From Halomonas sp. (GTDB lineage: Bacteria > Pseudomonadota > Gammaproteobacteria > Pseudomonadales > Halomonadaceae): a stretch of DNA of 64,000 bases. The position numbers and the translations under genes are program-made. This document shows positions 1-64,000 of this stretch, one piece after another. The DNA is taken from NCBI GenBank assembly GCA_020832045.1, contig JAFIFK010000082.1, positions 27,072 through 91,071 of the forward strand, in the 5' to 3' direction. Position 1 is the stretch's first letter; every line of letters begins with the position of its first letter. The notes under the pieces were generated by a model. The model did not search any database. It had not been told where the DNA came from and was given only the letters and a program-made list of their open reading frames with translations.

Positions 1-540
1 GGGCACCTGGGTGGCATAGGAGTACTTCGGCTCGATAGCGTTGGTACCGGGATATTCCCAAGGGTAGGCGTAGAATCCACCGCCTTGCCTGGCCACGTCG
101 ATCAGGTCGCGAATGATGTAGGCACCGTCCGGCGCCTGAACGCCGATCATGTTGGTGCCTTCCCGCTGGGGCATGGGCGCCGTGGCAACGTTGAGCCCGT
201 CGTACTGGTAGGCAAAGACGTAGTTGTTACCTTCGAACTGAATGGCGCGCACGATCTCGGCGGCGCGCTCGCGCTTTTCGCCATCGCTCAGTCGTGCATC
301 CTGCAAGATGGGTTGTATGGCCGTGCGAGCGCTTTCGACCACGTCGCGTACGCCGGCCTGGCGCGTTTCGATCAGTAGGTGTCGTTGTCGGGTGAGGGCG
401 TCTTGGGTGTCTTGGATGCGGCTGTAGGAGTCCAGCGCTACCAGACCCAACGTGGTCAGTAGCAGTGGGAGCAGAACCAACATCAGGATACGGGCCTGCA
501 GGCCCAGCGCAAAGGAGGCTTTTGAGGCCGATGTTTTCAT
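1..540 (-). CDS. Methyl-accepting chemotaxis protein / Cache-domain sensor, N-terminal part (runs off the window start)
   Basis: Manual translation from ATG at 540: MKTSASKASFALGLQARILMMVLLPLLLTTLGLVALD...NNYVFAYQYDG...GGGFYAYPWEYPGTNAIEPKYSY. One TM helix followed by a single Cache (sCache_2)-like periplasmic domain; frame open to position 1; absent from the ORF track because it is truncated. Confidence 0.75.
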   Translation of the reverse strand, partial: MKTSASKASFALGLQARILMLVLLPLLLTTLGLVALDSYSRIQDTQDALTRQRHLLIETRQAGVRDVVESARTAIQPILQDARLSDGEKRERAAEIVRAIQFEGNNYVFAYQYDGLNVATAPMPQREGTNMIGVQAPDGAYIIRDLIDVARQGGGFYAYPWEYPGTNAIEPKYSYATQVP

Positions 541-627
541 ATCAGCGATCTCTGAACGGACAAAGGCTTGAACGGGAGGCAAGCACTCATAGAGATCGGC
601 CAAAAGCGGTCGCAATTGACCCCTACA

Positions 628-3957
<3,330 letters not shown>

Positions 3958-3963
3958 GCTCTG

Positions 3964-5430
3964 CTACAGGAGGGGAGAAATGATATCGAACAGCGGGGCT
4001 TCACTATCCTCGCCGTTTGGCAGTTCGTTGAGCTGCAGGTACTGCTGCTGGCTGCGATCGACGTACGACAGGATCTCGTAATAGCGGCGGATGTTGCGCA
4101 CGTAGATCACCGGTTCGCCGCCCCGTGCATAGCCATGTCGGGTCTTGCTGTGCCATTCACGCTTCTGCAACAGCGGCAGCGCTTCGCGCACGTCCTCCCA
4201 GCGGTTGGGGTCGCCGCCGAGCTCTTCGGCGATCCTGCGGGCATCGTACAGGTGCCCTAATCCCACGTTATAGGCCGCCATGGCCATATAGAGCCTGTCG
4301 TCACCCTGGATCGATTCGGGCAGCCGATCCTTGAGCTGGCGCAGGTAGCGTGCTCCGCCATCCACACTCTGCGCCGGATCGAGCCGGTCGCTCACGCCCA
4401 GTTCGCCGGCGGTGGGAAGGGTAAGCATCATCAGGCCGCGCACTCCCGTGGGAGAGGTTGCCTCGGGGTCCCAGTGAGACTCCTGATAGCCCAGCGCGGC
4501 TAGCAATTTCCAGTCGAAGCCGGTGTTGCGAGCCGCTTCGCGAAACAGTTCGGAATAGGTGGGCAGACGCTCGTTGAGATGGGCGATGAACACCCGCGCC
4601 CCCACGTACTCTAGATAGTCATCATGACCGAAATGGCGTGCGATCAGTTCATCGAGCCAACCGTCCTGATGCAGGTTGGCGAGGAAACGGTTTGCCTGCT
4701 GTTGCAGCCCAAGCCCACCCTTGGCAGGGAAAGCCCAGGCCATGGAGAGCGGCTTGCCCAGCGGGAAGCCACGCTCTACGCCGGGAAAGAAGATTCGGTT
4801 TATCCGGAACTGGTGCTCGAATACCACCGCGGCATCGAGATAGCCGTTCTCCACCCGGCCCAGCAGCTCAGCGACCTCCACCTCCGATGACTCGCCCCAG
4901 CCCAGCTCTGGATGCTCATTTTGCAGCTCACGCAGCACGAGGTCGGTGCCCGAGCCGCGGATCGTGCCGATTGTCAGGCCGGCGAGGTCTTCCGCTGCCC
5001 TGACCGGCGGCAGGCCACGGCGATAGACCAGCAGCGGTTGCAGATCGAGGATGGGGCGACTATAGATAAGGTCGGGTTGGGTCAGATCCAGCGGCAGCGT
5101 TGCCGCCGCCAGATCGCCCTCCAGGCGTACCGCGTCCAGCGCGCTCTGGACATGATGACGGGCATCCAGGGTCAAGCTGACATCGAGAAACTCGGCGAAA
5201 CGCCGCATCAGTTCGTATTCGAACCCGGTCGGTCCATGACGCCCTTCATAGTAGGTACTCGGCGTGTTGCGCGTATGAACGCTGATGAAGTCGCGTTCGT
5301 GCACCGCTTCCAGAAGGCCACTACTGGGTTTGAAGTGGCGGTAGGGGGCCAGGCACAGGATGACGCCCAGCAGCAACAGGGCGGCCAGGCGCAGGCGGCT
5401 CAGCAGGATACGGCTATCAAGCTCAGGCAT
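3964..5430 (-). CDS. mltF: Membrane-bound lytic murein transglycosylase F
   Basis: Periplasmic-binding-protein-like N-terminus (GFEYEL) plus SLT domain ([25 protein letters not shown]); divergent from purL as in conserved synteny. Confidence 0.93.
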
Positions 5431-5583
5431 TTAGACGACGATCGACGATGAGAACCCCACGATAACGGCCTGACGCACGGCTGTCATCCGCTGCATTTCG
5501 TCTCATCGTCGCTTTCCAGTATCATGGCGCCTTTCTTCGCCGCCGTGCGGCCATTCCTTCGCTTGCTTCAGAGGCTTCAAGAC

Positions 5584-8500
5584 ATGCTCGAACTTCGAGG
5601 CGCGCCTGCCCTTTCCGCTTTCCGTCACGACAAGCTGCTGGCTACTCTGCGCGCACGGGTTCCCGAGGTCGAGTCCCTGCACGCTGTGTTCGTGCATTTC
5701 GTGGATCACGACGGTGAATTTTCCGATGAGGAGCGGGCTCTCCTCGGTCAACTGCTCGACTACGGCATCCGAAGCGAGAGCGATGACGCCCGAAGTGCGC
5801 TGGATGGCGAAGGTCAGCTGTTTCTGGTGGTGCCGCGTATCGGTACCCAGTCGCCATGGTCGTCCAAGGCGACCGACATTGCCCATAACTGTGGCCTGTC
5901 TCGGGTTCGCCGTATCGAGCGAGGGGTGGCCTACCGGGTAGTGCTCAAGGCGCCAATGTCCGAAGCGGCCTTCATGGCAATTCATGAAATCCTGCACGAC
6001 CGCATGACCGAAAATGTGCTGACCGACGCCTCCGATGCCGCCCAGCTTTTTGCTCATCACGAGCCGGCGCCATTGGGTCAGGTGGAAATCCTCGAAGGGG
6101 GGCGAGAGGCGCTGGAAGCGGCCAATGTCGGTCTGGGACTGGCGTTGGCCGAGGATGAGATCGACTACCTCGTCGAGGCTTTTCGGGAGCTCGGTCGCAA
6201 TCCCAGCGACGTCGAATTGATGATGTTCGCCCAGGCCAACTCCGAGCACTGCCGTCACAAGATCTTCAATGCCGACTGGGTCATCGACGGCGAGGCGCAG
6301 AGCCACTCGCTGTTCAAGATGATCAAGAACACCTACCAGGCCTCCCCCGAGAACATTCTTTCCGCCTATAGCGACAACGCTGCGGTGATCCGGGGTGCAA
6401 CGGCGCCGCGGTTCTTCGCCGCCCCGCTTACCGGCAAGGCCGCCGAGCGTGCCGTGTACGGCGCGCAGCAGGAACCGATCCACATACTGATGAAGGTGGA
6501 GACCCACAACCACCCCACGGCGATTGCACCCTATCCCGGCGCGGCCACCGGCGCCGGCGGCGAGATTCGGGACGAAGGCGCCACCGGTATCGGCGGCAAG
6601 CCCAAGGCGGGGCTCACCGGTTTCACCGTCTCCAACCTACGCATTCCCGAGTTCGTGCAGCCCTGGGAGGCGTTCGACTACGGCAAGCCAGAACGCATGC
6701 AGTCGGCGCTTGCGATCATGCTCGAGGGGCCGATCGGCGGGGCATCGTTCAACAATGAATTCGGCCGTCCCAATCTCACCGGCTACTTTCGCACCTACGA
6801 GCAGGACACTCTGGGCCTCGGGGGCATCGAGCGGCGCGGCTTCCACAAGCCGATCATGATCGCCGGCGGCTACGGCAATATTCGTGACGGTCACGTACAG
6901 AAGGGAGAGATCCCCGTCGGCGGCAAGCTGATCGTGATGGGTGGTCCGGCCATGCTGATCGGCCTGGGCGGCGGGGCGGCTTCATCGATGGCTTCCGGTA
7001 CCTCCAGTGCCGATCTCGACTTTGCCTCGGTCCAGCGTGAGAACCCCGAGATAGAACGCCGCGCCCAGGAAGTCATCGACCGCTGCTGGGCACTGGGCGA
7101 GGCCAACCCCATTCGCTTCTTCCATGACGTTGGCGCCGGCGGTCTCTCCAATGCACTGCCGGAGCTGGTCAAGGACGGCGAGCGCGGGGGGCGCTTCGAG
7201 CTGCGTGCGGTGCCCAATGCCGAGCCGGGCATGAGCCCGCTGGAGATCTGGTGCAACGAGGCCCAGGAGCGCTATGTGCTGGCGGTGGCCCCGGAAGACC
7301 TCGCCACCTTCGATGCGCTGTGTGCCCGCGAGCGGTGTCCCTATGCGGTGGTTGGCGAGGCCATCGAGGCGCACCATCTGGAAGTGCGCGACGGTCACTT
7401 CGAGACCAAGCCGGTCGACCTTCCCATGAGCGTGCTGTTTGGCAAGCCGCCGAAGATGCAGCGTGAATTCCAGCGCGAGGTGCTGGACTTGCCGGGCGTG
7501 ATGCTCGACAACCTGGACCTGCGCGAGGCCATGGAACGCGTTCTGCGTTTGCCTACCGTGGCCTCCAAGAGCTTTCTGATCACCATTGGCGACCGCTCCA
7601 TTACTGGCATGGTGGCCCGCGACCAGATGGTCGGCCCCTGGCAGGTGCCGGTGGCCGACGTCGCCGTCACCACCGCAAGCTACGAGACGCACGCCGGTGA
7701 GGCCATGGCCATGGGCGAGCGTCCGCCGGTGGCCTTGATCGACCCGGCGGCGAGCGCCCGTCTGGCGGTGGCCGAGACCATCACCAATCTGGCCGCCGCA
7801 CCGATCGCCAAGCTGGGTGACATCAAGCTCTCCGCCAACTGGATGAGTGCGGCGGACCATGTCGGCGAGAACCAGGCGCTGTATGACGCCGTGCACGCGG
7901 TCGGCATGGAGCTATGCCCGCAGCTCGGCATCGCCATTCCGGTGGGCAAGGATTCCATGTCCATGCGCACGGCCTGGCAGACGGGCAAAGGCGACGAGGC
8001 CGAGGAGAAGAGTGTCACTTCGCCGCTGTCGCTAGTGGTGACCGGCTTCGCCCCGGTAACCGATGCTCTGAAGACGCTGACGCCTCAGATCAACCTCGAG
8101 CAGGACGAGTCCGATCTGATTCTGATCGACCTGGGCGGCGGCAAGAATCGTCTGGGCGGCTCGGCGCTGGCCCAGGTCTATGGACAGCTGGGCAACGACT
8201 GCCCCGACCTCGACGACCCGGAAGACCTCAAGGCTTTCTTTGCCGTGATCCAGGGGCTCAATGCCGACGGCAAGCTGTTGGCTTACCACGACCGTAGCGA
8301 CGGCGGCCTGTTGGTCACGCTGCTGGAGATGGCCTTCGCCGCCCACGCCGGCCTCGAGATCAAGCTCGACTGGCTGATCGACGAGCCGACCCAGGCGGTG
8401 GATGCGCTGTTCGCCGAGGAGCTCGGCGCGGTGATCCAGGTCAACCGGCGGTATACCGAAGAGGTGCTGGCGCAGTTCGCCGCTGCCGGTATCGAGACCT

Positions 8501-9531
8501 GTGGCGTCATCGCCCGGCCGCGCTACGACGATCAGGTGCGGGTCACCCTTTTCGAGGAACCGCTGCTCGAGACCACCCGCTTGCTGGCACAGCGTACCTG
8601 GGCCGAGACCAGCTATCGCATGCAGGCGCTGCGCGACAATCCCGACTGTGCCAAGAGCGAATTCGACGGCCTGCTCGACGGCCGCGACCCGGGTCTATCG
8701 GCGAGTCCCACCTTCGACGTGAACGAGGATATCGCCGCCCCCTACGTCAATACGGCACGGCCGGCGGTGGCGATCCTGCGCGAACAGGGGGTCAACGGTC
8801 AGCTGGAGATGGCCTGGGCGTTTCACCATGCCGGCTTCGATGCGGTGGACGTGCATATGAGCGACGTCATCGAAGGGCGCGTGTCCCTCGATACCTTCAA
8901 GGGGCTGGTGGCCTGCGGCGGCTTCTCCTACGGTGACGTGCTGGGGGCCGGAGGCGGCTGGGCCAAGTCGGTGCTGTTCAATCCACGTGCCCGGGAGCAG
9001 TTCGCCACGTTCTTCGAGCGCGACGACAGCTTCGGTCTCGGCGTGTGCAACGGCTGCCAGATGTTCGCTCAGCTCAAGGAGCTGATCCCCGGCGCCGAGA
9101 ACTGGCCGCGCTTCGTGCGTAACGAGTCCGAGCAGTTCGAGTCGCGGGTCGCCATGGTGCAGGTAGAACAGAGTGCATCGATCCTGTTTGCCGGCATGGA
9201 GGGGTCGCGCCTGCCGATCGCCGTGGCTCACGGTGAAGGACGCGCCGAGTTCCGCGACAGCGCCCACCTGCGCAGCATGCAGGGTAGCGCCCAGGTGGCC
9301 TTACGCTATATCGACAACTATGGACAGGTGACCAGCCACTACCCGGCCAACCCCAATGGCTCGCCTTCCGGTATCACCGGGCTGACGACGCCTGACGGGC
9401 GCGTCACCATCATGATGCCGCACCCCGAGCGCGTTACTCGGGCAGTGGCCAACTCTTGGCGCCCTGCGGAATGGACCCAGGATGGCGCCTGGATGCGCTT
9501 GTTCCGCAATGCTCGCGTATGGCTGGGCTGA
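5584..9531 (+). CDS. purL: Phosphoribosylformylglycinamidine synthase (large fused type)
   Basis: [52 protein letters not shown]. Start set at MLELRG (5584). Confidence 0.98.
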
Positions 9532-9551
9532 TCACGCCCACCACGAAAGAA

Positions 9552-9583
9552 AAGAGGCGGCCTTTTTAGGCCGCCTCTTCTTT
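9552..9583 (+). terminator. Rho-independent terminator after purL (probably bidirectional)
   Basis: AAGAGGCGGCCT-TTTT-AGGCCGCCTCTT hairpin flanked by A- and T-rich runs. Confidence 0.85.
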
Positions 9584-9642
9584 ATGCTGTTCTGGCTCAT
9601 CCCTGCCGCGTTGTGACGCTGATTCCTAGAGACGGGTCGCCG

Positions 9643-10137
9643 TCAGGCGCGTTGATCCATCCGATCCAGCTCGGTGCGCGAGGCGAGAAAGCCCTCCAGG
9701 ACGGCATGTTCCGCCTGCTTCTGCTTGATCATTGCCGTTTGGGCCGGGTAGAGCGCGGGAACGGTACCGACCTCGCGCAGATGTTTGTGGAAGTGTTTCG
9801 AGTTTTCGGCATCGTTGACCGCCTGAACCAACACTTCGAATGCCTGCAGTGGTGTATCGATGAAGAGAGGAGGTGGAGTTGTCGTCTGGGTGGTCTGCTT
9901 GCTGCCGATGTCAGGCAGGCCCAGCTGGCGTGAAAGACGGCGCAGCTCTTCGACGCGCATTTCGCATTGAACGCCTAGCGAAGCCATCAGCCGACTCACG
10001 GTAGTGTCGAACGGCAGAAAGCTGAAGGCCAGTCGTCGATAACGTATGACTTCGGCGCGTTCGTGAGCCTCGGCGAGTGTCAACAGCTCATCCAGCACCA
10101 GGGCCATCCTGGCAATCGTTGTTGGTTTTTCCGGCAT
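9643..10137 (-). CDS. Hypothetical protein, possibly a ferritin/rubrerythrin-like four-helix bundle
   Basis: GAGG RBS before ATG 10137; helical pattern ELLTLAEAHE...Y...E and AVNDAENS..F...EH; metal ligands look degenerate. Confidence 0.55.
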   Translation of the reverse strand: MPEKPTTIARMALVLDELLTLAEAHERAEVIRYRRLAFSFLPFDTTVSRLMASLGVQCEMRVEELRRLSRQLGLPDIGSKQTTQTTTPPPLFIDTPLQAFEVLVQAVNDAENSKHFHKHLREVGTVPALYPAQTAMIKQKQAEHAVLEGFLASRTELDRMDQRA

Positions 10138-10461
10138 GGCAGTGTCCTCGTTTCGGAGACCGAGCGATCGCTGCACCTCTACAAGGCGTGCAGCTAAAGG
10201 GTGCTCGAAGAGTGCCTCCGGTTGGCATGACCTTCATCAGGTTTCACGACGTTTAGGTCCGATGAACCAGTGATTCCATCCACCGGTGTGACGAGAGCCA
10301 CCTTCTCCCCGCTGACCTTTGGTGGCTTCGTCTGACACAGCACTGAATCTTCACTATAGACGAACTCGACGAGAAACCAGTGAAGGAAAATAAAACGAAT
10401 GTTTGACAATTTTGCCTGTGGCGCCAGACTGACCTGATGGGTTGAGCAGAGGCAACAAGGC

Positions 10462-11256
10462 ATGAGTCAACAAGTTTTTCATGAGCGAGTGACACTTACG
10501 TTTCAGGAGCATGTGGCCGAGGTTACGCTTTCGCGACCCCGTGAACACAACGGTCTCGACTGGCCGATGATCGATGCGCTACTCGCTGCTCAGCAGCACT
10601 TGAGCGAGGTGGATGGGCTGCGCGCCGTAGTACTCAAGGGGGAGGGGGAGAGCTTCTGCGCCGGACTCGACATGGCAGCCATCATGTCGAGTCCCGAGCG
10701 GCTGCCCTCGCTGTTGGCTCCCGACGGGCAGGGGATCAACCCGGTGCAGCGCCTGGCACTGGGCTGGCGCGATGCCGGTGTGCCGGTCATTGCCGCTCTG
10801 CAGGGTCATGTCTATGGGGGAGGCCTGCAAATCGCCCTAGGGGCGGATATTAGAGTCGTCTGCCCCCGTGCCCGCCTGGCGCTGCTCGAGATCGCATGGG
10901 GCATCATCCCCGACATGGGCATCAGCGTCACCGCAGCTGACGTGCGCGGCGACGTGCTGCGTGAGCTGGCCTGGACGGGGCGCAAGGTGGATGGCGCAGA
11001 AGCCGTCGCGCTTGGCCTGGCAACGCGTGTGGCCGATGACCCGCAACGTATTGCCCGCGACATAGCCACGGCGGTGGCGGTACGTTCGCCCAGGGCGGTA
11101 GCCGCGGCACGAGAGCTCTTCGCAAGAGCCCCCGGCATGTCCGAGCGCGAGCGCCTGGCGTTGGAAGCCAGCCTGCAGCGCGGCCTGCTCGGCGGCGAGG
11201 AGCAACTGGAAGCCGTGGCGGCCAGAATGGCCGGGCGCGAGCCGCGCTTCACCTGA
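10462..11256 (+). CDS. Enoyl-CoA hydratase / crotonase-family protein
   Basis: FCAGLD oxyanion motif, PVIAALQGHVYGGGLQIALGADIR, GIIPDMG. Confidence 0.92.
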   Translation: MSQQVFHERVTLTFQEHVAEVTLSRPREHNGLDWPMIDALLAAQQHLSEVDGLRAVVLKGEGESFCAGLDMAAIMSSPERLPSLLAPDGQGINPVQRLALGWRDAGVPVIAALQGHVYGGGLQIALGADIRVVCPRARLALLEIAWGIIPDMGISVTAADVRGDVLRELAWTGRKVDGAEAVALGLATRVADDPQRIARDIATAVAVRSPRAVAAARELFARAPGMSERERLALEASLQRGLLGGEEQLEAVAARMAGREPRFT

Positions 11257-11308
11257 CGCAGGGCGCCTGGGCAGGTAAGATGGCCGACCGACCGCTTCCT
11301 GCCCGCTC

Positions 11309-13168
11309 ATGACAATCGCCTCTGACGCCACCACCAGATCGACAGCCCCGGCGCTGCGCCCCTACCAACAGGAGGCGGTGGCGCGCGTGGTGGCGCACTT
11401 TCGCGGCAGCGACGATCCGGCGGTGGTAGTGCTGCCTACCGGCAGCGGTAAATCACTGGTGATCGCCGAGCTGGCGCGGCTCGCACGCGGCCGCGTGCTG
11501 ATACTCGCCCATGTGCGTGAACTGGTGGAGCAAAACCACGCCAAGTATCTGGCCTACGGCCTCGATGCCGACATCTTCAGTGCCGGGCTGGGGCGCAAGG
11601 AGAGTGTGCGTCAGGTGGTGTTCGGCTCGGTTCAATCGGTAGTGCGTAACCTGGCACGCTTCGACGATAACAACTTCACCCTGCTGGTCATCGATGAGTG
11701 TCATCGTGTCTCTCCCCAGGAGGATGCCAGCTATCGTCGTGTGATCGAATCGCTCAGGCGGGCCAATCCGCGCCTCAAGGTGCTTGGGCTGACTGCCACC
11801 CCCTATCGCCTGGGGCAGGGCTTCATCTATCGCCGTCATCATCACGGCATGGTGCGTGGCGACGACGACTGCTTCTTTCGCGATTGCGTATTCGAACAGC
11901 CGCTGCGACTCATGGTAAAGCAGGGCTATCTGGCCGAACCGCGGCGCGTGGATGCGGCAGTGGCGCGCTACGACTTCTCACGGCTCGCTCCCACCGCGGG
12001 CGGGCTGTTTCGCGAAGAGGAGCTCAACCGAGTGGTGGCGGGAAATCGCGCCACACCGGGCATCGTCGCCGAGGTGGTCGAGCGTGCTCGCGAACGCCGG
12101 GGCGTGATGCTGTTTGCCGCGACAGTAGCGCATGCCGAAGAGATACTCGCTTATCTGCCGGCCGCTGAGGCGGCGCTGCTCACCGGTACAACGAAGTCGC
12201 ACGAGCGCGAACGCGTGATTGCCGCCTTCAAGGCGCAAGAACTCAAGTACCTGGTCAATGTGGCGGTGCTGACTACCGGCTTCGACGCACCTCACGTCGA
12301 TTTGATCGCCATCCTGCGGCCTACCGAATCGGTAAGCCTCTATCAGCAGATCGTCGGTCGCGGTTTACGCCTTGCCCCGGGCAAGACCGACTGTCTGATC
12401 CTCGACTACGCCGGCAACCCCTGGGATCTCTACGCGCCGGAAGTGGGCAGCCCACGCCCGGCGTCGGACACCGAGCCGGTACAGGTCGAATGTCCCGCCT
12501 GTGGCCATGCCAACCTGTTCTGGGGGCGGCGCGACGGCGAGCTGGTCATCGAACACTTCGGCAGGCGCTGTCAGGGGCTTGTTGAACGCGCCCGACCCCG
12601 CGCGAAAAGCGAAAAAACCACATCGAGGGCGGACAGCGTCGAGCATGGTGCGGCTTCGGGCACCTGTAAACAGCAGCAGTGCTCGTTCCGCTTTCGCTTC
12701 AAGGTGTGCGGCGAGTGCGGCGCCGAGAACGACATCGCCGCGCGGCGATGTCATGGCTGTCAGACCCTGCTGGTGGATGCCGACGACAAGCTCAAGGAGG
12801 CGCTGCGCCTAAAAGACGCTCGGGTGCTGCGGGTGGCCGGCATGCAGCTCGAGGCCACCGTCAACGGCCGCGGGCTGCCGCGACTCAAGGTCACCTACCA
12901 CGACGAGGACGGGACTAGCCTGAGTGAGTGGTTTGCCCTTGAAACCGCGGCACAGCGCGCCGCCTTCGGGGCAGTGTTCCTGCGTGATCATCTGCGTGCG
13001 CCGGGAACGCGCTGGCAACCCAGGAGCGCCGAGGAAGTCGTTACCGAGCGTCGACGCCTGCGTTACCCCGATTTCGTGGTGGGACGCAAGGTGGGGCGTC
13101 ACTGGCAAGTGCGCGAGAAACTGTTCGACTATACCGGCCGTTACCGCACCGCCCAGGCGTCAGAATGA
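11309..13168 (+). CDS. radD: SF2 DNA-repair helicase RadD/YejH
   Basis: [34 protein letters not shown]-terminal zinc-ribbon cysteines and YejH-like tail. Confidence 0.9.
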
Positions 13169-13212
13169 AGCGCGCTTTTACTCTTCTGCCCAAGGCGCGG
13201 ATCGGTTACATC

Positions 13213-13785
13213 TCACACTTGCCGGGTGTCGCTATCGGGGGTGAGGGGAGTGAGGGACTCGTCGGAATCTGACACTGCCGTCTCGCTCTCTTCGGTTGGC
13301 GAAGCGAGTGCCTGGCTGGCCTCGGCCGACTCACCGAAAGCACTCTTGAGAAGGGCGTTTTCAGGATCCATGTCGATACTTCCGTGAAAAGTGCTCCCGT
13401 CCTCGAGTATCAGGCAGGGGGTCACGATCGCTCCCCTGACGTTGGCGCCCTTATGGATCGTCGCGCGATGCGCCGCTACGAGATTGCCTTCAACCTCGCC
13501 GGACACATGCAGCGTATGGGCATGGACGTCACCGAAGAGGTGGGCACTGCTTCCCAAGGTTACGGTATTTCGTTTGCAGGTGATCGTTCCGACGATGTGG
13601 CCCTCGACGACCAGGTCTTCGCCGGCATCGATATCACCCTCTACTCGTGTATGGCTACCGATCACGGAAACGTTGGGTCGTGACGCGGGCATCTCCTGCC
13701 GAGTCGCTGGAGTCCGGCCGGCATCTGTCGCGACAACGCTCGCTGCCGTTTCGTCCGGTTGACGCTGCTTTGTCTTCTGAAACAT
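13213..13785 (-). CDS. Bactofilin (polymer-forming cytoskeletal protein)
   Basis: SVIGSHTRVEGDI...DLVVEGHIVGTI...VSGEVEGNL...GSTFHGSIDM beta-helix repeats; acidic disordered tail; AGGAGG RBS. Confidence 0.9.
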   Translation of the reverse strand: MFQKTKQRQPDETAASVVATDAGRTPATRQEMPASRPNVSVIGSHTRVEGDIDAGEDLVVEGHIVGTITCKRNTVTLGSSAHLFGDVHAHTLHVSGEVEGNLVAAHRATIHKGANVRGAIVTPCLILEDGSTFHGSIDMDPENALLKSAFGESAEASQALASPTEESETAVSDSDESLTPLTPDSDTRQV

Positions 13786-13956
13786 TCAAGCCTCCTGGCA
13801 GTGAGGGCGTGTCGACAAGATCGACCGTCGCCGACAGCCTACCTTGCTGGAGGTACTGTCAAAGCGTGGAGCTATGCGGCATCTGGCAGCTTTTTCTCGA
13901 CACCGTGCCCGAGGCTGGACACCTATAAGAGATGACGCAATGGCGTGGAGTAGGGT

Positions 13957-14502
13957 ATGGGCATACAAACATGGCTTATCGTGATGGGTGTGGCTTGCAT
14001 GACGTTGATCGTCTGGCATGGGGGGCGGCGTAAGTCCCTAGATTCGGTCTTGCCGGAGATCGTAACGACGATGACGCGAGCTTCCCGGTTGGAGGCGTTT
14101 CCGGTCGCAGCGCAAAGTAAGCCGATCGCTTTTACGGCCGGTGGCGAGATACAGCCCACTGGCCGCTTGCCGAGGGATGTCCTGGGAAGTCGTATCGGTA
14201 TGGCGACACGAGTGTCGGGCAGGCTCATCGCCAATGAACCGGTCGTGATCAAGGGCCGGATAGAAGGTGTCGTCATCGCCCAGGACCATCGTGTCACGGT
14301 GACCATGAGCGGAAGGGTATCCGCTTATCTCGAGGGGCGTGAGGTCAGCGTCGATGGAGAAGTGGCGGGCAGGTTGAAGGCTGGAGAGAAGATCACGCTG
14401 CTGTCACGGGCTGACGTACGCGGCGTTCTGGAGAGCACGCGCCTGGAGTGCATGGCCGGTGCGCGCTTTCAAGGCGAGGTGGCCGGCACTCCGTGCGGCT
14501 GA
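13957..14502 (+). CDS. Bactofilin with an N-terminal hydrophobic anchor
   Basis: SRIGMATRVSGRL...VVIKGRIEGVV...VDGEVAGRL...GARFQGEV; N-terminus WLIVMGVACMTLIVW. Confidence 0.78.
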   Translation: MGIQTWLIVMGVACMTLIVWHGGRRKSLDSVLPEIVTTMTRASRLEAFPVAAQSKPIAFTAGGEIQPTGRLPRDVLGSRIGMATRVSGRLIANEPVVIKGRIEGVVIAQDHRVTVTMSGRVSAYLEGREVSVDGEVAGRLKAGEKITLLSRADVRGVLESTRLECMAGARFQGEVAGTPCG

Positions 14503-14583
14503 GCGGTCTTACCCTGCCCTCGGGCTCTTGGTAGACTGAGGGATGGATTCGCAGATGAGCCCAGCCGGGAGGCCAGCTTCCGC

Positions 14584-15543
14584 GTGAGCGAGATGTCACA
14601 GACGAACACGCCGGAGCGGCGCGAGGCGCCCGATGCCGTCATGCAGTCGGCAGTATTGGCGCGATTGTTCGATGAGCCCATTACTCAGCTCCCCGAGGAT
14701 CTCTACATCCCGCCTGAAGCGCTACGGATATTCCTCGAGGCCTTCGAGGGGCCGCTCGATCTGCTGCTTTACCTGATCCGACGCCAGAACCTGGATATCC
14801 TGGCCATTGACGTTGCCGCCATCACCCGCCAGTACATCGAGTACGTGGAGCTGATGAAGGCAATGGAGATCGAGCTGGCCGGCGAGTATCTGCTGATGGC
14901 GGCAATGCTGGCCGAGATCAAGTCACGTACCCTGCTGCCTCGTCCCCCCAGGGACGGCGGTGACGACGATGAGACAGACCCTCGTGCCGAGCTGATTCGA
15001 CGTCTGCAGGAGTACGAGCAGCTCAAGAGCGCCGCAGAGGCACTGGCCGAACTGCCACGGGTAGGGCGCGACTGGTTTCCCGCCCGGGCGGCGCTCCCGC
15101 CGTTGCAAGCGCGGGTGATCCACCCTGACGTGGAACTCGGTGAGCTGCTCGGGGCATTGGCCGGCATCCTGCGCCGCGCTGAACTCAACCAGGCTCACCA
15201 TATCGGACGTGAAGTGCTCTCGACCCGCGAGCGCATGCTGGCGATCATGGAGCGATTGAATCACGAGCATTACACTCCCTTCGAGGCGCTGTTCACCTTG
15301 GAGGAAGGCCGTGCCGGCGTGATCGTCACCTTCATGGCCATCCTCGAATTGGCCAAGGAGGCAATGATCGAGATAGTCCAGAATGCGCCGCTCTCACCGA
15401 TCCATGTGCGTGCCCGTGCGCCGCGGGAAGTGGGCGAAGAGGCCGCTTTCGATGACGAGGGGGGCGATGTCGAGAGCCCCTATGTTGAAGAGCCCTTTGC
15501 CACCGAGGAAGCAAGCATGTTGCGGGGTGATGACAGCGTATGA
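14584..15543 (+). CDS. scpA: Segregation/condensation protein A (kleisin)
   Basis: FEGPLDLLLYLIRRQ, MLAEIKSR.LLP, VTFMAILEL. Confidence 0.95.
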   Translation: MSEMSQTNTPERREAPDAVMQSAVLARLFDEPITQLPEDLYIPPEALRIFLEAFEGPLDLLLYLIRRQNLDILAIDVAAITRQYIEYVELMKAMEIELAGEYLLMAAMLAEIKSRTLLPRPPRDGGDDDETDPRAELIRRLQEYEQLKSAAEALAELPRVGRDWFPARAALPPLQARVIHPDVELGELLGALAGILRRAELNQAHHIGREVLSTRERMLAIMERLNHEHYTPFEALFTLEEGRAGVIVTFMAILELAKEAMIEIVQNAPLSPIHVRARAPREVGEEAAFDDEGGDVESPYVEEPFATEEASMLRGDDSV

Positions 15544-16412
15544 CGGCCATGGAGCTGCCCAACAGCCTCGACGAGATCCTTGAGGCGGCGCTGCTGGCGG
15601 CGGCCGAGCCGCTGTCGCTGGAGCGGCTCGAAGGACTGTTCGACGACCATGAGCGTCCTCAGCGCCGCAGCCTGCGCGAGGCGATGGAGCGAGTGGGGGA
15701 GCGCCACGAGCGCGGCGCCATGGAGCTGATCGAGACCGCTTCGGGCTATCAGTTGCGCATTCGTCCACGCCTTTCACCCTGGGTGTCGAGGCTTTGGGAC
15801 GAGCGACCGCAACGCTACTCTCGGGCACTGCTGGAGACGCTGGCGCTGATCGCCTATCGTCAACCGGTGACCCGCGGCGACATCGAGGAAGTGCGCGGCG
15901 TGGCAGTGAGCAGCTCGATCATGCGCACCCTGGCCGAGCGTGGCTGGATCCGTGTGGTCGGGCAGCGTGACGTTCCCGGGCGGCCGGCGGTCTACGCCAC
16001 CACCCGTCAGTTCCTCGATGATTTCGGCCTCAAGACCCTGGATGAGCTACCGCCCATGCACGAGCTCAAGGGCATGGCGGAGCCGGTGTTCGAAGATGAG
16101 GCTCCACCGCCGTCCAGCCGCTTGCTGGAGCAGGCCGACTTGGAAGCATCGAGGGATGAGGATGCAATTGCCGGTGATGCCGAATACGATGACGAGGAAG
16201 ATCTTGTCGAGCGTGTCGAAACAGCGGACACGCTCGCCACAGCGACGGCCGGGACGGCCGACGTAGCACACGCCGGGAAGGCGTCCGACAGGCCGGGGCT
16301 GAGCTTCGCCGATCTTGAAGCCCGCCTGGCCGAACGTGCCCGCACCAGCGTCGACGATGACGGCGGAGCGGGGGCGGAATCCACCGTTGAAGAGAAGTCA
16401 GACGACACATGA
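15540..16412 (+). CDS. scpB: SMC-Scp complex subunit B
   Basis: [41 protein letters not shown]; ATGA overlap with scpA. Confidence 0.95.
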
Positions 16413-17266
16413 CGAGCACCACGGAAAAACTGCAGAAGGTCCTGGCCCGGGCCGGACTGGGTTCGCGCCGCGAAATGGAAACCGCCATCGAGGCCGGTCG
16501 CGTCAAGGTCAACGGCAAGGTTGCCACCCTTGGCGATCGCATCGAGATGCGGGATCGTGTCGCCCTCGACGATCGACCGGTAACCCTGCGCGGTGTCGAG
16601 GAGACCCCTCGGCGAGTGATCATGTACAACAAGCCCGAGGGTGAGCTTTGTACGCGCAAGGATCCGGAAGGGCGGCGCACGGTATTCGAGCGCCTGCCGC
16701 GCCTGAAGGGGGAGCGCTGGATCGCCATCGGCCGCCTGGACATCAATACCAGCGGCCTGCTGCTGTTTACCACCGACGGCGAATTGGCCAACCGGCTGAT
16801 GCATCCCTCCACCCAGGTCGAGCGCGAGTACGCCGTGAGGGTGATGGGCGAAGTGCGCAAGGAGCATATCGTGGCCATGGTCGAGGGCGTGATGCTCGAA
16901 GACGGTCCGGCACGCTTCACCGACGTTCAGGAGTTCGGTGGTGAAGGGATCAACACCTGGTTCCACGTGGTGATCACTGAAGGGCGGAACCGTGAGGTGC
17001 GGCGCCTTTGGGAATCCCAGGGACTCACCGTCAGCCGCCTCAAGCGGGTGCGCTACGGCAACATCTTTCTCGACAAGCGTGCCAAGGCGGGAGAGTGGGT
17101 GGAGCTCTCTCAAGACGAGATCGATGACCTGGCCCTGTCTGGTGGCCTGGCGCCACGCAAGGTGCCCGAGCTTACGCCGGACGAGAAGAACCGTTGGAGC
17201 CGCGACAAGCATAAACGTCGACCGGTACAGGCCATGCGCAAGCCCAAGAATTCCAAGGGCCGTTAG
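16409..17266 (+). CDS. rluB: 23S rRNA pseudouridine(2605) synthase
   Basis: S4 domain ([16 protein letters not shown]), [23 protein letters not shown]; follows scpB. Confidence 0.95.
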
Positions 17267-17299
17267 GGCGATTGGGTACGCCAAAAGGCAAAAAAGTCC

Positions 17300-17328
17300 T
17301 TGCCATGGCAAGGTGCTATCAGTAACAT
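17300..17328 (+). promoter_or_regulatory. Sigma70 stable-RNA promoter for the tRNA-Lys pair
   Basis: TTGCCA-17 bp-TAACAT, with an upstream A-tract and a downstream GC-rich discriminator (CTGCCCCCG). Confidence 0.7.
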
Positions 17329-17344
17329 CTGCCCCCGTTCGGAA

Positions 17345-17420
17345 GGGTCGTTAGCTCAGTTGGTAGAGCAGTTGGCTTTTAACCAATTGGTCGTAGGTTC
17401 GAATCCTACACGACCCACCA
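17345..17420 (+). tRNA. tRNA-Lys(UUU)
   Basis: 76-nt cloverleaf GGGTCGT...ACGACCC-ACCA; anticodon loop CTTTTAA; T-loop TTCGAAT. Confidence 0.98.
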
Positions 17421-17451
17421 TTCCGGACCTGTATGCTTGTTCGCAAGTACC

Positions 17452-17527
17452 GGGTCGTTAGCTCAGTTGGTAGAGCAGTTGGCTTTTAACCAATTGGTCG
17501 TAGGTTCGAATCCTACACGACCCACCA
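17452..17527 (+). tRNA. tRNA-Lys(UUU), identical second copy
   Basis: Exact 76-nt repeat of 17345-17420 after a 31-nt spacer. Confidence 0.98.
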
Positions 17528-17534
17528 GACACGC

Positions 17535-17569
17535 AAAAACGCCCTAGCCGCTCAGGTTAGGGCGTTTTT
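17535..17569. terminator. Bidirectional terminator after the tRNA pair; contains the cgs stop codon
   Basis: AAAAACGCCCTAGCC-GCTCA-GGTTAGGGCGTTTTT. Confidence 0.85.
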
Positions 17570-20500
17570 CGTTGTCTCTCTCGTGTAGGCCAAGTTGTAT
17601 TTCGACATAATGCCCCTGGCCATCATCACGGAGTGTGATAACCGTGCTGGCCTGAAGGACTCCGTCGACGTGGGTGACCGGCGGGTGCTTCGCGGGGTCG
17701 ACCGCCTGCCGGATCGTAATGCAGTAGGTGGTGCCATGATAGCGATAGTGCAGCCGGACATGTGGCCACGCAGCGGGCAGACAGGGGGTTATTGTCAGCG
17801 TATTGCCAGCTTGATGAAGTCCAAGCAGCGACTCGCTGATGAGACGATACATCCAGCCTGCCGAACCGGTATACCAGCTCCAGCCACCTCGTCCAACGTG
17901 GGGCGGTGCAGAATAGATATCGGCCGCCATCACGTAGGGCTCTAGGCGATATCTGGCCATGTCAGCGTCAGATCGTGAATGATTAATGGGATTGAGCATG
18001 TCAGTCAGCTGCCAGGCTCGCTCGCGCTGGCCGAGACGGGCATACGCCATTGCCGCCCAGATGGCAGCGTGAGTGTACTGCCCACCATTCTCCCGTACCC
18101 CTGGCACATAGTCGCGAATATAGCCGGGAGAGGGAGTAGCCTTATTGAAAGGCGGGGTGAGCAATTGGACCAGTTGTGATTTGGGATGGACCAAGTGAGT
18201 GAAGACTGCTTCCATCGCCCGCTCGGCCCGCTGCGGGTCGCCGGCGCCCGAGAGCACCGCCCAGCTTTGCGAGATCGAGTCGATGCGGCATTCGCTGCCT
18301 GCCGCCGTCCCTAGCGGGGTGCCGTCGTCGAAGTAGGCGCGGCGATACCAGTCGCCGTCCCAGGCGTTCAGGTTCAGACTGGTGCTCAGCGTTCGGCGAG
18401 ATGTCCGGCAGCTTTCCGCAGTGTCGGCATCACCGTAGCGGTCCGCCAACTGACTGAACTCCTCGAGTACCTGGCACAGGAAAAAACCCAGCCAGACACT
18501 TTCGCCTCGACCCTTGATGCCTACCCGGTTCATTCCATCATTCCAATCACCCGAGCCCATCAGCGGCAGGCCGTGCTCACCGAGCCGCAGCCCGTGGCGA
18601 AGGGCGAGCAGAGCGTGCTGGTACAGGCTGGCCTCGCCGAGGGTACGACTGGGAAGGTCGTAGTAGGCCTCATCGTCTTCGCCAACGGCGCGTCCCTCGA
18701 GGAAGGCTACCGGCGTATCGAGAACGTCGACGTCATCGGTCAGCCTCACATAGCGACACAGCGCTAGCGGCAGCCACAGATAGTCGTCGGAACAGCGTGT
18801 CCGCACGCCGCGGCCTTGCGGTGGGTGCCACCAGTGCTGCACGTCCCCTTCGCGGAATTGACGGCTGGCACTCAGCAGTAACTGGTCGCGCAGGCGCTCG
18901 GGCATGGCATGCGCCAACGCCATGCAGTCCTGCAACTGATCACGAAAGCCGAAGGCGCCGCCGGACTGGTAGTAGCCGCTGCGCGCCCAGAGGCGACAGG
19001 CCAGGGTCTGGTAGAGCAACCAGCCGTTGGCCATGACGTTCAGCGCTGGGTCAGGGGTCTCGATCTGCAGTGCGCCAAGGGTGTGCCGCCAGTGTGCCTT
19101 TACGTTATCCAGGGCCTGGCTGGCGGCTCCTGTTAAGCGGTAACGCTGAATCAAGGCTTTGGCCTGCTCGCTGTTACTGCCCACGCCGAGCCGAAAGATC
19201 ACGTCACGATTTTCGTCTGGTGCCAGTGAGAGCTTGATCTGCAATGCAGCGCATGGGTCGATACCGGCCCCAACCGTGCCGGAAAGATGGGTCCGCTCCA
19301 GGGCGGCGGGTCGCTGCATGCTGCCATTACGACCGATAAACTCCTGGCGATCGCCGCTCAGCGTTCGCGTAGGGTCGTCCACATCGAAAAAGGCCACCTG
19401 CTCGCTCAGTTCGCGGTGAAAGACGTTGCGAGCCAATAGGGCGCCACTTGCGGCGGCGACTTCGGTGGTCACATGCATGGCCGACTTGGTAGGGAGATCG
19501 CCGAGAACCCATTCGACGTAGCCGGTCACCGCCAAATGGCGCGCACGCGCCGACCGGTTGTGAATCTTGAGCACCGAAAACTTGATGCTGGCATCGAGCG
19601 CAACGTAGACCCAGAGTTGCGTGCTGATGCCGTCCTGCTCCGATTCGAAGACGCTGTAGCCAAAACCATGGCGCACCAGGTAGTGGGAGTCGCTGTGCAC
19701 GGGAAGGGGAGTGGGAGACCAGAGATGGCCGTTCTCCTCGTCACGCAGATAGATCGCTTCGCCGCAGGTGTCGCTGACCGGATCGTTGTGCCATGGCGTC
19801 AGTCGATTTTCATGAGCATTGACCCCCCAGGTGTAGCTGCCACCACTTTCCGATATCACACAGCCGAAATCGGGGTTGGCAATGACATTGACCCAAGGCG
19901 CGGGAGTTCGCTGACCAGGGGAAAGCTGGATGACATACTCCTGGCCATCGGCGCTGAATCCCCCCAGCGGATTGCTCAGGATCAACTCCTCAGACGCCGA
20001 CGGCGCGAGGACTGGCGTGGGCCGCCGGTTGTTCTTCAGTGCCAGAGCGGGAGGTCTCGCGTCGTGTCGCTGGCGCTGGTCGAGCTGCTCTTCCAGGCTG
20101 CCGTGGCTATCGATGATGATGGCCCTGGCCACTGCCTGGAACATCAGCCGGTCCTCGTCGGCGATGTGTTCCAGAGGCCGCACGAAAATACCGCCGGGGC
20201 GATCTATCTGACTGGCGCCACTGCCCGAGGCGATCAGCCCCAATATCTGTTCCTGCAGTTGCTGGCGGTAGACGGCATACTCCTCGTTCCAGATCACCAG
20301 GTCGACGGCGAGGCCCTGCAGGCGCCAGTGAGCATGCGCTTGGATGAGTTGGCGTACGAGAGCGAGGCTGGCACTGCTACCCACCCGCAGCAGCACTATT
20401 GGCAGGTCGCCGGAGATGGCGTAGCTCCACAGCGCTGATTGCCCGCGGCGGTTGGCAGCGACAATGGCAGGTTCGGCGCGCAGTGCAGGGTGCGCATAGA

Positions 20501-23500
20501 TGACTGCACTGGCCAGTCTTGCATGCAGTTGCGCATCGGCTTCACTGGCATCGAGCTGCTCGAGGACCACCTGGCGATGGGTCCAGGTCAGCTCAAAGAC
20601 ACGATCACTCAGGTGACGATCCTGGTACTTGGCGATCAAGCACTCGGCTTCGGTGCGCGAGCCTGCAACTCCTGTCACCAGGTCGAGTGTTACGGCGTGA
20701 TGGGGTTCGATACTGAGGCATCGCCGGATGGCGGTGATCGGATCGAGAACGGCTCCGGCATGTCCGGACAGGTCGCCGGGGAGATCCATGGCCGAGGGTG
20801 ACGAGGCATCTCGACAACGACCGATAAAAGCCAGCCGGTCGGTTTCGTAAGAGGCAGCAGGGCTGGGGATGTCACGAACCACAAGAAGCTGGAACATCCA
20901 TGCCGAGCTCTCTTCCGGGGCCTGGGAGCGACGGTGACAGAGAATCGCGCTATGGGGTGCAATGATTTCGGTCTGTACGAATAGATTGCTGAAGGCGGGA
21001 TGCATGGCATCAGTAACAGCGGGCGCGATGACCACCTCGCTGTAGCTGGTAACCTCGATCTCGCGTCGCTTTGCAGTGTGGTTGGTCAGGCGTATTCGGC
21101 GCAACTCGATATCATCTTCGGGCGATACGGCAATCTCGGTATAGGTCTCCAGCTCGCCATTGCCCAGGTTGTCACGGCGCCTGTACTCGGCGCGTCCCTC
21201 GGCAAAGATCGCCTGGTAGTGGGTGCTGGGAGTGAGTGTCGGCTGGAAGGCGTTAGACCAGTAATGGCCGCTGTCGAGGTCACGCAGGTAGCAGAAGGTG
21301 CCATAGTGGTCGCGCGTCGGATCCTCTCGCCACCGCGTGACTGCGAGGTCTCGCCAGCGGCTATAGCCACCGCCGGCATTAGTGACCATGACGTGATAGC
21401 GACCATTCGATAGCAGTTGCACCGCCGGGGTCGGGGAATCGGCGCTGTCGAACACCCGTATGGGCGGATCGCTGCGGTCGCTTGCGGTGCTTACGTCCGC
21501 CAAGCGCGCAACATGAGTGAATAGCGCGCTGGCCCGCGGGATACGTTCCTGCAGGAGAAGTAGCGCAGCCTGCACATGGCGATCGGCACAGAAGCGGCGC
21601 TGCATGGGCTGGTCCAGCAGCAGGTAAGCCAGGGCCAGTAGGCTCATGCCCTGGTGGTGTGCCATGAAGGAACGCACCAAGGTCTTGTGCGACCCGCGGC
21701 GTTGGCGCGCAGGGCTGTAGTCGACGGCTTCGAACAGCCCGAACTTGCCCATTACTCCCTCATGTGCCAGGCGTTGCAAGTTCTGGCAGGCAGCGGTGGG
21801 CGCGATCATCAGCGCCATCACCGAGGCGTAGGGGGCGATGACCAGGTCCTCGGCCAGGCCACGCTTCAGCCCCAGGCCGGGGGCGCCAAAGGCTCGGTAT
21901 TGATAGTTGAGCTTGGCATCGACGGTATTGTAGGCGGACTCGGAAATCCCCCATGGCACGCCGCGCTGCTTGCCATAGTCGATTTGACGAGCAATGGCGG
22001 CGTGAGATGTCTGATCGAGCAGGGTATTGGGATAGGTCGGCATCACCAGCATTGGCATCAGGTATTCGAACATCGAGCCACTCCATGACAGCAGTACCGG
22101 CTTGCCGCCAGCGCGGGTCAGCAGTCGGCCCAGGCTGAACCAGCTCTCCTTGGGTAACTGTCCAAGGGCGATGCCCACGAAGCTGCTGAGCCTTGACTCC
22201 GATGCAAGCAGGTCGTAATAGCCGCTGTCGAGTCGCTCTTCGGTGACGTTATAGCCGATGGCGAGAAGGTGCTTGGTGCGGTCGAAGAGAAAGCCATACT
22301 CCACCTGGGCGAAGTCGATGCAGGTGGCGGCGAGTTGCTCGAGAGTGGCGATACGCTGCTGGGCTTGCCCCTTGGCCTGGTCGATTGCAGCACGCAGCGG
22401 GTCGGTCGGGGTATCAGCCATGCTGTGCTGTGGCGGCGCCGGTAGGAGAGCATCGAGCCTGGCGACATCGCGAAGCGTAGGCATCGCAAGTGCTGCAACG
22501 TCCTTGCCGAATGATGAGTCGTCCAGCATGGAAGGCTGGGTCAGCCAGGGTGCCAGTTCGTCGAGTTCGGCGAGCATGGCTTGAGTCTGCTGAATCAAGC
22601 TTTGCGCCCACTGATGGGCGTTTTCCTCCAGCAGTGGAGACTGCGGTTGCGCGCCGACCTCAGGCTGCACGGTCGTGGCTAGCGGGCTCAGGGCGTCGGC
22701 CAGAAGGGCTCCGGCGCCGCATAGTCGGGTCAGTGCATGATGCCAGGCCGTAAGAGGGTCCTGCTGGGTCGGGCAAGAGGTGAGCAGAACGTGGCGATAG
22801 GCGTCCAGAGGGGCACGAACGGTGTCCCCACCACACTCCTCGATGACCGACAACGTATCGCGCAGCCCTTCCCAGCAGCGTTGAGGCAATATCGGCGCAT
22901 CGGCGACTTCGAGCAAGCCACGACTCAGCGTCAGCAGGTGGCCCGACAGATTGCCGCTATCGACACTTGAGACATAGTGTGGCGGCAGTGGCTTCAGGCT
23001 TTGGGTGTCGTACCAGTTGTAGAAATGGCCACGGTAGCGGGGCAGGATCGCGAGAGTGTCCAGGGTCTGTTGGCTACGTGTCATGAGGCCCTTGGCGCTG
23101 AGATAGCCGAAATCATAGGCTGCCAGGTTGGCCAGCAGGGCCATCCCGATGTTGGTAGGCGAGGTGCGATGGGCTAGTTCGATCTGGCGGTACGCCTGAA
23201 TGTTATCGGGTGGCAGCCAGTGGTCCTCGGCGTTGAGCGTCTGTTCGAAGAACGCCCAGGTGCGCCTGGCCAGATGTTGCAGAAATCGGGTTTGCACGGC
23301 ATCCAGCGGCCAGGGATGAACTGTTTTTGGCTGGCTCAGCCACCAGGCCACACCCGGGGCGATGCTCCACAGCACCAGGAAGGGAGCTGCGGCGAATAGC
23401 GCGAGTGGCTGGTGGAAGGTCAGCAAGAGGGTTACGCCGCCGGACAGCGCAGGGGCGACCCACATCTGCTTGAACATCTCATACAGGCCCTTGATGCCAT

Positions 23501-26396
23501 TGCGTGGGGTGACCGCTCGGTAAGCACTCGAGGGAACCCACTCCAGCAAGTGCTGATGGCTGACATGGCGTCGCCATAACGTGCGCAGAATTGCGTCAAG
23601 ATGGATATAAGCTTCGTACGGTAGGCAGCTGAGCTGGAAGCCGAGTTGCGCAGTGCGTCCTGCCAATTCATGCGCCATGCAGGCCAGGTGCTGCCCTGGG
23701 GGCCGCTCTGAGGGCTTGTTGAATAGCCCAGGCATCGCTTCGCAGATCATCGGGATCAGCAGCAGTGACACAGCGGCGATGGTCCATATCCAGGCCGTGG
23801 CAGGCTGCGTCCACCCTACTAACAGCAGTGTCGTCAAGGCGATAGGGAAGAGGCTGCGTCGCAAGTTGTCCAGCAGCTTCCAGCGTGACAGCAGCGATAG
23901 GGCATTGGCGGTCTGGCTGCCTGACGTGCTGAGTCCCGTGGGGGGATGTCGACCCAACCAGCCGATGAGTTGCCAGTCGCCGCGTATCCAGCGGTGGCGG
24001 CGTTTAGCATCATCGAGGTAATGGCTCGGATGATCCTCATAGAGAAAAATATCGCTCACCAGGCCGGAGCGGGCATAGCAGCCCTCAAGCAGGTCATGGC
24101 TGAGAATGAGGTTCTCGGGAAAGCGCCTGCCTATCGCGAGTTCGAAGGCATCGACATCGTAAATGCCCTTACCGATATATGAGCCTTCGTCGAACAGATC
24201 CTGATAGACGTTGGAATTGGCCTGGGTATAAGGATCGATGCCTGCCTCGCCACCGAACAGCCTTGCATAGCGCGAACGGTTAGCGCCTTCCAGGCTGGCT
24301 TCGATGCTGGGCTGAAGAATCCCGTGGCCAGCCGTTACCAGACCCGTCAGGGGAGCGTGATGAGGGCGGTTGAGAGGGTGGCTCATGGTGCCTACCAACT
24401 GACGAGCGGTATCGCGGGGGAGCTGAGTGTCACTGTCCAAGGTAATGACATAGGCCACTTCGCGCAGCACCGAGAGATCACCGACAATCAGCGAGAAGCG
24501 CTGTTGGCCGTTGGTCTCCGGTTTGCTGCGTAGTAGGTCGTTGAGATCCGAGAGCTTGCCTCGCTTGCGCTCGTGCCCCATCCAGCGGCATTCCTTAGCG
24601 TTCCAGCGCCGCTCGCGGTGAAATAGGTAGAAGGGTGTCGCTGTACCGCCGAGCTCGCGCCACTGCTTGGCATAGGTGGCATTCAGGCGAGTGATGCCGT
24701 CATGGGCCAGCGTCAGCAGGGCGCCGTCGTCGGGTAGTATGGCCTCCAGTGCGTCGCTGAAATCGGTCAGCAGGGCATGATGTATATGGGCATCCAGGTT
24801 GGCGAGAAAGCGCACTTCGAGAGACTCCAGCAAGCATTCGATGCTTGCCGGGTCCGTCAACAGGGTCGGCGTTACGATCAGAGTACGGCAATCCGAGGAG
24901 ATGCCGTTTTTGATCTCCATGCGTGGTAGTGTGCGTGGCGCCTGTAAAAGTGTCATCAGCCGGTTGGTAAGCGTTACCGCAGCCTGGCTGGAAACCAGCG
25001 GCGTCAGCATGACGATGATTGCCATCCACCATAGCGGGGGGGAGTGAGGGAGGTGCGTCCAGGCAGTCATCAGCAGGCCAGCGCTTATCAGCAGCGTCAA
25101 GCCCCCTATCCCACCGAGATAGAGGGGCAGGCCCTGTTGCTGGAGTACTCTGTTGAGTCGCTGTCGCAGTGAGCGATGCGCCTTGGCCTGTCGAATCAGC
25201 TCAGCCAAGCCGCAGTCGACGAGATAGTAGCCCACATGTCGAGTACGCTTGGAGTCTGAGGCCGATTGGCTGTTTGATTTAGCGAGCCCAAGTGTCAGGG
25301 CCGCCACCTCACTTTCACTAAGTGGAGATTGAGCGGCAAGGTTTTCCACCACATGCCGATAGCGGTCACGGGTGGCAAAGTCCATGCGCGGGTAGATACC
25401 GCTGGGATCGTCGCGCAAGATCTGTTCGACCGCACTCTGTGATTCAACAAAGGCTTGCCAATCGATGGCGGCAATCATTCTGAGGCTACCAATGCTGTTG
25501 CTTACCGAAACCTGGTCGGATGCCTGCTGCTGATTGGCAATCAATACGTGTTGTTCGATGGTGGTGCCAGAATCGGACAACCGTTGCTCTACCCATGACA
25601 ACGGTAGGGAGAGAGCCGGACCGCGTCCCTGCAAACGTCGTGACAGTACGGCCACGAACTCGCTACTCATTAGTGGCTTCGAGCGGGCCATGTCGGCGAC
25701 CTGCAGAATCAGGCTCTTGGGGTCCTGCTCGGCCGTGGCGATCATGCGTTCCGCCCAGGCCTCTGCCAGTAGTCGCTCGCTGAGACCTGCATCAATACGG
25801 TCAGATACCTGACGAAGATTCTCGATTAGCGCCAGACGTAGCATGATGGGGATCGCCCAAAGCTCACCCAGCGTCAGCGTGACGTTACGCTGATAAGCCG
25901 TCACGAAGCGGCTCAAGTTGTCGAAGGCCAGGTGACCGTCGCCGTGAGCGATGGCTTCCATGGCAATGTCGTGAACGCGTGGGCGGCCTGCGGAAGGTCC
26001 GCTTGACAGTCTGGGTAAGGACGCACTGTAGCCAGGGGGCAGATGCCGCTTAGCGGTCAGCATTTGCTCTTCTAGCAGGTGGAAATTGTCCAGCAGTCCT
26101 TCGCCAGCAGGTGAAATACGTTGCTGTTCAGCTACTGCCCCTGTTAACCGATTGCAGCCAGCAACTAGCGCCTGCTCATTGGCACGGAGACGCGGAAGCA
26201 GTTGATCCGGTGCATTTCCTGTCGCTAGGTGATGGCTGTTGGCTAGATCTTCTCCATGCGCCTCCATCTGAGCGGCGCTGAGCAACTCCGCACGAGGGAG
26301 AGAAGATGCCTCGTCGTTAGATACAGGCTGGTGTCGAGTATTAAGCCACTGTCGCAGGCGATGGCCGTGCTCACGGAAGGCGGACAAGAGAGCCAA
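17544..26396 (-). CDS. cgs: Cyclic beta-1,2-glucan synthase (Cgs/ChvB/NdvB type; GT84 + cyclization domain + GH94-like phosphorylase domain)
   Basis: 2950 aa. VITLDSDTQL, SHDLLEG and RRHRWIRGDWQ glycosyltransferase motifs; ESRLSSF...SWSGSMFEYLMP...WGISESAYN middle domain; SGGAFGFRDQLQD and GDWNDG GH94 motifs; internal TM clusters. Start codon uncertain (TTG). Confidence 0.92.
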   Translation of the reverse strand: MALLSAFREHGHRLRQWLNTRHQPVSNDEASSLPRAELLSAAQMEAHGEDLANSHHLATGNAPDQLLPRLRANEQALVAGCNRLTGAVAEQQRISPAGEGLLDNFHLLEEQMLTAKRHLPPGYSASLPRLSSGPSAGRPRVHDIAMEAIAHGDGHLAFDNLSRFVTAYQRNVTLTLGELWAIPIMLRLALIENLRQVSDRIDAGLSERLLAEAWAERMIATAEQDPKSLILQVADMARSKPLMSSEFVAVLSRRLQGRGPALSLPLSWVEQRLSDSGTTIEQHVLIANQQQASDQVSVSNSIGSLRMIAAIDWQAFVESQSAVEQILRDDPSGIYPRMDFATRDRYRHVVENLAAQSPLSESEVAALTLGLAKSNSQSASDSKRTRHVGYYLVDCGLAELIRQAKAHRSLRQRLNRVLQQQGLPLYLGGIGGLTLLISAGLLMTAWTHLPHSPPLWWMAIIVMLTPLVSSQAAVTLTNRLMTLLQAPRTLPRMEIKNGISSDCRTLIVTPTLLTDPASIECLLESLEVRFLANLDAHIHHALLTDFSDALEAILPDDGALLTLAHDGITRLNATYAKQWRELGGTATPFYLFHRERRWNAKECRWMGHERKRGKLSDLNDLLRSKPETNGQQRFSLIVGDLSVLREVAYVITLDSDTQLPRDTARQLVGTMSHPLNRPHHAPLTGLVTAGHGILQPSIEASLEGANRSRYARLFGGEAGIDPYTQANSNVYQDLFDEGSYIGKGIYDVDAFELAIGRRFPENLILSHDLLEGCYARSGLVSDIFLYEDHPSHYLDDAKRRHRWIRGDWQLIGWLGRHPPTGLSTSGSQTANALSLLSRWKLLDNLRRSLFPIALTTLLLVGWTQPATAWIWTIAAVSLLLIPMICEAMPGLFNKPSERPPGQHLACMAHELAGRTAQLGFQLSCLPYEAYIHLDAILRTLWRRHVSHQHLLEWVPSSAYRAVTPRNGIKGLYEMFKQMWVAPALSGGVTLLLTFHQPLALFAAAPFLVLWSIAPGVAWWLSQPKTVHPWPLDAVQTRFLQHLARRTWAFFEQTLNAEDHWLPPDNIQAYRQIELAHRTSPTNIGMALLANLAAYDFGYLSAKGLMTRSQQTLDTLAILPRYRGHFYNWYDTQSLKPLPPHYVSSVDSGNLSGHLLTLSRGLLEVADAPILPQRCWEGLRDTLSVIEECGGDTVRAPLDAYRHVLLTSCPTQQDPLTAWHHALTRLCGAGALLADALSPLATTVQPEVGAQPQSPLLEENAHQWAQSLIQQTQAMLAELDELAPWLTQPSMLDDSSFGKDVAALAMPTLRDVARLDALLPAPPQHSMADTPTDPLRAAIDQAKGQAQQRIATLEQLAATCIDFAQVEYGFLFDRTKHLLAIGYNVTEERLDSGYYDLLASESRLSSFVGIALGQLPKESWFSLGRLLTRAGGKPVLLSWSGSMFEYLMPMLVMPTYPNTLLDQTSHAAIARQIDYGKQRGVPWGISESAYNTVDAKLNYQYRAFGAPGLGLKRGLAEDLVIAPYASVMALMIAPTAACQNLQRLAHEGVMGKFGLFEAVDYSPARQRRGSHKTLVRSFMAHHQGMSLLALAYLLLDQPMQRRFCADRHVQAALLLLQERIPRASALFTHVARLADVSTASDRSDPPIRVFDSADSPTPAVQLLSNGRYHVMVTNAGGGYSRWRDLAVTRWREDPTRDHYGTFCYLRDLDSGHYWSNAFQPTLTPSTHYQAIFAEGRAEYRRRDNLGNGELETYTEIAVSPEDDIELRRIRLTNHTAKRREIEVTSYSEVVIAPAVTDAMHPAFSNLFVQTEIIAPHSAILCHRRSQAPEESSAWMFQLLVVRDIPSPAASYETDRLAFIGRCRDASSPSAMDLPGDLSGHAGAVLDPITAIRRCLSIEPHHAVTLDLVTGVAGSRTEAECLIAKYQDRHLSDRVFELTWTHRQVVLEQLDASEADAQLHARLASAVIYAHPALRAEPAIVAANRRGQSALWSYAISGDLPIVLLRVGSSASLALVRQLIQAHAHWRLQGLAVDLVIWNEEYAVYRQQLQEQILGLIASGSGASQIDRPGGIFVRPLEHIADEDRLMFQAVARAIIIDSHGSLEEQLDQRQRHDARPPALALKNNRRPTPVLAPSASEELILSNPLGGFSADGQEYVIQLSPGQRTPAPWVNVIANPDFGCVISESGGSYTWGVNAHENRLTPWHNDPVSDTCGEAIYLRDEENGHLWSPTPLPVHSDSHYLVRHGFGYSVFESEQDGISTQLWVYVALDASIKFSVLKIHNRSARARHLAVTGYVEWVLGDLPTKSAMHVTTEVAAASGALLARNVFHRELSEQVAFFDVDDPTRTLSGDRQEFIGRNGSMQRPAALERTHLSGTVGAGIDPCAALQIKLSLAPDENRDVIFRLGVGSNSEQAKALIQRYRLTGAASQALDNVKAHWRHTLGALQIETPDPALNVMANGWLLYQTLACRLWARSGYYQSGGAFGFRDQLQDCMALAHAMPERLRDQLLLSASRQFREGDVQHWWHPPQGRGVRTRCSDDYLWLPLALCRYVRLTDDVDVLDTPVAFLEGRAVGEDDEAYYDLPSRTLGEASLYQHALLALRHGLRLGEHGLPLMGSGDWNDGMNRVGIKGRGESVWLGFFLCQVLEEFSQLADRYGDADTAESCRTSRRTLSTSLNLNAWDGDWYRRAYFDDGTPLGTAAGSECRIDSISQSWAVLSGAGDPQRAERAMEAVFTHLVHPKSQLVQLLTPPFNKATPSPGYIRDYVPGVRENGGQYTHAAIWAAMAYARLGQRERAWQLTDMLNPINHSRSDADMARYRLEPYVMAADIYSAPPHVGRGGWSWYTGSAGWMYRLISESLLGLHQAGNTLTITPCLPAAWPHVRLHYRYHGTTYCITIRQAVDPAKHPPVTHVDGVLQASTVITLRDDGQGHYVEIQLGLHERDNEKRPNLSG

Positions 26397-26405
26397 GGCG
26401 AGCGC

Positions 26406-26480
26406 CTAGCGCAAGCCGAGGACAGACAGTACCACCAGCACGATGACTACCGCGCCGACGATCCATACGATATTGTTCAT
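26406..26480 (-). CDS. 24-aa hydrophobic micropeptide (MNNIVWIVGAVVIVLVVLSVLGLR)
   Basis: Manual translation; AGGTGG RBS upstream; a single TM helix; ends 9 bp before the cgs start. Confidence 0.75.
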   Translation of the reverse strand: MNNIVWIVGAVVIVLVVLSVLGLR

Positions 26481-26571
26481 GTGATCCACCTATGTCAGCT
26501 GGGCCTGCTTTGCATCCCATAGGGATGCGGCAGACGGTGACGGAATAATAGATTGCGAGAGGGATTCCATC

Positions 26572-26587
26572 GGTGTGCTAGCCAACC
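26572..26587 (-). promoter_or_regulatory. Candidate Crp-family box A (GGTTGGCTAGCACACC) with -10 TATTAT at 26545-26550
   Basis: Exactly 21 nt between box and hexamer; upstream of micropeptide 26406-26480 and cgs. Confidence 0.6.
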
Positions 26588-26601
26588 CACAACAGATTGA
26601 A

Positions 26602-26676
26602 TTAGCGATTGGCGAACAACATCAGAGCGATGAAGAGGAGGATGATGGCAACCGAGATCGCTGCATTCTTGAGCAT
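26602..26676 (-). CDS. 24-aa hydrophobic micropeptide (MLKNAAISVAIILLFIALMLFANR)
   Basis: Manual translation; GGAGG RBS 11 nt upstream; a single TM helix with basic ends. Confidence 0.65.
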   Translation of the reverse strand: MLKNAAISVAIILLFIALMLFANR

Positions 26677-26814
26677 CAGGAAGATCGCCTCCAATCTGCC
26701 GATACGCGTTCTATGGGGTGGCGCCCCCTCCTTGCGGCGCGCAGTGCAACTTACCTGTATAGGCACTTCCTTCGCCACACCTGGAGAATGTTATACGGTA
26801 GGGCATATGAAAAC

Positions 26815-26830
26815 TGTGCGCTACCGAACG
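26815..26830 (-). promoter_or_regulatory. Candidate Crp-family box B (CGTTCGGTAGCGCACA) with -10 TAACAT at 26788-26793
   Basis: 21-nt spacing; upstream of micropeptide 26602-26676. Confidence 0.68.
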
Positions 26831-26872
26831 TTGAGGGGTGCCGGTCTGGTATTTCCTTCCAACTACCATGGT

Positions 26873-27418
26873 TTAGAAGTTGTAGCCCAGACCCACCGTG
26901 TAGGCCCAAGCCCCGTCATCCTGGAACGCATCTGAAGCATCGCTGGTACTGCTGAAGAAGAATTGATACTCGACGCGGGCGAGGAAATAGGTGTTTGTCT
27001 GTACGTAATGCTTTATGCCTGTTTCCAGACCGGCGAAGGCGCTGTCCTTGACGCCGTCGCCGTAGATGCCGCCGAGGCTGCCGCCAACGAAGGGACGCGT
27101 GTTATCTTCTAGAAACTGATAGTTAAAATAACCACGTGTCGAGCCGTTCCAGAAGTCGTCCTTGATACTTTCGCCCTCGATACTGGCGTAATTGATGCTT
27201 TGGCGGACGCCGGCAACTGTATTGTCTCGCAAGTACCAGCCCAGGTCCCCGGTCACGCCAAAGCTGCCACTATCGAAGTTCCGGTCACTGCTGCCTGTCC
27301 CGGAAAGGGAGAACTCTCGGTCGCCCTCTTGTGGGCCGAACGTTGCTGTTTGGGCAAATGCTGCCATGGGGAGTGCGCTGAGAAGCAGGGTGATTGCCGG
27401 TGCAATAAATTTGCTCAT
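26873..27418 (-). CDS. Small outer-membrane beta-barrel protein (OmpA/OmpW-like, about 8 strands)
   Basis: Sec signal peptide (...PMAAFA), alternating aromatic/Gly strands, C-terminal GLGYNF BAM signal. Confidence 0.8.
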   Translation of the reverse strand: MSKFIAPAITLLLSALPMAAFAQTATFGPQEGDREFSLSGTGSSDRNFDSGSFGVTGDLGWYLRDNTVAGVRQSINYASIEGESIKDDFWNGSTRGYFNYQFLEDNTRPFVGGSLGGIYGDGVKDSAFAGLETGIKHYVQTNTYFLARVEYQFFFSSTSDASDAFQDDGAWAYTVGLGYNF

Positions 27419-27672
27419 GATATATGTCCTTTTATGATTTAATTAGGTGCCCTTGTATAAGCGTAGATTTATGCTGTTGATTACTCGACGCGACAGTTCT
27501 CAAGAGGAGAAAAGGTGTCGTGTGCCAAATGCGCTCGGCATATCGGAAGAATTGTAGGTGCGGGCTTCGGATTGCGTCCGCGTATTGGTTGGAATTGTTT
27601 CCCTAGAGCGGGGCCGATAATATTTAGATTTCTGTGTCTTTTAGAGTTTTACTCGCCAGACCAGGCGGCATC

Positions 27673-27688
27673 TGTGCGTCAACCCACG
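27673..27688 (-). promoter_or_regulatory. Candidate Crp-family box C (CGTGGGTTGACGCACA), weak -10 TAAAAC at 27646-27651
   Basis: One good half-site, 21-nt spacing to an AT-rich hexamer; about 255 nt upstream of the beta-barrel gene. Confidence 0.42.
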
Positions 27689-27877
27689 TAAGCGCCACTA
27701 ATATGGAAGGCTGTGGCAGCTCTTTCTTTCGTCAACGACGGCGCGTCAGCGACGAGCACAGCAAACCAGCCACAAAGGCGATGCCAAAGGAAGTCTTTAC
27801 TCACTGAGTAACGCATGGTTGCTCGAGGGAGGCTGGATGACAGGAGGCGCTTCCGTATGGCAGCGCCAGCGGGGGAT

Positions 27878-28120
27878 TCATGAGTTTGCCTCTGGGGCGA
27901 TGGCGTTTATGTCTTGGCTCATCACGTCGTCGTCGCCTTTGGCGGCGCTCACACTTTCGTCTATTTCTTCGCTGACATGGGCTACAAGTAATGCTTCAGG
28001 CAAGCGTGGGGGGGTGAAGGGAAAGCCGTGCTGCTGTTCGCCTGGCTCACGCTCGGGCAGGGGAGTGAATTTCTCATAGACAGGCGCGTGAGGAATGCTC
28101 GGCTGGATCGGGAGTGGCAT
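27878..28120 (-). CDS. Hypothetical 80-aa Pro-rich/acidic protein
   Basis: GAGG RBS before ATG 28120 (MPLPIQPSIPHAPVYEKF...); preceded by box D. Confidence 0.5.
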   Translation of the reverse strand: MPLPIQPSIPHAPVYEKFTPLPEREPGEQQHGFPFTPPRLPEALLVAHVSEEIDESVSAAKGDDDVMSQDINAIAPEANS

Positions 28121-28202
28121 GGTGACCTCGTATCGCTGTCCGTACTTCACGATGCTGTGAAGTATCGGTAGCACTACTATGGTGGATTGCCAGGTCGCCG
28201 TC

Positions 28203-28218
28203 GGTGCGCTAACAAACT
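28203..28218 (-). promoter_or_regulatory. Candidate Crp-family box D (AGTTTGTTAGCGCACC) with -10 CATAGT at 28176-28181
   Basis: 21-nt spacing; upstream of the 80-aa ORF. Confidence 0.55.
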
Positions 28219-28276
28219 TACTCCGCCATGGGTGGGATGGCGATGGAAGAACGTCAGTAGATCGTTATCGACCGCC

Positions 28277-30037
28277 TCATGAATAGTTGGGCAGCATATC
28301 CACCGTGAAGAATTGATAGCCGTTGCACCCTTGGCGCTTGGTGTGGTACATGGCGGTATCTGCACGATGCATCAGGTCATCCGGCGTAGTGCCACTGTCG
28401 GGGTAAAGACTGATGCCTAGGCTGGCGGTGATATTGATCATATGGTCCTTCGCTTTGTGTGGTGGCAGCAAAGCGAAAAGTATGGCTTCTGCTACCTGGC
28501 GGACATCGTCAAGGCCATGAATATCGGTCAATAAAATTACGAATTCGTCACCGCCAAGCCGGCTGACCGTATCGGTATCACGCACGCAGCTTTTCAATCG
28601 ACCGGCAATGGACTTTAACAATGCGTCTCCGGCAGCATGTCCCAGGCGATCATTGATAGCCTTGAAGCCATCGAGGTCGACGAATAACAGCGCTACCTGG
28701 AGTCGATGCCGCTGGGCAAGGCCGATAGCGCGTGACAGGCGCTCTTCAAGCAGCATTCGATTGGGAAGGTCGGTCAAGGCATCATGCTGTGCCAGGTGAT
28801 ACATTCGCCTTGCGACGGCAGGTGACTGATTGGCGTGATGAAAAACGATGACCGTACCTGTGACATGACCGTCTCGATCATGAATCGGTGCCGCAGAATG
28901 CTCGATTGGCAACTCGCATCCACCGTTACCAATCAACATTGCTCCCATCGACAGGCCGACGACACGGTTTTCTTCAATAGCCAGCCTAGCGGGGTCGGTG
29001 GCCGTTTGGCGTGATTTGGCATCGATGATACGAAAGACGTCGGTAATCATCCTGCCGTGGGCGCTATCTTGGGACCACCCCGTCATTTCCTCGGCAACCC
29101 GGTTGAGATAGGTCACTCGACATCCAGTGTCGGTCGAGATGACCCCATCGCCGATTGTGCTCAGCGTGACCTGGGCGCGTGCCCTCTCGATATAGAGGGC
29201 CTCTTCCGTAGCGCTCAGCATATGGTCGCCATGCTTACGGGGAGTGATGTCTTCGATCGTATGGACGTAGCCCCGTGCTTCAGGCAGGCGAGCTGCATTG
29301 ATGTTGACCCAGACGATGCTGGTGTCGGGACGGACCATACGGGCCTCGATTTGGCAGGTGGTGCTGGTATCGAGAGCCCTTTTCCATTCCTGGATGACGC
29401 GGGGGCGATCATCTGCATGCAGAGGGGCCGTCCAGTGTTGATGCCACCAGAGCACCTCCGGCTGACCGCTGATATGACGGTAGCTGGCATTGCTGTAGCG
29501 GACGTTGCCGTACATGTCGGTTGTGAGGATGCCAATCGGCAGACTGTCACCCATGCCGGTGAGGAAGGGATCAAGGGATGAGAGCTTTCCCTGGGCATGG
29601 TGCAACGCCGTATCGAGCAGGTGCGGCAGCCAGTAAGCGTCGAGACGAGCTAACGTGAAGGTGTCATGGGCACCATGGCGGCGGATTTCCTCTTGTGAAG
29701 GACCGTTATCGCTACCGGCAAGGCCAATGCGAAGAGCTCTCGGTGCGACGATGGCGAGCTGCGCAAGAGCGGCGCGCCAGGGTATTTCAGGCAAGGTAAG
29801 GTCGCAAAGCACTATCGTGAATCGTTTATGTGAAAGCAGATGCAACGCCTGCCGTAGGTCGTTCGCTCGGGTAGTACTGTAATCTTTGTTGGCCCCCCGC
29901 AGAAAAGTCTCCAGGCTAGCCATCTCAGGTGTGCTGGGGCCAATCACCAGCACCTCGATAGAAGGCGGCTGCTGAGCAGTGTCTTGCGCATCGTAGGGTA
30001 GGTCGAGTTTCGGTTTTATCGTCATTGCTCGGCGCAT
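28277..30037 (-). CDS. Diguanylate cyclase: degenerate REC + PAS + PAS + GGDEF
   Basis: VLCDLTLPE receiver-like segment, two PAS-like repeats, AQHDALTDLPNR, RDTD I-site, SRLGGDEF; GGAG RBS. Confidence 0.9.
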   Translation of the reverse strand: MRRAMTIKPKLDLPYDAQDTAQQPPSIEVLVIGPSTPEMASLETFLRGANKDYSTTRANDLRQALHLLSHKRFTIVLCDLTLPEIPWRAALAQLAIVAPRALRIGLAGSDNGPSQEEIRRHGAHDTFTLARLDAYWLPHLLDTALHHAQGKLSSLDPFLTGMGDSLPIGILTTDMYGNVRYSNASYRHISGQPEVLWWHQHWTAPLHADDRPRVIQEWKRALDTSTTCQIEARMVRPDTSIVWVNINAARLPEARGYVHTIEDITPRKHGDHMLSATEEALYIERARAQVTLSTIGDGVISTDTGCRVTYLNRVAEEMTGWSQDSAHGRMITDVFRIIDAKSRQTATDPARLAIEENRVVGLSMGAMLIGNGGCELPIEHSAAPIHDRDGHVTGTVIVFHHANQSPAVARRMYHLAQHDALTDLPNRMLLEERLSRAIGLAQRHRLQVALLFVDLDGFKAINDRLGHAAGDALLKSIAGRLKSCVRDTDTVSRLGGDEFVILLTDIHGLDDVRQVAEAILFALLPPHKAKDHMINITASLGISLYPDSGTTPDDLMHRADTAMYHTKRQGCNGYQFFTVDMLPNYS

Positions 30038-30131
30038 AGCTCACTCCATGAGTGCTACGTCAGCGTTAGACAAAGAGCCGTCGGGCTTGTACTCACCCCA
30101 GGCAAGGCTAACCAAGTCATCTATTGCGCTC

Positions 30132-30147
30132 TGTGCGTTAGCGTACA
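30132..30147. promoter_or_regulatory. Candidate Crp-family box E (TGTGCGTTAGCGTACA) shared by divergent promoters
   Basis: Near-perfect palindrome. Minus-strand -10 TAGCCT at 30105-30110 (21-nt gap, toward the DGC); plus-strand CTATACT at 30167-30173 (20-nt gap to TATACT, toward crp1). Confidence 0.75.
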
Positions 30148-30355
30148 GAGAATGTCGTCAACCCCCCTATACTGGTAGGCGCATGTTTCCATCGGTGTCG
30201 CTCGGTTGGAGTCTCCCTCGAAGGGGAGTTGCGTTGGGGCGGCACGGCTTCGACGTACTGCTACCCTCAGCATAAAGGCAGGATGAAGGCGTTATCCGTT
30301 TGGTGGCGCACATAGTCGTGACTAAGCTCCCCATGCTGGCGTACAAGGAGGCGGG

Positions 30356-31087
30356 ATGTCGGCACCACAATCGGCACCACAATATGACCCACGAAACCAG
30401 CTGCTGGCGCTGCTGCCGGAGGACGAGTTGGCGCGCCTGCAGCCTCACCTCGAGCGTGTGGCGTTGCCGCTGGGAAAGTCGCTGAGTGAATCAGGGGGAG
30501 TGATGCACCATGTCTACTTTCCTCTGGATGCCATTGTGTCTCTGTTGTGCGTGATGGAAAACGGTGCCTCTACGGAAATCGCGGTGGTGGGCAATGAAGG
30601 CATAGTCGGCGTGTCCTTGTTCATGGGGGGGGAAACGACACCGAGCAGGGCCATCGTGCAGAGTGCTGGCGAGGCCTACCGACTCAAGGGGCAACGAATC
30701 AAGGACGAGTTCTACCGCGCCGGCACGATGCAGCGGCTGCTGCTTCGCTATACCCAAGCGCTGTTGACGCAAATGGCACAGACGGCAGTGTGCAACCGCC
30801 ACCACTCGGTTGATCAGCAGCTTTGTCGTTGGTTGCTACTGAGTCTTGATCGGTTGCCGGGTGATCAGCTCATCATGACCCAGGAGCTGATTGCGAACAT
30901 GCTGGGGGTGCGCCGAGAAGGTGTCACGGAATCCGCGGGTAAACTCCAGCGTGCGGGACTGATTGCCTACCACCGCGGACATATCACGGTTATTGACCGG
31001 CCCGGTCTCGAGGCGAGGGTGTGCGAGTGTTATGCGGTTGTGAAGCGAGAGTATGATCGCTTGCTGGGCCCTGAGGCCTTGCTCTAG
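30356..31087 (+). CDS. Crp/Fnr-family transcriptional regulator (copy 1)
   Basis: Cyclic-nucleotide-binding-like beta-roll (VYFPLDAIVS, EIAVVGNEG), HTH TQELIANMLGVRREGVTESAGKL, C-terminal CECY; AGGAGG RBS. Confidence 0.92.
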   Translation: MSAPQSAPQYDPRNQLLALLPEDELARLQPHLERVALPLGKSLSESGGVMHHVYFPLDAIVSLLCVMENGASTEIAVVGNEGIVGVSLFMGGETTPSRAIVQSAGEAYRLKGQRIKDEFYRAGTMQRLLLRYTQALLTQMAQTAVCNRHHSVDQQLCRWLLLSLDRLPGDQLIMTQELIANMLGVRREGVTESAGKLQRAGLIAYHRGHITVIDRPGLEARVCECYAVVKREYDRLLGPEALL

Positions 31088-31111
31088 GCCGTGTCGCCTC
31101 CGGCTGTCGTC

Positions 31112-31127
31112 TGTACGCTAGCGTGCC
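31112..31127 (+). promoter_or_regulatory. Candidate Crp-family box F (TGTACGCTAGCGTGCC) with extended -10 TGcTAACCT (hexamer 31149-31154)
   Basis: 21-nt spacing; lies between the two crp genes, upstream of crp2. Confidence 0.65.
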
Positions 31128-31267
31128 GACTAACCATTTCCGTCATGCTAACCTGCAGTTATATCGCCCGGACACTTTAGTATTTCGGGATATCGGTCTG
31201 CAGTCGACATTGCAATTTCGAGATCTTGTTCATGCCGCTTGCCAGGTACGTCTATACCGGAGCAGCC

Positions 31268-31996
31268 ATGACACCCTCTCTCATCGTACCTGCCGCCAAC
31301 CAGCTGCTTTCCCGTATTCCCCCGCAAGAGCTTGCCGTCTTCATGATGGAGTCTGAGCCCGTCACCCTGACCTTTGGTGACGTATTAGTCGAGCCGGGAG
31401 CCGTCATCGAGAAGGTCTACTTTCCCATCGACAGCTTTATCTCGCTTATCGTTGGTCTCGATGATGGCGATACGTTGGAGGTGACGATGGCGGGACGTGA
31501 AGGCATGATGGGAGCCTCACTGTTGCTCGGTGTTCAGGAGTCTCCTCTGCGTGCCCTTGTCCAAGGTGGCGGGGCGGCCCTGTGCATTGAGGCCGCTCGG
31601 TTCCAGTCACTACTGCTGACCTGCCCGGTATTGCACAAGCGGTTACTGCGCTACCTGTATGTGCTCATGAATCAAATTGCCCATACGGTCGCATGTACCC
31701 ACTTCCATCAGGTTGAGGCACGCCTGGCGCGCTGGTTACTGATGACTCAGGATCGCGCCGGCTCCGATAGCTTGCAGCTGACGCATGAATTTCTTGCGGT
31801 CATGCTGGGCGTCAGGCGAGCCGGTATCACCCAGGCCGCAACGGCGCTGCAAGCCCGGGGGGTGATACGCTATCATCGTGGTAGCATCACGGTGATTGAT
31901 AGGGCGGGCCTGGTCGAAGCGTCATGTGGGTGTTATGCCCACGATTGCTCACTTTACGCGCAGGTGCTTGGCGCTCCGCTGGACCCTTCATCATAA
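31268..31996 (+). CDS. Crp/Fnr-family transcriptional regulator (copy 2)
   Basis: NQLLSRIP, VYFPIDSFIS, GREGMMG, HTH THEFLAVMLGVRRAGITQAATAL, CGCY. Start set at ATG 31268 (GGAG RBS); 31226 and 31232 are alternatives. Confidence 0.9.
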   Translation: MTPSLIVPAANQLLSRIPPQELAVFMMESEPVTLTFGDVLVEPGAVIEKVYFPIDSFISLIVGLDDGDTLEVTMAGREGMMGASLLLGVQESPLRALVQGGGAALCIEAARFQSLLLTCPVLHKRLLRYLYVLMNQIAHTVACTHFHQVEARLARWLLMTQDRAGSDSLQLTHEFLAVMLGVRRAGITQAATALQARGVIRYHRGSITVIDRAGLVEASCGCYAHDCSLYAQVLGAPLDPSS

Positions 31997-32060
31997 GTTG
32001 ATGGATTGATGGACCGGGGTGGAGAAATTGAACTGTATTGTGGTCTACAATAAGTTGAGG

Positions 32061-32159
32061 TAGAAGCGGCGGGAGCCGCCGCGAAACTGCCTTCTAGCGC
32101 GAACCGACGAGCGGAGAGCCCGTAACGGTTCGCCTGATACATGCAGGGGGAGCCCCTGC
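32061..32159 (+). ncRNA. Structured nadA leader (candidate cis-regulatory RNA)
   Basis: Three consecutive stems: TAGAAG[GCGGCGG-GAG-CCGCCGC]CTTCTA, GCGAACCG...CGGTTCGC and GCAGGGG-GAG-CCCCTGC. Confidence 0.35.
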
Positions 32160-32179
32160 CAGTCACAGTGGTAGACACG

Positions 32180-33208
32180 ATGACGATCATGACTTCCCGA
32201 ATCGAAGTGCGCGAGCATCTGGCCCGCGCCTACTGCCCGACCCGTATTCCGGCCGAGGATGAGGCTCGCATCGACGAGATCAAGCGTCTACTCGAGCTGC
32301 ATAATGCGGTGCTGGTCGCCCACTACTACACCGATGACGCCATTCAGCAGTTGGCCGAAGAGACCGGCGGCTGCGTTGCCGACTCGCTGGAGATGGCCCG
32401 CTTCGGAGCGCGTCACGAGGCCGAAACCCTGGTGGTGGCCGGCGTGCGCTTCATGGGCGAGACGGCCAAGATCCTATCCCCCGAGAAGCGTGTGCTGATG
32501 CCCACCCTGGAAGCGACCTGCTCGCTGGATATCGGCTGTCCGGCAGACCAGTTCAGTGCCTTCTGCGATCAACACCCCGATCGTACCGTGGTGGTCTATG
32601 CCAATACCTCGGCAGCGGTGAAGGCGCGTGCCGACTGGGTGGTGACTTCTTCCATTGCGGTGGATGTCATCGAACACCTGCAGGCCCGCGGCGAGAAGAT
32701 CCTGTGGGCCCCCGACAAACACCTTGGCGGCTATATCCAGCAGAAGACCGGTGCCGACATGCTGATGTGGGACGGTGCCTGCATCGTGCACGAGGAGTTC
32801 AAGGCCAAGGGTATCGAAGACCTCAAGGGGCTCTACCCCGAGGCGGCCGTGCTGGTGCACCCGGAGTCGCCTGCTGCGGTAGTGGCATTGGCCGACGTGG
32901 CCGGTTCGACCTCGCAGTTGATCAAGGCGGCCAAGGAGTTGCCCCACGACAAGCTGATCGTAGCCACCGACCGTGGCATCTTCTTCAAGATGCAGCAGAT
33001 GGTGCCTGAAAAGACCCTTTTCGAGGCGCCAACTGCCGGTAACGGCGCAACCTGCCGAAGCTGTGCTCACTGCCCGTGGATGGCGATGAACGCCTTGGAT
33101 AATCTTGCGGGTGCCTTGCGCGAGGGCAGCGGTGAGATCTTCGTCGATGCCGAACTGCGCCAGCGTGCACTCAAGCCACTGGAGCGGATGCTCAACTTCC
33201 AGAAGTAA
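32180..33208 (+). CDS. nadA: Quinolinate synthase A
   Basis: [31 protein letters not shown] Fe-S cysteine motifs. Confidence 0.97.
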
Positions 33209-33248
33209 CGGGTGCCGGGCCGATCGGCCGTGCTGATGCGCCTGTCTG

Positions 33249-33274
33249 GCCCGCGACACTGTCGCGGGCTTTTT
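33249..33274 (+). terminator. Rho-independent terminator after nadA
   Basis: GCCCGCGAC-ACT-GTCGCGGGC-TTTTT. Confidence 0.85.
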
Positions 33275-33276
33275 CA

Positions 33277-34731
33277 TCAAAACTTCTCCATCGTCTCCCG
33301 GTAGCCCACGAAGGCCTCGCGCCGCTGTTCGATGCGCGCCAGGGCATTGCCGTCGCCGCTCTGTTCGGCGACCTGGCGGGCCACGTCGAGCTGACGAATC
33401 GCACGCTGAATATCGCCTGTGAGCTGCATGTTTTCGGCCCGGGCCAGGTGGCCCCAGGCTTCTCGGCCGCTACGACCTGCGGCTTCGGCGAGCAGGGTGA
33501 AGACCTGTGGGTCCTCGGGGCGGCGTTCGGAGAGGTCGCGCAGTATGCGATAGGCTTCGTTGGGGTCGCGCTGCAGCAGCGCTTCGCCCAGGGTTCGTGT
33601 GGCCGGCATATGGCCAGGCATCAAGCGCAGAATGCGCCGGCTGCGCTCGATGGCATCGTCATAGCGGCCGGCCTGGTAGGCTATGTCGGCGGCGCTGACC
33701 GGCAGGAGTGCCAGATCGGGTAATTCTCGGGCCAAGGCATCGAGCTGGCTGAGTGCGCTGTCGGTCTGGCCATGATGCGCGGCAATAAGGGCATCCAGAT
33801 AGCGCCTGGCGGTTTGGGGGGCGTCGCCTTGGGCAAAGCGAGTCGCTGCTTGCTGTGGGTCGCGCTGATTCACCGTCAACAGGGCACGTGCGCGAATCAG
33901 GTGATAACTCGGGTCGTCCTGGCGAGGACGGATGGCCTCGAGCTGCGAGGCGCGGGACTCGGCGTCGCTGATGCGTGACTCGGTAAGTGGGTGAGTGAGC
34001 AGGAATTCCGGCGGGTTGCCGCCCTGGAGGCTTACCTGGCGCTGCATGTCGCGAAACATCCTGACCATGGCCTGGGGGTCGAAGCCTGCCTGAGCCATGG
34101 TTTGCAGGCCGAGGCGGTCGGCCTCCTGCTCGAAACGCCGCGAGTAGGCCAGTCGGTCCTGAATGAAGGCGGCCTGGGAGCCCATGGCGGCAGCAATGCC
34201 AGCCTCGCCGCCGCCGCTGGCGGCAATCAGCATTCCAGCCAGCATGGCCGCCATGGCGGGCAGCTGAGTCTGCTCAGCACGGGCCTGACCGCGAGCATAG
34301 TGGCGCTGAGATAGGTGGCCCAGCTCGTGGGCCACTACCGAGGCGACCGCATCCTCTTCATCGGCAAAGGCGAACAGGCCGGCATTGATGCCGATGACCC
34401 CACCGGGAACGGCAAAGGCATTGAGCGTGCGGCTGTCCACCATCGTCACTACGGTACGGGTGTCCGCGAGCCCGCTATGGGGCAGTAGGCGCGCCAATAG
34501 CGTCTCGACGTAATCCTGGGCGATGGCGTCGTGCCAGATGGGGGCTCGGGCCCGGAACTGGCGCAGCCAGGCGCGGCCCAGGCGATACTCCTCGCCCGTC
34601 ATGGCCTGGCTGGTGCCCGTCAAACTGGGTAGGCCGTAGTCGTCCGAGGCACTTGCCGGGGCGGGCGCGGCCAACGTGAGCATCAAGGCAGCAACGCCAG
34701 TGGTCAGGCAGGTTCGGGTCTTGCGCAGCAT
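33277..34731 (-). CDS. bepA: M48 periplasmic metalloprotease/chaperone BepA (YfgC)
   Basis: NAFAVPGG, AHELGH, SRRFEQEADRLG, LLTHP, TPR-like C-terminus; signal peptide. Confidence 0.9.
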   Translation of the reverse strand: MLRKTRTCLTTGVAALMLTLAAPAPASASDDYGLPSLTGTSQAMTGEEYRLGRAWLRQFRARAPIWHDAIAQDYVETLLARLLPHSGLADTRTVVTMVDSRTLNAFAVPGGVIGINAGLFAFADEEDAVASVVAHELGHLSQRHYARGQARAEQTQLPAMAAMLAGMLIAASGGGEAGIAAAMGSQAAFIQDRLAYSRRFEQEADRLGLQTMAQAGFDPQAMVRMFRDMQRQVSLQGGNPPEFLLTHPLTESRISDAESRASQLEAIRPRQDDPSYHLIRARALLTVNQRDPQQAATRFAQGDAPQTARRYLDALIAAHHGQTDSALSQLDALARELPDLALLPVSAADIAYQAGRYDDAIERSRRILRLMPGHMPATRTLGEALLQRDPNEAYRILRDLSERRPEDPQVFTLLAEAAGRSGREAWGHLARAENMQLTGDIQRAIRQLDVARQVAEQSGDGNALARIEQRREAFVGYRETMEKF

Positions 34732-34878
34732 GTGCCAGTCTCGTGTTAGGCGGCAGGTCAGTTTCTATCCGACATTGATTCGGCCCGCAAAGTGCCTTTA
34801 AATCTCAAGGGTTTTACGCTTTCGTGCAAGGCCTCTGCGTCTTGCAGGAGGCGCATTGGCATTTTCTCGGGAGACGAC

Positions 34879-35127
34879 ATGGCTGTGCAACCAGATGATG
34901 TACTCGATGCCTGCGGCCTGCCTTGCCCCCTGCCACTACTCAAGGCAAAGCAAGCATTGGCGAGGCTCCAGGCCGGTCAGGTACTCGAGATCAGAGCGAC
35001 CGACGCCGGCTCCTGGCGTGATTTCGAGACCTTCGCCGAACACAGCATTCATCACCTGATGGCGCGTGAGGAACGGGGCGAGGTCTACCATTACTGGCTG
35101 CGCAAGGGCGAGGTGCCCGCCGCATGA
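34879..35127 (+). CDS. TusA/SirA-family sulfurtransferase
   Basis: LDACGLPCPLPLLKAK motif, 82 aa; bepA-tusA-like-perM synteny. Confidence 0.88.
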   Translation: MAVQPDDVLDACGLPCPLPLLKAKQALARLQAGQVLEIRATDAGSWRDFETFAEHSIHHLMAREERGEVYHYWLRKGEVPAA

Positions 35128-36230
35128 CGCTGCGAGAGGTCTTCAAGGGCTGGGTCGAGCACTACTTCTCCGACGAAGAAGCGGTGATCATGCTGGTGTT
35201 GCTGGTGCTGGGCTTCGCCGTGGTGATTCTTTTCGGTCGTATGCTGGCCCCCTTCCTCACCGCCCTGGTCATCGCATTCCTGCTGCAGGGGGGGGTGAAT
35301 GCCCTGACGCGCCGTGGCGTGCCGCACCTGCTGGCTGTGATCCTGATATTTCTTGCCTTTATCGGTGTGCTATTGGCGCTGGCGTTCATCCTGATGCCCT
35401 TGATATGGAACCAGCTGGTGGGGCTGGTTCAAGAAACGCCACGCATCGTGGCCAGCGGGCAGCGCTGGCTGGATGACGTCCAGGAACGCTATCCCAACCT
35501 GGTGACGCCGGATCAAGTGCAGGAGTGGATTGCCGTGGCGGGCCGCGAGCTGACCCAGTTCGGCCAGCGTGCTCTGACGCTCTCGCTGGCCTCGTTGGGC
35601 AACGTGCTGGCGCTGATTATCTATCTGGTGCTGGTGCCGATTCTGGTGTTCTTTCTTCTCAAGGATCGCGAACAGCTGGTGGGCTTCACCCTGTCGCTGC
35701 TGCCGCAGCAGCGTTCACTGATGACGCGTATCTGGCAGGAGATGGATACACAGATCGCCAACTACGTGCGCGGCAAGTTCGTCGAGATCATCATCGTCGG
35801 TACGGTATCGTTCTTCACCTTTGCCTTTTTCGGCTTACCTTACTCGGCGCTGCTGGCGGTACTGGTGGGCTTCTCGGTATTGGTGCCTTATATCGGTGCC
35901 GCAGTGGCGACTCTTCCGGTGGCGGCGGTGGCGGGTTTTCACTTCGGCATGAGCGAGCAGTTTCTCTACGTACTGATCGCCTATGGCGTGATCCAGGCAC
36001 TGGATGGCAACGTGCTGGTGCCGATTCTCTTCTCCGAGGCGGTCAACCTGCATCCGGTGTCGATCATCGTGGCAGTGCTGTTCTTCGGCGGGGTGTGGGG
36101 ATTCTGGGGTATCTTCTTTGCCATCCCCCTGGCCACGCTGCTGAAGGCGCTGGTATATGCCTGGCCGCGGGGTATCAGGCAGCATCATGACTCACAGCTG
36201 ATCGTCGAGCTGGAGCAGCCCGAGGAGTGA
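35124..36230 (+). CDS. perM: AI-2E family transporter (PerM-like)
   Basis: LVPYIGA, IQALDGNVLVPILFSE, LHPVSIIVAVLFFG, IFFAIPLA. Confidence 0.85.
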   Translation: MTLREVFKGWVEHYFSDEEAVIMLVLLVLGFAVVILFGRMLAPFLTALVIAFLLQGGVNALTRRGVPHLLAVILIFLAFIGVLLALAFILMPLIWNQLVGLVQETPRIVASGQRWLDDVQERYPNLVTPDQVQEWIAVAGRELTQFGQRALTLSLASLGNVLALIIYLVLVPILVFFLLKDREQLVGFTLSLLPQQRSLMTRIWQEMDTQIANYVRGKFVEIIIVGTVSFFTFAFFGLPYSALLAVLVGFSVLVPYIGAAVATLPVAAVAGFHFGMSEQFLYVLIAYGVIQALDGNVLVPILFSEAVNLHPVSIIVAVLFFGGVWGFWGIFFAIPLATLLKALVYAWPRGIRQHHDSQLIVELEQPEE

Positions 36231-36243
36231 GGCGCCAGTGGCA

Positions 36244-36276
36244 TCCGTCCGGCTGACCGAGCCGGACGGAGCAAAA
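36244..36276. terminator. Terminator between convergent perM and bcp
   Basis: TCCGTCCGGCT-GACCG-AGCCGGACGGA followed by GCAAAA (a T-run on the minus strand). Confidence 0.75.
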
Positions 36277-36292
36277 GTGGCTTCATGGGGTC

Positions 36293-36769
36293 TTAGTGGC
36301 TGGTATGAAGTGCCTGTGCAGCTTCGAGAACTTCCTGAGCGTGACCGTTGACCTTGACGCCGCGCCATTCGCGGGCGAGCCTGCCTTCAGCATCGATCAG
36401 GAAGGTACTTCGCTCGATCCCGAGGTGCTCCTTGCCATACAGCTTCTTCAGTTTGATGACGTCGAACAGCTTGCAGACCTCCTCGTCCTTGTCGGAGATC
36501 AGTTCGAAGTTGAAGTCCTGCTTGGCCTTGAAGTTCTCCTGAGCGCGAATGCCATCCCGTGAGACGCCGAGAATGACCGTATTGGCAGCTTCGAATTCGC
36601 TCATTCGGTCGCGAAAGTCGCCGCCCTCGGTGGTACAGCCGGGCGTACTGGCCTTGGGGTAGAAGTAGATCACTACCTGACGGCCCTTGAACTGATCGAG
36701 GGAAACGCTGGTGTCGCCGGTGGCGGCAGCGGTGAAGTGTGGAACGGGCTGTCCGATGGCAAGCGTCAC
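36293..36769 (-). CDS. bcp: Thioredoxin-dependent peroxiredoxin Bcp
   Basis: YFYPKASTPGCTTE, ERSTFLID; GTG start at 36769 with AGGAG RBS. Confidence 0.93.
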   Translation of the reverse strand: MTLAIGQPVPHFTAAATGDTSVSLDQFKGRQVVIYFYPKASTPGCTTEGGDFRDRMSEFEAANTVILGVSRDGIRAQENFKAKQDFNFELISDKDEEVCKLFDVIKLKKLYGKEHLGIERSTFLIDAEGRLAREWRGVKVNGHAQEVLEAAQALHTSH

Positions 36770-36952
36770 AGAGGCTCCTATGATCCATGTAAGGCGCTTT
36801 ATTACACGCAGACCGACGCCCACTGTCAAAGAGCCCGACAGCGTGCTGTACAGGCCTGTGTGGCCTGAGTACCATTTACCCTTTGTTCGTGACCCTGTCG
36901 ATGTATGGCACACGAAGGCGGCATGAGCGCTATTGCGTAGAGGAAAGAGAGG

Positions 36953-37837
36953 ATGATCACTGGCAGTATCGTCGCCCTGGCGACGCCGATGAAGACAAAT
37001 GGCGATATCGACTGGGAGGCGTTGCGCCGCTTGGTGAACTTTCACCTGGAGAACGGTACCGACGGGATCGTGGCGGCCGGCACTACCGGGGAGCCCACCA
37101 CCATGTCGTTCGCGGAGCATTTCGATGTGATCCGCGCCGTGGTGGAAGAGGTCGACGGACGCATTCCGGTAATTGCCGGCACAGGGGCCAACGCCACCTC
37201 CGAGGCCGTGGAACTCGCTCGCTATGCCAGCGAAGTGGGCGCCGACTACTGCCTTTCAGTTTGTCCGTACTACAACAAACCCACCCAGGAAGGGCTGTAT
37301 CGCCATTTCAAGGCCGTGGCAGAGGGCAGCCGCCTGCCGGTGATTCTCTACAACGTACCCGGTCGCACCTGCTCCGATCTCTACAACGAAACCGTGATGC
37401 GTTTGGCCGAGATCGATAACATCATCGGCTTGAAGGATGCCACCGGCAATCTGGAGCGCGCCGAGGATCTCATCTCACGGCTCAAGGGCAGTGGCTTCAT
37501 GCTCTACTCCGGCGATGACGGCACCGCCTGCGAGTACATGCTGATGGGCGGCAACGGCGACATTTCAGTCACCGCCAACGTGGCGCCCAAGGCCATGCAC
37601 GAGCTTTGCGCAGCGGCCATCGCGGGTGACGCCGACCGGGCGCATCAGATCAATACCCGCCTGATGCCGCTGCATACCAATCTCGGCATCGAGTCCAACC
37701 CGATTCCGGTCAAGTGGGCGTTGCAGCGCATGGGCATGATCGACCAGGGGATTCGCCTGCCGCTCACCTGGCTCTCCAGCAAGTACCACGCGACGGTTGA
37801 CGAGGCCCTGCAACTGGCTGGCGTGATCGAAGATTGA
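36953..37837 (+). CDS. dapA: 4-hydroxy-tetrahydrodipicolinate synthase
   Basis: [33 protein letters not shown]. Confidence 0.97.
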
Positions 37838-37886
37838 GGCGGACGAAGTGCTCGCCGCCCCGAGAACCTGACTGCAAGGTGACTGC

Positions 37887-38858
37887 ATGAATTCTGCGCT
37901 GAAATGGATGCCGCTGGTGGCCGTGGCTGCCCTGGCCACTGCCGGCTGCGCCCGCGAAGGCTTCTATGACGACCGCAACATCGATTACGTGAGTGCCGAG
38001 CGCAGTGCGCCCCTGGTACTTCCGGAAGGCCGCAACCAGCAGCGCTATCGGGATGCCATGCCGGTACCCCAGGCGCAAGGCAGCCTGCATCGCAGCGATG
38101 AGCGTTTCCGCGCCCCTAGCCCGACCCGCCTGGCATCGGGCAGTACGGTGGAGCGGGACTTCGTCGAACGGCGTGAGATCGGCAGCGATCGCTGGCTGGT
38201 GGTGGCGGCCGACCCGGGCATGGTATGGCCTCAGCTGCAGGACTTCACTCGTGCTCGCGGCTTACAGGTTCAGTCCAGCGACGATGCTCGTGGCGTCATG
38301 GAGACGACGCAGGGCCGTCTGAGCGTACGTCAGGGGCTGCGTGAGGAAGACAGTGAGGTTCGCTGCGATCAGAACGGGCGTCCGGTGGCTGCCTGTCTCG
38401 ATGCGCTGGAGCAGCACTTCAGCGCGCGTAGCGCCACTGCCAGCGCCGCCTCCCTGGCCGGCCAGCAGATTGCCAGTGAAGACCGGTTGAGGCTGGAGCA
38501 GCTCGCCAGCGGCGAATGGGTCGTGCACATTCCGCTGGATATCGACCGCGTCTGGGCCGAGCTGAACCATCAGCTGCAGTCCGACTTCACCGTCGAGGGT
38601 CGTCGTGAACTGCTGGAGCAGAACCCGCAGCAGCACGACTTCCTGGTCAACTACATGACCCTTTCCGAGCGGGGGCGCGGCTTCCTGCAGATTGTCTTGA
38701 GTGCCGACGTGCGCCAGATGGCTCAGGAGGTTCGTCTGGTGCTGGAGCCCCAGGGAGCCGAGCGCACGACCCTGCGCGCCGTCAACGAAAGCGAGCGCGG
38801 CTTCGAGGCCGAAGATGCCCGTGAGTTGCTCGAGCGCGTGGCGGGTCTGCTGCGCTAA
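37887..38858 (+). CDS. bamC: BamC/NlpB-like outer-membrane lipoprotein
   Basis: Lipobox LATAGC; canonical position between dapA and purC. Confidence 0.7.
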   Translation: MNSALKWMPLVAVAALATAGCAREGFYDDRNIDYVSAERSAPLVLPEGRNQQRYRDAMPVPQAQGSLHRSDERFRAPSPTRLASGSTVERDFVERREIGSDRWLVVAADPGMVWPQLQDFTRARGLQVQSSDDARGVMETTQGRLSVRQGLREEDSEVRCDQNGRPVAACLDALEQHFSARSATASAASLAGQQIASEDRLRLEQLASGEWVVHIPLDIDRVWAELNHQLQSDFTVEGRRELLEQNPQQHDFLVNYMTLSERGRGFLQIVLSADVRQMAQEVRLVLEPQGAERTTLRAVNESERGFEAEDARELLERVAGLLR

Positions 38859-39664
38859 TGACGCAGGGGCAAGTCATCGATCCGCTGTCGCAGCGAGGCA
38901 GGATCTGCTTTGCGTCGCTCGGCAGCGGCAGCAAGGGTAATGCGACCTTGGTCTGCGATGGCGAGACTACGCTGTTGGTCGATTGCGGCTTCGGGCTGCG
39001 CGACGCCGAGCGCCGGTTGGCTCGGCTGGGCTTGCATCCTCGTCAGCTCGATGCCGTGCTGGTCACCCATGAGCACGGTGACCATCTGCGTGGAGTAGGG
39101 CCGCTGGCGCGTCGCCATGCAGTGCCGGTCTACATTACCCCTGGCACCTGGCTCTCCGGTCGGCTCGGCGAGGTTCCGCAGCGCCACTGGATCACGCCCC
39201 AGTCGCGTTTTACGGTGAAGAGTCTGACGATCGATCCGATCACGGTGCCCCACGATGCCCGCGAGCCGGTTCAGTTTCGCTTCGAGTCCTGTGGTCGCCA
39301 TCTCGGCGTGCTGACCGATCTTGGCCACCCTACCGACCATGTCATCGAGACCTTCAAAGGCTGCGATGCGCTGGTGATCGAATGCAATCACGATCGTCGC
39401 ATGCTGGAGATCGGGCCGTATCCGCCTCGTCTCAAACGGCGTGTTGGAGGCAATTGGGGTCACCTTGCCAACGTTCAGGCGGCGTCCTTGCTGCAGCGGC
39501 TGGGGCTGGATCGTCTTCAGCGCATCGTCTGTTCGCATCTGTCGGAACACAACAACCGCCCCGAGCTGGCGCTCGAGGCCCTGATGCCGCTGCTTGACGG
39601 CGACGGCTCACGTCTGACCATTGCTGCCCAGGACAGCGGGATGCACTGGCAGACGATCAACTGA
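38858..39664 (+). CDS. MBL-fold metallo-hydrolase (YycJ-like)
   Basis: [34 protein letters not shown]. Confidence 0.9.
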
Positions 39665-39708
39665 ATTGCCACTCTCAGGTCATGCCTTCATCCTTTCTGG
39701 AGACTCCC

Positions 39709-40422
39709 ATGGAAAAGCGCCAAGAACTCTACGCCGGCAAGGCCAAATCGGTGTACGCCACCGATGATCCCGATCTTCTCGTCCTCCACTTCCGTGACGA
39801 TACCAGCGCATTCGACGGCGAGCGCATGGAGTCGCTGGCGCGCAAGGGCATGGTCAACAACCGCTTCAATGCGTTCATCATGGAGAAGCTCGCCGCGGCG
39901 GGCATTCCCACCCATTTCGAAAAGCGCCTTTCCGATACCGAGAGCCTGGTCAAGAAGCTCGAGATGATTCCGGTAGAGTGCGTGGTACGCAACGTCGCGG
40001 CCGGCGGATTGGTCAAGCGCCTCGGCGTCGATGAGGGCCGCGAACTCACGCCGCCCACCTTCGAGCTGTTCCTCAAGAACGACACTCTTCACGACCCGAT
40101 GATCAACGAGTCGCTGGCCGAGACGTTCGGCTGGGCCACGCCGGCGCAGCTGGCCGAAATGAAAACCCTGACCTTCAAGGTCAACGAGGTGCTCAAGCAG
40201 CTGTTTGCCGAAGGCGGCCTGCTGCTTGTGGACTACAAGCTGGAGTTCGGGATTTTCAAGGGAGAGATCGTGCTGGGCGATGAGTTCTCGCCGGACGGCT
40301 GTCGCCTGTGGGACGCCAAGACGCGAGACAAGATGGACAAGGACCGTTTCCGTCAGGGCCTCGGTGGCGTCATCGAGGCGTACGAGGAAGTAGGCCGGCG
40401 GATCGGCATCGACTTCGCCTGA
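39709..40422 (+). CDS. purC: SAICAR synthetase
   Basis: [42 protein letters not shown]. Confidence 0.97.
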
Positions 40423-40456
40423 TAGAGCGGTTGGTGCGCAGTGCGATATGAAGCCT

Positions 40457-40478
40457 GAAGGGCCCTGCGGGGCCCTTC
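40457..40478. terminator. Hairpin between convergent purC and tsaA
   Basis: GAAGGGCCC-TGCG-GGGCCCTTC. Confidence 0.7.
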
Positions 40479-40482
40479 GTCG

Positions 40483-41217
40483 TTACTGGCCTGTGAAAGG
40501 GACGATGGCCACCACTTCCATCAGCGTGGAGGTTGACGCTTCCATCGCCCGAAAACGCACATCAACATCGCGCAGGCGCACACCGTAGACTCTCTCCTCG
40601 GCCCCCTGGCGGTAGGCGGGGCGTGGGTCCTGGGCCAGGACCTGGATGATCAGCTCGCGCAGCGAGGCGGCATCCTCGCGCGTGGCCAGCGCCGCTTCGG
40701 CCTCGTCCGAGAAGCGCACTGGCAGCGGTGAAGGCGGCTCGGGTGCATAACCGGCACGGGCATCGGACCGCGCCTCTACCCAGGGCAGGTAGGGCTTGAT
40801 GTCGAGCACCGGGGTGCCGCTGATCAGATCGCACCCCTCGAGCAGCAGGCTCACGCCGCCTCGGGTATCGACGTCACGCAGTTGCACCAGCGATAGGCCC
40901 AGCCGGTTGGGCCTGTGGGTGCTGCGGCTGGCGAAGACACCGACCTTGGCGTTGCCGCCAAGTCGTGGCGGGCGTACCAGCGGCGTCCAGCGCTCGGGAC
41001 TTTGATGAAAGACGAAGGTCAGCCACAGATGGCTGAACGCCTCGAGACCGCGCACCGCCAGGGGGTCGTCGTAGGGTGGGCGGAGCACCAGCGTGGCACG
41101 AGCGGCCGGCGCCAGGCCGGGTTGGCGGGGCACGCCGAACTTGTCGGGGAAATCGCTCTCGATATGACCGATGGGGTCGAGCCGGTAGCCATTGGAGCAA
41201 GAGGTCGGACTGATCAT
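40483..41217 (-). CDS. tsaA: tRNA (N6-threonylcarbamoyladenosine(37)-N6)-methyltransferase TrmO
   Basis: KFGVPRQPGL, VRPPRLGGN, GVFASRSTHRPN, GTPVLDIKPY; start at ATG 41217. Confidence 0.93.
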   Translation of the reverse strand: MISPTSCSNGYRLDPIGHIESDFPDKFGVPRQPGLAPAARATLVLRPPYDDPLAVRGLEAFSHLWLTFVFHQSPERWTPLVRPPRLGGNAKVGVFASRSTHRPNRLGLSLVQLRDVDTRGGVSLLLEGCDLISGTPVLDIKPYLPWVEARSDARAGYAPEPPSPLPVRFSDEAEAALATREDAASLRELIIQVLAQDPRPAYRQGAEERVYGVRLRDVDVRFRAMEASTSTLMEVVAIVPFTGQ

Positions 41218-41297
41218 GCGGCGATTATGCCTGCCATTGGCCGCAGCGGCGAGCTTGTGTACTCTGCTTGCCGTGACAGTGACGTGAGGCAAGTAGA

Positions 41298-41837
41298 ATG
41301 ATGGCAACCACGATTCCGAACCCTTCGCCATCCCCGGCGGCCCGCTCGCCGCGGATCCTTTACCGTCAGGCCAAGGCGCGCGATGGCGCCGACCAGGCCG
41401 AGGTCTTCCATCACGCCGTGATGCAGGGCGCCGCTGCACACTACAGCGTCGCGGAGCGCGAGGCGTGGGCAGCCACCATGCCGCGGGAGGGCAGCGTCTG
41501 GGTGGCTCGCCAATCGTTATACACGACGCTGGTGGCCGCCTGCGATGGCCGCTGCGTGGGGTTTCTCGAAGTCGATATTCCCCGTAGTCATGTAGCGACA
41601 CTTTACGTCTGGCCGTCCCTGGCACGCCGCGGCATCGGCACTACGCTGCTGGTGCACGCCGAGCGGATGCTGTTGGAGCACGGCCACGGCCGGGCCACCA
41701 TCGATGCCAGCCGCATGCTGACCGAGAGTCTGCTGCGCCGCGGCTGGCAAGATCTGGGCGTGGAGTGGGTGAACCGCGACGGTGTGAAACTCGAGCGTCG
41801 CCGTCTGGAACGGCGTTTGAACGCCATCGAGACATGA
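41298..41837 (+). CDS. GNAT-family N-acetyltransferase
   Basis: LYVWPSLARRGIGTTLL acetyl-CoA-binding motif A. Confidence 0.8.
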   Translation: MMATTIPNPSPSPAARSPRILYRQAKARDGADQAEVFHHAVMQGAAAHYSVAEREAWAATMPREGSVWVARQSLYTTLVAACDGRCVGFLEVDIPRSHVATLYVWPSLARRGIGTTLLVHAERMLLEHGHGRATIDASRMLTESLLRRGWQDLGVEWVNRDGVKLERRRLERRLNAIET

Positions 41838-41856
41838 GCGTCCGGCGCCGATACGT

Positions 41857-42747
<891 letters not shown>

Positions 42748-42788
42748 TCATTATAGGGAATCCATGTCCACCACGTCAGGGGAGCGAG

Positions 42789-43361
42789 ATGAGAATCGAA
42801 GATGGCTGGCTTGAAGGGGCCCGGCGCGTGCCATCGCCCAACCAGGACGCGCGTCCGCAAGGTGAGGTCTCGGCCCTGGTGCTGCATTCGATCAGCCTGC
42901 CGCCCGGCGAGTTCGGCGGAGAGCACATCGAGCGGCTGTTCACCAACACGCTGGATCCCGCGGTCCATCCCTATTTCGCCGACATCGCTCACCTGCGGGT
43001 ATCGGCCCATCTATTGATTCGCCGCAACGGCGAGTGCGTGCAGTTCGTGCCCTTCGATCGGCGCGCCTGGCATGCCGGACGCTCCTGCTGGATCGACAGG
43101 GGGCGGGTGCGGCGTGCGCTCAACGATTTCACCGTGGGCATAGAGCTGGAAGGCGATGAGATCCATGCCTACCGTGACGCGCAGTACCGAGCTCTTGCCT
43201 CGGCCACGCAGGCGTTGATGGTGCACTACGCTGAGATGAAACCAGCGCGTGTCACCAGCCATGCGAGGGTGGCGCCACTGCGCAAGAGCGACCCGGGACC
43301 CGCTTTCGACTGGGCCTATTTCGCCCAGTGTTGCGAGCGCCTGACCCCGAGAGTCGAGTGA
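42789..43361 (+). CDS. ampD: 1,6-anhydro-N-acetylmuramyl-L-alanine amidase
   Basis: LHSISLPPGEFG, VSAHLLI, AWHAG, GIELEG, RKSDPG; divergent from nadC. Confidence 0.95.
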   Translation: MRIEDGWLEGARRVPSPNQDARPQGEVSALVLHSISLPPGEFGGEHIERLFTNTLDPAVHPYFADIAHLRVSAHLLIRRNGECVQFVPFDRRAWHAGRSCWIDRGRVRRALNDFTVGIELEGDEIHAYRDAQYRALASATQALMVHYAEMKPARVTSHARVAPLRKSDPGPAFDWAYFAQCCERLTPRVE

Positions 43362-43387
43362 TTTCTGAGCGTTGCGGTTAATCATAC

Positions 43388-43569
43388 GGTAGTTTTATTA
43401 CATCGCAGGTATTTTCGACTGAAACTATTGAGGAGTGCCGTAAGAGCTTGTGTTGCAATGCAATAATGGAATTATGGAAAAAAATTCCATTCTATTCCGA
43501 TTGGCAGAAGAGGCGCTTTACGGTATGTTCTACGCCATTCGTTGTATACGCTTCTGTAAAATGACTACA
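43388..43569. promoter_or_regulatory. Two HexR/RccR-like boxes upstream of aceE
   Basis: GGTAGTTTTATTACA (43388-43402) and TGTAAAATGACTACA (43555-43569) fit TGTA-N7-TACA. Confidence 0.55.
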
Positions 43570-43678
43570 ACAGCCGCGTCGCGGCCTGACATTCCCCTGA
43601 TCGTCAGTAGTGCAACCCGCCCCAGGATGTATCGCCAGGGGCTAGCCTGACATCACATTGTCACTCGGAGAGACGTCT

Positions 43679-46351
43679 ATGAGTCTGGAGGCAAGAGAAG
43701 ATTTCGATCCGGTCGAAACCACGGAATGGCTGGATTCCCTGGAGTCGGTCCTGGATCGTGAGGGCGAGGAACGCGCCCGGTTCCTGCTGTCACGCCTGGC
43801 CGACCGGCTGCGCCGTGACGGCATGCAGGCACCCTTCTCGGTGACTACGCCGCATCGCAACACCATTCCGGTGCATCGCGAAGCGCCTATGCCGGGCGAC
43901 CTGTTCATGGAGCGTCGTATCCGCTCGCTGATTCGCTACAACGCGATTGCCCAGGTCATTCGCAACAACCGTGCCAACCCTGGGCTCGGTGGCCACATCG
44001 CGAGCTTCATGTCTGCCGCCACGCTCTACGACGTCGGCTTCAACCATTTCTTCCGTGCCCCCAACGGCGACTTCGGGGGCGATCTGGTCTACATCCAGGG
44101 GCACGTGGCGCCGGGGGTGTATGCCCGGGCCTACCTTGAAGGGCGTCTTACCGAGGCGCAGATGGACAAGTATCGCCAGGAAGTCGATGGCGACGGTCTC
44201 TCTTCCTACCCCCATCCTTGGCTGATGCCGGATTTCTGGCAGTTCCCCACCGTTTCCATGGGGTTGGGGCCGATCCAGGCGATCTACCAGGCCCACGTGA
44301 TGAAGTATCTCGATTCACGTGAGCTGCGCGACATGCAGGACCGCAAGATCTGGTGTTTCATGGGCGACGGCGAGTGCGACGAGCCGGAATCCCTCGGTGC
44401 CATTCATCTGGCCAGCCGCGAGAAGCTCGACAACCTGATCTTCGTCATCAACTGCAACTTGCAGCGCCTCGACGGTCCTGTCCGTGGCAACGGGCGCATC
44501 ATCGACGAGCTCGAGGGCGTCTTCCGCGGCGCCGGCTGGAACGTGCTCAAGGTGGTCTGGGGGCGGCTGTGGGATCCGCTGTTCGAGAAGGACAAGAAGG
44601 GCATCCTGCAGAAGCGCATGGATGAGGCGGTCGACGGTGAATATCAGAACTACAAGGCCATCGACGGCGGTTATACCCGTGAGCACTTCTTCGGCAAGTA
44701 CCCGGAAACCGCCGAAATGGTCAAGGACTTGTCCGATGAGGACATCTGGCGCCTCAACCGCGGCGGCCACGACCCGTTCAAGGTCTATGCGGCCTATCAC
44801 GAGGCGGTCAACAACGCCAACGGCCGACCCACCGTGATCCTGGCGCACACCGTCAAGGGCTACGGCATGGGCAGCGGCGAGGGCGAGGCCTCCATGGAGG
44901 CCCACCAGGTCAAGACCATGGAGTACGAAGCGCTGCGGAAATTCCGCGATCGCTTCGGCATTCCGCTCTCCGACGAGCAGCTCAAGGAGGTGCCGTACTA
45001 CAAGCCCGAGGACGACTCCCCCGAGCTGAAGTACATGCATCTGCAGCGTGAGCGCCTGGGCGGCTACCTGCCGCAGCGTCGCAACGACTTCGAGGCGCTG
45101 ACGATTCCGTCGCTCGAGGACAAGACCTTTGCCACCCAGCTGGCGGGTTCCAAGGGGCGCGAAGTCTCCACCACCATGTCGTTCGTACGCATCCTCAACG
45201 GCCTGGTGAAGGACAAGAAGATCGGCCAGCAGGTCGTGCCGATCGTGCCCGACGAAGCGCGGACCTTCGGTATGGAGGGCATGTTCCGCCAGCTCGGTAT
45301 CTACACCTCCGAAGGACAGAAATACGAGCCCGTCGACAAGGGCCAGATCATGTTCTACCGCGAGGACAAGAAAGGGCAGATCCTCGAGGAGGGCATTACC
45401 GAAGCGGGTGCCATGTCGGCCTGGATCGCCGCGGCAACCTCGTACAGCAATCACAACCTGCCGCTGCTGCCGTTCTACATCTACTACTCGATGTTCGGTT
45501 TCCAGCGGATCGGCGACCTGGCCTGGGCGGCAGGCGATCTGCAGGCGCGTGGCTTCCTGGTCGGCGGCACCGCCGGGCGCACCACGCTCAACGGTGAAGG
45601 TCTTCAGCACCAGGACGGCCACAGTCACTTGCAGGCGGCCACGATTCCGAACTGCCGCAGCTATGACCCCACCTACGGCCACGAGGTCGCGGTCATCGTC
45701 CAGGACGGCCTGAAGCGCATGTTCGCCGACAAGGAGAACTGCTTCTACTACCTGACGGTGATGAACGAGAACTACGAGCATCCCGAGCTCGAGAACGTTC
45801 CCGTCGACGACATCATCAAGGGCATGTACCAACTGCGGGAGCACAAGGGCGACAAGGGGCACGTTCAGCTGCTCGGTTCCGGCACCATCCTGCGCGAAGT
45901 GGAAGAAGCGGCGCGGATGCTGGAAGAAGAGTGGGGCGTCGGCTCGGACGTATGGAGCGTTACCAGTTTCAATGAGCTGCGTCGCGAGGCGCTGATGCTC
46001 GAGCGCGAAGCGTTCATCAACGCCGCCGACGAACCGGTCAAGCCCCACGTGACTCGCTGTCTGGAAGGACGCAAGGGTCCGGCCATCGCTTCCACCGACT
46101 ACATGCGTCTGTTCGCCGACCAGGTACGTGCCTGGGTGCCGACCGACTACCATGTATTGGGGACCGACGGCTACGGCCGTTCCGATACCCGCGAGAAGCT
46201 GCGCCATTTCTTCGAGGTCGATCGCTACTTCGTGACCGTGGCCTCGCTCAAGGCTCTTGCCGACCGCGGTGAGCTGGATCGCAAGGTGGTCGCCGAGGCG
46301 ATCAAGAAGTACGGCATCGATCCCAACAAGCCCAATCCGCTGACGAGCTGA
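43679..46351 (+). CDS. aceE: Pyruvate dehydrogenase E1 (homodimeric)
   Basis: GGHIASF, FPTVSMGLG, GDGECDE TPP motif, GEGLQH, GTDGYGRSD. Confidence 0.98.
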   Translation: MSLEAREDFDPVETTEWLDSLESVLDREGEERARFLLSRLADRLRRDGMQAPFSVTTPHRNTIPVHREAPMPGDLFMERRIRSLIRYNAIAQVIRNNRANPGLGGHIASFMSAATLYDVGFNHFFRAPNGDFGGDLVYIQGHVAPGVYARAYLEGRLTEAQMDKYRQEVDGDGLSSYPHPWLMPDFWQFPTVSMGLGPIQAIYQAHVMKYLDSRELRDMQDRKIWCFMGDGECDEPESLGAIHLASREKLDNLIFVINCNLQRLDGPVRGNGRIIDELEGVFRGAGWNVLKVVWGRLWDPLFEKDKKGILQKRMDEAVDGEYQNYKAIDGGYTREHFFGKYPETAEMVKDLSDEDIWRLNRGGHDPFKVYAAYHEAVNNANGRPTVILAHTVKGYGMGSGEGEASMEAHQVKTMEYEALRKFRDRFGIPLSDEQLKEVPYYKPEDDSPELKYMHLQRERLGGYLPQRRNDFEALTIPSLEDKTFATQLAGSKGREVSTTMSFVRILNGLVKDKKIGQQVVPIVPDEARTFGMEGMFRQLGIYTSEGQKYEPVDKGQIMFYREDKKGQILEEGITEAGAMSAWIAAATSYSNHNLPLLPFYIYYSMFGFQRIGDLAWAAGDLQARGFLVGGTAGRTTLNGEGLQHQDGHSHLQAATIPNCRSYDPTYGHEVAVIVQDGLKRMFADKENCFYYLTVMNENYEHPELENVPVDDIIKGMYQLREHKGDKGHVQLLGSGTILREVEEAARMLEEEWGVGSDVWSVTSFNELRREALMLEREAFINAADEPVKPHVTRCLEGRKGPAIASTDYMRLFADQVRAWVPTDYHVLGTDGYGRSDTREKLRHFFEVDRYFVTVASLKALADRGELDRKVVAEAIKKYGIDPNKPNPLTS

Positions 46352-46412
46352 TCCGGTGGCCAGGCGGGCAGCGGCCCGCCTGTTCCAGGCATGATTTGGA
46401 AGGAGCGCGACC

Positions 46413-48434
46413 TTGAGTAGCGAAATCATAAAAGTTCCAGACATCGGCGGCAGCGAAGACGTCGAGATCATCGAAATCGCCGTATCCGAAGGGGATGTCA
46501 TCAAGCCCGAGGACACCCTGATCACGCTGGAGTCCGACAAGGCCAGCATGGACGTGCCATCGCCCAAGGGCGGCAAGGTGGTCCGGGTGCTGGTGAAAGA
46601 GGGCGATACCGTCTCCGAGGGTGACGAGATCGTCGAGCTCGAGCTGGAAGGCGACAGCAGCGCCGATGCCGGTAGCGACGAGAAGAAGAGCGAGAAGCCC
46701 GAGCCCAGGCGCGAGGAAGCGGCCCTGCAGGCAGCCCGTGCCGCCGAGGAGAAGCCGGCGGCGAAGAAGGCCAGCGGCGGCGGCAAGCGCACCGTCGAGA
46801 TCAAGGTGCCCGACCTGGGTGGCGCCAGCGATGTCGAGGTGATCGAAGTGCCGGTCTCCAAGGGGGATGAGGTATCGGAAGAGGATACCCTGATCACGCT
46901 GGAGTCGGACAAGGCCTCCATGGATGTCCCGAGCCCGTACAGCGGCAAGCTGATCGAACTCACCGTCAAGGAGGGCGATACCGTCTCCGAAGGCGATGTG
47001 ATCGGCACCATGGAGATTGCCGGCGAAGGTGACGACGATTCAGGCGAGACCGAGCCTGCAGCCGACGAAGCCACCGCTGAGCCTGCGGAGCAGGCCGAAG
47101 CGCCGGCCGAGGAAGAAGCGGCGAGCGGCGAGCCCGAGCGCAAGGAGATTCGCGTTCCCGATCTCTCCGGCTCGAGCGACGTGCCGATCATCGAGATCGG
47201 CGTCAGTGCCGGCGACGAGATCGATGAGGAAGACCCGCTGATCACCCTGGAGTCCGACAAGGCCTCCATGGACGTGCCGAGTCCCTACAAGGGCAAGCTG
47301 ATCGAGCTCACCGTCAAGGAGGGCGATACCGTCTCCGAGGGTGACCTGATCGGCTATATCGAGGTGGCCGGCAGCAAGCCGGCAGCCAAGAAGGCCGACA
47401 AGCCCGACGAGCAGAAAAAGCCGTCATCTTCGGCCAAGGCCGAAAAGCCGGCATCGACCCCGGCCGGAACACCGAGCCCCGAGGCGCAGATGGCGGCCCA
47501 TAAGCCGCGCGACGGCAAACTGGTACACGCCGGTCCTGCGGTACGCATGCTGGCCCGTGAGCTAGGCGTCGACCTGGGCCTGGTCAAGCCCAGCGGGCCG
47601 AAGGACCGGGTGCTCAAGGAGGACGTGCACGCCTACGTCAAGCAGGTCATGGCAGGCAAGAGCCAGGCCGCGACTTCGGCACCGGTGGCCGGTGGCGCCG
47701 GCATTCCGCCGGTACCCGATCAGGACTTCAGCCAGTTCGGTGAAGTGGAAGAGAAGGCCATGGGTCGTCTGCTCAAGATGGGGGCGACAAACCTGCATCG
47801 CAGCTGGCTCAACGTGCCTCATGTCACTCAGTTCGACGAGGCGGACATCACCGAGCTCGAGACCTTCCGCAAGTCGATGAAGGCGGAAGCGGAGGCCCAG
47901 GGCGCCAAGCTCACGCCATTGCCGTTCCTGATCAAGGCTTGCGCCTTTGCTCTGCGCAAGTACCCGCAGTTCAACGTCAGCCTGAAGAGCGACGGCGAGA
48001 CCATGGTGTGGAAGAAGTATGTCCACATCGGCATCGCCGTCGATACTCCCGATGGCCTGATGGTGCCGGTGATCCGTGACGCCGACCGCAAGTCGCTGAT
48101 CGAGCTGGCCAAGGAGAGCGTTGAGTTGGCGGGCAAGGCGCAGTCGAAGAAGCTCAAGCGCGAAGAGATGACCGGCGGCTGTTTCACCATCTCCAGCCTG
48201 GGCTCCATCGGCGGCACCGCCTTCACGCCGATCGTCAACGCGCCGGAGGTTGCCATTCTCGGCGTTTCCAAGGCGCAGATGAAACCGGTGTGGAACGGCG
48301 CCGATTTCGAACCGAGGCTGATGATGCCGCTGTCACTCTCCTACGATCATCGCGCCGTGAACGGCGCCGATGCGGCGCGCTTCACCGCCTTCCTGGCAGC
48401 GGCGCTGAGTGACATCCGGCGCATGCTGTTGTGA
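46413..48434 (+). CDS. aceF: Dihydrolipoamide acetyltransferase E2 with three lipoyl domains
   Basis: 3x LESDKASMDVP, HAGPAVR E3-binding domain, LSYDHR catalytic motif. Confidence 0.98.
   Translation: MSSEIIKVPDIGGSEDVEIIEIAVSEGDVIKPEDTLITLESDKASMDVPSPKGGKVVRVLVKEGDTVSEGDEIVELELEGDSSADAGSDEKKSEKPEPRREEAALQAARAAEEKPAAKKASGGGKRTVEIKVPDLGGASDVEVIEVPVSKGDEVSEEDTLITLESDKASMDVPSPYSGKLIELTVKEGDTVSEGDVIGTMEIAGEGDDDSGETEPAADEATAEPAEQAEAPAEEEAASGEPERKEIRVPDLSGSSDVPIIEIGVSAGDEIDEEDPLITLESDKASMDVPSPYKGKLIELTVKEGDTVSEGDLIGYIEVAGSKPAAKKADKPDEQKKPSSSAKAEKPASTPAGTPSPEAQMAAHKPRDGKLVHAGPAVRMLARELGVDLGLVKPSGPKDRVLKEDVHAYVKQVMAGKSQAATSAPVAGGAGIPPVPDQDFSQFGEVEEKAMGRLLKMGATNLHRSWLNVPHVTQFDEADITELETFRKSMKAEAEAQGAKLTPLPFLIKACAFALRKYPQFNVSLKSDGETMVWKKYVHIGIAVDTPDGLMVPVIRDADRKSLIELAKESVELAGKAQSKKLKREEMTGGCFTISSLGSIGGTAFTPIVNAPEVAILGVSKAQMKPVWNGADFEPRLMMPLSLSYDHRAVNGADAARFTAFLAAALSDIRRMLL
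46416..47375 (+). repeat. Three intragenic lipoyl-domain repeats in aceF
   Basis: Near-identical DNA blocks CTGATCACSCTGGAGTCSGACAAGGCC and AAGGAGGGCGATACCGTCTCCGA recur three times. Confidence 0.9.
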
Positions 48435-48452
48435 GCACTGCCTGAAGCTGTG

Positions 48453-48485
48453 CCGACGGCGCCCTTCGGGGCGCCGTCGGTGTTT
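48453..48485 (+). terminator. Terminator after aceF
   Basis: CCGACGGCGCCC-TTCG-GGGCGCCGTCGG followed by TGTTT. Confidence 0.85.
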
Positions 48486-48672
48486 GGGCGCTTCACTTTA
48501 GGATGGGAATACCAAAGTGCAACCCGGACTTAATTGGCTGAAAATGAAACAGCTTTTGTCAGGTTGGTGCGGTGTGGCGACAGTGCGCGGTTGTCTGCCG
48601 TCGTCGCCGCGGTTATGGTTCATGACATTCCCTTTACCCACTCGATTTATTTACTCTCCAAGGAGCAGCTAG

Positions 48673-49329
<657 letters not shown>

Positions 49330-49353
49330 ACGGCATTCCGCAATGATTCGAGA

Positions 49354-49377
49354 AAGGCCCGCCTCGGCGGGCCTTAC
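49354..49377 (+). terminator. Hairpin after adk
   Basis: AAGGCCCGC-CTCG-GCGGGCCTT; the T-tail is weak. Confidence 0.6.
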
Positions 49378-49463
49378 TCGTCAAGCCTTACGCGTCAGGG
49401 CATCGTCCCGCGTCCTGCGGCGGCGTATAATCACGTCTTCATGCTTCGAAGCGAACTGTTCCT

Positions 49464-50162
49464 ATGCCGATCCTGCTGGCCCTCGATGCCTCCTCCAGCG
49501 CCTGCTCTGCCGCCGTGTTGCTCCAGCGCGCCGATAGTGAACCGCGGCTCGTTTCCCGGTTTGCCCTGACTCCGCGCGAGCATACTCGCCGGTTGCTGCC
49601 CATGGTCGATGAAGTGCTGGCGGAGGCGGGTATCACGCCCGCCGAGTTGGACGCCGTGGCCTACGGGCGCGGTCCGGGTTCCTTCACCGGGCTGCGTATC
49701 GCCGCCGGTACGGCCCAGGGGTTGGCCTACGGGCTGGGCTGCCCGCTGCTCGGGGTCTCCACGCTCGAGGCGTTGGCCTTGGCGGCGCATCGACGCCATG
49801 GGGTCGAATACGTCGCCACGGCAATGGACGCTCGCATGGGCGAGGTCTACGCCGCCGCCTGGCGCTGTTGCGACGGCACGGTCGAATCGCTGCTGGAAGA
49901 GACCGTCATCGCGCCGCAGCGGCTGCAGCTTCCGGCCGCTGAGCCGGGCTGGTATGGCATCGGCTCAGGCTGGGGGCTATGGGAGTCGATGGCGCCCGAG
50001 GTGCAGGCAGCGCTAACCCGGCGCGACGTCGAATCGGAGCCGGCCGCCGAGGAACTGGTACTGCTGGCGGCGCACCACTATGCCGCTGGCCAGCGTACTG
50101 CACCCCATGAGGCGCAACCCATATACCTGCGCGATCAGGTCGCGTGGCAGAAGGGCGGATGA
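49464..50162 (+). CDS. tsaB: tRNA threonylcarbamoyladenosine biosynthesis protein TsaB
   Basis: [27 protein letters not shown]. Confidence 0.95.
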
Positions 50163-50854
50163 ACGCTACGCATGGCGGTGCACTCGTCCTGCGACGTGAA
50201 GAGGGCGCGCTGGTGCTGGCCGGCGATCCGGCGCTTTACGGCAAGCCGCTAAGGGTCGACTTCGCTGAGGGTCGCGCCGCGCATCGGCGTCGCTTCGGTG
50301 GGGGGCGCGGGCAGTTGATCGCCCGGGCCTGCGGCCTTGCGTCAGGCGTCACTCCCAGCGTGATCGATGCCACCGCCGGATTGGGCCGCGACGCCTTCGT
50401 GCTGGCCAGCCTGGGTGCCGAGGTGCTGCTCGTGGAGCGTGTGGCCGAGATCCATGCGCTGCTGGAAGACGGCATGGCGCGCGCCGCCGGGGATACCGAA
50501 ACGGCGGAAATCATTGCCCGCATGCGGCTGGCACACGGCGATGCCACCCTCGAGCTCGCGGCGTTGGTGGCCGCCAGCGGCATCGCGCCGCAGGTGATTC
50601 ACCTCGACCCCATGTTCCCACATCGCGAGAAGTCGGCGCTGGTGAAGAAAGAGATGCGGCTGTTTCGCGAGCTGGCTGGCAGCGACGACGATGCGCCACG
50701 CCTGCTGGAAGCCGCACTGGACGTGGCTACCCACCGGGTAGTGGTCAAGCGGCCGCGCAAGGCGCCGCCCATTGCGGGGCCGGCGCCTCAGCACGTCATC
50801 GAGGGCAAGACCAGCCGCTATGACCTGTACGTTCATCGCTCCCTAAAGGCCTAA
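50159..50854 (+). CDS. rsmJ: 16S rRNA m2G1516 methyltransferase
   Basis: [32 protein letters not shown]; ATGA overlap with tsaB. Confidence 0.9.
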
Positions 50855-50933
50855 ATCTACTCCCAATCAGGAAAGTGATTTCAAGGGTTACTGGGAAGCG
50901 ATTCGCTCGCGCAGGCATTGATTCAGTGTTTCC

Positions 50934-53375
50934 CTACCCGTGGCTGACGAGCTGGAGCCTGTGCCTTAGCGCCGGATCGTAAAGCTCGCCGGTTCGCTGG
51001 GCGGCACTACGCAGCCGCTCATCGAACCACAGTTTCTCCTCCCGCTCCCAGATCCAGCCTTCGCCTTCCAGGCTGACGATGAGGCTGGCGAACAGCGTGC
51101 GGTCGAAAAATTCCGGTGCGTCGCGACCGGATAGCAGCGCCAGTCGCTCGGTCAGCTGCTGGCTACGTTCGGCCAGGGCTTCGCGCCCCAGCGTGCCGGG
51201 AGGCTGGGCCAGCAGAATGGCCAGCAGTAGGTAGCCGCGCTCCAGCGAAGGCTGCATCAGCCTCGCCAACAGCCGCAGCTGTTCGCCTGCTTCCAGCTCG
51301 CTGGGGCGCTGCCAGTTATCGTCCACGTACTCCAGCAAGCCCTCTTGGCATAGCGATTCGAGCATTACCGGCAGCGACACGGATAACTTCACCGGTGAGA
51401 GGAACAGCTCGCGGGCCAGTATCGGCCAGGCCGGTCCGAGCTGGGCATGCAGGCTGTCGAGGTCATGACGTCGGGCGTGGCGAAAGGCAAAGGCGGTCAG
51501 GCCCGCCAGGGCGAAGAGGTGCAGCACGTTGTTGCGATACCACACCAGCAGATTGGACTGCTCTTTCGTAGCGACCAGGATATCGCCCAGCGCATGTGGA
51601 CGACGCTCGATCATACCCAGCGACACCACCTGATCGATCCACGTCGAGGGGTCGCCCTGGGGCAGACTGGTATGTTCCCCGCCCGGGCAGTGGCGTTGCA
51701 GGGCGGCCAGCAGTCCGAGCTGACGCTTCATCAGGCTCACCTCGATGGCGTGATGAGGTGTCGCCAGCAGCGCCAGCGCCACCAGGTTGACCGGATTGAG
51801 TGCCGCCGCGCCGTTGATACGTCTGGCAAGTTCGTCGCCGAGTGCCGGAACTGCCCGGTTGAGCCAGGGCGGCTTTGCCTGACTGGCATCATCACGCCAG
51901 CCCATGGTGGTGTCGTCGAGGAAGGCGCCCAGGGACAACGGTTCACCGATGTTGACCGCCACCTTGCCGAACGGCTGGCGCAGTTGACCGATAACCCGCA
52001 GTAGGGCCCAGGGGCTCTCCTTGCGCTTCTTTCCGCCGCGCATTTCACGCTGATAGCTGGCGTTCTCGATGATGCGTTCATAGCCGATATAGACGGGAAT
52101 GAACGCGAGTCGGGGCGGGCTGGTGCCGGCGGCACTGCGCAGGTAGGAGCGTAGCGTCATCGATAGCATGCCGGGGCGGGGCGACAGCATGCGCCCACTG
52201 CGTGAACGGCCGCCTTCGATGAAATATTCCAGCGGGTGGCCACGCTCGAGCAGGCGGTGCAGATACTCGTTGAAGACGGCCGCATACAACGGCTTGTCGC
52301 GAAAGCTCCGGCGCATGAAGAAGGCACCGCCGCGGCGCAGCAGGGGGCCGACCAGCAGCATGTTGAGATTGCGTCCGGCGGCGACATGAGGCGGCATCAG
52401 GCCGTCGCGATACAGCACGTAGGAGAGCAGCAGATAATCGATATGGCTGCGATGGCAAGGCACGTAGACCAGCGTGTGGTCGCCGGCCAGGGCCTTGACC
52501 CGGTCCAGGCCCCGTACTTCGACGCCATCGTAGAGACGGTTCCACAGCCGCCTCAGCAAACCGTCCATGAAACGCAGCACCGGGAAGGTCATGTTCGAAG
52601 CGATTTCACGCCCATAGCGCAGGGCGCGTCGTTCCAGCCGTTCGACAGAGCGCTTCTCGCTCACCGCCAGCTCGCCGATCACCCGGCGCACTTCAGGGCT
52701 CGCGGCCACCCCCTCTATGAGAGTGCGGCGGTGGGAGAGGTCGGGGCCGAGCACCCGCGTGCGCATGCGCCGAAAGTGAATGCGCAGCAGCCTGGCCCCC
52801 TTACGGTTGGCCACGGCGGGCCCGCGTTCGTCGAGCAGGTCGCGCAGCTGCAGCGGCGCACCGAAATGTACCTCGACACTCTTGCCGTTTATCAGCACCG
52901 CAAGTCCCCGGCGTAGCCGCCCGGTGAGTTGCCAGCTGTCGGCTGCCAACAGCCGCCAGAAGCCAAAGCGCTTGCCGGGCGCGCGCCCCCAGAACACGCT
53001 CACCGGGAGGACCTGAATATCGGCTTCGTCATGCTCGGCGAGGTATTCCAGCGCCTGGCGGAAGGGCGCTTCAAAGGTACGCCCACGACGCCACAATCGC
53101 CGTGGCCTGACAGGCAGCGCCACGCTGGCAGGCAGTTCCAGGCCAGGCAGGCCGACTCTCGCCTGTGCCGGCGGCAAGCCATGACGCTGGCACAGAATTT
53201 CGAGCAGCAGAGCGTCGGAGAGTGCAGGGTGAGGAAATACGTAGAGCGTGGGCCGCGAAGGATCGAGGGCCAGTTCCGAGGGATCGGGTTCGATCATCCT
53301 GGGCTCAACCCAGGCCTTGAGAAAGCCCTTGAGCGGAGCGCGCAGCGCGTTGAGCAGAGATTGGGCCAGGGCCAT
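50934..53375 (-). CDS. plsB: Glycerol-3-phosphate acyltransferase
   Basis: CHRSHIDY (HX4D), GAFFMRR, FIEGGRSRSG, PVYIGYE. Confidence 0.95.
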   Translation of the reverse strand: MALAQSLLNALRAPLKGFLKAWVEPRMIEPDPSELALDPSRPTLYVFPHPALSDALLLEILCQRHGLPPAQARVGLPGLELPASVALPVRPRRLWRRGRTFEAPFRQALEYLAEHDEADIQVLPVSVFWGRAPGKRFGFWRLLAADSWQLTGRLRRGLAVLINGKSVEVHFGAPLQLRDLLDERGPAVANRKGARLLRIHFRRMRTRVLGPDLSHRRTLIEGVAASPEVRRVIGELAVSEKRSVERLERRALRYGREIASNMTFPVLRFMDGLLRRLWNRLYDGVEVRGLDRVKALAGDHTLVYVPCHRSHIDYLLLSYVLYRDGLMPPHVAAGRNLNMLLVGPLLRRGGAFFMRRSFRDKPLYAAVFNEYLHRLLERGHPLEYFIEGGRSRSGRMLSPRPGMLSMTLRSYLRSAAGTSPPRLAFIPVYIGYERIIENASYQREMRGGKKRKESPWALLRVIGQLRQPFGKVAVNIGEPLSLGAFLDDTTMGWRDDASQAKPPWLNRAVPALGDELARRINGAAALNPVNLVALALLATPHHAIEVSLMKRQLGLLAALQRHCPGGEHTSLPQGDPSTWIDQVVSLGMIERRPHALGDILVATKEQSNLLVWYRNNVLHLFALAGLTAFAFRHARRHDLDSLHAQLGPAWPILARELFLSPVKLSVSLPVMLESLCQEGLLEYVDDNWQRPSELEAGEQLRLLARLMQPSLERGYLLLAILLAQPPGTLGREALAERSQQLTERLALLSGRDAPEFFDRTLFASLIVSLEGEGWIWEREEKLWFDERLRSAAQRTGELYDPALRHRLQLVSHG

Positions 53376-53499
53376 CCGATTGCCTCGATATCGAATCAGG
53401 CCCCAGTATAGCCGTGCCCCCCGGCCCGGGTCAGGTGCGGCTTTCCCTGGCGCAGTAAACGTGCGTCAATCGAGCCAGACAGGGAGAGGGAGGCATGCC

Positions 53500-54621
53500 A
53501 TGCATGGGGTATGGCGGGACGGTAACCGGTTCGAGCTGCTGGCGGAGTCGTCGCGCTTCCTGCCGGCAATGTTCGTTGCCATCGAAGAGGCACGTCGCTC
53601 AATCCTCATCGAGCTTTACCTGATGGAGTCGGGCCGGCTGGCCACCGCGCTGATCGATGCGCTGTGTCGGGCCTCCGGTCGCGGCGTGTCGGTGGCGCTG
53701 ATGCTCGATGCTTACGGTGCCATGGGGCTTTCCGGAGAGGACCGGCGTCGCCTGGAGCAGGCCGGCGTGGCACTGCGCTTGTTCAATCCGCTGGGTATGC
53801 GTTCGCTGACGCGTAACCTGACCCGCGATCACCGCAAGCTGATGGTGATCGACGGCGGGGTGGCCTTCACCGGCGGTTTCGGCGCAGTCGACGAGTTCCT
53901 CGAGGCCTGGTACGAGGTGGCGATACGAATCGAGGGGCCCGTGGTGGCCGACTGGGTGCGGTTGTTCTCGCGACTGTGGGATTCGCCGCTGACGCGGGGC
54001 GCCGGCGAGGCGGCTCTGGTGCGCCATCTGGAACTCGAAGTCGCTCCACGCGACGACTATCAGAGCATGCGTGGCCGGGTGGTGTGGGGACAGGGCTATC
54101 GCTACCAGGCCATTCGCCATTCTCTTTATGAGCGGGTGTCGGCGGCGCAGCGCCGAATCTGGCTTTGCACACCCTACTTCGTCCCCACTTTACGCTTGCG
54201 CATGCGTCTGGCTCGGGCTGCCCGGCGCGGTGTCGACGTGCGGCTGCTGTTGCCCGGTCGGGACCACGACCACCCCTGGGTGCGCTATGCCGGCCAGCGT
54301 TTCTATCGACGTTTGCTGCGCGCCGGGGTGCGAATCTTCGAATTCCAGCCCACCTTCATTCACGCCAAGTTCTCGTTGGTGGACCAATGGTCGAGCCTGG
54401 GTTCGTGCAACTTCGATCACTGGAGCCTGCACTGGAACCTGGAGGCCAACCAGGAAGTGGACGATGCCCGTTTCGCCGGTGAGGTAGCGTCCCTGTTCGA
54501 GCGCAACTTTGCCGCCAGCAGCGAGATCACCTATCGCGAGTGGTTGCAGCGCCCGCGCTGGCAGCGTTTCAAGGAGTGGCTGTTCGGCAGTTTAGATGCC
54601 TGGCTGACACGGCTGAGGTGA
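53500..54621 (+). CDS. clsB: Cardiolipin-synthase-like phospholipase D (ClsB-type)
   Basis: Two HKD motifs (DHRKLMVID, IHAKFSLVD), TPYFVP, GSCNFD; GGAGG RBS. Confidence 0.75.
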   Translation: MHGVWRDGNRFELLAESSRFLPAMFVAIEEARRSILIELYLMESGRLATALIDALCRASGRGVSVALMLDAYGAMGLSGEDRRRLEQAGVALRLFNPLGMRSLTRNLTRDHRKLMVIDGGVAFTGGFGAVDEFLEAWYEVAIRIEGPVVADWVRLFSRLWDSPLTRGAGEAALVRHLELEVAPRDDYQSMRGRVVWGQGYRYQAIRHSLYERVSAAQRRIWLCTPYFVPTLRLRMRLARAARRGVDVRLLLPGRDHDHPWVRYAGQRFYRRLLRAGVRIFEFQPTFIHAKFSLVDQWSSLGSCNFDHWSLHWNLEANQEVDDARFAGEVASLFERNFAASSEITYREWLQRPRWQRFKEWLFGSLDAWLTRLR

Positions 54622-54670
54622 GGGGCTATTGCGCTCATGGCGCCCCTTCTCGATGTCGCTAATCAAAAGA

Positions 54671-55333
54671 CTACCGCTTGCCGCCGGGCTTGACCTTGCC
54701 GGGGCCACGGCCGGCAGGCTTTTTCTTGCGCGGCATGGGTTTGGGGGTCTCGGGCGGCACGCGGTAATGCAGATAGAGGTCCAACACCAGGTCCGGCAGT
54801 TGGGTGACCAGCGACTCCAGGCGCGCCGTGTCCGCCGCCATCTCGGCCATGTCCGGTTCGTCGTCGAACAGCCCGGATAGCGCCATGAACGGTAGCAGCA
54901 GCGTGGCTACGGTCTCTTCGTCCTGCTCGAACCAGGCCGCCTCATCGAGAAAGACGCCCTCCATGAAGCCGGCGCACCAGTCGCCGACCGGCGTCTCCTC
55001 GGGCGGCAGCCCTTCCAGCGTCAGGTCGAAGGGAAGTTCAGGCAGCCCTCCCTGCTCCAGCGTGTCGATCCCGTTGCGACGCAGCTTTTCCAATAAACCC
55101 AGGATTTCTTCGCGTTCGCCGGCGTCAGTAAACGCCGGTTCGCCGTGAAACAGCTCGGCCACCCAGGTGGCGGATTCCATCTCGCGCGGCGCCACGGCAA
55201 GCGCGACGAGAAAGCCATGGGCCGAGATCAGATCCAGCGCATCGGCATCGACGCTCTCGGAGTCGAGGAACTCATCGAGGCGATCGAGCTCGTCATCCTC
55301 GAGCAGGGGCTGGGGCAGGGGAGTATCGGACAT
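54671..55333 (-). CDS. YecA/UPF0149-family protein
   Basis: HGFLVALAVAP, WCAGFMEGV; acidic; no C-terminal SEC-C motif. Confidence 0.75.
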   Translation of the reverse strand: MSDTPLPQPLLEDDELDRLDEFLDSESVDADALDLISAHGFLVALAVAPREMESATWVAELFHGEPAFTDAGEREEILGLLEKLRRNGIDTLEQGGLPELPFDLTLEGLPPEETPVGDWCAGFMEGVFLDEAAWFEQDEETVATLLLPFMALSGLFDDEPDMAEMAADTARLESLVTQLPDLVLDLYLHYRVPPETPKPMPRKKKPAGRGPGKVKPGGKR

Positions 55334-55416
55334 CGGGACTCTCGCATGGCATCGTGAAGGCGGTGTGGCCGCTCAGGGGCTGGACACCGCCGTGGCGGGA
55401 CGTCATTTTAGCACCC

Positions 55417-55986
55417 ATGAGACGACCCGTGCTTCCCGAACCCTCCCCCGAACGGCTGGCCGGCCTCGACGACGCAGCCCTCCACCAGGCTCTGCTGGAG
55501 CGGGTGGAAGCAGCCTGGAAGCTATGTCGCGGCTACCATCCCGAGCTGCCCAAGCCCAAGGTTTGGTGCGACCTGCGTGGCAAGAGCGCCGGCCAGGCGC
55601 ACTATGGCCGGGGTGGGCTGCGCTTCAATCCAGTGCTCTTGCGCGAGAATCGCTGTGCATTTCTGAGCGAGGTCGTACCGCATGAAATGGCGCACTGGCT
55701 GGTCCGTCACCTGAGCGACGGTCACAAGGCCAGGCCCCATGGGCACGAATGGCGTACCGTAATGGAGAGACTGTTCGGCCTCGCTGCCAATGTGACGCAC
55801 AGCTTCGATACCGGCCGGGCGAGCCCCAGGCCGCATCGTTATCACTGCGGCTGCCAGGCGCACTTCTTCACGTCCCGACGCCATTCCCTGGTCCACAACG
55901 GGCGCAGCTATCGCTGTCTTGCATGCGCTCAGACCTTGGTCTATCAGCCCTTTGTAGCGCATGAAGAGGGTGCTACAAATGTATGA
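55417..55986 (+). CDS. sprT: SprT-family zinc metalloprotease
   Basis: LRGKSAGQA, LRFNPVLL, PHEMAH, PHGHEW, Y.CGC...Y.CLAC. Confidence 0.85.
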   Translation: MRRPVLPEPSPERLAGLDDAALHQALLERVEAAWKLCRGYHPELPKPKVWCDLRGKSAGQAHYGRGGLRFNPVLLRENRCAFLSEVVPHEMAHWLVRHLSDGHKARPHGHEWRTVMERLFGLAANVTHSFDTGRASPRPHRYHCGCQAHFFTSRRHSLVHNGRSYRCLACAQTLVYQPFVAHEEGATNV

Positions 55987-56137
55987 TTACAAAAGAAAAA
56001 ACCGTGATACCAAGGTCTAAGGGGAAGGCCTGTCCTGAGGGTATATGCTGTTGGGCGAATCTGATGCCGGCGCATTCAATAACAAGGCAGCCGGTAACAT
56101 CCACCGAGAGGGTGTATCTCCTGGAAGAGGCCAGCCA

Positions 56138-58087
<1,950 letters not shown>

Positions 58088-58094
58088 TAAAACC

Positions 58095-58117
58095 GCCGGC
58101 CTTCGGGCCGGCTTTTT
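58095..58117 (+). terminator. Terminator after acs
   Basis: GCCGGCC-TTCG-GGCCGGC-TTTTT. Confidence 0.85.
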
Positions 58118-58121
58118 CGTT

Positions 58122-59267
58122 TCAGCCGGCGGCGGCGATGGCCTTGGCCAGTTCGGCCTTGGTCATGCGGCTGCGACCGGGAAGGTCGAGCTTCTTGGCG
58201 CGCTCGTAGAGTTCCTCACGTGAGAGGGTGTCCAGCTTGGCGACGCGGCGCTTGCCCGATGGCGGCTTCTTCTCTGAATGGCGCTTGGGTGAAGGCTTGC
58301 GTTCAACCGATTTGCCTTTCTTACCGGCAGGGCCGGTGTCACTGCGAGCTTCCTGCCCGGGTGGGCGGCCTTCGGCCAGGCTCTGCTTGAGTACCTGCAT
58401 TAGATCGATCACTTCGCCGCCCTGTTCCGGCTCGACGTCGGGTTCGCGCTCATCCTCACCCAAGGCGATGACATCCTCACCGCGCTCCAGCTTCTCCTCG
58501 GCTCGCGCGACGATTCGCTGGCTCTGCAGGTCCTGAAGCTCTTCGCGCTCGAAGTCATCTTCCGCTAAAGCTTCGATGGCCCTTTGCATGGCCTTGACTC
58601 GCTGCTTGTCGGGTTTGGTTGATTCGGGCAGAGCGATGTCCTCGGGGGCACGTATTTCCTCGGCAAAGCGCAGCGTCTCGGCACGCAGGATACCCTTTTC
58701 GGCAATGATCGCGACCAAGTACTCCTTGCCGCGCATGACGAAAGTGGCGATACCGGCTCGCCCAGCGGCCTCCATGCTTTGGGCCAGCAGGCGGTAGGCC
58801 TTGGTCACCCCCTTGTCGGGTGTCATGAAATAGGCGCGCTGGAAATACATCGGATCGATCTCGTCGAGGCCGACGAAGCGCTTGAGATCGATCTCCTGTG
58901 ATTTTTCCGGGGCCAGCGAGTCGAATTCCCGGTCCTCCACCACCACGAACTCGTTCTTCTCGACTTCGTAGCCGCGCACCAGTTCGTCGTAATCGAGCAC
59001 GCGCTCCTCCTTCTCGCAGAAGTAGCGTCTGGCCAGCGGCGTGCCCTGCGCATCGACCATACGCAGCGACACCGGCTTGGGCCGATTGGCCGGGTAGAGG
59101 TTGACCGGCAGGCTGACCAGCCCGAAGGTGATAGTGCCCGACCACAGCGGGCGTGGGCCGCTGGCGTGGAAGCGCTTCTTCTCTTCGCCTTGAGCCGACT
59201 CGTCCTTCTCCTTGGTCTTGCGTTTGTCCTTCGGCTTGGGCTTGGCTTTCGATGTTGGGCTAGGCAC
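58122..59267 (-). CDS. ku: Ku protein with a Lys-rich N-terminal extension and a C-terminal Rho_N/HeH-like domain
   Basis: LWSGTITFGLVSLPV, RGYEVEK, IDPMYFQRAYFM, VIDLMQVLKQSL; tail LSREELYERAKKLDLPGRSRMTKAELAKAI. Confidence 0.92.
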   Translation of the reverse strand: MPSPTSKAKPKPKDKRKTKEKDESAQGEEKKRFHASGPRPLWSGTITFGLVSLPVNLYPANRPKPVSLRMVDAQGTPLARRYFCEKEERVLDYDELVRGYEVEKNEFVVVEDREFDSLAPEKSQEIDLKRFVGLDEIDPMYFQRAYFMTPDKGVTKAYRLLAQSMEAAGRAGIATFVMRGKEYLVAIIAEKGILRAETLRFAEEIRAPEDIALPESTKPDKQRVKAMQRAIEALAEDDFEREELQDLQSQRIVARAEEKLERGEDVIALGEDEREPDVEPEQGGEVIDLMQVLKQSLAEGRPPGQEARSDTGPAGKKGKSVERKPSPKRHSEKKPPSGKRRVAKLDTLSREELYERAKKLDLPGRSRMTKAELAKAIAAAG

Positions 59268-60036
59268 GCTTACGCTCCTTCTTGAGGCTGGCCTCGAGCG
59301 CCTTCGATAAGTCGTCGGAAGCTTCGCGGCGGCGAATCGGCGTGACCTTGACGCTCTTGCCGCGTCGCTTCGCCTCGATCAGCTCCAGTACCCGCTCACG
59401 ATACTCGTCGTGGTACTCCTCGGGATCGAACTCAGCTTCCAGCATGCCGATCAGTTGCCGTGCCATGTCGAGCTCCTTGGCGTCCAATGCCTTGCCCTTG
59501 GGTGGCTCCAATGAATCCGCCGGAACCACCTGCTCCTCGTGGCGAAGCGACATCAGCATGGGCACACCGCGATGCAGTCGCAGGGCACCGACGTAGCTCT
59601 TCTTGCGCATGACCCAGCGTGCCAGGCCTTCCTTGCCACTGTTGCCCAGTGCTTCGGTAAGGGCGAAGTAGAGCGATTCGCTGCCATCAGGGCCGAGATA
59701 ATAAGGCCGGTCGTACCAGCGATGATCGATGATTTGGGGTGACATAAAGCGGATCACCTCGATGTCTCGGCCCGACTCCGGTTCCAACGCTTCGAGCTCC
59801 TCCTTGTCGAACACCACCAGACTGCCTTCATCGGTACGGTAGGCTCGGCGAGTATCGGCGTAGGGTACGACCTCGTCGGTTTCAGGATTGACCATGGCCT
59901 GTTTTACAGGCGAGCGATCCTTCTCGTGCAGCAGGCGGAAATGCACGCTGCGGTCCTGGACCGCCGAGTAGAGCTTGACCGGAACCTGGACCTCGCCGAA
60001 GCGGATCACGCCCTTCCACATCGCTCGGGCCGCCAT
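59260..60036 (-). CDS. ku: Ku protein (minimal core)
   Basis: AMWKGVIRFGEVQVPVKLYSA, WYDRPYYLGP, FDPEEYHDEYR, DLSKALEASL. Confidence 0.9.
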   Translation of the reverse strand: MAARAMWKGVIRFGEVQVPVKLYSAVQDRSVHFRLLHEKDRSPVKQAMVNPETDEVVPYADTRRAYRTDEGSLVVFDKEELEALEPESGRDIEVIRFMSPQIIDHRWYDRPYYLGPDGSESLYFALTEALGNSGKEGLARWVMRKKSYVGALRLHRGVPMLMSLRHEEQVVPADSLEPPKGKALDAKELDMARQLIGMLEAEFDPEEYHDEYRERVLELIEAKRRGKSVKVTPIRRREASDDLSKALEASLKKERKRA

Positions 60037-60254
60037 CAGTTTTCCTCCTGCTGGGCGGTACCTTCGTCACGGTGCGCTTCGTCGTGACAGTCGGGACACA
60101 CCGTATCACGGCTCTCGAAGCGCGCCGCCACGCACGACGGGCAGATCGGCCTGTCGCAATAAATGCAGTGGTAGCCCGCCTCGTAATAGAAGGTTCGGTG
60201 GCAGAACTGGCAGGTCTCGGGTCCGGATTCAAGCCACCAGGGCGCTTCGCTCAT
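60036..60254 (-). CDS. 72-aa Cys-rich (4x CxxC) putative zinc-binding protein
   Basis: CQFC, CIYC, CPSC, CPDC; AAGGA RBS; 27 bp after the ligD stop; TGATG coupling to ku. Confidence 0.8.
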   Translation of the reverse strand: MSEAPWWLESGPETCQFCHRTFYYEAGYHCIYCDRPICPSCVAARFESRDTVCPDCHDEAHRDEGTAQQEEN

Positions 60255-60281
60255 GTCCTTTCCCTCGCTTCTTGCTGCGGC

Positions 60282-62843
60282 CTACTTCACGCCGACGCGC
60301 TTGAGCAGGTCGGCGTCCAGGGGGCGCGCCGCCTCGGCGAAGTCCGCCCAGGGGTCCTGACGGAGAGCCGAGAGCCGACGGCGCAGGTTTTCGACGTTGT
60401 AGCGATCGGCACGCAGCGCGGCATTGAGCTCATCCCAGCGAATCGGTACCGCCACCGGGGCGTTCTCGCGGGCACGCACCGTGTAGGAGGCGACTGCCGT
60501 GGCGCCACGGCCGTTGCGCAGGTAGTCGATGAAAATGCGCCCCTCGCGCTTGGCCTTGGACATATTGGTGGTCAGTCGCTGAGGGTCGTCCTTGGCGTGG
60601 GCTTCGGCGACTCCCTTGGCGAAGGCTTTGGCCTTGTCCCATTCGGCGGCGGGCTCGATCGGCACCACAAGATGCAGCCCCTTGCCGCCGGTAGTGCGCA
60701 CGAAGGGTGTGAGCCCCAGCGACTCGAGACGCTCGCGCAGGGTGCCGGCGACACGCAGAATTTCCTTCCACGCCATCCCTTCGTCCGGGTCGAGATCGAA
60801 CACCAGGTTGTCGGGCTGCTCGAGATGGTCGATGCGGCTGCCCCAGGGGTGGATCTCGAGGGCACCGGCTTGTACCAGTCCCACGAGGTCGGCGGCGGTT
60901 TCGACATAGACGTACTCGGCGCTGCCCTTCTTCTCGGGCACGTCAATGCGCGGCACGCTGTCGGGAATGGCGCTGCGCGGGTGTTTCTGAAAGAAGCATT
61001 CGTCGTTGCGCCCTTGGGGGCATCGCACCAGCGACAGCGGCCGCCTGATCAGGTGGGGTAGGACCCACTCCTGAATCTGGTCGTAGAAGCGGGCCAGGTC
61101 GAGCTTGGTCAGGCCCTGCTCGGGAAACAGAACGCGGTCGGGGCTGGTGATGCGCACCCCGAGCAATGAGGTCTCGTCCTTGCGCTTGCGAGGCGGTGCC
61201 TTATCCGCCTTGCTATCCTTTTCCGGCGCGATGTCTGCGGCCTTTTCCTTCGTCGGGGTCATGCGTATCTCCTCAGGGTTGCGATCCTCACGCAGGCCAC
61301 GAAAGGCGGGATGGCGCAGACGGCCGTCGCGCGTACGCTCGGTGAACTCCACTTCGATTACCAGCTCGGGGCGCACCCAGTGTGCCGAGCGGCTGTCTGG
61401 CACCTGGCCATGGAAGGGCGAACGCTTCACTTCGAGCTCCTCAAGGGTTGCGCTCAGCTGCTCGAGCAGGCGATGGTTGAAACCGGTGCCGACACGGCCG
61501 GCATAGACCAGCCCCTCCTTGCCGTAAGCGCCCATCAGCAGCGAGCCGAAGCCGCTACGCGAGCCGCCGGGCTCGGTGTAGCCACCGACCACGAACTCCT
61601 CATGGCTGACGCATTTCACCTTTAGCCAATCACGGCTGCGCTTCTGCTGATAGCGGCTGTCGGCTCGCTTGGAGATGATTCCCTCCAGCCCCATGTGGCA
61701 GGCACGTTCGTGGAAAGCTTCGCCCTGAGAGTCGATATGGTCGGAGTAGCGGATGGTGTCCGATGTCATTTCCGCCGCCTCGAGCAGCGAAGCGAGCGTG
61801 CGTTTGCGTTCCAGCAGTTCGACGCTCGAAAGGTCATGGCCCTCGAGGTAGGGCAAGTCGAAGACCTGAAACACGAGAGAGGAGGTACGCCCGTTGGAGA
61901 GTGCTTCCTGGAGTTCGCCGAAACGGCTGATGCCGTCCTTGCCCATGGCCACCACCTCGCCGTCCAGCACCCCTGTGTCAATTGGAAGCGCCTTCAGCGA
62001 TCGGGCGATATCGGGGAAGCGGTGAGTCCAGTCCTTGCCGTTGCGGGTGAACAAGTGAACTTCGCCTTTTTCCAGGCGGGCGAGCAGGCGATAGCCGTCG
62101 AACTTGATTTCGTGAATCCACTTCCCCTTATCGGGAACCCCTCGGGCCAGCGTGGCCAATTGAGGCTTCACGTCACGGGGCAGCTTGGCCTTGCGAGCGC
62201 CTTCGAGGCCCTTCGAGTCGGGTGGCGCAACAGGATCAGTCTGAACCGTATCCTCGGTCGTGCCCCAGGTATTGTCTCGGTCCTCGGCAATTTCCTGCAT
62301 GCTGCGGCCGCTGACGATACTTTCATCGAGGTCGACCGTCAGCGCGGCGTCCATGCATGGCTTGTCGTCATGGCGTTTGATCAGCAGCCAGTTGCGCCCA
62401 TGCTTGTCCTGACGCTTGCCGCTCATGCGAGTCAGGGTCCAACTGCCCTTGAGCCGCTCGCCGTCGAGCTCGATATCGATACGATCCTGTTTGGGGCGGC
62501 CCTTGATCCGCCAGGTGCCGCGATCCCACAGCATCACGGTTCCACCGCCGTAGGATTTTTCGGGGATGATGCCCTCGAATCCGCCATACTCCAGCGGGTG
62601 GTCTTCCACTTCTACGGCCAAACGTTTCTCACCGGGCTCGAGGCTCGGCCCCTTGGGCAGCGCCCAGCTACGCAGCACACCCTCCTGCTCCAGACGCAGG
62701 TCGAAGTGGTCATGGCTCGCCGCGTGCTTGTGCATCACATAGGCATCACCCTTCGATGCCGCCGTGGCGTTCCCGCCGGCTGGCTCTCGGGTGCGCTTGA
62801 AATCCCGTTTGCGGCGATACTCCTTGAGTTTCTCCATCGGCAT
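60282..62843 (-). CDS. ligD: NHEJ DNA ligase D (phosphoesterase-ligase-polymerase)
   Basis: PE: KHAASHDHFDLRLE, SWALPKGP; LIG: HEIKFDGYR, EGIISKR, WLKVK; POL: VRCPQG, FDLDPD, TTGGKGLH, IFIDYLRN. Confidence 0.97.
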   Translation of the reverse strand: MPMEKLKEYRRKRDFKRTREPAGGNATAASKGDAYVMHKHAASHDHFDLRLEQEGVLRSWALPKGPSLEPGEKRLAVEVEDHPLEYGGFEGIIPEKSYGGGTVMLWDRGTWRIKGRPKQDRIDIELDGERLKGSWTLTRMSGKRQDKHGRNWLLIKRHDDKPCMDAALTVDLDESIVSGRSMQEIAEDRDNTWGTTEDTVQTDPVAPPDSKGLEGARKAKLPRDVKPQLATLARGVPDKGKWIHEIKFDGYRLLARLEKGEVHLFTRNGKDWTHRFPDIARSLKALPIDTGVLDGEVVAMGKDGISRFGELQEALSNGRTSSLVFQVFDLPYLEGHDLSSVELLERKRTLASLLEAAEMTSDTIRYSDHIDSQGEAFHERACHMGLEGIISKRADSRYQQKRSRDWLKVKCVSHEEFVVGGYTEPGGSRSGFGSLLMGAYGKEGLVYAGRVGTGFNHRLLEQLSATLEELEVKRSPFHGQVPDSRSAHWVRPELVIEVEFTERTRDGRLRHPAFRGLREDRNPEEIRMTPTKEKAADIAPEKDSKADKAPPRKRKDETSLLGVRITSPDRVLFPEQGLTKLDLARFYDQIQEWVLPHLIRRPLSLVRCPQGRNDECFFQKHPRSAIPDSVPRIDVPEKKGSAEYVYVETAADLVGLVQAGALEIHPWGSRIDHLEQPDNLVFDLDPDEGMAWKEILRVAGTLRERLESLGLTPFVRTTGGKGLHLVVPIEPAAEWDKAKAFAKGVAEAHAKDDPQRLTTNMSKAKREGRIFIDYLRNGRGATAVASYTVRARENAPVAVPIRWDELNAALRADRYNVENLRRRLSALRQDPWADFAEAARPLDADLLKRVGVK

Positions 62844-63114
62844 CGTCCTTGGCCGCTGAACCTCTATGCGAGTCTCTTTTTCAGCCTAGCTCCGCTAGGC
62901 TCAAGCGCAACTCTCCTGACGGGTGAGTTAGGTTTGAGTTAGCGGCAAGTGAAGGAGAGTGCCGCATTGTTTCCCGGAGTTCTGAAGAGTAAAGAATCGT
63001 CTTCACCATGGAACCTTTCGGCCTTCTTTCTATCCTGATTGAGTAAGGGAATGGGGATAAGGAGAGCCGGCATACCCGCCAAGCTTTTCCAACGGAATCG
63101 TCATGGAGTGATGA

Positions 63115-64000
63115 ATGAAAAGGAATATTTTTGTCGTGGCGCTGGAAGACCAGCAGCGCCAGGAGCTGGAAACGTTGCGGCATGCCGAGGAGTTCGAGGT
63201 ACACAGCCTGCTGTCGGTCAAGGAAGCCGTCGAATCGCCCAGCTTTTCCTTCAATGCCTTGCTGGACGAGGCGCGCCGCAAACTCGATGAATTCGAGGGT
63301 TCCATCGATGCCATCGTGGCACAGTGGGATTTTCCGACCAGCGTCATGGTTCCTATCCTGTGCAAGGAGCATCAGATTCCGGCCCCTTCGGTCGAAAGCG
63401 TGCTCAAGTGCGAACACAAGTACTGGAGCCGCTTGGAACAGCAGAAGGTCATACCGGAGGTCGTGCCTGAGTTCTGTGGCGTCGACCCCTTTGCCGAGAA
63501 TCCGCTGTCCCAGGTGACGCTGGACTATCCCTTCTGGATAAAACCGATCAAGGCCTTCTCGTCGCATTTGGGTTTCAGGATCGAAAACGAGGAGCAGTTC
63601 AACGCTGCCATCAAGGAAATCCGGGAGGGTATCCGCCAACTGGGCGATCCGTTCAATGAAGCCCTTCGATATGTCGAATTACCCCCCGAAATCCAGAAGA
63701 TGGACGGCAATTCCTGTATTGTCGAGCAGATCGTCTCGGGAGCCCAGGGCGCCCCTGAAGGAACGGTCTTCAACGGCGAGTTCAACGTGCACGGCATCAT
63801 CGCCCAACCCAACTCGGTCAGTAAAGACATCCCCTACGATCGGCTGGAATATCCGAGCAACCTTCCTGAGCGCATCCATCGCGAGATGATCGATGTCTCG
63901 CGCCGTTTCCTCGAGCATATCGGCTATGACAATGGCTGTTTTAACGCCGAATTCATGTGGGAAGAAGAGACGGACAAACTGTGGCTGATCGAATTCAATA
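63115..64000 (+). CDS. ATP-grasp domain protein, truncated at the window end
   Basis: Manual translation MKRNIFVVALEDQQ...CEHKYWSR...YPFWIKPIKAFSSHLG...VEQIVSG...FNAEFMW...LIEFN; frame open to 64000; GGAG RBS. Confidence 0.8.
   Translation, partial: MKRNIFVVALEDQQRQELETLRHAEEFEVHSLLSVKEAVESPSFSFNALLDEARRKLDEFEGSIDAIVAQWDFPTSVMVPILCKEHQIPAPSVESVLKCEHKYWSRLEQQKVIPEVVPEFCGVDPFAENPLSQVTLDYPFWIKPIKAFSSHLGFRIENEEQFNAAIKEIREGIRQLGDPFNEALRYVELPPEIQKMDGNSCIVEQIVSGAQGAPEGTVFNGEFNVHGIIAQPNSVSKDIPYDRLEYPSNLPERIHREMIDVSRRFLEHIGYDNGCFNAEFMWEEETDKLWLIEFN

What the first reader, a model, noticed from the sequence alone, without database searches (positions are those of the whole stretch)
26406..26480. Unannotated 24-aa membrane micropeptide directly upstream of cgs
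Seen: MNNIVWIVGAVVIVLVVLSVLGLR, with an RBS and its own box-A promoter, ending 9 bp before the TTG start of the 2950-aa synthase; cgs has no clear RBS of its own. Inference: the peptide is translationally coupled to cgs and may be a small membrane partner or regulator of the synthase. The sequence looks like a real single-pass small protein, not a chance ORF.
Basis: partly seen in the sequence, partly recalled or inferred. Interest (0 to 1): 0.65.

Follow-up and report, generated by a model that had tools for sequence, protein, structure and literature searches.

The report
Conserved 24-residue membrane protein feeding cgs
The tiny gene is real, but it belongs to a nearly invariant 24-residue membrane-protein family found in about half of the Halomonas relatives searched, most of which lack the glucan synthase; the synthase gene was probably captured behind it and borrows its expression signals.

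Summary
The ORF exists as described, on the minus strand: ATG 26480, TAG 26408-26406, AGGTGGA ribosome-binding site, then 9 nt in frame to the TTG of a 2950-aa cyclic beta-1,2-glucan synthase (Cgs).

It is a real gene. The same 24-aa protein occurs in 185 of 342 Halomonadaceae genomes and 13 of 400 other Gammaproteobacteria. It is always 24 aa and under strong purifying selection (pN/pS about 0.1). It matches no curated family, and I found no paper.

It is not Cgs-specific.
- At least 113 carrier genomes have no Cgs.
- Identical peptides occur in Cgs-free genomes.
- This Cgs type is in only 6 of 342 genomes and groups with non-Halomonas sequences.
- Where a second canonical copy exists, the cgs-linked copy drifts (pN/pS about 0.5), and it is lost in H. 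urumqiensis.

Translational coupling is plausible but untested.
- In all six loci the cgs start column holds a start codon (TTG/ATG/GTG).
- None has a usable Shine-Dalgarno (-2.1 to -2.5 kcal/mol).
- No terminator separates the genes.

The claimed "own box-A promoter" is degenerate here (4 of 12 mismatches). A better Crp-like box and a conserved 74-nt leader lie upstream, before a second, diverged tandem copy (ORF2).

The parts
26406..26480 (-). 24-aa small membrane protein gene, type A of the family (MNNIVWIVGAVVIVLVVLSVLGLR plus TAG)
   Evidence: Searches give the ORF. Searches show the family in 185 of 342 genomes, with an identical peptide in L117-L119. One search gives pN/pS 0.11 for canonical copies and 0.04 for the G000/G031 pair.
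26485..26491 (-). Shine-Dalgarno-like AGGTGGA, 4 nt before the ATG
   Evidence: One search gives the sequence. One search gives -5.8 kcal/mol against the anti-SD (family median -7.1).
26397..26405 (-). 9-nt in-frame spacer GCGCTCGCC between the peptide stop and the cgs start. It has no SD.
   Evidence: Searches show 7-8 of 9 nt conserved in relatives. One search gives -2.4 kcal/mol.
17544..26396 (-). cgs, a 2950-aa cyclic beta-1,2-glucan synthase with a TTG start
   Evidence: One search gives the Pfam domains: GH94 supersandwich 5e-165, GH94 catalytic 4e-114, Glycoamylase and GT2_3. Searches show this type in 6 of 342 Halomonadaceae and grouping with Rudaea and Bacteroidota sequences.
26574..26589 (-). 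'Box A': a degenerate remnant of the Crp-like box TGTRCG-N4-CGYACA, 109 nt before the peptide ATG
   Evidence: One search gives 4 mismatches. One search shows good boxes at 108-111 nt in L113, L114, L115 and L143.
26602..26676 (-). ORF2 (MLKNAAISVAIILLFIALMLFANR), probably a diverged tandem paralogue at the canonical position behind the box and leader
   Evidence: It lacks an intact start or frame in L120, L130 and L142.
26713..26786 (-). Conserved 74-nt leader element (model R1) that follows the box in regulon promoters
   Evidence: One search gives E 4e-12 in the window's own genome. Searches give the structure, copy number and fixed spacing.
26815..26830 (-). 'Box B': a Crp-like box with 2 mismatches (minus strand CGTTCGGTAGCGCACA). 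It is the likely promoter site for ORF2, the peptide and cgs.
   Evidence: Spacing to R1 is about 44-46 nt, as in other copies.

Best explanation
The ORF encodes a genuine 24-residue, single-helix membrane protein. It belongs to an unannotated, nearly invariant family. Type A is MNNIV(W/Y)IVGAVVIVLVVLSVLGLR and type B is MRNIIYIIGLIVVVLFILSMLGLR. The family is widespread in Halomonadaceae and sporadic in other Gammaproteobacteria.

Type A is normally a free-standing gene of a Crp/Fnr-box regulon. It sits behind the box TGTRCG-N4-CGYACA and, in most loci (20 of 24 checked), a conserved leader. Its function does not depend on Cgs.

In this genome and five relatives, a separately acquired cyclic-glucan synthase gene sits directly behind a copy of the small gene. 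The gap is the stop plus 9 nt, in the same frame. cgs has a TTG start and no Shine-Dalgarno.

Inferred: cgs is co-transcribed from the small gene's promoter(s). Here that is mainly the box-B and leader promoter upstream of ORF2. Ribosomes that finish the 24-codon ORF then reinitiate 9 nt downstream and translate cgs (termination-reinitiation coupling). On this reading the small ORF works for cgs as an expression adaptor that puts it under the regulon, not as a subunit.

Shown: the anatomy, the conservation, the selection pattern and the distribution. Inferred: co-transcription, coupling and membrane insertion.
For: Real gene:
- The profile finds the family in 185 of 342 family genomes and 13 of 400 other class genomes.
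- It is 24 aa in every free-standing copy checked, with SD motifs upstream.
- pN/pS is 0.11 for 25 canonical A loci and 0.06 for 9 B loci, at pS 0.44-0.58.

Independent of Cgs:
- Cgs of any type is in 72 of 342 genomes and the window type in 6.
- The identical peptide is in G033, G086 and G118, which have no Cgs match.
- No hydrophobic ORF ends just before the start in the other 24 Halomonadaceae loci or 70 distant cgs loci.
- G030 has the same tandem cassette without cgs.
- G129 has the same OMP-peptide synteny without cgs.

Redundancy pattern:
- The cgs-linked copy is canonical where it is the only A copy (G000, G031).
- It is diverged or truncated where another A copy exists (G069, G127, G101; pN/pS 0.52).
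- It is destroyed in G144.

Capture:
- In the Cgs tree the six sequences form one clade (100/100).
- That clade is nested with Rudaea and Bacteroidota sequences, apart from the main Halomonadaceae clade.

Coupling anatomy:
- The start column is TTG/TTG/ATG/TTG/GTG in the relatives.
- SD energies are -2.1 to -2.5 in all six loci, against -6.5 to -10.8 for candidate starts of other Halomonadaceae cgs genes.
- There is no room for a terminator.

Regulon:
- 20 of 24 canonical A loci have a box with 0-1 mismatch, 172-207 nt from the ATG.
- Box B and leader R1 lie upstream in the window.
- G069, G127 and G144 keep 1-2-mismatch boxes before the cgs-linked copy.
Against: - There are no expression data.
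- Box A is degenerate in this genome, and no sigma-70 consensus promoter was found.
- H. urumqiensis keeps an intact cgs without the upstream ORF, so coupling is not strictly required. An in-frame GTG with a better SD may substitute there.
- The fold of the junction RNA is no more stable than shuffled sequence (z = -1.1), so there is no evidence that structure masks the TTG.
- Divergence of the linked copies could be adaptation to Cgs rather than relaxation.
- The counts come from related genomes and are not independent.
Confidence: 0.6

Rival explanations
1. Dedicated partner. The peptide is a small membrane subunit or regulator that binds the transmembrane region of Cgs. It is encoded next to it for stoichiometric co-production, as KdpF is for Kdp or CydX for cytochrome bd.
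For: - The two genes are immediately adjacent and conserved as a unit in 5 of 6 genomes despite differing upstream flanks.
- Linked copies in G069, G127 and G101 share derived residues (MKNIL...). This could reflect co-adaptation.
Against: - The family is present without any Cgs in at least 113 genomes.
- Identical sequences occur in Cgs-free genomes.
- The other 24 Halomonadaceae loci and 70 distant cgs loci have no hydrophobic ORF ending just before the start.
- Linked copies show relaxed constraint and truncation, and one is lost while cgs stays intact.
Confidence: 0.1
2. Mere neighbours. The small gene is expressed for its own purpose, and cgs is translated independently from its TTG or transcribed from its own promoter. 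The 9-nt junction is a historical accident of insertion.
For: - G144 retains cgs without the uORF.
- No junction structure was detected.
- A single ancestral junction explains its conservation without invoking function.
Against: - All six loci lack an SD and use a weak or variable start codon exactly 9-15 nt after the upstream stop.
- The 9-nt spacer is 7-8 of 9 nt conserved.
- In every locus a regulon box lies upstream of the small ORF, and none lies between it and cgs.
Confidence: 0.25
3. Type-I-toxin-like peptide. The family is a membrane-depolarising hydrophobic toxin whose translation is held in check by the long structured leader or an antisense RNA. Its link to cgs is incidental.
For: - It is short and extremely hydrophobic, with 1-4 copies per genome and a long conserved 5' leader before type-A copies.
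Against: - Near-invariance across genera and stable synteny are unlike typical type I toxins.
- Type B has a strong SD and no leader or box.
- No antisense gene was seen, and there is no PADLOC or NCBIfam toxin hit.
- The leader is shared with many non-toxin genes.
Confidence: 0.07

Closest known systems
Small accessory membrane proteins encoded beside their complex (KdpF, CydX, AcrZ, MgtS); named from my own knowledge
   Same: Under 50 aa, with one hydrophobic helix and its own SD. Here it lies directly upstream of a large membrane enzyme gene.
   Different: The family occurs mostly without the neighbouring enzyme. No sequence similarity to any curated family was found. No partner is identified.
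Termination-reinitiation translational coupling in bacterial operons; named from my own knowledge
   Same: The stop-to-start distance is short (9 nt). The downstream gene has a non-ATG start and no SD. The arrangement is conserved in relatives.
   Different: The upstream cistron is a pre-existing independent gene behind which a foreign gene was placed. Dependence of cgs translation on it is untested.
Cgs/NdvB/ChvB cyclic beta-1,2-glucan synthases of Rhizobiales, with Cgt and Cgm as known partners; named from my own knowledge
   Same: The downstream gene has the same three-module architecture.
   Different: No micropeptide partner is described for those systems. A search for papers holding both 'cyclic glucan synthase' and 'small membrane protein' found none. 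This Cgs lineage is a minor, probably transferred one in Halomonas.
E. coli small membrane proteins YohP (27 aa) and YoaJ (24 aa); recalled from memory only
   Same: Similar size, and an M-K/N-x-I-L/V-W/Y start followed by a single hydrophobic helix.
   Different: Homology was not tested. There is no profile hit, and the resemblance may only reflect hydrophobic composition.

Membership tests
Bacterial small single-pass membrane protein (generic class) | ORF under 50 aa with one hydrophobic helix of about 20 residues | tested here: met
   It is 24 aa. Residues 4-23 are all hydrophobic or small. The best 16-residue Kyte-Doolittle mean is 3.1.
Bacterial small single-pass membrane protein (generic class) | Protein-level purifying selection across species | tested here: met
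   pN/pS is 0.11 for type A and 0.06 for type B, at pS 0.44-0.58. Peptides are identical across genomes with different flanks.
Bacterial small single-pass membrane protein (generic class) | Shown to be translated and inserted in the membrane | not testable with these tools
No Ribo-seq or proteomics data were available.
Dedicated accessory subunit of Cgs | Co-occurrence with cgs across genomes | tested here: not met
   185 genomes carry the peptide, 72 carry any Cgs and 6 carry this Cgs type. Other cgs loci have no hydrophobic ORF ending just before the start.
Dedicated accessory subunit of Cgs | Constraint maintained on cgs-linked copies | tested here: not met
   pN/pS is 0.52 where a second copy exists. 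Copies are truncated to 22 aa in G127 and G101, and the copy is lost in G144.
Dedicated accessory subunit of Cgs | Physical interaction with Cgs | not testable with these tools
   No multimer prediction was available, and the peptide is below the 30-aa limit of the structure tool.
Translationally coupled gene pair (termination-reinitiation) | Same transcript, with a short stop-to-start distance and no terminator between | tested here: met
   The gap is 9 nt (15 nt in L003 and L005). The only hairpin the terminator scan flagged (6 pairs, 3 G-C) spans the stop and the start, and 9 nt leaves no room for a terminator.
Translationally coupled gene pair (termination-reinitiation) | Downstream cistron lacks its own efficient initiation signals | tested here: met
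   Starts are TTG or GTG, with ATG in one locus. SD energies are -2.1 to -2.5 kcal/mol in six loci.
Translationally coupled gene pair (termination-reinitiation) | Downstream translation depends on upstream translation | not testable with these tools
   This needs reporter fusions with start and stop mutants.
   Canonical type-A loci: 20 of 24 have a box with 0-1 mismatch at 172-207 nt from the ATG. Window box A has 4 mismatches at 109 nt. Box B has 2 mismatches and lies upstream of ORF2 with leader R1.
Type I toxin | Cognate antisense or overlapping sRNA, and toxicity on expression | not tested
   No antisense search was done. There were no toxin-family hits.
Any curated protein or RNA family (Pfam, NCBIfam, PHROGs, PADLOC, PDB, Rfam) | Significant profile match | tested here: not met
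   The best E-values are 0.17-0.34, all chance-level.

The most novel reading that the evidence does not exclude
The 24-residue protein is a conserved effector of an unstudied Crp/Fnr envelope regulon. It acts directly on membrane-embedded envelope-polysaccharide machinery. In the Cgs-bearing lineage the linked copy (MKNIL... variants) has been recruited as a true Cgs-modulating subunit as well as a translational adaptor.
Probability: 0.1. Interest if true: 0.7.

Novelty: new member of a known kind. Interest (0 to 1): 0.42.

Why it matters
The result adds a very short (24 aa), almost invariant and essentially unannotated membrane-protein family to the bacterial small proteome. Only 2 of 18 variants are in a 15-billion-protein collection, and neither has a name. 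That is a clean target for small-protein genetics in Halomonas, a genus used in biotechnology.

It also gives a worked example of how a horizontally acquired giant gene can be wired into a host regulon. The gene landed 9 nt behind a small resident gene and appears to use that gene's promoter and ribosomes. This warns against reading 'micropeptide next to enzyme' as 'enzyme subunit'.

Tried and rejected
- The structure prediction, representative search and contig look-up tools need at least 30 aa, so I did not use them.
- Pfam, NCBIfam, PADLOC, PHROGs, PDB and Rfam gave only chance-level hits.
- tblastn against plasmids found nothing, though the low-complexity filter may hide matches.
- Literature searches for the peptide strings, and for papers holding both 'cyclic glucan synthase' and 'small membrane protein', found nothing. 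The Halomonas cyclic-glucan (ndvB) search returned only two unrelated reviews.
- I looked for an 'empty site' by comparing G030 with G031. Only the cassette is shared, so there is no clean insertion boundary.
- The fold of the junction RNA is not significant.
- GC content shows no sharp anomaly for cgs.
- I rejected reading the leader as a 39-aa ORF that starts in the box. Indels in the variable hairpin break the frame, and several loci lack a start codon.
- I rejected sigma-54 and ECF promoter readings of the leader by inspection.

Full report
**1. What is in the window**

The finding lies on the minus strand. An ATG at 26480 opens a 24-codon frame that ends at TAG 26408-26406 and encodes MNNIVWIVGAVVIVLVVLSVLGLR. 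AGGTGGA sits 4 nt upstream (26491-26485). Its calculated pairing with the 16S anti-SD is -5.8 kcal/mol.

Nine bases after the stop (GCGCTCGCC), and in the same reading frame, comes the TTG at 26396 of a 2950-aa ORF (17544-26396). Pfam identifies this ORF as a cyclic beta-1,2-glucan synthase. It has two GH94 domains (5e-165 and 4e-114), a glucoamylase-like domain and a GT2 domain.

A GTG three codons upstream of the ATG lies inside the SD and is not conserved. The ATG is universal in homologues.

**2. The organism and the Cgs start**

The Cgs N-terminus finds 76-81% identical proteins in five Halomonas genomes:
- H. heilongjiangensis (L001/G069)
- Halomonas sp. ML-15 (L002/G031)
- Halomonas sp. 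RA08-2 (L003/G127)
- H. urumqiensis (L004/G144)
- the MAG Kmv22 (L005/G101)

Aligned, the column of the window's TTG holds TTG, TTG, ATG, TTG and GTG. Protein similarity begins right there, so this is the real start.

In all six loci the 22 nt before it pair only weakly with the anti-SD (-2.1 to -2.5 kcal/mol). Candidate starts of the other Halomonadaceae cgs genes reach -6.5 to -10.8.

**3. The small ORF is a real gene, and a widespread one**

Four of the five relatives carry a homologous ORF in the same place. Many third-position changes separate them.

The window's own genome has a second copy elsewhere (G000 contig 24, 51129-51200). It encodes MRNIIYIIGLIVVVLFILSMLGLR behind AAGGAG.

A profile of six sequences then found the family widely:
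- 185 of 342 Halomonadaceae genomes, with 1-4 copies each.
- 13 of 400 other sampled Gammaproteobacteria.

Every free-standing copy I read is exactly 24 aa. Nearly all end in LGLR and most have an SD-like motif.

There are two near-invariant types:
- Type A is MNNIV(W/Y)IVGAVVIVLVVLSVLGLR. The window's exact peptide recurs in G086, G118 and G033.
- Type B is MRNIIYIIGLIVVVLFILSMLGLR.

Nei-Gojobori counts give pN/pS of 0.11 for 25 free-standing type-A loci and 0.06 for 9 type-B loci, at pS 0.44-0.58. This is strong purifying selection on the protein.

The family matches nothing in Pfam, NCBIfam, PHROGs, PADLOC or the PDB. Only 2 of 18 exact variants exist, unnamed, in the 15-billion-protein collection. 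I found no paper.

**4. It is not a Cgs-specific partner**

- Distribution. Any Cgs is detectable in 72 of 342 family genomes, and the window's type in only 6. At least 113 peptide-bearing genomes therefore lack Cgs. Genomes with the identical peptide (G033, G086, G118) have no Cgs match.
- Other cgs loci. None of the other 24 Halomonadaceae cgs loci or 70 distant cgs loci has a hydrophobic ORF ending just before the start. The only upstream hydrophobic ORFs (L007, L009) end 119-132 nt away.
- Cassette without cgs. G030 carries the same tandem small-ORF cassette, with a W-type peptide and a TAG stop, between unrelated genes and without cgs.
- Synteny without cgs. G129 has the same outer-membrane-protein gene (83% nt identity) followed by a canonical peptide gene and then a different downstream gene.

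The per-genome pattern is telling:

| Genome | Another type-A copy? | State of the cgs-linked copy |
|---|---|---|
| G000 | no | canonical |
| G031 | no | one substitution |
| G069 | yes | MKNILWIIGAVVIVLVVLSILNLR |
| G127 | yes | MKNILRVISAVVVMTAVLSVLN, 22 aa |
| G101 | yes | MKNILWVIVTTVVMLAVLSVLG, 22 aa |
| G144 | yes | destroyed |

The three redundant linked copies give pN/pS of 0.52.

In G144 a deletion removed the SD, the ATG and the first codons, and the TAG became CAG. What remains is an in-frame remnant in front of an intact cgs.

The simplest reading is that selection acts on the cell having one good type-A copy, not on the Cgs-linked copy as such. Adaptation of the linked copies to Cgs is not excluded, but the loss in G144 argues against necessity.

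**5. How cgs came to sit there**

I built a maximum-likelihood tree of the N-terminal 400 residues from 84 sequences.
- The six Halomonas sequences form one clade (100/100).
- This clade is sister to a Rudaea sequence (95/85) and sits inside a group with Bacteroidota and Spirochaetota sequences (99/97).
- It is separate from the main Halomonadaceae Cgs clade (24 rows, 100/100), which is only 38-40% identical.

The tree is unrooted and covers one domain. Even so, it supports a separate acquisition.

GC content shows no sharp anomaly, so the acquisition is not recent.

The junction (stop, conserved spacer, start) is shared by all six loci, so the capture happened once. Two tRNA-Lys genes abut the 3' end of cgs. 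G031 shares the flanks on both sides.

**6. Promoter context**

From its box E (30132-30147, TGTGCGTTAGCGTACA) I derived the pattern TGTRCG-N4-CGYACA and tested it on the peptide family.

- 20 of 24 free-standing type-A loci carry the box with 0-1 mismatch at 172-207 nt from the ATG.
- A short-leader subclass, including the cgs-linked copies of G069 and G127, carries it at 108-111 nt.
- Type B has none.

In the window, the positional homologue is 'box A' (26589-26574), 109 nt from the ATG. It has 4 of 12 mismatches. The claimed own promoter is therefore doubtful here.

A better box (box B, 26815-26830, 2 mismatches) lies upstream. It is followed at the usual spacing by a conserved 74-nt element (26713-26786; E 4e-12 with my model R1). 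Then comes ORF2 (26676-26602, MLKNAAISVAIILLFIALMLFANR).

ORF2 occupies exactly the place that the canonical peptide occupies behind this leader. It has the same length and the same terminal R. It has lost its start or frame in G031, G030 and G101. I read it as a diverging tandem paralogue.

No terminator-like site separates ORF2, the peptide and cgs. The likely unit is box B, leader, ORF2, (box A), peptide, cgs.

The two Crp-family genes and a PAS-GGDEF gene lie just upstream. In G116 a type-A gene sits beside a homologue of the first Crp-family gene.

**7. Mechanism proposed**

Shown:
- the anatomy
- an SD-less cgs with a non-ATG start in five of the six loci (ATG in L003)
- the 9-15-nt in-frame gap
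- the absence of any box or terminator between the two ORFs
- regulon boxes upstream in every locus

Inferred: cgs is co-transcribed with the small gene, and it is translated mainly by ribosomes that terminate at TAG 26406 and reinitiate at TTG 26396.

The junction RNA shows no significant structure (z = -1.1). I therefore favour simple reinitiation over unmasking of a structured start.

In G144, where the uORF start is gone, the stop has also gone. In-frame GTG codons with better SD pairing (-4.8 to -6.2 kcal/mol) lie 36-42 nt upstream. This fits a need for upstream initiation but does not prove it.

My confidence that the small protein is real and Cgs-independent is about 0.9. My confidence in co-transcription plus coupling is about 0.55.

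**8. Rivals**

- Dedicated partner: 0.1.
- Mere neighbours without coupling: 0.25.
- Type-I-toxin-like peptide: 0.07.

Evidence for and against each is in the Rival explanations section of this report.

**9. Novelty and score**

Small single-pass membrane proteins and translational coupling are both known kinds. The family itself appears undescribed and is strikingly conserved.

The finding is useful mainly for two reasons:
- as a new small-protein family tied to an unstudied Crp/Fnr regulon
- as an example of promoter and ribosome capture by an acquired gene

Interest: 0.42.

Noticed in passing
window 26713-26786 (-); also L165-L184: A conserved 74-nt element (model R1) starts a fixed ~46 nt after the start of the Crp-like box in 19 of 20 copies checked. 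It is multi-copy: 20 of 151 sampled Halomonadaceae genomes have it, with up to 8 copies per genome. It precedes unrelated genes. It has two helices with some covariation. Its invariant GUACAGGGAGUU resembles the CsrA SELEX consensus RUACARGGAUGU (PMC4347634), and a hairpin loop carries ACGGA. There is no Rfam match. It may be a regulon-wide 5' leader bound by CsrA/RsmA.
   Followed up: partly
window 26602-26676 (-): ORF2 (MLKNAAISVAIILLFIALMLFANR) sits where the canonical 24-aa gene sits behind box B and the leader. It has the same length. It is frameshifted, extended or start-less in G031, G030 and G101. It is probably a decaying tandem paralogue, not an unrelated second micropeptide.
   Followed up: partly
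G000 contig 24, 51129-51200 (L112 1501-1575): A type-B paralogue, MRNIIYIIGLIVVVLFILSMLGLR, with a strong AAGGAG SD. It lies between a divergent 307-aa polytopic membrane protein gene and a convergent 376-aa gene. The upstream neighbour recurs beside type-B copies in at least three other genomes. It has no Crp-like box.
   Followed up: partly
window 17345-17420 and 17452-17527 (+): Two tRNA-Lys(UUU) genes lie immediately past the cgs stop codon and converge on it. They are 100% identical to those in G031. This may be an integration hot spot for the cgs acquisition.
   Followed up: no
L004 (H. urumqiensis), about 81 nt upstream of the cgs TTG: The small ORF's 5' part is deleted and its TAG is now CAG. 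The remnant VVIVLSGLGLRQAPT is therefore in frame with cgs, and GTG codons there have better SD pairing than the TTG. This may give an N-terminally extended Cgs.
   Followed up: partly
L128, L129, L132-L134, L137, L141, L144, L146, L149: In many genomes the canonical type-A gene is followed 92-108 nt downstream (measured in three loci) by a gene for a ~440-aa secreted protein with a Sel1 repeat and a PG_binding_1 domain. Other loci keep only a remnant of its start. In this window's lineage cgs occupies that downstream position.
   Followed up: partly
window 17544-26396 compared with L087-L110: Halomonadaceae carry two Cgs lineages. The common one is in about 66 genomes. The window's is rare (6 genomes) and groups with Rudaea and Bacteroidota sequences.
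   Followed up: yes
L114 (G116) 1666-2128: A type-A peptide gene lies next to a homologue (74.6% nt identity) of the window's first Crp-family gene (30605-31067). This links the small gene to the regulator in another genome.
   Followed up: no

Follow-up and report, generated by a model that had tools for sequence, protein, structure and literature searches.

Putative operator sites of a Crp/Fnr-type regulator upstream of envelope and stress genes in a cyclic glucan synthase island of Halomonas sp.

The window (the whole 64,000-nt stretch of Halomonas sp. DNA analysed here) contained a cyclic glucan synthase island in which a preliminary description had listed six CRP-like palindromes, each followed by a -10-like hexamer. 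The question was whether these palindromes were real sites and, if so, which protein would read them and with what effect on the adjoining genes, which were as follows:

17544..26396, minus strand: cyclic beta-1,2-glucan synthase (cgs), 2950 aa, 9 bp after mp1
26406..26480, minus strand: micropeptide 1 (mp1), 24 aa, hydrophobic; copies next to crp1 in other Halomonadaceae are 83-96% identical
26602..26676, minus strand: micropeptide 2 (mp2), 24 aa, hydrophobic; ORF read from the sequence
26873..27418, minus strand: outer-membrane beta-barrel-like protein, 181 aa; weak OprF-domain match below cut-off
27878..28120, minus strand: acidic small protein, 80 aa; start set at the ATG that follows the predicted +1
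28277..30037, minus strand: diguanylate cyclase (DGC), REC-like/PAS/PAS/GGDEF (Pfam), GGDEF and RxxD intact
30356..31087, plus strand: Crp1, recognition helix GVRREGVT, CxCY tail (Pfam)
31268..31996, plus strand: Crp2, helix GVRRAGIT, 42% identical to Crp1

The cgs product had GH94 supersandwich, GH94 catalytic, and glucoamylase-like domains above the Pfam cut-off, plus a sub-threshold GT2-type match. The start of the 80-aa ORF was moved to the ATG because the GTG at 28174 lay upstream of the predicted +1.

Palindromes of the island

All six 16-mers and their six hexamers, each 21 nt downstream, were read exactly as first described, and a seventh box, absent from that list and conserved in relatives, was found in the crp1 leader:

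26572..26587, minus strand: box 1, putative mp1 and cgs promoter; weak, rank 32, score 12.6; TATTAT at 26545-26550, 21 nt off
26815..26830, minus strand: box 2, putative mp2 promoter; rank 5, score 19.7; TAACAT at 26788-26793, 21 nt off
27673..27688, minus strand: box 3, upstream of the beta-barrel gene; rank 10, score 16.0; poor hexamer TAAAAC at 27646-27651
28203..28218, minus strand: box 4, putative promoter of the 80-aa ORF; rank 8, score 17.2; CATAGT at 28176-28181
30132..30147, unstranded: box 5, strongest site, divergent DGC/crp1 region; rank 1, score 28.6; conserved in five Halomonadaceae
30297..30312, plus strand: seventh box, crp1 leader, CGTTTGGTGGCGCACA; rank 3, score 20.3; 44 nt before the ATG
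31112..31127, plus strand: box 6, putative crp2 promoter; rank 2, score 21.2

These scores came from a 20-mer matrix for which only other genomes supplied sites, but which was seeded with the six boxes and is therefore not fully independent; it ranked the seven island sites 1, 2, 3, 5, 8, 10, and 32 among 4.08 million genome positions, and all seven were intergenic. Leave-one-out matrices placed box 3 at rank 235 among the 4.08 million positions and each of the other five boxes, when omitted, at rank 1-68, while the k-mer and spacing tests (see below) were independent of the six boxes. The six palindromes are real and not a product of chance; the foreign matrix rates boxes 5, 6, and 2 as strong, boxes 4 and 3 as moderate, and box 1 as weak. 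The beta-barrel site had been singled out as the weaker one, and box 3 was indeed low (score 16.0, poor TAAAAC), but box 1 was lower still (12.6). Other high-scoring genome matches (C16:341, C54:3803, C33:3913, and others), which were coding or had no -10, were dismissed as chance occurrences.

Several island genes had counterparts with sites of their own: (i) mp1 orthologues in relatives had strong sites; (ii) the beta-barrel protein was 86-87% identical in loci L084 and L085, where its orthologues each had a site; (iii) an 81-aa homologue of the 80-aa ORF, with EQQHG(F/Y)PF, lay ~80 nt after the orthologous site (score 21.0) in L085; and (iv) cgs homologues came directly after a box in five other loci. 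No mp2 homologues were detected in Crp1 loci.

Promoter geometry and the crp1-crp2 control region

Among the 580 flanks of 290 foreign sites, 91 had TANNNT at precisely 21 nt from the core vs. ~3 at other offsets, and this peak places the site, relative to -10 elements only, at the -41.5 typical of class II activators. The class II spacing proposed earlier was thus upheld both by the six window sites (21 nt from core to -10) and by the sharp peak across the foreign ones; TANNNT form was displayed by four of the six island hexamers, the exceptions being TAAAAC (box 3) and CATAGT (box 4). No sigma-70 promoter with a -35 element was found in 26300-31400 (3.1 expected from shuffles), and the oriented logo of sites had no conserved -35; the symmetric site near -41.5 and the weak core promoter without -35 that mark class II activation are both present in these predicted promoters. 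An Rfam scan of the region gave no matches, so no riboswitch explains the leaders.

The same geometry bears on whether the sites might be repressor operators at which a Crp-type protein blocks the promoters. Some Crp/Fnr members repress, and the seventh box follows the crp1 -10, where repressors typically sit; however, repressor sites need no single helical-phase distance upstream of the -10, and a rigid 21 nt to a weak -10 without -35 is a signature of class II activation, which makes general repression quite improbable and class II activation the preferred reading.

Three further -10 elements were located around the two crp genes:

30105..30110, minus strand: -10 TAGCCT, putative DGC promoter, 21 nt from box 5
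30168..30173, plus strand: -10 TATACT (CTATACT) towards crp1, 20 nt from box 5
31149..31154, plus strand: -10 TAACCT, crp2, preceded by TGc

On the DGC side of orthologous box 5 sites, TANNNT at 21 nt was found in 12 of 15 relatives. On the crp1 side, CTATACTG at the -10 was invariant in five relatives, but the relatives differed in its distance from box 5 (17-20 nt), which leaves direct activation of crp1 uncertain. The TCCGTTTGGTGnCGCACATA of the seventh box was conserved in five relatives, and no -10 was found at 20-22 nt from this box; as a second, conserved, imperfect site in the leader, it probably limits crp1 expression, which would amount to negative autoregulation, and the predicted control of crp1 is more complex than first described. 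No block of the crp1-crp2 spacer was better conserved across six genomes than box 6, and in alignment A1 of the crp2 promoter G68, A71, and T75 were invariant, which are the TGn G and hexamer positions A2 and T6. Phylogenetic footprints covered box and -10, with conserved islands (box, TGn, and A2/T6 of the -10) standing within diverged intergenic regions.

The box in other genomes and its candidate reader

The same palindrome was found in Crp1 loci of gamma- and betaproteobacteria (>100 loci), usually directly upstream of Crp1-type genes. A matrix from the six sites gave 0.31 matches/kb in 80 Crp1 loci vs. ~0.015/kb in the source genome, and the 8-mers enriched de novo upstream of crp homologues were pieces of the box; the motif thus recurred independently upstream of Crp1 homologues in other genomes. 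A second locus set, largely outside the matrix training set, contained the same sites, and 86% of sites vs. 49% of loci sequence were non-coding. Position 5 was C in 522 and position 6 was G in 555 of 568 half-sites. The TGT(G/A)C-N6-G(C/T)ACA variant of the preliminary description held as a variant Crp-type box, but it is better written TGTnCG-N4-CGnACA with any base at position 4, or T-n-TGTnCG-N4-CGnACA-n-A with the flanking T and A included. Across 81 Halomonadaceae genomes, box plus promoter was present in 12 of 23 with a Crp1 gene vs. 5 of 58 without (Fisher p = 5e-5); genomes without Crp1 served as the null, a reversed-pattern control having been dropped because of its different dinucleotide make-up.

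Remnants of duplicated promoter cassettes or of a small mobile repeat, with no bound factor, might also leave recurrent boxes, and the island had a lower G+C content (55-58% vs. 63%) and a patchy distribution. Similarity was nevertheless confined to 20 bp plus the -10, with unrelated flanks, and the same box preceded unrelated genes in distant genera at mostly non-coding positions, which leaves this origin very improbable; a bound Crp/Fnr-type protein is the preferred explanation.

Crp1 and Crp2 belong to the Crp/Fnr superfamily (beta-roll, dimerisation helix, and HTH_Crp_2): Crp1 matched PF00027 and PF13545 above the Pfam cut-off, and Crp2 matched PF13545 above and PF00027 below it (18.5 vs. 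27.5 bits). The Crp1 model (pLDDT 91.5) had a CRP/FNR fold, with TM scores of 0.73-0.75 to MtbCRP, GlxR, and FNR, at <=21% identity to solved CRPs. Crp1 was 70-95% identical across >100 loci of gamma- and betaproteobacteria, and C146, H150, C223, and C225 were invariant in 104 homologues; database matches numbered at least 8000 proteins, and the names among those listed were all generic (Crp/Fnr family regulator, CRP-like cAMP-binding protein, and helix-turn-helix domain protein). Crp2 was a Halomonadaceae paralogue located directly after crp1 in every locus whose flank was covered, so the roles of the two are inseparable by genomic association.

The genome encoded 13 Crp/Fnr paralogues, and, in line with the distinct helices claimed earlier, RR(E/A)G(V/I)T was found only in Crp1 and Crp2. 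Another host paralogue, CRP/Vfr-like or FNR/ANR-like, might bind the boxes with the crp1 neighbourhood incidental, given the 11 further proteins and an outer TGT...ACA common to the CRP box. However, the helices of those 11 were ETVSR, VHVSR, or ETVGR, which usually go with other boxes, the CG at positions 5 and 6 contrasts with the A of TGTGA, and the motif tracks Crp1-type genes in both proteobacterial classes and Crp1 presence among the 81 genomes; binding by another paralogue is accordingly unlikely. Very probably, the island's own regulators, of Crp1 type and possibly also Crp2, use the boxes as operators in class II activation, and the core of the earlier proposal (variant box, resident Crp/Fnr type, class II spacing, and most island units) is supported on comparative evidence.

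A Crp-type dimer, which we infer to be Crp1, would bind the extended consensus, centred 41.5 bp before the predicted start of transcription, in place of the missing -35 and would activate by recruiting RNA polymerase to the weak TANNNT -10 elements, switching on mp1-cgs, mp2, the beta-barrel gene, the 80-aa ORF, the DGC gene, crp2, and probably crp1. The candidate signals are the Cys3-His site invariant in the family and c-di-GMP from the co-regulated cyclase. As to c-di-GMP, the earlier proposal held in that the GGDEF gene is a conserved neighbour (homologues in or beside 27 of 80 Crp1 loci) and a predicted target, but the link itself is drawn only from the cyclase being a target.

Points that count against an operator reading are the low scores of boxes 1 and 3, two hexamers without TANNNT, and the 11 other Crp/Fnr paralogues.

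Known regulators and the predicted regulon

The E. coli CRP class II box is TGTGA-N6-TCACA at -41.5. The island sites shared with it the 16-bp two-fold symmetry, the outer TGT...ACA, and the centre at 41.5 bp (judged from -10 spacing) without -35, and Crp1 shared the CRP fold and the R-E pair starting the recognition helix; the inner half-site was CG instead of A, the Crp1 helix was RREGVT instead of RETVGR, and the C-terminal CxCY and C-helix C-x3-H of Crp1 are absent from CRP. Membership of a cAMP-CRP (CRP/Vfr) regulon was rejected on box positions 5/6 (CG) and on the helices RREGVT/RRAGIT. FNR/ANR-type boxes are TTGAT-N4-ATCAA, mostly at -41.5; both systems have class II geometry, four spacer bases at the centre, and autoregulation in many cases, but the half-site differed and the Crp1/Crp2 helix was not E--SR. 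With no Cys in the aligned N-terminal region (Crp1 residues 14-64 and Crp2 residues 11-61), and hence no N-terminal Cys cluster, and with a different box, the FNR class was also rejected.

Sinorhizobium meliloti Clr, which has helix RPKVNR and binds cAMP and cGMP, recognizes HGTYHC-N4-GRWACA (PMC10187061), likewise a Crp-type box in which the four central bases vary and the fourth position is degenerate; its C at 6 and G at 11 are the reverse of the island box (CG at 5/6 and 11/12, thus G at 6 and C at 11), and a Clr-type assignment was discarded. The c-di-GMP-responsive Clp, Bcam1349, and DPR-1/DPR-2 of Cycloclasticus (PMC8547461) are also Crp/Fnr regulators wired to a diguanylate cyclase, and DPR-1 and DPR-2 are, like Crp1 and Crp2, a pair of ~240 aa; the DPR targets, however, are aromatic-degradation genes with no matching box reported, while the cyclase here is a predicted target. 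The RedB subgroup, defined by orthology to rcc01561, has a reported non-palindromic AT-rich 12-bp motif (PMC9603854) that is unlike the island box. A text search of the literature, which matched 'Crp/Fnr' phrasing poorly, did not find the exact consensus and yielded only the analogues DPR-1/2, RedB, Clr, and CgrA, each of which has another box; neither the protein branch nor the box could be traced to a curated family, a solved structure, or a publication, in keeping with the earlier statement that the programme was not recognised as described.

The programme had also been called self-contained, which was contradicted by a phasin gene elsewhere in the genome that carried the box and would belong to the same regulated set; the regulon is instead a widespread family trait. 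Recurrent targets in other genomes were crp genes, PAS-GGDEF cyclases, BON, OmpA, CsbD, DUF3309, PRC-barrel, DUF883, phasin, lipid-modifying enzymes, and cyclic glucan synthase. The boxes look like sites of a widespread, unstudied Crp/Fnr branch activating envelope and stress genes. This branch gains a specific predicted DNA box, a promoter architecture, and a coherent target set, which make its function directly testable, and many tiny membrane/stress proteins of unknown function are assigned to one predicted programme.

More tentatively, CxCY-type Crp/Fnr proteins might be master activators of an unrecognised, widespread envelope, storage, and dormancy-like stress regulon (BON, CsbD, DUF883, DUF3309, phasin, cardiolipin/cyclopropane-lipid enzymes, cyclic glucan, and c-di-GMP synthesis) with a private -41.5 box and a Cys3-His (redox/metal) or c-di-GMP switch. 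If true, it would parallel, at the level of a transcription factor, the general stress responses of sigma-S and EcfG, whose regulons likewise contain BON/OsmY-like, DUF883/ElaB-like, and CsbD proteins, cyclopropane fatty-acid synthase, and small membrane proteins, but are controlled by an alternative sigma factor rather than, as predicted here, by a DNA-binding activator at -41.5. Cyclic beta-glucan synthesis outside Rhizobiales would further gain a regulatory handle in the predicted box.

The box in the island and in relatives

Six palindromic 16-mers had been described in the glucan-synthase island; a seventh site of the same island was found without having contributed to the matrix:
26572-26587, box 1
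26815-26830, box 2
27673-27688, box 3
28203-28218, box 4
30132-30147, box 5
31112-31127, box 6
30297-30312, seventh box CGTTTGGTGGCGCACA, imperfect, in the crp1 leader 44 nt before the crp1 ATG, conserved in five Halomonadaceae

Boxes 1-6 and the -10-like hexamers 21 nt downstream (TATTAT, TAACAT, TAAAAC, CATAGT, TAGCCT, and TAACCT in gene orientation; four of six of the form TANNNT) read exactly as in the preliminary description, whose observation of boxes plus spacing was thereby confirmed. The matrix scan it had suggested was run on the source genome (4.08 Mb, 62.6% G+C), and island sites were among the top-ranked positions: (i) with leave-one-out matrices of five boxes, the omitted box ranked 1, 12, 17, 34, and 68 genome-wide, and box 3 ranked 235; and (ii) with a foreign 20-mer matrix (from sites of other genomes, seeded with boxes 1-6), island sites ranked 1, 2, 3, 5, 8, 10, and 32, all intergenic.

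Homologues of Crp1 (30356-31087), the first of the two Crp/Fnr-type proteins of the island, were found at 72-88% identity in 80 loci of Halomonadaceae, Rhodocyclales, Burkholderiales, Xanthomonadales-like groups, Pseudomonas, and others. The six-site matrix at 12 bits or more gave 267 matches in the 859 kb of these loci (0.31 per kb vs about 0.015 per kb in the source genome), concentrated immediately before and after the crp homologue. The box palindrome was also recovered by matrix-free 8-mer counts in the 400 bp upstream of crp homologues, since the seven top enriched words (TATGTTCG, TATGTACG, TAGCGTAC, TGTACGCT, TATGTGCG, GCGCTAGC, and TAGCGCAC) were all fragments of a single palindrome. 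Iteration over foreign sites gave the consensus T-n-TGT(G/A/T)CG(C)(T)(A)(G)CG(C/T/A)ACA-n-A, and 86% of sites fell in non-coding sequence, which made up 49% of loci sequence as assigned by a crude GC3 mask. Distant Rhizobium homologues (36-38% identity) were themselves preceded by TGTACGCTATTGCACA, at a distance of about 120 bp from the gene.

A Crp1-type gene (E of 1e-70 or better) was present in 23 of 81 Halomonadaceae genomes. The box-plus-promoter pattern GTNCGNNNNCGNACA-N21-TANNNT, many matches of which adjoined a crp gene, occurred in 12 of the 23 genomes with Crp1 (24 matches) vs 5 of the 58 without it (6 matches; Fisher p = 5e-5, or 1.3e-4 with the source genome left out). The source genome encoded 13 Crp/Fnr paralogues, and the RR(E/A)G(V/I)T helix plus CxCY tail were found only in Crp1 and Crp2 (31268-31996; 42% identity to Crp1). 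Crp2 was a Halomonadaceae paralogue located directly after crp1 in all loci whose flank was covered, so that its contribution was not separable from that of Crp1.

Promoter geometry and the candidate regulator

The offset of TANNNT from the 16-bp core was counted on both flanks of 290 foreign sites: it was 21 nt 91 times, 20 nt 15 times, 22 nt 17 times, and each other value only about 3 times. A hexamer at -12 to -7 with 21-nt spacing places the dyad at -41.5, in agreement with the class II position proposed earlier. The oriented logo of foreign sites displayed a strong G-A immediately promoter-proximal of the core and no visible -35 element, and a simple scan of 26300-31400 returned 0 promoters of -35/-10 type vs 3.1 expected. 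Transcription starts predicted in the window gave leaders of roughly 50-220 nt, which were judged sensible.

Crp1 had a predicted canonical CRP/FNR fold (model pLDDT 91.5; TM 0.73-0.75 to MtbCRP, GlxR, and FNR at 21% identity or less). Its best PDB sequence match was NtcA (7e-5), no NCBIfam equivalog exists for it, and the names among the homologue matches listed were all generic. Among 104 close homologues, C146, N147, H150, C223, and C225 were invariant, C157 and Y226 were each kept in 103, and the recognition helix GVRREGVT was nearly invariant; Crp2 retained C146, H150, C223, C225, and Y226. The invariant Cys/His residues suggest a candidate Cys3-His site, possibly metal or redox, that would join the hinge and the C-terminal helix.

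The island box was not the same as the CRP and FNR boxes, and it differed from the Clr box (PMC10187061). CgrA reads the CRP box (PMC4681086), the RedB motif is non-palindromic and AT-rich (PMC9603854), and the c-di-GMP-binding Crp/Fnr members DPR-1 and DPR-2 have other targets (PMC8547461). No paper with this box consensus was found in the literature, where searching by name was hampered by the slash of 'Crp/Fnr'. The core of the earlier interpretation, a variant Crp-type box with class II geometry, was supported and extended to a family-wide regulon; these sequence comparisons support a putative class II activator of the Crp/Fnr type that reads a box of its own.

crp1 and crp2 control regions

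The conserved blocks of the spacer between crp1 and the REC-like/PAS/PAS/GGDEF cyclase gene (28277-30037) were box 5, CTATACTG, and the seventh box. On the side of box 5 orthologues facing the cyclase or the micropeptide gene mp1, 12 of 15 relatives kept TANNNT with the exact 21-nt offset. Towards crp1, the distance from box 5 to TATACT was 20 nt here and 17-20 nt in relatives, and TATACT was absent in others. Because the 21-nt spacing was kept on the divergent side and variable on the crp1 side, box 5, a strong box, would mainly drive the divergent gene. The arrangement at crp1 is more complex. No -10 hexamer was found at 20-22 nt from the seventh box, and this box in the crp1 leader would act as a brake, giving negative autoregulation of crp1.

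When the crp1-crp2 spacers of six Halomonadaceae were compared, the columns without variation were those of the box, the TGn guanine, and positions A2 and T6 in the -10 hexamer. The crp2 promoter box (31110-31129; compared with loci L081-L085 and L013 of relatives carrying Crp1 homologues) kept a non-consensus proximal half GCGTGCCGA vs the expected GCGCACAGA in several Halomonadaceae; such a half-site may serve to lower the affinity or to suit a mixed dimer of Crp1 and Crp2. The crp2 leader held another conserved block, CTGCAGTCGACAT (31194-31214), which contains a GTCGAC palindrome, lies downstream of the predicted start, and was invariant in six genomes.

Predicted targets and island content

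Among the ORFs that most often came after a site in other genomes were 127 Crp genes (67 loci), 37 PAS-GGDEF cyclases (25 loci), and 6 cyclic glucan synthases (5 loci). Further frequent followers encoded BON-domain, OmpA-family, CsbD-like, DUF3309, PRC-barrel, and DUF883 proteins, glycine-zipper lipoproteins, and phasin, and lipid enzymes after sites were a phospholipase-D-type (cardiolipin synthase-like) enzyme and cyclopropane fatty-acid synthase.

Within the island, the cyclase had intact GGDEF and RxxD motifs, mp1 (24 aa) was 83-96% identical in many relatives, and cgs displayed GH94 and glucoamylase-like domains, as cyclic glucan synthases do, with a sub-threshold GT2-type match. A weak terminator-like hairpin (26392-26410) overlapped both the stop codon of mp1 and the TTG at which cgs starts, and could modulate read-through from mp1 to cgs. 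The acidic ORF at 27878-28120 had been called an orphan, and this no longer holds: a homologue of 81 aa, likewise provided with a box, occupied the same place in L085, and the two shared EQQHG(F/Y)PF...RLPE and an acidic tail. For the island ORF, the predicted transcription start requires translation to begin at the ATG at 28120, so that the product has 80 aa.

Only one convincing regulon member was found in the source genome beyond the island:
C46:26454-26978 (region C46:26262-26978), outside the window, phasin gene (Phasin_2) with upstream box GGTGTGCTGGCGCACA (score 20.1) and a perfect TATAAT 20 nt from the box
The programme was thus not confined to the island, contrary to its earlier portrayal as self-contained. 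The island (17544-31996) had 55-61% G+C vs 63% in the flanks, and the Crp1 gene was present in three of six genomes of the source genus; this composition and patchy presence point to an accessory module that is probably moving horizontally.
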